Under the pieces are notes generated by a model. That model did no database searches and was not told the DNA's origin. It saw only the letters and a program-made list of their open reading frames with translations. From the NCBI GenBank assembly GCA_051747585.1, contig JBNJGH010000048.1, forward strand, positions 1 to 23,738: a stretch of 23,738 nucleotides of DNA, in the 5' to 3' direction. This document shows positions 1 through 23,738 of the stretch, one piece after another. The position numbers were made by a program, and so were the translations under genes. Each line of letters begins with the position of its first letter. The first letter of the stretch is position 1. This DNA is from Candidatus Rifleibacteriota bacterium. Lineage in GTDB: Bacteria > Muiribacteriota > Ozemobacteria > Ozemobacterales > Ozemobacteraceae.

Positions 1-47
1 CTTTTCTGAAGGCTTGCTGAAGAAGGAAACAATGGCTGAAAAAAATT

Positions 48-76
48 CTCTGTGTTCTCTGTGCGCTCTGTGGTTA
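48..76. repeat. 9-bp-period triple repeat CTCTGTG-NN followed by GTTA
   Basis: CTCTGTG at 48-54, 57-63 and 66-72, with spacers tt and cg. Confidence 0.8.
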
Positions 77-80
77 TTTT

Positions 81-108
81 CTTTGTGGCTTTGAGACTTC
101 GTGTGAGA
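81..108. repeat. 8-bp-period degenerate triple repeat (CTTTGTGG/CTTTGAGA/CTTCGTGT) followed by GAGA
   Basis: Units at 81-88, 89-96 and 97-104, directly after the 9-bp repeat. Confidence 0.6.
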
Positions 109-172
109 AATTTTCTTTTCTGAAACCAACTGATAGTCGCATACCGAGAATTGCTGGCAACTAATGCTTGTA

Positions 173-201
173 TTGCAATGAGGGTATATCTATGCTATTC
201 T
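173..201 (+). promoter_or_regulatory. Putative sigma70-type promoter of murC
   Basis: TTGCAA (173-178), 17-nt spacer, TATTCT (196-201), with extended -10 TG at 193-194. Confidence 0.55.
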
Positions 202-272
202 TTTGCGAATCAGAAAGACTGTTGTTCATTCCAGAAAAAAATGCATTTAAGCACAAATTCTGATTTTTTTCT

Positions 273-299
273 TAAGTATGTGCAGAATTATGCCGATTA
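273..299 (+). promoter_or_regulatory. Possible sigma28 (FliA/SigD)-like promoter upstream of murC
   Basis: TAAG-N15-GCCGATTA compared with consensus TAAA-N15/16-GCCGATAA. Confidence 0.3.
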
Positions 300-351
300 C
301 TATTGAGAAAAACAGCAAAGGCTTAATTGCAAGGAGGCAGAAAAAAATCAG

Positions 352-1767
352 ATGACACCTCGAAAAGGGATACATTTCATTGGAATCGGCGGTGTTGGAA
401 TGAGCGGCCTGGCACTCATTTTTCTACACAAGGGCTACAGTATTTCAGGTTCAGATGTTTTTGATAACGAAAGAGTTGCTGAATTAAAACATCTTGGTGC
501 ACAGATTTTTACAGGGCACCATGAAAGCAATCTTCCTGAAAACACAGAAAAAGTTGTAGTATCAACTGCAATAAAACAAAACAATCCGGAACTTTTAAAA
601 GCAAGAGAACTTGGTTTACCGATTATACACAGATCTGACCTTCTTGCTGAACTCTTTCTCGATTCAGAAAAGGGTATAGCAGTTGCAGGTTGCCATGGCA
701 AAACTACTGTAAGTTCAATGATTGCTACCATTTTAAAATATGCCGAAAAAGATCCAACCTGCGTTATCGGTGGCCATGTAAATGCATTGAACAGTAACGC
801 ATGCGCCGGCTCTTCCGACTTATTTGTTGCTGAAGCAGACGAAAGCGACGCAACTTTCCTTAAATATTTTCCGCAATTTGCGGTCATCACCAATATAGAC
901 AACGATCACATGGATCATTACTCAAGCATCGATGCAATAGTTAAAGCTTTTGAAGTTTTTGCATCTCATGCGAACCCTGAAGGTGCACTTTTCTATTGTG
1001 CTGACGATCCTATCACAAGAAATCTTGCCCTTCCTGAAACAACCAGCTCCATTTCTTATGGAATCAATATTCCATCTGATATTATGGCCGAAAATGTTAA
1101 GCATCATCCATACGGCTCAACTTTTACCCTAAGTATTGGTGGCCTCAAAAAAGCTGACTTTCAAATGGCAGTTCCTGGAAGACACAATATATTGAATGCT
1201 CTACCGGCCATTGGATTCTGCCTTGAAATTGGACTGACAGTAGAACAAATTCAAAGAGGACTGCTCAAGTTTACCGGAGCAGGTCGTCGCTTTGAAATAA
1301 AAGGTGAATTTGAAGGCGTTACTATTATTGATGATTATGGTCATCACCCGAACGAAATTAAAGCAACTCTTGAGGCAGCTCAAAGTTTGAATGCCCGTAG
1401 AGTAGTTGTAGTTTTTCAACCCCACCGATATTCAAGAACACAGTTTCTTTCACGGGAATTCGGCAGATGTTTCGATTTCTGCGATAAACTTTTCATTACC
1501 GACATTTATGCAGCTTCAGAGAAACCCATACCAGGAGTTACCAGCAAGGTCATTCTCGACCATATGCCGGTAGCCCACAGACGTAAGGTTAAGATGGTTA
1601 AAAATGTCGAAGATGTAAAATTACATCTTCTCGACTATATTGAACCAGGTGATGTTGTTTTAACAATGGGTGCAGGAAATGTTACCAAACTTGGACCTGA
1701 AATTCTTCTCTCGATGAAATCGCGAACTGTTGATTTTGACGAAATTCCTTTGAAAGCGGCAATATAA
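352..1767 (+). CDS. murC: UDP-N-acetylmuramate--L-alanine ligase
   Basis: IHFIGIGGVGMSGLA N-terminus, AGCHGKTT P-loop, EADESD, NIDNDHMD, DDYGHHPNE, FQPHRYSRT, MGAG. SD AAGGAGG at 331-337. Confidence 0.97.
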   Translation: MTPRKGIHFIGIGGVGMSGLALIFLHKGYSISGSDVFDNERVAELKHLGAQIFTGHHESNLPENTEKVVVSTAIKQNNPELLKARELGLPIIHRSDLLAELFLDSEKGIAVAGCHGKTTVSSMIATILKYAEKDPTCVIGGHVNALNSNACAGSSDLFVAEADESDATFLKYFPQFAVITNIDNDHMDHYSSIDAIVKAFEVFASHANPEGALFYCADDPITRNLALPETTSSISYGINIPSDIMAENVKHHPYGSTFTLSIGGLKKADFQMAVPGRHNILNALPAIGFCLEIGLTVEQIQRGLLKFTGAGRRFEIKGEFEGVTIIDDYGHHPNEIKATLEAAQSLNARRVVVVFQPHRYSRTQFLSREFGRCFDFCDKLFITDIYAASEKPIPGVTSKVILDHMPVAHRRKVKMVKNVEDVKLHLLDYIEPGDVVLTMGAGNVTKLGPEILLSMKSRTVDFDEIPLKAAI

Positions 1768-1783
1768 GGTGGTAGAAGTAGAG

Positions 1784-1897
1784 ATGACTATTATAACTGC
1801 ATTATTCATGTTCAGTGTGGCAATTGTTTTATCCAGAGCCTCTGTCGCTCTAGGCTTTAAGATTCTTGATATGATAAAAAGCCGATACGGCTCTTGA
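1784..1897 (+). CDS. Putative small membrane protein, 37 aa (MTIITALFMFSVAIVLSRASVALGFKILDMIKSRYGS)
   Basis: ATG 16 nt after the murC stop, purine-rich AAGGTGG upstream, hydrophobic helix plus basic tail, stop just before the terminator. Below the ORF-track cutoff. Confidence 0.55.
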   Translation: MTIITALFMFSVAIVLSRASVALGFKILDMIKSRYGS

Positions 1898-1917
1898 ACT
1901 TTTTGAAAAAATATAAG

Positions 1918-1957
1918 CAAACAAAAAAGCTCTCAAATTTGAGAGCTTTTTTGTTTG
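1918..1957. terminator. Bidirectional intrinsic terminator (perfect 40-bp palindrome)
   Basis: CAAACAAAAAAGCTCTCAAA|TTTGAGAGCTTTTTTGTTTG, with T-tracts on both strands, between convergent genes. Confidence 0.9.
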
Positions 1958-1980
1958 TCTGAAAAGAACCTCGTTAGAAC

Positions 1981-4530
1981 TCAGGGTTGAGTTACAGCGA
2001 GTATATAAGAATCGCTTGCCAGCAAAAAATTTTCAGCAACATCTTCAACTTGCTGGATAGTGGTTGAAGCAATGATATCCGGATATTTCCTAGAATAATC
2101 AAAACCATTGCCAAAGAATTCATTTGATGCATAAGAACTGGCCAACGACTTATTATCTACTAATGACAAGGCATGCTGACCAATAATATATTTTTTGGCA
2201 TCTTCAAATTCTTTTTCACTAAAGCCTTCTTCCCTCAACTTATCGATTTCTTCTTTAAGTCTTCTGGTAGCTGTAGCTGTTTTATTTGCTGAAGTACTTA
2301 TAGCAGTCTGAAAATAGCCGGTATTAATTGTGCCGACATTATAAGCCCATGTACTGTAAGCGAGTGATTCTTTGGCCCTCAAAGTCTTAAAAAGTCTTGA
2401 AGACATCGAACCCGACAATATAGTCTGCAAAACCGACATGGCAGGAGCTTTTTTATCGTTTACCGGAAAAGTTTGGCACAAATAAATTATCTGCGACTGT
2501 TTGCGGTTTTTCTGCAGATCAATTCTGACCGGCTCTTCTAATTTTGCGGTCTTTGGCTCGTCTATATCTTTCACCCTGCCTTTATCAAATCTACCGAATT
2601 CTTTAAGCAAGGTATCCTTCATTTCATCTATATAAAAGTCGCCTACAATAGCTACAACCATATTACTGCCAACAAAATAATCCCGATGGAACTTTTTAAG
2701 GTTAGACAAATAAGTTCTTTTTATATCTTTTATTTTTCCATATTTTGAATATCCGAGAGGACTATCGGGAAAGAGCTCAGAAAGTGCTTTGTTCATAGTA
2801 AATTTATAAAGATCGTCTTTGTCTGACTCTATCCATTCTACAACCTGTTTTTTGAGCTTTTCAAATTCATCTTCAGAAAAATCGGGTTTTTCAAGAATAT
2901 CAAGAAACAACTTCAAGCTTGGAACAAAATTTTCAGACAAAGACTGCATTGAAAAAGAAGAATAGCTTTTACTCGCTTCACAACTATACTTAGAGCCCAT
3001 AGAAGCAAATTTTTCTGCAATTTCGGCTGCCGTCAAATCGTTTGCGCCTTTAAAGAGCATTTCGGTAGTTAGGTTTGCCAGTCCAGCTTGCCGACGACCT
3101 TCTCTTAATCCACCCGCTCCTACTTTAACTGAAACTGACACCAGTGGAGAAGCATGATTTTCTTTTAATATTAGCCTTATACCATTGTTTAAGGTAATCA
3201 TCTCAGGTTTGCTGTCAGGAGATGGTGGCTCAGGTTCAAACCGTGCAATTGTCAGGTTGGTGTCATGAAAATATTTCTGCGCAACTTCGGTTAAATCTTC
3301 AACAGTAACATTACGCACTCTATCTACATATTTATCGGTATCCCAGACACTTGCCAACAAAGCATAGTGCCCTAACCTGCCCGCATAGCCTTCAGCTGTC
3401 TCTTTATTGTATATGTCTCCGGCTATGATCTGCTGTTTTGCTTTTGCCAGCTCTTGTTCAGTAACTTCTCCCTCAAGGAAACGATAAACAATCTTCTTGG
3501 CTTTACTGGTAAACAGTCGCGTTTTACCTGAAGATGTAACAGCACCTACCTGGAAAAGCATTGGATACTGGCTGGCGTAATAACCGGCTCCTGCAGATAC
3601 AGCCAGCTGTTCTTTTTCAACCAGCTCCTGCCAAAGCCATGAAGACATGTCGCCGCCGGCTATTCTTGCCATTAATGCCAAAGCATACTGGTCTTCACTT
3701 TCGATTCCAGGCACATGCCAGCCCATTCTAATATAAGAATGCTGCAAGTCACCATGCTCTACAATCAGTCTTTGTTCTTTCTGTTGCGGTTCTCTGGGAA
3801 TATTCTGATCCGGGCTGTCAACCCTGGGTGCATTACCCATAAATTTTTTTACGATTTTAATTGCCTCATTAGTATCTACATCGCCAACAATAACTACCCA
3901 CATATTTGATGGAACATAGAATTTTTTATAAAAGGCATAGAGCTTGTCACGGGTAACTCGCTGCAAATTATCAAGATAACCGACAATGGGGTGGCGGTAA
4001 GGGTGCACTCTAAATGCTTCTTTCATTATAAGCTGTATAATTCTACTTGAGGGATTATCAAGAGACATTTTCAATTCTTCAATAACAACCTGAGTTTCTT
4101 TTTCCAGTTGTTCTTCAGGAAACGCGCTGTTCAAAACAGCGTCTGATTCGAGCTCGAACATTCTTTCAAAATATTTGCTGGCACCTACCAGATAGTAACA
4201 GGTGTAGTCATTAGCAGTGAAAGCATTCTGCATGGCTCCCATCTGCTTAACTTCGTTATCGAGAACCCCATAAGGATAGGTCTTGGTCCCTTTAAACATC
4301 ATGTGCTCTATGAGGTGAGCGTAACCTTCCTCACCTCTTTCTTCATTTACCGAACCAACTTTAACCCAGAAATTAACTGCAACCACCGGATAAGCTTTCA
4401 TTTCTTTGATAAAGACATTCAAACCGTTATCAAGCAGAAAATGACTACCTGACCTGGCAAAAGCTGATGAGGCGAGTAATACAAACGATAAAATCATTAG
4501 AAAGCTTAACTTCTGAATTGTTTTACCCAA
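1981..4530 (-). CDS. Secreted M16 (pitrilysin/insulinase, PqqL-like) zinc peptidase, two-lobed
   Basis: Signal peptide ending AFA; inverted zinc motif HLIEH in AHLIEHMMFKGT; NAFT; second lobe with degenerate GLANLTTEMLFKG; SSRLFKTLR..ESLAY. TTG start with AAGGAG 8 nt upstream. Confidence 0.93.
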   Translation of the reverse strand: MGKTIQKLSFLMILSFVLLASSAFARSGSHFLLDNGLNVFIKEMKAYPVVAVNFWVKVGSVNEERGEEGYAHLIEHMMFKGTKTYPYGVLDNEVKQMGAMQNAFTANDYTCYYLVGASKYFERMFELESDAVLNSAFPEEQLEKETQVVIEELKMSLDNPSSRIIQLIMKEAFRVHPYRHPIVGYLDNLQRVTRDKLYAFYKKFYVPSNMWVVIVGDVDTNEAIKIVKKFMGNAPRVDSPDQNIPREPQQKEQRLIVEHGDLQHSYIRMGWHVPGIESEDQYALALMARIAGGDMSSWLWQELVEKEQLAVSAGAGYYASQYPMLFQVGAVTSSGKTRLFTSKAKKIVYRFLEGEVTEQELAKAKQQIIAGDIYNKETAEGYAGRLGHYALLASVWDTDKYVDRVRNVTVEDLTEVAQKYFHDTNLTIARFEPEPPSPDSKPEMITLNNGIRLILKENHASPLVSVSVKVGAGGLREGRRQAGLANLTTEMLFKGANDLTAAEIAEKFASMGSKYSCEASKSYSSFSMQSLSENFVPSLKLFLDILEKPDFSEDEFEKLKKQVVEWIESDKDDLYKFTMNKALSELFPDSPLGYSKYGKIKDIKRTYLSNLKKFHRDYFVGSNMVVAIVGDFYIDEMKDTLLKEFGRFDKGRVKDIDEPKTAKLEEPVRIDLQKNRKQSQIIYLCQTFPVNDKKAPAMSVLQTILSGSMSSRLFKTLRAKESLAYSTWAYNVGTINTGYFQTAISTSANKTATATRRLKEEIDKLREEGFSEKEFEDAKKYIIGQHALSLVDNKSLASSYASNEFFGNGFDYSRKYPDIIASTTIQQVEDVAENFLLASDSYILAVTQP

Positions 4531-4664
4531 TTTGGCATCTCCTTATTCTGTTTTTAAAATTCTTTAAATCCATTCTATTGAGTTAGAGCAAAATACTATT
4601 ATTCAATTTAAGCTGAATGCCAGAAAAAAACAAACTCAAAAACCTATGTTATTTGAGCAAATTC

Positions 4665-4692
4665 TAATCTTGCTGGAGATAATTGCCGATAT
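4665..4692 (+). promoter_or_regulatory. Possible sigma28 (FliA/SigD)-like promoter of the SLH protein gene
   Basis: TAAT-N16-GCCGATAT, ending 34 nt before the ATG. Confidence 0.4.
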
Positions 4693-4726
4693 TCCTTATA
4701 GATAATCCTTCAGGAGCGCAAAACAA

Positions 4727-5950
4727 ATGAAAGAAGCAAACCGTTATTCAATTATTGGTATACTAATCGCTTTTATTGCCGTTGTTTTTTTAAGCAGCAC
4801 TGGCTTTTTAAAAGCAGCACTGGCAGGTTGGAATCTTAACCGGCTTCCACGTGAACTTAGACTTGGAATCGAGGCTGGTTTTATTGATTACTCAGAGTGC
4901 AAAAGTGCAAATTTAAGAAAACACATATCCAGAGGCCAATTTGCTGATATGACAATCACTTTGCTGCAAAATCTGGGAGCGACAGAAAATATTGACCGAA
5001 AAAAAATATCGCAAATTGGTATTTTCAATGCTCGCCCTTCCTATAACAGCATCAGCAGAAAACAGGCAATTGAGAGCATGTCACGAAGCTGTATATTTCT
5101 GGCAAATCAGAATAAAATAAATTTGCCACAAGATAACGCAACGAATTACCGTGATTACCGGGTACCAGGCAAATTTTCTCAGCCTATGAGTTATATGCAG
5201 AAAAAATATGTTATTCGCGGCTATCCCGGAAACACTATGAAAGCTGGACGCCGCTTAAGCATTAAAGAAGCGGTATATTTCTTATATCGTCTCTATGAAG
5301 CTGTTTCATCTGAGATGATGGCAAAGAAGCAGGCTAAAGAAATTTGCTTTATAGATATTCCGCTAAATCATCCAATTATGGGCAAAATCAGAACCCTTAC
5401 CAAAACAGGAGCTTTTGATCTTGTTTCTCTTAGACCTGCATTTGACGGGAATTCCAATATAAGTATAAAAGAACTAAAAGAAATTATTTCAGGAATTTTT
5501 AACAATTTTAATCATAAAGTAGATAAAATAAGATTAACCACAATTTTTGCAGACAATGAGAGATTTGTTAAAAGAAATGAACTGGCTTTGAGTCTTGAAT
5601 ATTTGTTATCTCTGGCAGACTCTTCAATGACAAAACCAGCCAGCAGACTTTCATATCTTGATGTAAAAACAGATTCAACAGAATATGAAGCATTGACAAA
5701 GCTTAACCGTTATGGAATTCAGCTGGGATATAACAACGGTTATTTCAAGGGAAACCAATTTGTTAACTGGTTTGAAACAGTCTCTGCTTTGGCAGAAGTT
5801 ATAGAGAAAATTCCAGGCAGTCATAAGGTTGTTACTAAAACGAAAAATGATAGACTGGCACAACAATCAGACATTAAAGAACTCATCGCACGTATCAAAG
5901 CCAAAAAAGCTAGAATACACAAAATTCTAAACCGACCGTATAAAAGATAA
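4727..5950 (+). CDS. Exported protein with several degenerate S-layer homology (SLH)-like repeats
   Basis: N-terminal hydrophobic signal or anchor; SLH-like segments IRGYPGNTMKAGRRLSIKEAVYFLYR, FIDIPLNHP, YLDV...LGYNNGYFKGNQFVNWFE; SD AGGAG. Confidence 0.7.
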   Translation: MKEANRYSIIGILIAFIAVVFLSSTGFLKAALAGWNLNRLPRELRLGIEAGFIDYSECKSANLRKHISRGQFADMTITLLQNLGATENIDRKKISQIGIFNARPSYNSISRKQAIESMSRSCIFLANQNKINLPQDNATNYRDYRVPGKFSQPMSYMQKKYVIRGYPGNTMKAGRRLSIKEAVYFLYRLYEAVSSEMMAKKQAKEICFIDIPLNHPIMGKIRTLTKTGAFDLVSLRPAFDGNSNISIKELKEIISGIFNNFNHKVDKIRLTTIFADNERFVKRNELALSLEYLLSLADSSMTKPASRLSYLDVKTDSTEYEALTKLNRYGIQLGYNNGYFKGNQFVNWFETVSALAEVIEKIPGSHKVVTKTKNDRLAQQSDIKELIARIKAKKARIHKILNRPYKR

Positions 5951-5958
5951 TCGCCTAA

Positions 5959-6017
5959 AAATAAAAAACCGCCTGAATCCAAATTTTAAAAATTAGTATT
6001 CAGGCGGTTTTTTATTT
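5959..6017. terminator. Bidirectional intrinsic terminator
   Basis: Perfect 20-bp arms AAATAAAAAACCGCCTGAAT (5959-5978) and ATTCAGGCGGTTTTTTATTT (5998-6017) between convergent genes. Confidence 0.9.
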
Positions 6018-6586
6018 CAACTTATAACGCGACTGAAAAGAAGTTTTTCATTTGGCTGGCAACTAATAACCATCTCTTTATCACAAGCTTCGGCTATAGT
6101 TTCGGCGGCGTGTTTTCCTTCAAGAGGATTAATGGTCGCAAAAATTTTCTCTACCGCAAAACCTTCGTGTTGAAGATAAACCTTAACTACCCAGAGACTC
6201 GCATGATTAGCCAATACACATTCTGAATCTCTGGTTAATTCTATACTCATTATTTCATCGAAATGAAAAGCTGAGTTTCTAATACCATGAATGCTTGTTT
6301 CTTTTAGAGTGAATTTCTTATCCCGGGTATCCATTGTTACATATTTTTTATAACTGAAAAGAATAATACCAGCCATCATAAAAGCAACTGAAACCACAGA
6401 ACAAAAAAGACAAAAACTAAACAGGGTAAAAAAAAGTTTTCTCACCAGAATCTGGATCATAATTCCGGAACCGGCGAGAATAAAAAGGCCTCCAAGGACA
6501 GAACAAACTTTAGAAGTTCTGAAAGTTACAATATCAGAATCGTAATCTTCCATTTTCATGACTTTGAACGTGCTAAGTGCTCCCAT
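6017..6586 (-). CDS. Hypothetical membrane protein (two TM helices plus a beta-rich soluble domain)
   Basis: 189-aa ORF, hydrophobic segments at about residues 27-47 and 52-77, GGGG SD-like sequence upstream, ends at the terminator. Confidence 0.75.
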   Translation of the reverse strand: MGALSTFKVMKMEDYDSDIVTFRTSKVCSVLGGLFILAGSGIMIQILVRKLFFTLFSFCLFCSVVSVAFMMAGIILFSYKKYVTMDTRDKKFTLKETSIHGIRNSAFHFDEIMSIELTRDSECVLANHASLWVVKVYLQHEGFAVEKIFATINPLEGKHAAETIAEACDKEMVISCQPNEKLLFSRVIS

Positions 6587-6874
6587 ACTCTATTTTCCCC
6601 AGACAAAAGTTTTATTTAATATAAGTTAGGTCAGTGGAATCGATAATAACAAAGCTTTTAGAGCCGGGTCAATAGAAATTTCTCTCTAAATGCGCGTACA
6701 CTCAGGGTTGCAGGCCAACCGTACTTTTCTAAGAGAAAAAAAATTTTATGTACAGCTCCTATATGGTTCCAATGTAAGGCAGAGGCAATTTTTTTTTGCC
6801 AATTTTTGGACCTAAACTCAAGACTCCGCTTTTGAAAGGGGCTTACAACAAAACGAAACAAGAAGGGTACCCTT

Positions 6875-7393
6875 TTACCGGGCAATTCGAGATAAAATTG
6901 CCTCAGAATCGGTAAGAACAACCTTCTCATTAAAAATTTTCAATCCATTAGCAAGCAAAACCTCAGAAGTTATGCCTCGCCCATCGATAAGTTGCCCTGA
7001 AAAAGTTCCATCGTAAACCTGACTGGAGCCGCAAGAAGGGCTTTTACTTTTTAAAATCGCAAACCTGGCAGAGTATAGTTTTGCAAAATGAGCGGCCTGC
7101 ATTGCTCCTTTTATGAAATTGTTACTGACATCTTTACCTTTATTACTGATAATTTTTTCCTGCCCGGCTAATATTTGTTTGGCGGACCCCTGAAGTTCTG
7201 ATGGATCCCTGGGTGTGGGTAACCCTCCCAGTTGTTCCGGGCATATCGGAACAAATAATATTCCATTTTGACAGGCTTGCCTGAAAAAAGATTGAAGCCC
7301 CTTCTGCCATGCAGAAGAGGCTTTTGCTTTATAATTACATTCAACACCTGCCAGACAGGCACTGATCAGAACGATTTTATTACTTACCTGCAT
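6875..7393 (-). CDS. DUF523 family Fe-S protein (2-thiouracil desulfurase/TudS-like)
   Basis: ISACLAGVECNY, ICPEQLGGLPTPR and LKSKSPSCG motifs. Start moved to ATG 7393 (MQVSNKIVLISAC); the track's 30 extra residues lie inside the upstream gene. Confidence 0.88.
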   Translation of the reverse strand: MQVSNKIVLISACLAGVECNYKAKASSAWQKGLQSFFRQACQNGILFVPICPEQLGGLPTPRDPSELQGSAKQILAGQEKIISNKGKDVSNNFIKGAMQAAHFAKLYSARFAILKSKSPSCGSSQVYDGTFSGQLIDGRGITSEVLLANGLKIFNEKVVLTDSEAILSRIAR

Positions 7394-9140
7394 CACCTTT
7401 TTCTTCTGGCGGTGCTCTGAAAATTGCCTTTTCCGAATTTTTTTTATCTTTAACCGGCTGAGCACCATCAATATTTTCGGCAACAGGCGGCGCTTTTCTT
7501 AATATTATAGATTTGTTCAAATCCGATGTTTTATTAACTGAATTGAAACTGTTATCATTGCCAAGTATTCCCTGATTCAAGTCAGCTTCTTTATCTGTAT
7601 CTACTACAATTTTTTCTTCTGCAACTGTTGGAAAGTTCTGTTGCACCTGCAAAATAGCCGGCCCGATCAACAAAACCGAAATACTGGGAAAAATAAAGAA
7701 TACAAGCGGAACAAGCAGTTTAACGGGTAGTTTGTTAACTCTTTCTTCTGCCAGAATCATTCGTTGATATCTCATTTGCTCTGCCTGGGCTCTCAAAGTC
7801 GGACCAATTTCTGCCCCTAGACGTTGGGCCTGAATCAGTGAACTGACAAAAGAGAAAAACGAAAGCACTCTAACTCTTTCTGCCATATCGGCAAGAGCTT
7901 CTTCGAGACTTTTACCAACTTTAATATCAGCAAGAAACATTTTGAATTCGACAATAATATCAGTATTGCGTTGTTTTTCGACCACCTTAGCAATACCGCC
8001 TGTAAGATCAAGACCGGACTCTATAGCCAGCGACAAAAGATCGATTACATAAGGAAGCTCGAATTCAATATTTTTCTGGCGTTTACGAATTAAATGGGCA
8101 AGATAAATTCTTGGCAACCTGAAACCTATAGGTATCATTAAAATCAAAACAAGCCAACCAATAAAGCCAATGGCTAATGGATTGATAAAAAGCGCAACAA
8201 GAATAATAAAAAGCAAAGCTGAGCACTCCATCAGTCCAATGAATTCTTCTGAAGAAAACTCATTTGCCTTATTTGAAGCTTCAAGAAGAAATTTTACTTC
8301 ACGCCTGATTTGCTGGAACCATTCACCGGGAATATTTTGATTAAGAGAAGCCATGATACGCAGCAATGGGCGAAGCGGCTTCCACCTTTTCTGTCCCTGA
8401 GCTCTAGCCTCATTAACATTGATCATTGCTTCTTCCGCATCAGGAAGAATAGAAGCAGTCATGCGATTAATGAACAATAATCCCACAATAGCAGCTGTTA
8501 AAGAAGTGATAAGAACGATCTGCCCATAAGGATTTTGAAGCATCGGCAAAAGATACTGGGGATGAAAAGTGGTAATTACAACTGCAAGTACTAGAGGAAT
8601 AGAACCGACCAGGTTACCCGAAAGTCTTGCATGAGCTGTTCCGGCAACAACTTTACCCATTATTTTCTTTCTTTCGGAAACGGTTAAAACAATCTGCCGG
8701 TATAAATCTTCAAGGTTTCCCCCGGTTTCCTGCTGGAAAATAGTTGCATTGACTGCAAGCTTAAGATCGGGGCTGGGAACTCGAGCAGCAAGATTGCTTA
8801 ATGCTTCGACCATTGGCACCCCAAGCCTTCTTTCCTGGACAAGAGACCTGAATTCGTTACTAATAGGCGGAGGGGTCGAAACTGCTACGAGTTCAAAAGC
8901 TTGATCAAGGTTTCTGCCGGCTTTCAAACTTGAACTGATCATCAGCAACACTTCAATTAGCTGATCTTCCAGGCTGGTACTCGTTACACTCTGTAAATAT
9001 TTTGATTTCCGACTGTCGTCTTTATCTTTGCCAGACTTTTTGAGATCGAGACTTAAGTCAAGCTGATCCTCAAGAAAAAAATAAATACCTACAATAACTC
9101 CCAGGATTGCTAAAATCTTAATAGCCGGAAATAAAGTCAT
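7380..9140 (-). CDS. Fused TadB-TadC inner-membrane platform protein (two T2SSF-family domains)
   Basis: TadB-like half: QLIEVLLMISSSLKAG, ETGGNL, TAHARLSG, PQYLLP. TadC-like half: LPRIYL..RQKNIEFELPYVIDLL...ESGL, QAQRLG, AEERVNKLPVKLLVPLVFFIFP. ATGA overlap with the ATPase gene. Confidence 0.9.
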   Translation of the reverse strand: MTLFPAIKILAILGVIVGIYFFLEDQLDLSLDLKKSGKDKDDSRKSKYLQSVTSTSLEDQLIEVLLMISSSLKAGRNLDQAFELVAVSTPPPISNEFRSLVQERRLGVPMVEALSNLAARVPSPDLKLAVNATIFQQETGGNLEDLYRQIVLTVSERKKIMGKVVAGTAHARLSGNLVGSIPLVLAVVITTFHPQYLLPMLQNPYGQIVLITSLTAAIVGLLFINRMTASILPDAEEAMINVNEARAQGQKRWKPLRPLLRIMASLNQNIPGEWFQQIRREVKFLLEASNKANEFSSEEFIGLMECSALLFIILVALFINPLAIGFIGWLVLILMIPIGFRLPRIYLAHLIRKRQKNIEFELPYVIDLLSLAIESGLDLTGGIAKVVEKQRNTDIIVEFKMFLADIKVGKSLEEALADMAERVRVLSFFSFVSSLIQAQRLGAEIGPTLRAQAEQMRYQRMILAEERVNKLPVKLLVPLVFFIFPSISVLLIGPAILQVQQNFPTVAEEKIVVDTDKEADLNQGILGNDNSFNSVNKTSDLNKSIILRKAPPVAENIDGAQPVKDKKNSEKAIFRAPPEEKGDAGK

Positions 9141-11218
9141 TGTGCTGTTTCCTCCTCAGGCTTTTCAACCGGTTTTTGTTTAAATAAATTGGCATGCTTC
9201 TCAAGAAAATCACCCGGAATAGCTTTCATAAATTCGGGTATTGTTCCAGTTGGAACGATCTCGCCTATTACCCGACCATCTTTATCTATCCATTTCTTTT
9301 CAAATTTGAAAAGAGTATTGGCTTTTATAATCGTATCTTCAATTCCGGTTACTTCGACAACTTCAAGTAATTTTCGATTACCGTCAGCCAGACGGCTGGT
9401 CTGAACTACAATATTTACAGAGCTGGCAATTTGTTCACGTATCGCCCGCAGGGGCAAATCTACACCTGCCATTAGAACCATTGTTTCCAGGCGAGCCAGG
9501 GCATCGCGGGGAGAATTTGCATGCAATGTGGTTAACGAGCCATCATGTCCGGTGTTCATAGCCTGCAACATATCGAGAGCTTCGGCTCCGCGACATTCTC
9601 CTACGATAATTCTATCTGGTCTCATTCTCAGAGCATTTCTTACCAGATCTCTTATCGTTATCTGGGTTTTCGCTTCTGTGCCTTGCTGGCGTGCTTCAAG
9701 ACGTCCCAGATTAGTCTGCCCCAGCTTTAACTCAGCTGAATCTTCTATGCAGATAACCCTTTCGGTTGGCAAAATATAATGAGACAAAACATTTAACAAA
9801 GTTGTTTTTCCTGAACTTGCTCCGCCTGAAACAATTATATTTTTCTTCAGGTTGACACAAAGCTCAAGGAATTGGGCCAGTTCAGAGGTAAGAGATTTAA
9901 ATCTGAAAATCAGATCATCCATGCCGTAAGGCACCTTTGAAAACCTTCTGATCGTAATCATCGGACCGGTTAAAGACAGGGGCGGAATTATTGCATGAAC
10001 ACGGGAGCCATCAGACAACCTCGCGTCTACGTAAGGAGTTCGCTCGTTAACCGTACGACCTACCGGCATAAGAATTCTCTCTATAACTGTGCGAACATGG
10101 TCTGCATTGTTAAACTTTCGATCGGTCAGAAGTAATCTGCCATTCTTTTCTACAAATATTTTATCAGGACCATTTACCATGATTTCATCAACTTCGTCGT
10201 CTCGCATAAACTCTTCAAGTGGACCTAATCCTAAGATCTCATCTAAAAGATATTTTTTTACTTCCGACTCGGCATTGTGACCCGGGATATCAGGAGGCGG
10301 AGCCTTTTTAAAAGCAAGTTCGATTTTTTGCTCAACCTGATCTCTAAGTTCGTGATCACTCATTCCGTATTTTTTTTCCATTTCGCTAAGAACATCTGCT
10401 CTAAGATTGCGAAGATAGTCTGCAATTTCTTCGGGAAAAGAATCAAAATTATTTTTTTCTTTGCCGGGTAAAAATCCTTCAGCCGGCATTTGCAATGCTT
10501 TTTTTACCAGTTCGGCAAAACTCTTTTGAACAACTTCGTTATCGTTATTGCCGGTAATTTCATGTCCAAGCGGTATTGAGTGTTCCAAATCAAACAAACT
10601 TGCTTCTTCGTTATCATCCTCAGGGTCTACATGATTTCTGAGCCAGTAAATTTTATCCTTGATTTTCATGCGACGCCGAGCTTCTTCAAGAAACTTCTGA
10701 GCATAAGATGGAGATGGAGGCTGAGAAGTGTAGATATAAAAAAGAACGTCAGCCTTATACATTAAGAATAAAGGTAGAGGAGTCAGTTGAAATGGCAGAT
10801 CAAAGACAACATAACCATCTAACTGGGTAAACAGATCTAAAAAATGATTCAATGATTCACTCAAATCATGTTCGTTTAAGTTAAAACGGGTTTCAAGGGT
10901 TTCTCCGTGATTATTGCCGCAAAATGGAATATAAAAAACTCCATCGATTTGGGAAAAGAATTTCTTGATCGATCTGGGTGTCATGCCCACCCAGTTACCC
11001 ATATAAAAATCAAGGTAACTGTTTTTCAGTTCAGTCTTTTCGCCAATTGTTTCGCAGAGCAATGAAGGTTTAAGGTAGTTGTACTCTATCAAGGCAACGG
11101 GCTTCCCGGTTTTCTCTTTTAATGCTTTGACAAAATTGTATGCAATAAAAGACTTGCCTATGCCGCCCTGAAAACTTGTAAAGACGAATTTAGTCGCTGG
11201 CTTTTCTGCTTTTCCCAT
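9137..11218 (-). CDS. cpaF: CpaF/TadA pilus assembly ATPase with an N-terminal CpaE/TadZ (MinD/ParA-like) domain
   Basis: C-terminal part: GLGPLE..DEIMVNG, Walker A GGASSGKTT, IEDSAEL, LRMRPDRIIVGECRG, MNTGHDGSLTTLHANS. N-terminal ~245 aa: FTSFQGGIGKSFIAYN and YVVFDLP. Confidence 0.92.
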   Translation of the reverse strand: MGKAEKPATKFVFTSFQGGIGKSFIAYNFVKALKEKTGKPVALIEYNYLKPSLLCETIGEKTELKNSYLDFYMGNWVGMTPRSIKKFFSQIDGVFYIPFCGNNHGETLETRFNLNEHDLSESLNHFLDLFTQLDGYVVFDLPFQLTPLPLFLMYKADVLFYIYTSQPPSPSYAQKFLEEARRRMKIKDKIYWLRNHVDPEDDNEEASLFDLEHSIPLGHEITGNNDNEVVQKSFAELVKKALQMPAEGFLPGKEKNNFDSFPEEIADYLRNLRADVLSEMEKKYGMSDHELRDQVEQKIELAFKKAPPPDIPGHNAESEVKKYLLDEILGLGPLEEFMRDDEVDEIMVNGPDKIFVEKNGRLLLTDRKFNNADHVRTVIERILMPVGRTVNERTPYVDARLSDGSRVHAIIPPLSLTGPMITIRRFSKVPYGMDDLIFRFKSLTSELAQFLELCVNLKKNIIVSGGASSGKTTLLNVLSHYILPTERVICIEDSAELKLGQTNLGRLEARQQGTEAKTQITIRDLVRNALRMRPDRIIVGECRGAEALDMLQAMNTGHDGSLTTLHANSPRDALARLETMVLMAGVDLPLRAIREQIASSVNIVVQTSRLADGNRKLLEVVEVTGIEDTIIKANTLFKFEKKWIDKDGRVIGEIVPTGTIPEFMKAIPGDFLEKHANLFKQKPVEKPEEETAQ

Positions 11219-11237
11219 AGCTCCTCTTTCTGTGACA

Positions 11238-11266
11238 ATTCAACCATAATGAAATAAAACTGTCAA
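11238..11266 (-). promoter_or_regulatory. Possible sigma70 promoter of the Tad motor operon in the divergent intergenic region
   Basis: Minus strand TTGACA, 17-nt spacer, TTGAAT (weak -10, preceded by TG). Confidence 0.3.
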
Positions 11267-11312
11267 TCTGATACAATTCTATATCATAATTGAAATATAT
11301 TTAAGGAAATTA

Positions 11313-12197
11313 ATGAATCCAGCAATAAAAGTTGAAAATTTAAGCAAAATTTATGGTCAAAAAAATGTAGTAGATCATATTTCCTTTGAGGTCGAATCTG
11401 GCCAGATTTTTGGTTTTCTCGGCCCAAACGGTGCGGGAAAAACAACTTCTATTAGAATGATGATTGGCGAAATCGCAAAGGATGATGGAAATATTGAAAT
11501 CAATGGGCTTAAAATTCCACAGCATCTATCGAAACTAAAGAATATAATTGGTGTTGTGCCAGATCATCAGAACTTATATGACCGCCTTACAGTCAGACAG
11601 AATCTAGAATTTTTTGCTGAATTAAACAGTGTCGAGCACTCGAAAATCGATGAAATTCTCGCTAAAGTTTTTTTAGGCGAACATCAGCACAAACAAACTT
11701 ACAATCTGAGTCGCGGGCTTCGGCAAAGGACTCTTATTGCCCGAGAATTACTTCATAATCCATCGATATTTTTTCTCGATGAACCAACCTCGGCACTTGA
11801 CCCCAATTCCGCCCTTTTAATACGCGACCTGGTCAAAGAATTAAAAGCAAATGGAACTACGGTTTTTCTAACTACTCACTATATGGAAGAAGCAGATGCT
11901 TTATGCGATAATCTTGCAATAATGCATCAGGGAAAAATAGTTGCCTGCGGCAAATCTGAAGAACTCAAAAAAAATTATGCCCACAACTCAATGATCATAG
12001 AGTATCAATCGAACCAGGCGATTCAATCAGCGGAATTTTCGTTAACTGACCTGGAAAGCCGAAAAAAAGCAGCAAAACTGATTGAGAACAATGAAATACT
12101 TAAAGTACATTCCCAAGAACCCTCTCTTGAAGAAGTTTTTCTTAATCTGACCGGTTCGGAATGGAAAAGTGAGCAGGAGAAAAAGAATGAAATTTAA
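11313..12197 (+). CDS. ABC-2 type (multidrug-like) exporter, ATP-binding subunit
   Basis: Walker A GPNGAGKTT, signature LSRGLRQR, Walker B FFLDEPT, H-loop LTTHYMEEA, C-terminal PSLEEVF. Confidence 0.95.
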   Translation: MNPAIKVENLSKIYGQKNVVDHISFEVESGQIFGFLGPNGAGKTTSIRMMIGEIAKDDGNIEINGLKIPQHLSKLKNIIGVVPDHQNLYDRLTVRQNLEFFAELNSVEHSKIDEILAKVFLGEHQHKQTYNLSRGLRQRTLIARELLHNPSIFFLDEPTSALDPNSALLIRDLVKELKANGTTVFLTTHYMEEADALCDNLAIMHQGKIVACGKSEELKKNYAHNSMIIEYQSNQAIQSAEFSLTDLESRKKAAKLIENNEILKVHSQEPSLEEVFLNLTGSEWKSEQEKKNEI

Positions 12198-13266
12198 AAG
12201 GGTTGCAGCAATATTCAAAAAAGACTTATTAGACAGCTTTAAAAATTATAATTTCATTCTAATGGTTCTTACACCTGTAATTCTTTCTTTACTATTTTCC
12301 AATTTAATGTCCGGTGCAAATTCTGACCGCTCTTTACCGGAACTTGGTCTAATTGGCAACCCGAAACAACCACTTATTAAAAGTCTACAATCTCAAGGTA
12401 TGGGAGAAAAACTGACTTTTTTTGAAAGCAGGAATAAACTTGAATCAGCAATTCTTGAAAACAAAGTTAAACTTGGTATTATTTTACCTGACTCGCTTCT
12501 AGCTGCCGACAAAGGCAAAAAACCTGTAATCAATCTGCTATATTCACCTAATCTGCCTGAATTTTCAGTGCAGTTAATAAAAACTGCCATTGAAGAAGAA
12601 ATTAGAAAAAAATTAAACTTATCGCCCCCACCTTTACCGGTAAAGCTGGAGACTCACGCTGTAGCCAGCACCAGCAATTTAAAAGGTGGAATGTCGGATA
12701 CCATTTTTCCAATGCTTATAATCATGTCAATGGGTATGATCGGTTTTATTGGATTGCCAATGGCAATTGTCGAAGAAAAAGAAAAGGGCACCCTTAATGC
12801 AATTTTTCTTACTCCGGTAACAACTTCTGAATTTATTATTGGAAAGAGCCTTTTCGGTTTTTTTCTTTCTCTTTTTACCATTTTGACTATTCTTACCCTT
12901 AATGGTAAATGGAGCGGTAACAATTTTTATCTTATATTATTTGTTTTACTGGGTATATTTTTAACAATTTTCATCGGTCTTATCATTTCTTTATTTGCCA
13001 AAACTCAAGGCAGTGTAAATGGCATAGGCACGACGCTTTTTCTTTTCTTTCAGATAATTCCAAGTCTGCAAAGCACCAGCAAGGCAATAGAAAAAATTGC
13101 TTTTTTATCTCCATCGACCCATATTCTTGCGGGAATAAAGAAAGCAATGTTTCTTGATCTAACTAAAGTGAACATTCAAAAAGATCTTATAATTGTTTTT
13201 GCTTTAACAATTTTTACATATATTTTTTGTTTTAGTTTATTTAAATTAAAAAAAGCCGATAAATAA
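12187..13266 (+). CDS. ABC-2 type exporter permease
   Basis: N-terminal TM, extracytoplasmic loop, IVEEKEKGTL motif, five C-terminal TMs. Start moved to ATG 12187, which has AGGAG upstream. Confidence 0.92.
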   Translation: MKFKRVAAIFKKDLLDSFKNYNFILMVLTPVILSLLFSNLMSGANSDRSLPELGLIGNPKQPLIKSLQSQGMGEKLTFFESRNKLESAILENKVKLGIILPDSLLAADKGKKPVINLLYSPNLPEFSVQLIKTAIEEEIRKKLNLSPPPLPVKLETHAVASTSNLKGGMSDTIFPMLIIMSMGMIGFIGLPMAIVEEKEKGTLNAIFLTPVTTSEFIIGKSLFGFFLSLFTILTILTLNGKWSGNNFYLILFVLLGIFLTIFIGLIISLFAKTQGSVNGIGTTLFLFFQIIPSLQSTSKAIEKIAFLSPSTHILAGIKKAMFLDLTKVNIQKDLIIVFALTIFTYIFCFSLFKLKKADK

Positions 13267-13333
13267 TGTTAGAATGATTGAAATTCAATCTTTTTTTAAG
13301 TAAGCTGCTACAAAATTTAATTGGGAATTTGAC

Positions 13334-14902
13334 GTGAAATACCTTGGTTTTGATGAAATAGTTAGAAATCTGCTTGTTTATTTAAAGGGGCAAATACCTT
13401 CTTTAAGTTCAAAGCATGCCAAAGAAGATATACTTAAACAGGTACAGAATATTACCTTTACCCTTAGAACAACAATCGTTCAGCTTGAAGGCGCTGCTTT
13501 TCATGACCGCGGCAATGAAGATAACAGCAAAATCAAAAAAGAGCTGGAATCGCTGAAGCAAACCAATGCAAAGCTTGAAGAGTCATTATTCCTGGAAATG
13601 AACAAAACCCAGGAACTCAATGATAAGCTTACCAAAGCGAACAAAGATTTTGATTCACGACGCAAGGAAATTGAAGAACTAGAACGGCAACTAAAAGAAA
13701 CCCGACAACAGCTCGAGCAACTTGAAAATTCTCCAAAAGAGGTTGTTAAAGAGGTTGTCAAAGAAGTGCCGGTAGAAGTACAAGTAGACAATACAAAGCA
13801 AATCGATGAACTGAAATCTGAAATCTCTGAACTTGAAACAAAGCTTGGCAAAAACGATGACACAATAAGCAATCTTAAGCAAGCACTGCAAAATAAAGAA
13901 ATTGAGCTTACCAAAACCAAAGAAACTCTGATGGAAGCCATAAAAATGGATAAATCAGAGATAGAAAACCTCAAATCCAGGCTTTCAGAGATAGACTCAG
14001 CCAAAAACGAAAACCAAAACCTCAGAACAAGAATCGCAGAGCTCGAAGCGGAGCTTAGATCAATGCCCTCACCTGAGGTTTATAAAAATAATCTGGCAGC
14101 TGCTGAAGCTAAAATCAACTTCCTTGAAACTGCTCTCGAAGACGCAAAAAATGAGTTAAGTAACTTTCAAGAAAAAGCTTACGATAAAAACCCAGAAATT
14201 CTTGTTGAAGAAAAAGAAGAATTGCAACAAAGAATTGTTGACCTTGAGGCCACTTTACGAGGCTTGATTAATTCCAGAGAAAGGGATTCCAAAGCAGAAA
14301 AATTCGCTTTCAGCCCTGAAGACTGCATATTCCTGTTTGAAACTCTGACCTCTACAGCAAATCGCCTGAGTTTGAGTCCCGAAAACCGTGACATTTATCA
14401 AAAAGCAAAAAAAGGGATTGAACTGTTGCAGGGCTCTAACGCAATACAACAGGTGCTTACAGTCGGACAAATGTTTGATCCAAAAATTCATAAAGCTGTT
14501 AAGTCATTCCGGAGCGAATTCCTTCCCGACAATACTGTTATTTTTGAAGAAAACGCGGGATTTATTTCAGGTAGCAGACTTATTCAAAAAGCTCTTGTAT
14601 GGGTCGGCAAATCAAGCTTTATCTGTACAGAATGCAAAAACCCATGCCGCAGTCATGAATTTTTCTGTCCCAAATGTGGTCTTGAATTAACTGCTCCAGA
14701 TGGCACCAGCAAAAGAGATCTCAACATTCACCCAACAACAGTAGAAAGCAATCTGCCCCTTCTCGACGAGTTGATCAAACAGAATAATTCCAAAGCCGCC
14801 AATGCTCTTATAAAGCATATTGCAAAAGAGCACCCCGACAACCCTGAAATTATTAAAAGACAAAATCTACTGTTAAAAGCAGAAAACCAGGTAGTAAACT
14901 AA
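13334..14902 (+). CDS. Long coiled-coil protein with a GrpE-like domain, Zn ribbon and TPR-like end
   Basis: E/K/L heptad region at about residues 60-315; VGQMFDPKIHKAV...NTVIFEENAGF.SGSRLIQKALVWV resembles the GrpE beta-domain; CTEC-x10-CPKC. Confidence 0.75.
   Translation: MKYLGFDEIVRNLLVYLKGQIPSLSSKHAKEDILKQVQNITFTLRTTIVQLEGAAFHDRGNEDNSKIKKELESLKQTNAKLEESLFLEMNKTQELNDKLTKANKDFDSRRKEIEELERQLKETRQQLEQLENSPKEVVKEVVKEVPVEVQVDNTKQIDELKSEISELETKLGKNDDTISNLKQALQNKEIELTKTKETLMEAIKMDKSEIENLKSRLSEIDSAKNENQNLRTRIAELEAELRSMPSPEVYKNNLAAAEAKINFLETALEDAKNELSNFQEKAYDKNPEILVEEKEELQQRIVDLEATLRGLINSRERDSKAEKFAFSPEDCIFLFETLTSTANRLSLSPENRDIYQKAKKGIELLQGSNAIQQVLTVGQMFDPKIHKAVKSFRSEFLPDNTVIFEENAGFISGSRLIQKALVWVGKSSFICTECKNPCRSHEFFCPKCGLELTAPDGTSKRDLNIHPTTVESNLPLLDELIKQNNSKAANALIKHIAKEHPDNPEIIKRQNLLLKAENQVVN
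13736..13768 (+). repeat. In-frame 12-bp tandem repeat encoding KEVV-KEVV-KEV
   Basis: AAAGAGGTTGTT AAAGAGGTTGTC AAAGAAGTG. Confidence 0.7.
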
Positions 14903-14903
14903 T

Positions 14904-15071
14904 ATGTCTGAAAATTGCCAGAAAAGTGAAAACTCAATAGAAAACAACGAAATTAACCAAAGTGCCCTTCAGGCTTTAATTGAAAGAGCCGAAAACGAAT
15001 TTGACTGGAATCTTATTGGTCTGGTATCGATCTGGGTCTTTTTACTGATTACCTTTTTTCTGATTCTTTAA
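14904..15071 (+). CDS. Putative 55-aa tail-anchored membrane protein
   Basis: ATG 1 nt after the upstream stop; MSENCQKSENSIENNEINQSALQALIERAENEFDWNLIGLVSIWVFLLITFFLIL fills the gap to the convergent gene. Below the ORF-track cutoff. Confidence 0.7.
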   Translation: MSENCQKSENSIENNEINQSALQALIERAENEFDWNLIGLVSIWVFLLITFFLIL

Positions 15072-15079
15072 TTTTTTTC

Positions 15080-18000
15080 TTAACGTCTCTGATCAAATAA
15101 CCAGACCTTAACATCTTTGTTAAAGCCATCTAATTCAAACTCGGTAACGGCTTCTCCGTTAGACTCGCGCACAAAACCCATAACGCCGTTTTTACCAAGG
15201 CCAACATTGTAAGAACCACCGCCAGAAATTTGAACAGGCTTGAATCCCGGCAAGCTTACCGAAGAATGAATACCCTGCAAATCAAGCCCCTTGAAACCAT
15301 ACTGCGCAGGGTCTTCATTAAGATGATCATTTATATAAAGGCTCATGCCCCACCTCGATAAGGTAGTATCAAAATTCTCGGCGGTAACGGATTCTACATT
15401 TGATACACCCGTCAACCCCGACTTAACAAGAGCTCTGGTAATATCACGATAGGAGGTCCCATACCTTCCCTCTTGCGCAAGGAACCGTATTAATAGATAA
15501 GATAACCCATAGCTGTTTATACCCGACCACTCGGTAACTGACAGATCAGCAAAGTTTTCCTGGGACAACTTGATCAATAAAGCGGTGTTTTCGTCGCCTG
15601 AAAAAATGCCATAACCGCACACTTCCTCAGAATACTTTGATAAACCCTCGTTAAGCCAGGTCGCTTCAAAAACTCCCTGACCTGCATTTATTCTTTTCTG
15701 CCAGAAATTGACCATATGTTGAAACTCATGGGCAAGAGTTCCATATCTGGTAATATCGTTATTTAAGCTGTATTTTACGTAAAACATTTTACGTCCGTTA
15801 CTTTCTCGCAGCTGAATGTCAGAAGGTTCATTGGCAAACAAATCTGCGCCATAAAAAATACCTGCAATTCCAGGGCTCAAAGCATCTGTCAACAAAATTG
15901 TTATTTGAGGCTGACCATCAGGACCGACTTCAGGCTCATCACCAAATACATCTCGGACTTTTGGCAGAATTCCTTCTTCAAAACGCTTACGAACCTCTGA
16001 GACAACAGTTGAAGACGGCGAATTAATCGCATTGTCTACATAAATAAAAACGTTTTCGCTTTCTCCATAGCGAGTTGCCTTTATCTGATTGTTTGGATAA
16101 GGAGTCGAAGTTGCAACCGATTCATAGGCAGGAATGTAAAAGTCTTCAACCTCATCAGCTCTTTGTTGTGCTATAACACTGCCTCTCAGGCCGGTTTTGC
16201 CAAACATGACTGAAGGCATTTTTTTTGAGGCCAATCTTTTTTCCAGTTCCCGAAAAGCTGCTTCAGGTGAAGAATCAAACCATTCAATCGCCGTTTTCTG
16301 ACTGGCTCTAACCGTAAAATCCGCTGAATTGCCAGCTGCAACAGCAACTGCAAAAGAATCTCTACCGGTTTCCAATCCCGAAACAGAAACGGTTACATTG
16401 TCTCCGGGCACAGCTGAAATCGGAAAACCACTTGATTTGAAATTATCAGGCACAGGTATTTCAGATGCTATGGTAAAGCTGGTGGTCATACCTTCAGTCA
16501 TAAGATTACCGGCCGGGTCACGTATTTTATTATCTGCAATTACAAACTCATGATAACTGCCCGGAAGCCATCCACCTGAAGGAAGAAAGCTGGCAACAAC
16601 TTCATTATTCCAAATCCAACTGCCGCCCTGAACAGGGCTGAACGAGAAAGCGGTTTCTGCAACACTTTTGTCTACAGGCTCATTGAAGGTAACTTCGACG
16701 ACGGCGTCTGAAGATACCGATAATGCACCATCTTCAGGTTTTACCGACAATACTTCCGGCGCTGTCTGATCTGTATCGGTAAGGGTGTAAAAGCTGTAAA
16801 TCTCGGACATAATCGGCTCTGTAACTGAATCATCTGCAGTAATCTGCCAGTAATATTGCCGCCCTTTTTCAAGCTCGTTTATAACGGCAAAGCTTTTTTC
16901 CGATAAATTTCCTGCCAGCATGGTTGAAGGCGGCGAAACCGTATCTAGATACAGCTCATAAGTTACTTTATCGCCGTCGGGATCACCACCGGACCATGAA
17001 AAAACCGGTTCCAAAGAAACATCGGTCGCTGCATTCTCCGGAAAAATCGCTACCGGCACCTCTGGTGCCTGATTAATTTTGGCAGCCGTAGTAAACGACC
17101 AAATTTTCGAATCGGCATTGGTTAAACCATCTTCATCTCGCGCAATCACCTGGAGAAAATATCTGGTAGAATTTTCCAGATATTCATCGGCACTGTAAAC
17201 CGGAGCTACGAGGTTCTCTCCTTTTTTAGCCAGAGGAAAAGTTTTTCCGAAGTAAACATCATAAGTCAGACTGTCTCCATCAGGGTCTTCGGCTGTCCAA
17301 CGCATTTGCACATCTATGGCAACATCAGTCGAGCCACTTGCCGGATAAGCCAGAACAGGATTTTGTGGCGGGTTATTAGGCGGTGCATAGGTAGAAAACT
17401 GCCAAACCGGGCCTTTGGTTTCTTTACCCCTGTTATCGGCTGCGATGATCTGCCAGTAATAGGTTTGCTCGGCTTCGAGATTTTCAACCTGATAATTGGT
17501 ATTTCGGGTGCTGGTTAAAAGCTCCAAGCTTTCACTGTCACTGCCAAGATAGAAAGAATAAGTTACTATATCGTCGAGGTCCGGATCTCCTCCGGTCCAG
17601 GCAAACCGAAATGAAAGAAGTTGATCTGTAGCCAGATCTTCAGGAAAAGGATTTGCCGGCTGATAAGGCGAAAAATTATCTTCATCGCCTGTGGTGAACT
17701 GCCAGATTGATGTTTGCGAAATTGCCCCATAGGGATCTCGGCTGATAATTTGCCAGTAATAAATCGTTTTAACTTCGAGATTCCTAATCTGAAATTCAGG
17801 CTGGCTCAGTTTCTCGCCCACCAGCTCAGGCTCCTGCCCTCTCTGGTAAAAAAAGACGTCATAATTCAATTGATCACCATCAGGGTCACTGCCGGACCAT
17901 CTCAAGGTTACCTCTGTCCCCATATTGTCGCTTAAATTAGCGGGAACAGGATCAAAAGCAACTTCTGGCGGTTTATTGTTGGGATTTACAGGTAATCCGC

Positions 18001-18934
18001 CACCGGCAAGCACGTCAATTTCGACTTCAGATTTAGATTCGGCACCTTTTTCATCTGTAGCTGTAACTGTAATGGTTACTTTACCTTCAAAATCTGGAGC
18101 GGTAAAAATTGTATTTGCCCCTGTATCCTGATGAAATTTCCCGGCACTGCATGACCAATGGTAAGTTAGTTGATCACCGTCGGGGTCGAAGCCAGAAGCA
18201 AAAACAGTACCCTCATTATTTGTTCTAATAGTTTTAAAACTCTGCTCAATTGAAACTATTGGAGCACGGTTTTTATCTACAGAAGTAAGAGGAGTGAGTT
18301 TAACAAACAACCGGCCTCTTTTAAGAGAACTAAAATCTAAAAGGAAAGCCGTCTCTTTGTAGCCGGTTGCAGAAATAGTTACCGGCCAAACGCCTTCGGG
18401 AAAAGGGCCGATTTCTACATCGCCATTACCGGATGAAAGATGTTCCCTGCCCCAGATCTTAACTCTGGCATTAGCTAAAGCCACCTTCGATTTTAAATCG
18501 GTAATATTGAGTTTTACTTTGTAGGGAGCATTTTCTAACTGAAGCGGATCAGATATTTTTAAGGTTTCATATTCTCCGGTAAGTTTGATCTGGTCTGTTC
18601 TTTGCTTGTAATTGTGTATACCTGATACCAGTTCGGCGATAAGATGATACTTACCCGCTGGTATTTCGTTAAGAATAAAATTGCCATCTTCGTCGGCGGT
18701 AGCATAAAACTCAGGTTTTTCTTCAACAAATACTTTTGTTCCCTTGACAGGAACATTAGTGCTCTGAGCCCTTGAATTAAGGTTAACTACAGGCGAAATT
18801 ACCCTGCCCTCGATATTTGCTACTATTGTTGCGGGAGTGGGTTCTATCCAGTCACTCAGCCCCCCGTCAGTGCTGCCGCAACCTGTTATGAAAGAAGCAA
18901 GAGCCGTAAACAAAATGATGATTTTTATTTTCAT
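15080..18934 (-). CDS. Large lipoprotein: carboxypeptidase-regulatory-like, Ig and four Fn3-like repeats, an SbsA-type Ig domain, and a C-terminal HExxH zinc metalloprotease (M30-like)
   Basis: Lipobox ITG-C19; repeats with W.x(2-3)DPDGD..Y...YYWQI; DQTAPEVLSVKP...VTFNEPVD...RDPAGN; TLAHEFQH (HEFQH at 15716-15730) with downstream WLNEGLS. Confidence 0.85.
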   Translation of the reverse strand: MKIKIIILFTALASFITGCGSTDGGLSDWIEPTPATIVANIEGRVISPVVNLNSRAQSTNVPVKGTKVFVEEKPEFYATADEDGNFILNEIPAGKYHLIAELVSGIHNYKQRTDQIKLTGEYETLKISDPLQLENAPYKVKLNITDLKSKVALANARVKIWGREHLSSGNGDVEIGPFPEGVWPVTISATGYKETAFLLDFSSLKRGRLFVKLTPLTSVDKNRAPIVSIEQSFKTIRTNNEGTVFASGFDPDGDQLTYHWSCSAGKFHQDTGANTIFTAPDFEGKVTITVTATDEKGAESKSEVEIDVLAGGGLPVNPNNKPPEVAFDPVPANLSDNMGTEVTLRWSGSDPDGDQLNYDVFFYQRGQEPELVGEKLSQPEFQIRNLEVKTIYYWQIISRDPYGAISQTSIWQFTTGDEDNFSPYQPANPFPEDLATDQLLSFRFAWTGGDPDLDDIVTYSFYLGSDSESLELLTSTRNTNYQVENLEAEQTYYWQIIAADNRGKETKGPVWQFSTYAPPNNPPQNPVLAYPASGSTDVAIDVQMRWTAEDPDGDSLTYDVYFGKTFPLAKKGENLVAPVYSADEYLENSTRYFLQVIARDEDGLTNADSKIWSFTTAAKINQAPEVPVAIFPENAATDVSLEPVFSWSGGDPDGDKVTYELYLDTVSPPSTMLAGNLSEKSFAVINELEKGRQYYWQITADDSVTEPIMSEIYSFYTLTDTDQTAPEVLSVKPEDGALSVSSDAVVEVTFNEPVDKSVAETAFSFSPVQGGSWIWNNEVVASFLPSGGWLPGSYHEFVIADNKIRDPAGNLMTEGMTTSFTIASEIPVPDNFKSSGFPISAVPGDNVTVSVSGLETGRDSFAVAVAAGNSADFTVRASQKTAIEWFDSSPEAAFRELEKRLASKKMPSVMFGKTGLRGSVIAQQRADEVEDFYIPAYESVATSTPYPNNQIKATRYGESENVFIYVDNAINSPSSTVVSEVRKRFEEGILPKVRDVFGDEPEVGPDGQPQITILLTDALSPGIAGIFYGADLFANEPSDIQLRESNGRKMFYVKYSLNNDITRYGTLAHEFQHMVNFWQKRINAGQGVFEATWLNEGLSKYSEEVCGYGIFSGDENTALLIKLSQENFADLSVTEWSGINSYGLSYLLIRFLAQEGRYGTSYRDITRALVKSGLTGVSNVESVTAENFDTTLSRWGMSLYINDHLNEDPAQYGFKGLDLQGIHSSVSLPGFKPVQISGGGSYNVGLGKNGVMGFVRESNGEAVTEFELDGFNKDVKVWLFDQRR

Positions 18935-18965
18935 TCAGCTGTTAATAATTCCTTGATAAAAGGTG

Positions 18966-20402
18966 TTAAGAGGCCATAGCTTCATCGATCAGGTCAATGT
19001 TAGTATTGGCTCGATCACGCAAATCAAGTGCCCGAAGTTTTGAAGAGCCTTGATTAACTAAGAATTTAGCTGCATTATAGGCCTGTACTTCTTGAGTTTC
19101 ATCACCATATTCACCCATCCATTCAACATCTATATTGTCATAGGCGTTTTTTAAGGCTGTGGCTTCTTCTCGACCGGCTTCTCCTTCCAGAACCTTGTCC
19201 CCTTCTTCGTCAGTATAAGTTTGATCCTCCAAATCAGTAGCCATATCAATCATTAGTTCGGTTGGTTCAAAACCGTCTTCATCCTTCATAGATTCATTCA
19301 TTGCTTTGATGGCTCGATCTTGAAGTTTCATATCATAAGCTTTCTTATACAGATCTTTTTCTTCACCCGACATTGAGGAATAACCATCGATTGATTTACC
19401 ATGAAATTCTCGTTCTTTTTCTGCTGTATAGCCTTGAAGTTCCTCAACTGCTGCTCTTGTTTCTTCAACATCATCAGCTCGTTCAAGCTGTTTTTTCATA
19501 TCCTTGACTTTCTGGCCCTCACTTTTACTCCAGAATGCCAAAGTATCAAGAAGACCACTTCCTGTATCGGTGTTATCAATATTGTCATTAATATCATTCA
19601 ATGCATCGAGCGCCTGTTGCAGAATATCCTCTTGTGTGGTTTTCATTCCAGCAAGCTGATCGTCATTCATGGTCATCAATTCTTCAAGATCAAATGTACC
19701 ACTTCCCATTCCAAGTGAAGTATCCTGAGATGTATCCTCTTCCATCACATCGTCTGTTTCCATTTGTGCCAGATCAAAATTTGAAACATAGGTTTTATTG
19801 GTGTTTTTATAATATTCATCACGCATCACCAAAGATGTTCGTTCGATGTGAAACATTTCATTTTTGCTGCCTGCGATTCTTTTTTTACCGGTTAACTCTA
19901 TATCCAGCATAGCCTCTCGACCAGCCTTGAAGTCTTCATCGGTAGCTTCAAGGTCTGCCGCCTCGAGAGCAGCTTCATCTACAGACCTTACAATAGCTAC
20001 ACTGTCAATATTGGGAGACAGGATTTTAAGGCTATCGTCAGTTTTACGGGTAAGCAAACCGCTATTTAACTCATACTCGACATTCATAGTTGAGTCCTGA
20101 GCAATTTTACCGTCTTCTGTTTCGATAAAACGTTCAAAAGTAATTTTCATTGCAGTGCCATCTGGACTCTGAGCACCAGGCGGAGCTTCAAAGCTTCCTT
20201 CTTTAATGGCTTTAAAGTCCTTTTCCATATTATTGGAAGCCATGCGCAATTCACTTTCCAGGCTCTGTTTGGCATGCGAACGGGCAATTTGCCTTTGAAC
20301 TCTCATCCAGACTCCATAAATAGCGGTCAAGACAATGGTAGATAAAAACAACGCTACCATTACCTCTATTAAGGTCATTCCCTTTCTTTTAAACCTGAAC
20401 AT
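18966..20402 (-). CDS. Type IV prepilin-like protein (PilW/GspJ-like) with a large acidic helical C-terminal extension
   Basis: Class III signal MFRFKRKG|MTLIEVMVALFLSTIVLTAIYGVW with E5. Confidence 0.85.
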   Translation of the reverse strand: MFRFKRKGMTLIEVMVALFLSTIVLTAIYGVWMRVQRQIARSHAKQSLESELRMASNNMEKDFKAIKEGSFEAPPGAQSPDGTAMKITFERFIETEDGKIAQDSTMNVEYELNSGLLTRKTDDSLKILSPNIDSVAIVRSVDEAALEAADLEATDEDFKAGREAMLDIELTGKKRIAGSKNEMFHIERTSLVMRDEYYKNTNKTYVSNFDLAQMETDDVMEEDTSQDTSLGMGSGTFDLEELMTMNDDQLAGMKTTQEDILQQALDALNDINDNIDNTDTGSGLLDTLAFWSKSEGQKVKDMKKQLERADDVEETRAAVEELQGYTAEKEREFHGKSIDGYSSMSGEEKDLYKKAYDMKLQDRAIKAMNESMKDEDGFEPTELMIDMATDLEDQTYTDEEGDKVLEGEAGREEATALKNAYDNIDVEWMGEYGDETQEVQAYNAAKFLVNQGSSKLRALDLRDRANTNIDLIDEAMAS

Positions 20403-20416
20403 TTTGCTCCCCCCCC

Positions 20417-20905
20417 TTAAATAGCTTCAGAATTGTAATAAGAATTTGCAGCTCTTACAACTCTTCTGCCAAACCTTTCGTCATCTTTGGCTCCCTTATC
20501 GCGCCAGAAAATTTCAACTTCGAACCAGACCTCGGAAATCTGGTCTAAATCGTTTTTACGAACGGTTAAATTAGCTTCACAGCCATAATCTTTCATGGTG
20601 TCACTGTTTTTTTCAAAAAAAGTTTCAATACTTTCGGAAGTTTCTTTATAAAATTGCGGATGAACAGTGAAACTTTCACCAGTGGTAAGATCAGTATAAT
20701 GTCTCTGATAAACTTTAAAAGGCACATGTTTGCATTCTTCGATCAGCTCTTGGGCCAATCTGGTGGCTTTGGCATAATGACCAATCTTAGCTGTAGAGGT
20801 CGCTCCATAGTCAACCGTTCTTATGATAGGAATAAAAGCAACCGCAATAATAAAAGCAGAAATTACTATTTCCAGAAGCGACAAACCTTTCTTATCAGCA
20901 ATCAA
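20417..20905 (-). CDS. Type IV prepilin-like protein (PilV/GspI-like), 162 aa
   Basis: DKKG|LSLLEIVISAFIIAVAFIPI, then ATRLAQELIEE. Start moved to TTG 20905, which has a GGAGG SD and a TTGA overlap with the upstream stop. Confidence 0.85.
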   Translation of the reverse strand: MIADKKGLSLLEIVISAFIIAVAFIPIIRTVDYGATSTAKIGHYAKATRLAQELIEECKHVPFKVYQRHYTDLTTGESFTVHPQFYKETSESIETFFEKNSDTMKDYGCEANLTVRKNDLDQISEVWFEVEIFWRDKGAKDDERFGRRVVRAANSYYNSEAI

Positions 20906-23652
20906 AATGACCTCCAGGAAGCCCAAAGCGGACTGAAAGATACATGATAACGCCTGGGATCAAATTTACCCCTTTCAGGATGCAGGCTTGCAAGAGAGCT
21001 TCTGACTCTTGAAGACACATAATCAACGGCAACAGTACCACTCATTGCGGCTTTACTAAACTGATTCGTTACCCAGTTGCCAATAAAATGCATACTGGAA
21101 TCGGCATGAACATATAAACCTTTGTCGGTATAAACACTGCCCTGAATTTCTCTTTGTACCCCGCCGTCCAACACTATCAATCCACCGTTTCTTATCATGA
21201 GAGTAAATACGGTTAAATCATCGGCAGTACGATCCTGAACTTTGATGTTAGAACCAAGATAAAAATTTCCGCTGCAAACAATCATCCCTTTACCACAAAC
21301 ATTAAATTCCCCATCGAGACCGGGCGGGTTAAATGGATTCGCCGAATCACCTACCGAGCCCGAAATATATGTAATCCCATTTAAGACAAATATTTTTTTC
21401 CCGTTGACTTCTGTCATCCTGTTTGGCAAATCATCCAGGAAAGCCTGATAATTCTCGTAATAATAAGTAGCTTTTTTGGCATATTGCTCAAGGGTATAAA
21501 GATTGGGCGGCATATTTTCAAGTTTGGCCGGATCATATTCATAAGTCTCAAGGTCTATATCGTCATTTTCGTCATTCGCCTTCAAAGGGGTTAAATTATA
21601 ATCATACTTGGTTAGAACTTCCATCGTATACCAGAGAGGAATTACTAATGGAGGCGGTGGAATTACCAGAGGCGGGACAGATGGAATCACAAGCCTGTCC
21701 ATCGGATTCAGACCGATAATACACATTTTCCATCTCCGGTATTTCTTCAGAACGTTTCCTTCAATTTCTCTGGTAAGCGTAGGATAAAAGCCTGCATAGC
21801 CAAAGAAGTGTGTTTTATTTGCTCCTACTCCAGTATTTGGAATTGTGGCCATCCAGTTATTAGTGCCCATATAGGCCATATCCCATTGCTGAAATGCCTT
21901 GGTTACACCTGCCACAGAAGGGGGCACCACCTTGTCGACCAATGGTTTCAATGCAAGCTCAATTGCAACTGCGATAGGATGTGCGCTTAATCTTCCTACA
22001 TCGGGCATAATATTGATTCTACTTGGGCCAACCAGTTCTTTTAGATAATTTTTTGGAGTTTCAATACTTTTACTCATGTCTTTTGCATATTCAAGCTTGT
22101 AATCGTTTTTTACTGAAACGGAAAAGCCATCAGTGCTTGTCTGCCCGGTATTTCCTCCTGTCATGCCAGAGGGAACATCGCTTGATGTGCTGGTATTTCG
22201 GCGCGAAACTTCAGCATTAACATTGTATTTACCGCCAGCCAGCGCCATGCGCGTTCTACTGCTGAGAATCAGTGCGGTTTCCATACCACCCAGGGTTCTT
22301 ACAATCGTCCCGCTGTCATCACCGGTTACTCTAGGCGCATTCCAGTCACCTACCATCCCTACATTACAAACCAGAGGCTGGGTACCATCAGAACTTTCAT
22401 CTATATAATTAACTCTTATTAATCCCGGAACCTCACGACTTGCAAGCTCTTCTTCGGTTAGTTCGGTCGGCCCGGGCAATGCAACCTCTTTTATTTTGTT
22501 CCAAAGTCCGCTATAGTCGTAATTACTAACGAAAAACTGACCGCCATAGTTATTAAATGAAATTTTGTTATTGGCAAAGTTCCCTATAAAGCAGCTGTAC
22601 ATAGATGCAGGAGGTTCGCAGTCAGCAACTTTAAAATCTTTTACAGCGGCAACCCGCCTTTTTGCAGTATAGCCGTCCTTGTAGGTTATGGAAGCTTCAC
22701 TTTCAAGTTTTATCTGCCCGTATTTTTCCAGGTATTGTTCGTAATCAGAAGTATCGAAAGTTATACCCGAAGGCCATAAAACTGACGGATCTGTTGGGAT
22801 GTTTATTTTATCTTTATCGAAAACAATTTCAATCGGATACCGGCGTTCCCCACCGCTTAATAATTCATTAATCAGCATTTTGGCCATAAAATCAATGCTG
22901 GTAAGTTCTTTAAAAGATCTTGGCTCCCCGGCTATGTTTATTTCGGGCATAAGTTTATCAATTATGCCTGCAACATTTATGTTAATAATAGTAAAACCAC
23001 CAATGCTGATGGGTATTGAAAAGCCAAGCCAGCTTAAATCATCCGGGAACCCTATCTGAAGTGGCGAATAACCTTCTCCATTGAGAAAATTCTCTACATC
23101 GGGTCGCATATTCCAACCGATATCGACTCCGGGAACTTTGAAATCAGGATAATCAGAGCCGGGTGCAATTCGGAAAGCCTTTTCGACGTTTACTTTTACG
23201 TTCACGTCATACTCTTCAATGCCTTCCCGGGTCATATATTCTACTATCTTATCAAGACGATTTTCGTCGTCGCCTTCCTGGAGTTCTTCTTTGGTTAAAA
23301 TAATTTCTTCAGTCACGCTATCTGGTAATTGTAACAACTCATCGGAACCAAGATTTCCACCTAAACCAAGAGTGACCCCTGAATCAATCTTAGCAGGCAA
23401 ACGAAGCTTAACAGCCAGAGAATCCGCATCGACCTCAGCAGGATCAATTTCATTTATTTTATCCGAAATAATACTCATGGCTCTTTCGAGAGCTGCTTCT
23501 GCAAGACTGGCTGCGTGAAGTCCTTTGACCGACATGGTTGTCTGCCTGCCTTCTTCAATGGTAGAGGTCATAAACATTGTAGATGCAAAAATAATTACAC
23601 CTAAAACGCCAATTACAATAACAAAAGCGCTACCCTGTTTTTTACGGTTCAT
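20902..23652 (-). CDS. Very large PilX/GspK-like pilin protein, about 916 aa
   Basis: MNRKKQG|SAFVIVIGVLGVIIFASTMFM (no E5) followed by AASLAEAALERA. Start moved to ATG 23652, with GGAGG 8 nt upstream. Gly/hydrophobic beta-repeats at the C-terminus. Confidence 0.8.
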   Translation of the reverse strand: MNRKKQGSAFVIVIGVLGVIIFASTMFMTSTIEEGRQTTMSVKGLHAASLAEAALERAMSIISDKINEIDPAEVDADSLAVKLRLPAKIDSGVTLGLGGNLGSDELLQLPDSVTEEIILTKEELQEGDDENRLDKIVEYMTREGIEEYDVNVKVNVEKAFRIAPGSDYPDFKVPGVDIGWNMRPDVENFLNGEGYSPLQIGFPDDLSWLGFSIPISIGGFTIININVAGIIDKLMPEINIAGEPRSFKELTSIDFMAKMLINELLSGGERRYPIEIVFDKDKINIPTDPSVLWPSGITFDTSDYEQYLEKYGQIKLESEASITYKDGYTAKRRVAAVKDFKVADCEPPASMYSCFIGNFANNKISFNNYGGQFFVSNYDYSGLWNKIKEVALPGPTELTEEELASREVPGLIRVNYIDESSDGTQPLVCNVGMVGDWNAPRVTGDDSGTIVRTLGGMETALILSSRTRMALAGGKYNVNAEVSRRNTSTSSDVPSGMTGGNTGQTSTDGFSVSVKNDYKLEYAKDMSKSIETPKNYLKELVGPSRINIMPDVGRLSAHPIAVAIELALKPLVDKVVPPSVAGVTKAFQQWDMAYMGTNNWMATIPNTGVGANKTHFFGYAGFYPTLTREIEGNVLKKYRRWKMCIIGLNPMDRLVIPSVPPLVIPPPPLVIPLWYTMEVLTKYDYNLTPLKANDENDDIDLETYEYDPAKLENMPPNLYTLEQYAKKATYYYENYQAFLDDLPNRMTEVNGKKIFVLNGITYISGSVGDSANPFNPPGLDGEFNVCGKGMIVCSGNFYLGSNIKVQDRTADDLTVFTLMIRNGGLIVLDGGVQREIQGSVYTDKGLYVHADSSMHFIGNWVTNQFSKAAMSGTVAVDYVSSRVRSSLASLHPERGKFDPRRYHVSFSPLWASWRSF

Positions 23653-23666
23653 TTTTATAGCCTCCA

Positions 23667-23738
23667 CTATTCAAACTTGGCCGGGAATTCAGCCAAAGTT
23701 GTAGCCAATCCTCCTGGCACCTCGGTCGGTTTGATATA
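23667..23738 (-). CDS. 3' end of an upstream gene of the same operon (partial)
   Basis: Open frame YIKPTEVPGGLATTLAEFPAKFE-TAG ending just before the SD of the next gene. Confidence 0.55.
   Translation of the reverse strand, partial: YIKPTEVPGGLATTLAEFPAKFE

Follow-up and report, generated by a model that had tools for sequence, protein, structure and literature searches.

Tad pilus motors in which TadZ and TadA form one protein are already known from Bdellovibrio bacteriovorus, where the TadZA fusion has been characterised and extra copies of tadA were dispensable (10.64898/2026.07.08.737194). The TadB/TadC platform is usually encoded by two separate single-domain genes (PMC6668835), and PMC13170226 describes a C-terminal amphipathic membrane helix in CpaE. 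Two adjacent genes, which we designated tadZA and tadBC, are located within a window of 23,738 nucleotides (the whole stretch analysed) from the genome of a Candidatus Rifleibacteriota bacterium, designated G000, and are arranged as follows.

9137..11218, minus strand: tadZA, TadZ(ParA/MinD)-TadA(CpaF) fusion ATPase, 693 aa (ORF, Pfam, CpaF structure matches)
10484..11218, minus strand: TadZ-like domain of tadZA, aa 1-245, no receiver domain, P-loop SFQGGIGK(S/T)
9239..10255, minus strand: TadA/CpaF ATPase core of tadZA, aa 322-660 (aligned with CpaF)
9137..9140, minus strand: ATGA overlap of the tadZA stop and tadBC start (ORF coordinates)
7380..9140, minus strand: tadBC, TadB-TadC fusion platform, 586 aa (Pfam, helix prediction)
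8571..8942, minus strand: TadB-like T2SSF domain of tadBC (domain search, comparison with TadB)
7665..8045, minus strand: TadC-like T2SSF domain of tadBC (domain search, comparison with TadC)
7295..7323, minus strand: predicted terminator, 13-pair hairpin plus U run (z -3.4)
6875..7390, minus strand: DUF523/2-thiouracil desulfurase gene (PF04463), conserved neighbour (Pfam)
11313..12197, plus strand: ABC ATPase gene, divergent neighbour, outside the motor unit (Pfam)

The sequence-only reading of this window had described a doubly fused, two-gene Tad motor, and both open reading frames were present with identifiable domains. The ATGA overlap was seen as described, the tadZA stop sharing bases with the tadBC start, and suggests that the two genes are translationally coupled. 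No flp, cpaB, secretin or prepilin peptidase gene adjoins the pair, as had also been proposed. The proposed limits of the unit held in part: the divergent ABC gene and DUF523 are indeed the neighbours, but DUF523 does not mark an orientation boundary, being co-oriented with tadBC and overlapping its end by 11 bases. The terminator-like hairpin sits within the DUF523 coding sequence, 57 bases past the tadBC stop. Among 26 family loci, DUF523 adjoins the motor pair in 25 and the divergent ABC ATPase gene in 18; DUF523 is a conserved neighbour only, with no evidence supporting a role in the motor. A promoter scan around the pair returned matches at chance level (13 versus 11.8 expected). In two RNA runs of one study, short contigs aligned to tadZA and to tadBC at a match of at least 99% and one spanned their junction, matches to the genes that are not proof of transcription; no contig from these runs mapped to DUF523.

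The TadZA protein carries a Pfam T2SSE domain at residues 330-606 (E 1e-55) and a weak CbiA/ParA match. A profile of the TadZ domain (residues 1-245), built from 18 orthologues, matched MinD 3q9l (E 5e-4) and 3fkq (E 3e-3) in the PDB, the latter of which we take to be the E. rectale TadZ, and also found CpaE-type proteins of neighbouring tad loci; in the Atlas, the domain matched ParA/MinD clusters at 0.95-0.96. The ParA/MinD fold, the deviant Walker A and the position upstream of TadA are those of a TadZ/CpaE protein. There is no N-terminal receiver domain, the P-loop beginning at residue 15, and Q17, G18, G19, G21 and K22 were invariant in 30/30 sequences. The lysine of the KGGxGK motif is the TadZ/CpaE signature residue; it is replaced by Gln in all 30 fused domains, and the same position holds Lys in 26 of the 27 other TadZ/CpaE P-loops listed and Arg in P0151. 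We considered whether the P-loops complement each other, with Arg in the canonical and Gln in the fused protein, but gave this up, as canonical CpaE has GKT in 10/16 rows. Complex prediction pairing canonical CpaE with the fused TadZ domain in the presence of ATP and Mg gave a median of 0.25, below the 0.32 mark, and spoke neither for nor against an interaction. In the predicted monomer, the TadZ domain runs into a low-confidence linker, with no visible counterpart of the KIKxLLFG end of canonical CpaE. The ATPase is 37-40% identical to the Caulobacter CpaF-type structures 8rjf, 8rkd and 9e24 (E 1e-43), its core aligned with CpaF at E 5e-99, and the Walker A, Asp box, Walker B and His box segments match those of CpaF; by sequence, this part is of the TadA/CpaF type.

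The TadBC protein contains two T2SSF domains, TadB-like at the N-terminus and TadC-like at the C-terminus, which directly follow TadA as expected of a Tad platform. Six membrane helices were predicted, followed by a low-confidence C-terminal tail, and the joining is topologically clean, the N-terminal anchor helix of TadC being absent. TadB and TadC were not encoded separately in most relatives: a full-length, single-frame TadBC was found in 32/36, and the double fusion is family-wide. A fold search with TadBC returned only PilC/GspF domains, with E above 0.006, and an Atlas search only single-domain clusters.

A complete Tad system, absent beside the motor pair, was found genome-wide, with a complete canonical tad locus (C38) and two Flp genes (C47), the one Flp pair of G000. 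Inventory of the genome gave two TadA-class ATPases and two TadB/TadC sets, one tadV, one tadE/tadE/tadG set, and eight secretins of which one carries a Tad-type N-domain. One CpaB/RcpC was found (the remaining SAF matches resemble NeuB and FlgA), in an assembly 93.6% complete on 330 contigs from which a very divergent second CpaB could escape detection. The genome further encodes about ten PilB/GspE ATPases with platforms of their own and 73 non-Flp prepilin matches above cut-off, and a PilX/V/W-like set lies 9 kb upstream of the motor pair. Across the family, RcpC was found in 43/50 relatives, at a single place in each, and each of the 35 relatives in which TadBC was matched also matched canonical tadB/tadC; these genomes are kin and not independent. 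In the fetched flanks of 26 family loci, cpaB, secretin, tadV, tadG and Flp were found in none; a weak TadE-like match (E 4e-4) was the sole exception among the Tad envelope and pilin genes (flp, tadV, rcpC, rcpA, tadE/F/G).

An origin of the pair by duplication of the canonical motor was rejected (AU p=5e-5). Each of the three motor parts grouped with unfused orphan tadA-tadB-tadC triplets in 8/8 genomes from four sister families, and on these sequence trees the fused motor is a lineage separate from the canonical Tad motor of the genome. The TadZ-TadA fusion was found in 9/80 distant loci; TadB-TadC fusions were rare, with two unrelated proteins found. A common clade with five Bdellovibrionota-type TadZA rows was rejected only weakly (AU p=0.037), for a group chosen on the basis of a first tree and with weak deep branches.

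With a probability of roughly 55%, we consider the pair an old second Tad motor that uses the canonical pilins, CpaB ring and secretin pore but is controlled separately. Sharing is proposed because one CpaB and one Tad-type secretin were found for two motors, and from these gene counts it is likely. The earlier proposal that the motor drives pilins encoded elsewhere fits, as Flp, tadE/tadG, tadV, cpaB and the Tad secretin all lie elsewhere in the genome; that of an undescribed type IV filament variant was too strong, given that all domains are standard Tad parts and the canonical locus is complete. The intact second motor would plug into the CpaB ring and CpaC secretin of the canonical system and, with its separate control, assemble or retract that system's Flp pilus. 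By analogy with the Caulobacter in-situ model (PMC13170226), a TadZA hexamer may dock onto three TadBC chains, with six fused TadZ per ring replacing twelve free CpaE. Each TadBC would be a covalent TadB-TadC pair, precluding mixing with canonical TadB or TadC. Lacking the receiver domain and signature Lys, the fused TadZ probably binds nucleotide and acts as the adaptor of a positioning protein, a role modelled on Bdellovibrio TadZA with RomR. The interest lies in the arrangement of two motors on one channel, not in the fusions; that a family retains two motors of unrelated origin while having a single ring and pore points to an exchange of motors or to a division of labour. The one-ring argument fails in the sister families, whose genomes carry the unfused triplet but show 2-5 RcpC matches each.

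More tentatively, a TadZA-type engine may have been acquired, lost its own envelope genes and been welded into two chains, to act as a retraction or switch motor under the resident CpaB ring or as a Tad/type IVa hybrid with non-Flp pilins; either version, if true, would violate the rule that a Tad pilus runs on one bifunctional ATPase. A hybrid machine, in which the Tad-type motor assembles PilV/W/X- or GspG-like pilins through one of the seven secretins that are not Tad-type, or without any secretin, is unlikely, although the prepilins and secretins are at hand and the unfused triplet lies directly behind non-Flp prepilin genes in family f9 (in 4/5 loci, those where the N-terminus could be read; a contig end truncates the fifth) and 2 kb downstream of a GspG-like gene in family f8. 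The best G000 matches of the f9 pilins are not the PilX/V/W-like set of the window, and 22.5% of random G000 positions have a prepilin gene within 9.2 kb, which leaves an older link of the motor to that set unsupported. A PilW-like gene was found in only 7/26 family loci, with flanks often too short, and the PilB/GspE ATPases of G000 already have platforms.

That the orphan motor serves the Flp pilus only for retraction, in the manner of PilT, or only for extension, is improbable. Two old, conserved motors per single ring and pore would suit such a division, and a fused platform would prevent mixing between them; yet a single CpaF extends and retracts Tad pili (10.1101/616128), PilT uses a shared platform whereas the fused motor comes with a separate one, nothing in the sequence indicates directionality, and family f3 has a single TadA in 9/9 genomes. 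Use of a divergent second Flp for a distinct filament or periplasmic pseudopilus is very unlikely. In 5/6 family genomes examined there is a second Flp type whose leader is basic (Pfam misses that of G014, although it is present), but its occurrence does not follow that of the second motor, because a comparable type was present in 4/4 f3 genomes examined, which have one TadA; a rule of one Flp per motor was dropped for the same reason.

The reading that the pair is a paralogue of the canonical locus that has degenerated or lies idle, which the sequence-only reading had itself raised, is largely refuted: the fused TadZ domain (33-53% identity versus 56-81% for canonical CpaE) diverges faster, the ATPase (75-87% versus 88-94% for canonical TadA) somewhat faster, and the signature lysine is lost, but the pair is not sister to the canonical motor, its TadZ domain is kept in 49/50 relatives, its TadB and TadC halves are about as conserved as their canonical counterparts and more than MurC, purifying selection is strong (pN 0.06-0.10 versus pS 0.73-0.88; dN/dS 0.03-0.04 where computable, dS being saturated in 10/13 comparisons), and the apparent gene splits in G007 and G017 both fall at assembly N gaps.

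The sequence-only reading had also allowed that the double fusion might be widespread and already characterised, and this proved half true: TadZA is known from Bdellovibrio, and the double fusion is family-wide. Our literature search, which covered open-access papers and the main texts of preprints, found no account of a tadZA-tadBC system or of a TadB-TadC fusion. As in Bdellovibrio, a ParA/MinD-like TadZ without a receiver domain is fused N-terminally to TadA and the tad genes are scattered over the genome. The Bdellovibrio TadZA, however, is the main, essential motor in tad locus 1, whereas the fused motor here is a second one; tadB and tadC are separate there, and the TadZ motif is K/R-GGxGx(S/T) in place of Gln here. 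The pair matches Caulobacter CpaE, CpaF, CpaG and CpaH in its four motor parts and gene order (PMC13170226), but in Caulobacter these are four chains (CpaE 12 : CpaF 6 : CpaG/H 3+3) in a locus with cpaB, cpaC and pilins, whereas here they are two chains, fixed 1:1, without envelope genes. Because TadB and TadC are naturally joined in one chain, their heterodimer is fixed, which would make the protein a handy tool for solving the platform structure, still lacking, and for a test of the 6:3:3 model, and the 1:1 TadZ-TadA fusion would test the need for twelve CpaE copies. Two T2SSF domains per chain are also found in PilC/GspF and archaeal ArlJ-type platforms (PMC6668835). The flp-2 cluster of Sinorhizobium meliloti (PMC10934763) is likewise a second Tad motor set in a genome that has a complete first cluster, and has no secretin gene within it, but it includes a pilin, cpaB and peptidase of its own, relies on a separate secretin locus and consists of unfused genes.

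The sequence-only reading had proposed a two-gene, doubly fused Tad motor, and its outline was borne out: both ORFs are present, are joined by an ATGA overlap, and encode TadZ-TadA and TadB-TadC domains.

9137-11218, minus strand: tadZA ORF, 693 aa
7380-9140, minus strand: tadBC ORF, 586 aa
7295-7323, minus strand: terminator-like hairpin, 57 bases past the tadBC stop, within the DUF523 coding sequence

In TadZA, a ParA/MinD-type domain lies N-terminal to a T2SSE ATPase that is nearest to CpaF (sequence E 5e-99, fold E 1e-43). TadZA lacks a receiver domain, and the signature Lys, which acts in ATP-dependent dimer catalysis, is replaced by Gln in 30/30 TadZA sequences. In TadBC a TadB-like T2SSF domain is followed by a TadC-like one, and six membrane helices are predicted. 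TadB has lost its N-terminal hairpin and TadC its N-terminal anchor, so that the two T2SSF domains stay on the same side. All named homologues came from Ca. Riflebacteria or unassigned bacteria.

The orphan motor is real and conserved. Of 36 relatives, 32 carry full-length, single-frame TadBC; two others have a partial copy, in one an N gap splits the gene, and a 70%-complete genome lacks it. The sequence-only reading had also described a motor without adjoining envelope or pilin genes, and no cpaB, secretin, tadV, tadG or Flp gene was found in the 26 family loci surveyed, which included the window and two loci from one genome, G006 (flanks 0-12.5 kb). DUF523 follows the motor in 25/26 loci and an ABC ATPase match occurs in 18/26; because synteny is generally high in the region, this position of DUF523 argues weakly for a common function. 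A membrane protein of 189 aa, with two helices and no clear family assignment (6017-6586, minus), follows DUF523 in 22/26 loci, and a 522-aa coiled-coil protein with a GrpE match and a zinc ribbon (13334-14902, plus) lies near the motor in 17/26. In G006:C100 the tadBC-DUF523 region occurs twice with identical scores (L050 and L051), possibly through an assembly repeat; one copy has a truncated tadZA.

The degenerate paralogue that the sequence-only reading had allowed for did not fit the pattern of substitution. For the ATPase and platform, pN was 0.06-0.10 and pS 0.73-0.88 against three or four relatives, and dN/dS for TadBC was 0.03-0.04 in the two computable comparisons. Across nine relatives, identity was 75-87% for the fused ATPase (canonical 88-94), 67-91% for the TadB half (canonical 73-85) and 69-93% for the TadC half (canonical 81-92); MurC gave 62-72% (five values). 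The TadZ domain was the exception, at 33-53% versus 56-81% for canonical CpaE, yet its P-loop is invariant. The TadZ domain profile matched in 49/50 family relatives and 0/36 genomes of other families. These data argue that the motor is not degenerate and is probably functional.

The hairpin would terminate the tadZA-tadBC transcript and could be masked by ribosomes that re-initiate on DUF523. It falls in a variable loop of the DUF523 protein and recurs, with differing sequence, across four genera (11 loci), where pairing was 81% and 8/10 pairs showed compensatory two-sided changes, a covariation partly selected for because these loci were picked from 25 for a visible hairpin.

A complete canonical locus lies on another contig, C38, with tadV, cpaB, cpaC, receiver-CpaE, tadA, tadB, tadC, DUF192, two tadE and tadG, as labeled from Pfam matches, homology and gene order. 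The genome has a single RcpC, found at a single place in 43/50 family relatives, and eight secretins, one with a Tad-type N-domain. By counts of motor, RcpC and Tad-type secretin genes, this 93.6%-complete assembly thus has two Tad motors with a single Tad envelope set; its T2SSE matches above cut-off number 24 and its prepilin matches 73. One further ORF (G000:C111:4780-6348, plus) fuses a platform (T2SSF match) to an ATPase (T2SSE match) and belongs to a different type IV filament system. The two Flp genes lie away from the tad locus (G000:C47:20560-21200, L182). Across the phylum a conserved major Flp type recurs with a divergent type that has a basic leader and can escape Pfam Flp_Fap; presence of this second type does not follow the second motor.

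An IQ-TREE analysis of 84 TadA domains (some 50 near-redundant or fragmentary rows excluded) placed the fused ATPases in one clade (100/100), joined next by P0151 (100/96) and then, not firmly (94/64; FastTree 0.98), by P0149 and eight unfused ATPases from the sister families f8-f11. The phylum's canonical TadA formed a separate clade (95/91) amid Bacillota and Chloroflexota rows, past a 98/90 branch. Forcing fused and canonical family ATPases together was rejected (p = 5e-5), as were wider groupings defined only after inspection of the tree (p = 0.018 and p = 0.002). On this phylogeny, the orphan motor is not a duplicate of the canonical one. The TadB and TadC halves also clustered with f8-f11 genes (0.95, 0.92), which form tadA-tadB-tadC triplets without TadZ in 8/8 genomes, with no cpaB, secretin or Flp match in the fetched flanks. 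The grouping of these unfused triplets with the fused parts therefore places the motor before the family and the platform fusion later. The triplet is followed downstream by hrcA/grpE/dnaK in f8 and f9. In Omnitrophota and unclassified bacteria, related TadZA genes come after cpaB, a secretin gene or both (L086, L117, L122), which suggests that the orphan motor derives from a once-complete locus whose envelope genes have since been lost.

A Caulobacter model (PMC13170226) places a CpaF hexamer, three CpaG-CpaH pairs and six CpaE dimers within a CpaB ring. By analogy, TadZA would form a hexamer on a platform of three TadBC chains. Judged from gene counts, this motor would enter the sole CpaB-CpaC conduit and use the pilins (Flp and TadE/G) that TadV processes. 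A hybrid in which it works with non-Flp pilins has one point for it, the f9 gene order, and two against, and is the less favored. At 15080-23667 (minus) the window also holds PilX/PilV/PilW-like prepilin genes (921, 169 and 478 aa); after them comes a lipoprotein-like protein of 1284 aa that has Fn3/Ig repeats and ends in an HExxH peptidase-like part.

Single f9 ORFs of 1500-1790 aa carry three TadA ATPase domains (T2SSE stretches) in tandem (L162:4025-8554, minus; L163:4172-9511, minus; also G077:C56, G077:C12 and G079:C115), possibly a covalent half-hexamer, in genomes with 7-13 TadA-like matches each; the f8 locus L171 has at least two.

Whether the double fusion was already characterised has a divided answer: our literature search found no paper describing this fused second-motor system, but a Bdellovibrio study describes an essential TadZA that binds the polarity hub RomR and, as here, lacks the receiver domain (10.64898/2026.07.08.737194). 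Among 80 distant loci kept of at least 601 scanned, some incomplete, nine had TadZ-TadA fusions and none a TadB-TadC fusion. The platform fusion is rare but not unique, since a search for long TadC relatives recovered two unrelated proteins (P0295 and P0296, 1124 and 1449 aa) in which an AAA_35 domain is joined to TadB and TadC. The B-C order of TadBC is the reverse of that in the unsplit archaeal platform ancestor (PMC6668835). The fusions themselves are modest news, the TadZ-TadA kind being already known; the point of note is that two Tad motors of different origin stably coexist with one envelope set.

What the first reader, a model, noticed from the sequence alone, without database searches (positions are those of the whole stretch)
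7380..9140. TadB and TadC fused in one polypeptide
Seen: one uninterrupted ORF with a TadB-like half (about 1-230, with a short N-terminal region), a linker (ASILPDAEEAMINVNEARAQGQKRW, near 8385-8460), a TadC-like half, and an extra ~85-aa charged tail. Established: Tad systems use separate tadB and tadC, whereas PilC, GspF and archaeal ArlJ platforms carry both domains in one chain, and Tad is thought to derive from an archaeal system by fission of that gene. Inference: either a secondary re-fusion fixing 1:1 stoichiometry, or a retained pre-fission state.
Basis: partly seen in the sequence, partly recalled or inferred. Interest (0 to 1): 0.72.

Follow-up and report, generated by a model that had tools for sequence, protein, structure and literature searches.

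The report
Re-fused TadB-TadC pilus platform in Riflebacteria
One family of uncultured bacteria has joined the two normally separate membrane proteins of the Tad pilus motor (TadB and TadC) into a single gene, beside a second fused gene for the motor ATPase; the pair likely forms a compact second motor that borrows its pilins and outer-membrane pore from an ordinary Tad cluster elsewhere in the genome, and similar joins have arisen more than once.

Summary
Window 7380-9140 (-) is one 586-aa ORF with a TadB half, then a TadC half. It is full-length in one frame in 45 of 51 genomes of the family (Ozemobacteraceae, Ca. Riflebacteria); the only apparent split is a scaffold gap.

It is a secondary re-fusion, not a retained pre-fission state. 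Each half nests among stand-alone TadB or TadC proteins, and its sister lineage is an unfused tadA-tadB-tadC triplet in four other families of the phylum. The order B-then-C is the reverse of archaeal two-domain platforms. Three membrane helices were lost, which keeps both domains cytoplasmic.

The upstream gene is a TadZ-TadA fusion with intact ATPase motifs. The locus has no pilin, secretin or peptidase, while a full Tad cluster with split tadB/tadC lies elsewhere. It is most likely a second, two-gene Tad motor.

Other TadB-TadC fusions exist: separate ones in databases and one reported in Micrococcus luteus (PMC4322843). This scan noted the same module on another genome (e1-930803). Verdict: new variant of a known kind.

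The parts
7380..9140 (-). tadBC: fused TadB-TadC inner-membrane platform, 586 aa, six predicted membrane helices
9078..9134 (-). N-terminal membrane anchor (aa 3-21); the TadB hairpin that follows it in unfused relatives is absent
   Evidence: hydropathy scan; unfused TadB proteins show 5 helices
8571..8942 (-). TadB-type T2SSF stretch (aa 67-190)
   Evidence: model matches PilC/GspF cytoplasmic domains at Z 12-13.6
8469..8624 (-). Two membrane helices closing the TadB half (aa 173-224); the second stands where TadC's own N-terminal anchor would be
   Evidence: several stand-alone TadC N-termini align to profile positions about 205-215
8217..8468 (-).
8097..8216 (-). TadC membrane hairpin (aa 309-348)
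7665..8045 (-). TadC-type T2SSF stretch and last membrane helix (aa 366-492)
7383..7640 (-). Variable, low-confidence C-terminal tail (aa 501-586), predicted to lie outside the cytoplasm
   Evidence: (pLDDT about 40-50)
9137..11218 (-). tadZA: TadZ/MinD-like domain without receiver domain (aa 1-245) fused to a TadA/CpaF ATPase with intact motifs, 693 aa; overlaps the tadBC start by 4 bases
6875..7396 (-). DUF523/2-thiouracil desulfurase-like gene overlapping the tadBC end; conserved neighbour, no functional link shown
   Evidence: PF04463, E 4e-39; present in 43 of 50 related loci

Best explanation
The ORF is a lineage-wide secondary re-fusion of tadB and tadC that likely works as a one-chain version of the TadB/TadC heterodimer, driven by the adjacent TadZ-TadA fusion ATPase, so that the two genes would form a second Tad motor using the Flp pilins, peptidase and secretin encoded elsewhere in the genome. 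Shown: the fusion, its conservation, its descent from an unfused tadA-tadB-tadC triplet, intact ATPase motifs, the absence of other tad genes from the locus and their presence elsewhere. Inferred from hydropathy: TadB lost its N-terminal hairpin and TadC its N-terminal anchor (9 helices to 6), so both six-helix domains stay cytoplasmic. Inferred from Caulobacter CpaF/CpaG/CpaH (PMC11300603): the two domains pack as a pair across neighbouring subunits of the ATPase hexamer and pass its motion to pilins in the membrane; the TadZ-like domain would position the motor. Which pilin it moves, and in which direction, is untested.
For: Conservation: full-length single frame in 45 of 51 family genomes; 46 of 50 loci. 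Descent: the fused clade is sister to the split triplet in the concatenated TadA+B+C tree (local support 100) and in the TadB (96) and TadC (99) trees. In a domain tree rooted on PilC (LG+C20), the fused B half lies inside two starred clades of stand-alone TadB (98/91, 99/96) and the fused C half inside two of stand-alone TadC (100/99, 100/97). Origin from the family's own canonical tad pair is rejected (p-AU 6e-63 for B, 6e-4 for C). Order: 8 of 9 fused C halves hit the N-terminal half of the archaeal UpsF or BasF models (E 3e-6 to 3e-3), and stand-alone TadBs that hit archaeal models hit their second half, as Denise et al. state. Motor: Walker A, Asp box, Walker B and His box present in 68 of 68 TadZA proteins. 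Dependence: none of 50 loci holds rcpA, cpaB, tadV, flp, tadE or tadG; G000 has one RcpA, one CpaB, one TadV and two Flp pilins; 32 of 32 family genomes at least 90% complete have two or more TadA. Precedent for two tad loci needed together: M. luteus.
Against: No experiment and no expression evidence. Sharing of Flp pilins rests on absence and co-occurrence only, and kin are not independent. The genome holds about 97 type IVa-like pilin genes and 7 further secretin-like genes, so other partners are available. In one sister family the unfused triplet lies directly behind a type IVa-like pilin gene. The archaeal-order test is weak: 0 of 9 fused B halves hit an archaeal model, and no archaeal sequence was in the trees. 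The TadA and concatenated trees had only 6 proteobacterial outgroup rows. The sister triplet has no TadZ and the Z domain had no match in those families, so its origin is unknown.
Confidence: 0.65

Rival explanations
1. Same re-fusion, but the two-gene motor has been rewired to type IVa/T2SS-like pilins or pseudopilins and a non-Tad secretin, making a hybrid machine.
For: A type IVa-like pilin gene lies directly upstream of tadA2 on the same strand in family f8 (L063, L065, L067, L069; a cut homologue in L071) and about 2 kb upstream in f6 (L059). In the window a PilX/V/W-like operon ends 7.7 kb upstream on the same strand. Base rate in G000 is 2.7% within 3 kb and 7.2% within 10 kb. The B-then-C order weakly matches domains 1 and 2 of bacterial PilC/HofC.
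Against: No pilin found upstream in f7 (3.3 kb seen) or f9 (5.7 kb seen). In the window, opposite-strand ABC and GrpE-like genes intervene. The genome already has at least six two-domain PilC/GspF genes for those pilins. Base rates in f6-f9 were not measured. The system was not seen without another Tad system in well-assembled genomes.
Confidence: 0.15
2. The second motor is a specialised regulator or retraction motor of the canonical Tad pilus rather than a second general assembly motor.
For: Strict co-occurrence with the canonical locus. A distinct, fixed Walker A (SGGASSGKTT or SGGAGSGKTT in 68 of 68, against SGGTGSGKTT in the canonical TadA). A fused positioning domain.
Against: CpaF alone drives both directions in Caulobacter. 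A retraction ATPase such as PilT shares the platform and would not need its own TadB/TadC (own knowledge).
Confidence: 0.14
3. Retained pre-fission state: the gene descends directly from a two-domain archaeal platform.
For: Two T2SSF domains in one chain. No archaeal rows were in my trees.
Against: The domain order is reversed relative to archaeal platforms. Both halves nest among stand-alone TadB/TadC with starred support, so this would need several independent fissions. The adjacent ATPase is a bacterial TadA sister to split-triplet TadAs.
Confidence: 0.03
4. Artefact or neutral read-through of a lost stop codon in a decaying locus.
For: In some canonical loci tadB and tadC are in frame with only a stop and a short spacer between them (for example L079), so read-through fusions are easy to make.
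Against: Conserved from 84% down to 56% identity across about 98 proteins, with fixed spacing and clean loss of three helices. A more distant relative (P0129/P0488) has both fusions.
Confidence: 0.02

Closest known systems
Tad (type IVc) platform pair TadB/TadC; Caulobacter CpaG/CpaH with ATPase CpaF (PMC11300603)
   Same: One T2SSF domain per half; halves group with TadB and TadC; gene follows a TadA-type ATPase in the order tadZ-tadA-tadB-tadC.
   Different: One chain of six helices instead of two chains of about five and four; TadZ fused to TadA; no pilin, secretin, peptidase or RcpC gene in the locus.
Micrococcus luteus tad-2 TadB/C (Mlut_18180; PMC4322843)
   Same: Reported as tadB and tadC fused into one ORF, in a genome with two tad loci that are both needed.
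   Different: Three membrane helices reported; monoderm host; locus has its own pilins. I could not fetch the sequence. Denise et al. say actinobacterial TadBs lacking TadC are single-domain, so its two-domain status is unverified here.
Bdellovibrio bacteriovorus TadZA (bioRxiv 10.64898/2026.07.08.737194)
   Same: ParA/MinD-like TadZ fused to the N-terminus of TadA, followed by tadB.
   Different: There tadC is a separate, distant gene and TadZA belongs to the main tad locus; here it is a second orphan motor. Orthology not tested.
Archaeal two-domain platforms (ArlJ/FlaJ, UpsF, BasF) and bacterial PilC/GspF
   Same: Two T2SSF domains in one polypeptide; same six-helix fold.
   Different: Archaeal order is TadC-like then TadB-like, the reverse of this protein; PilC/GspF domains form a separate clade and have three helices in about 400 aa.

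Membership tests
Tad platform TadB/TadC | Each component carries one T2SSF (PF00482) domain | tested here: met
   One stretch per half
Tad platform TadB/TadC | Domains group with TadB and TadC, apart from PilC/GspF | tested here: met
   TadC clade 100/100 and PilC clade 100/100; B half nested among TadB
Tad platform TadB/TadC | Adjacent TadA/CpaF ATPase with intact catalytic motifs | tested here: met
   (68 of 68)
Tad platform TadB/TadC | Encoded by two separate genes | tested here: not met
   Single ORF
Complete Tad system in one locus | flp, tadV, rcpA, rcpC/cpaB and tadE/G with the motor genes | tested here: not met
   0 of 50 loci (blastp to the genome's own tad genes, flanks up to 10 kb, some short); present elsewhere in G000
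Complete Tad system in one locus | Assembles Flp pilins | not testable with these tools
   Needs reconstitution or genetics
Archaeal two-domain platform (pre-fission state) | Order: TadC-like domain first, TadB-like second (PMC6668835) | tested here: not met
   8 of 9 fused C halves hit the N-terminal half of the UpsF/BasF models; 0 of 9 B halves hit an archaeal model; E-values weak
Archaeal two-domain platform (pre-fission state) | Branches outside stand-alone bacterial TadB/TadC | tested here: not met
   Nested at two starred nodes for each half; archaeal sequences were not in the tree
PilC/GspF | About 400 aa, three membrane helices, PilB/GspE partner | tested here: not met
   505-aa core, six helices, TadA partner
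TadZA fusion ATPase (Bdellovibrio type) | N-terminal ParA/MinD-like domain with deviant Walker A joined to TadA | tested here: met
   one ORF in 41 of 46 loci holding TadA
TadZA fusion ATPase (Bdellovibrio type) | Common origin with the Bdellovibrio protein; binds a polarity hub | not tested
   The Bdellovibrio sequence was not fetched

The most novel reading that the evidence does not exclude
An ancient second Tad motor of this phylum, lacking its own pilin and secretin, has been compressed into two genes and its platform re-fused in a PilC-like order, and it now builds filaments from the genome's very large set of type IVa-like pilins: a Tad/type IVa hybrid machine.
Probability: 0.15. Interest if true: 0.75.

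Novelty: new variant of a known kind. Interest (0 to 1): 0.4.

Why it matters
It shows that the fission which defines Tad platforms is reversible, that the reversal has happened more than once, and how topology was solved (loss of three helices). A natural single-chain TadB-TadC supports the predicted 1:1 heterodimer and, with TadZA, gives a two-protein construct for structural work on a motor-platform complex whose stoichiometry is open (PMC11300603, PMC10191384). It does not reveal the ancestral state and is not a new kind of machine unless the pilin partner proves unusual.

Tried and rejected
(1) Apparent fusions of canonical tadB-tadC suggested by the 'open frame' column: all 20 canonical family loci fetched (L079-L098) have separate genes; rejected.
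(2) Apparent natural split in G011/L058: 10-N scaffold gap.
(3) Reads: no served run held more than 0.17 of the words. The four runs laid gave 12 short pieces, none across the linker; an RNA-library piece crosses the tadZA-tadBC junction but shows no transcript.
(4) Complex prediction of TadBC (1-505) with the TadA part: no answer, score 0.01; no evidence either way.
(5) PDB sequence search with the profile: 0 hits at E 0.1. Foldseek found nothing at E 0.001; VIA-align found PilC/GspF cytoplasmic domains.
(6) The FlaJ family search in G000 gave no useful hit; the Atlas did not hold the sequence. I obtained no archaeal platform sequence and no M. luteus TadB/C.
(7) The first domain tree included a wrongly picked non-PilC ORF and was redone.
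(8) The promoter scan was at chance level (13 against 9.7 +/- 3.2).
(9) AU tests joining the Riflebacteria fusion with P0292 alone were not rejected (p 0.06 and 0.18); with P0316 borderline (0.054 and 0.036).
(10) PMC5720513 and PMC4572677 do not describe a fusion in the passages seen.
(11) L043 has TadZ and TadA in separate overlapping frames and L057 is a second copy with a truncated TadA; neither was followed up.

Full report
Observation. Window 7380-9140 (-) is one ORF of 586 aa with two PF00482 stretches. Against the genome's own proteins the N half matches the stand-alone TadB on contig C38 and the C half the stand-alone TadC. An AlphaFold2 model (mean pLDDT 79) shows two helical domains, one matching the cytoplasmic domains of PilC, OutF and EpsF at Z 12-13.6, and a disordered tail. 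Homologues named by sources are Candidatus Riflebacteria, Ozemobacter and Rifleibacterium.

Is it real? Of the 99 best proteins (the query included), 84 carry both domains in B-then-C order; the spacing is 119-133 aa and the tail 6-281 aa. Among the 51 genomes of the family, 45 have a full-length match in one frame, 2 have contig-edge pieces that span the linker, 2 have edge pieces that do not, 1 has a scaffold gap and 1 (70% complete) has none (my count from the listed rows). Of 50 fetched loci, 46 hold both halves in one ORF. Read data did not cover the linker.

Surroundings. The upstream ORF (9137-11218, 693 aa, 4-base overlap) joins a ParA/MinD-like TadZ domain without receiver domain to a TadA ATPase. 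All four ATPase motifs are present in 68 of 68 homologues, and the two parts are one ORF in 41 of 46 loci with TadA. Downstream lies a DUF523/thiouracil desulfurase-like gene (43 of 50 loci). None of the 50 loci holds rcpA, cpaB, tadV, flp, tadE or tadG within the flanks held. The genome has a complete canonical cluster on C38 with separate tadB and tadC, and two Flp pilins on C47. All 20 canonical loci fetched from the family are split. All 32 family genomes at least 90% complete have two or more TadA.

Origin. All 8 genomes of four other families of the phylum (f6-f9) carry an orphan, unfused tadA-tadB-tadC triplet without TadZ, besides another Tad set. In FastTree trees of 39 rows (14 fused, 7 of the 8 split triplets, 12 canonical, 6 proteobacterial) the fused set is sister to the split triplet in the concatenated, TadB and TadC trees (100, 96, 99; that fork of the TadA-only tree was cut from the output). 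In a 64-row domain tree rooted on 8 PilC domains (LG+C20) the fused B half sits within stand-alone TadB proteins at two starred nodes, and the fused C half within stand-alone TadC proteins at two starred nodes. AU tests reject descent from the family's own canonical pair. Denise et al. (PMC6668835, passages) report that TadC aligns with the first and TadB with the second domain of archaeal platforms. In line with this, 8 of 9 fused C halves hit the N-terminal half of the UpsF or BasF models; of 10 stand-alone TadBs scanned, 3 hit the second half of UpsF or ArlJ, 2 hit the first domain of HofC/PilC and 5 hit no platform model, and the genome's own TadB also hit the second half of UpsF; no fused B half hit an archaeal model. 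These hits are weak and no archaeal sequence was in the trees, but both lines point to re-fusion of adjacent bacterial genes.

Topology (inferred from a hydropathy scan). Unfused TadB shows 5 helices and unfused TadC 3-4 (4 in the canonical TadC and P0240); the fusion shows 6. The TadB hairpin before the first domain and the TadC N-terminal anchor are gone. TadB ends in the cytoplasm, so dropping TadC's anchor is what keeps the second domain inside. The tail would face the periplasm and is absent or short in a quarter of homologues, so it is unlikely to be essential.

How it likely works. In Caulobacter, CpaG/CpaH are modelled as a back-to-back heterodimer spanning two CpaF subunits, and CpaF drives extension and retraction (PMC11300603, passages). 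I infer that TadBC is that heterodimer in one chain and TadZA its motor, with TadZ giving position as proposed for Bdellovibrio TadZA (bioRxiv 10.64898/2026.07.08.737194, passages). As the locus lacks pilins and a secretin and always accompanies another Tad set, it most likely shares Flp, TadV and RcpA. The main rival is use of type IVa-like pilins: such genes lie directly upstream of the unfused triplet in f8 and 2 kb upstream in f6, not in f7 or f9, and 7.7 kb upstream in the window, against base rates of 2.7% (3 kb) and 7.2% (10 kb) in a genome with about 97 such genes.

What is known. M. luteus tad-2 is reported to have tadB and tadC fused in one ORF, and both of its tad loci are needed for transformation (PMC4322843, passages and Discussion); I could not check that sequence. 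A profile search of 1.84 billion representatives listed, among its best 150, three further B-then-C proteins that I treated as fusions (P0246, 441 aa, cluster of 46; P0292, 535 aa; P0316, 422 aa), one C-then-B singleton (P0353) and one that looks frameshifted (P0360). One clade of all fusions is rejected (p-AU 0.0004 and 0.0045), so there are at least two origins. None of 80 other TadA-type metagenome loci had a B-C fusion, while TadZ-TadA fusions occurred in at least 8. Searches for a description in Riflebacteria found nothing relevant (listings only, and subscription journals are mostly missing). PMC10191384 (passages) restates the fission model. Supplements were not read; those of the bioRxiv preprint could bear on fusion frequency. 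The scan noted this module on another genome and TadZ-TadA fusions several times.

Verdict. Observation confirmed; secondary re-fusion about 95% likely; role as a second Tad motor sharing the canonical accessory parts about 65%. New variant of a known kind; interest 0.40.

Noticed in passing
L193:6021-10553, L194:1549-6777, L195:4608-9860, L196:1631-6448 (G065, G063, G066, G067): Single ORFs of 1510-1750 aa with three TadA/CpaF ATPase domains in tandem, most motifs intact; families f6-f9 have 3-15 TadA-like matches per genome. Two such chains would make one hexamer, echoing the two-fold, three-state CpaF ring. Not searched in print.
   Followed up: partly
G000, genome-wide; window 18966-23667: About 97 type IVa-like pilin genes by motif scan, many in scattered PilX/V/W-like sets, with at least six PilC/GspF genes and eight secretin-like genes.
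   Followed up: partly
L059, L061, L063, L065, L067, L069, L071, L073: Orphan unfused tadA-tadB-tadC triplets without TadZ, Flp or secretin in four families; in f8 they lie between a type IVa-like pilin gene and hrcA-grpE-dnaK-like genes.
   Followed up: yes
P0246 (46-member cluster), P0316, P0292, P0353: Other TadB-TadC fusions; P0316 has a PilC-like three-helix layout and P0353 the reverse C-then-B order.
   Followed up: partly
window 13334-14902: 522-aa protein with a long coiled coil, a GrpE-like domain and a C-terminal Cys-rich stretch, present in 28 of 50 related loci.
   Followed up: no
window 15080-18934: 1284-aa predicted lipoprotein with Ig/Fn3 repeats and a C-terminal HEFQH motif suggesting a metallopeptidase, directly behind the pilin-like genes.
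   Followed up: no
L127, L131, L154: Canonical-type loci with rcpA and a fused tadZA followed closely by a DUF192 gene, with no tadB/tadC detected between them.
   Followed up: no
L037/L057 (one contig): The tadBC gene occurs twice on one contig with identical match statistics, the second copy behind a truncated tadA.
   Followed up: no
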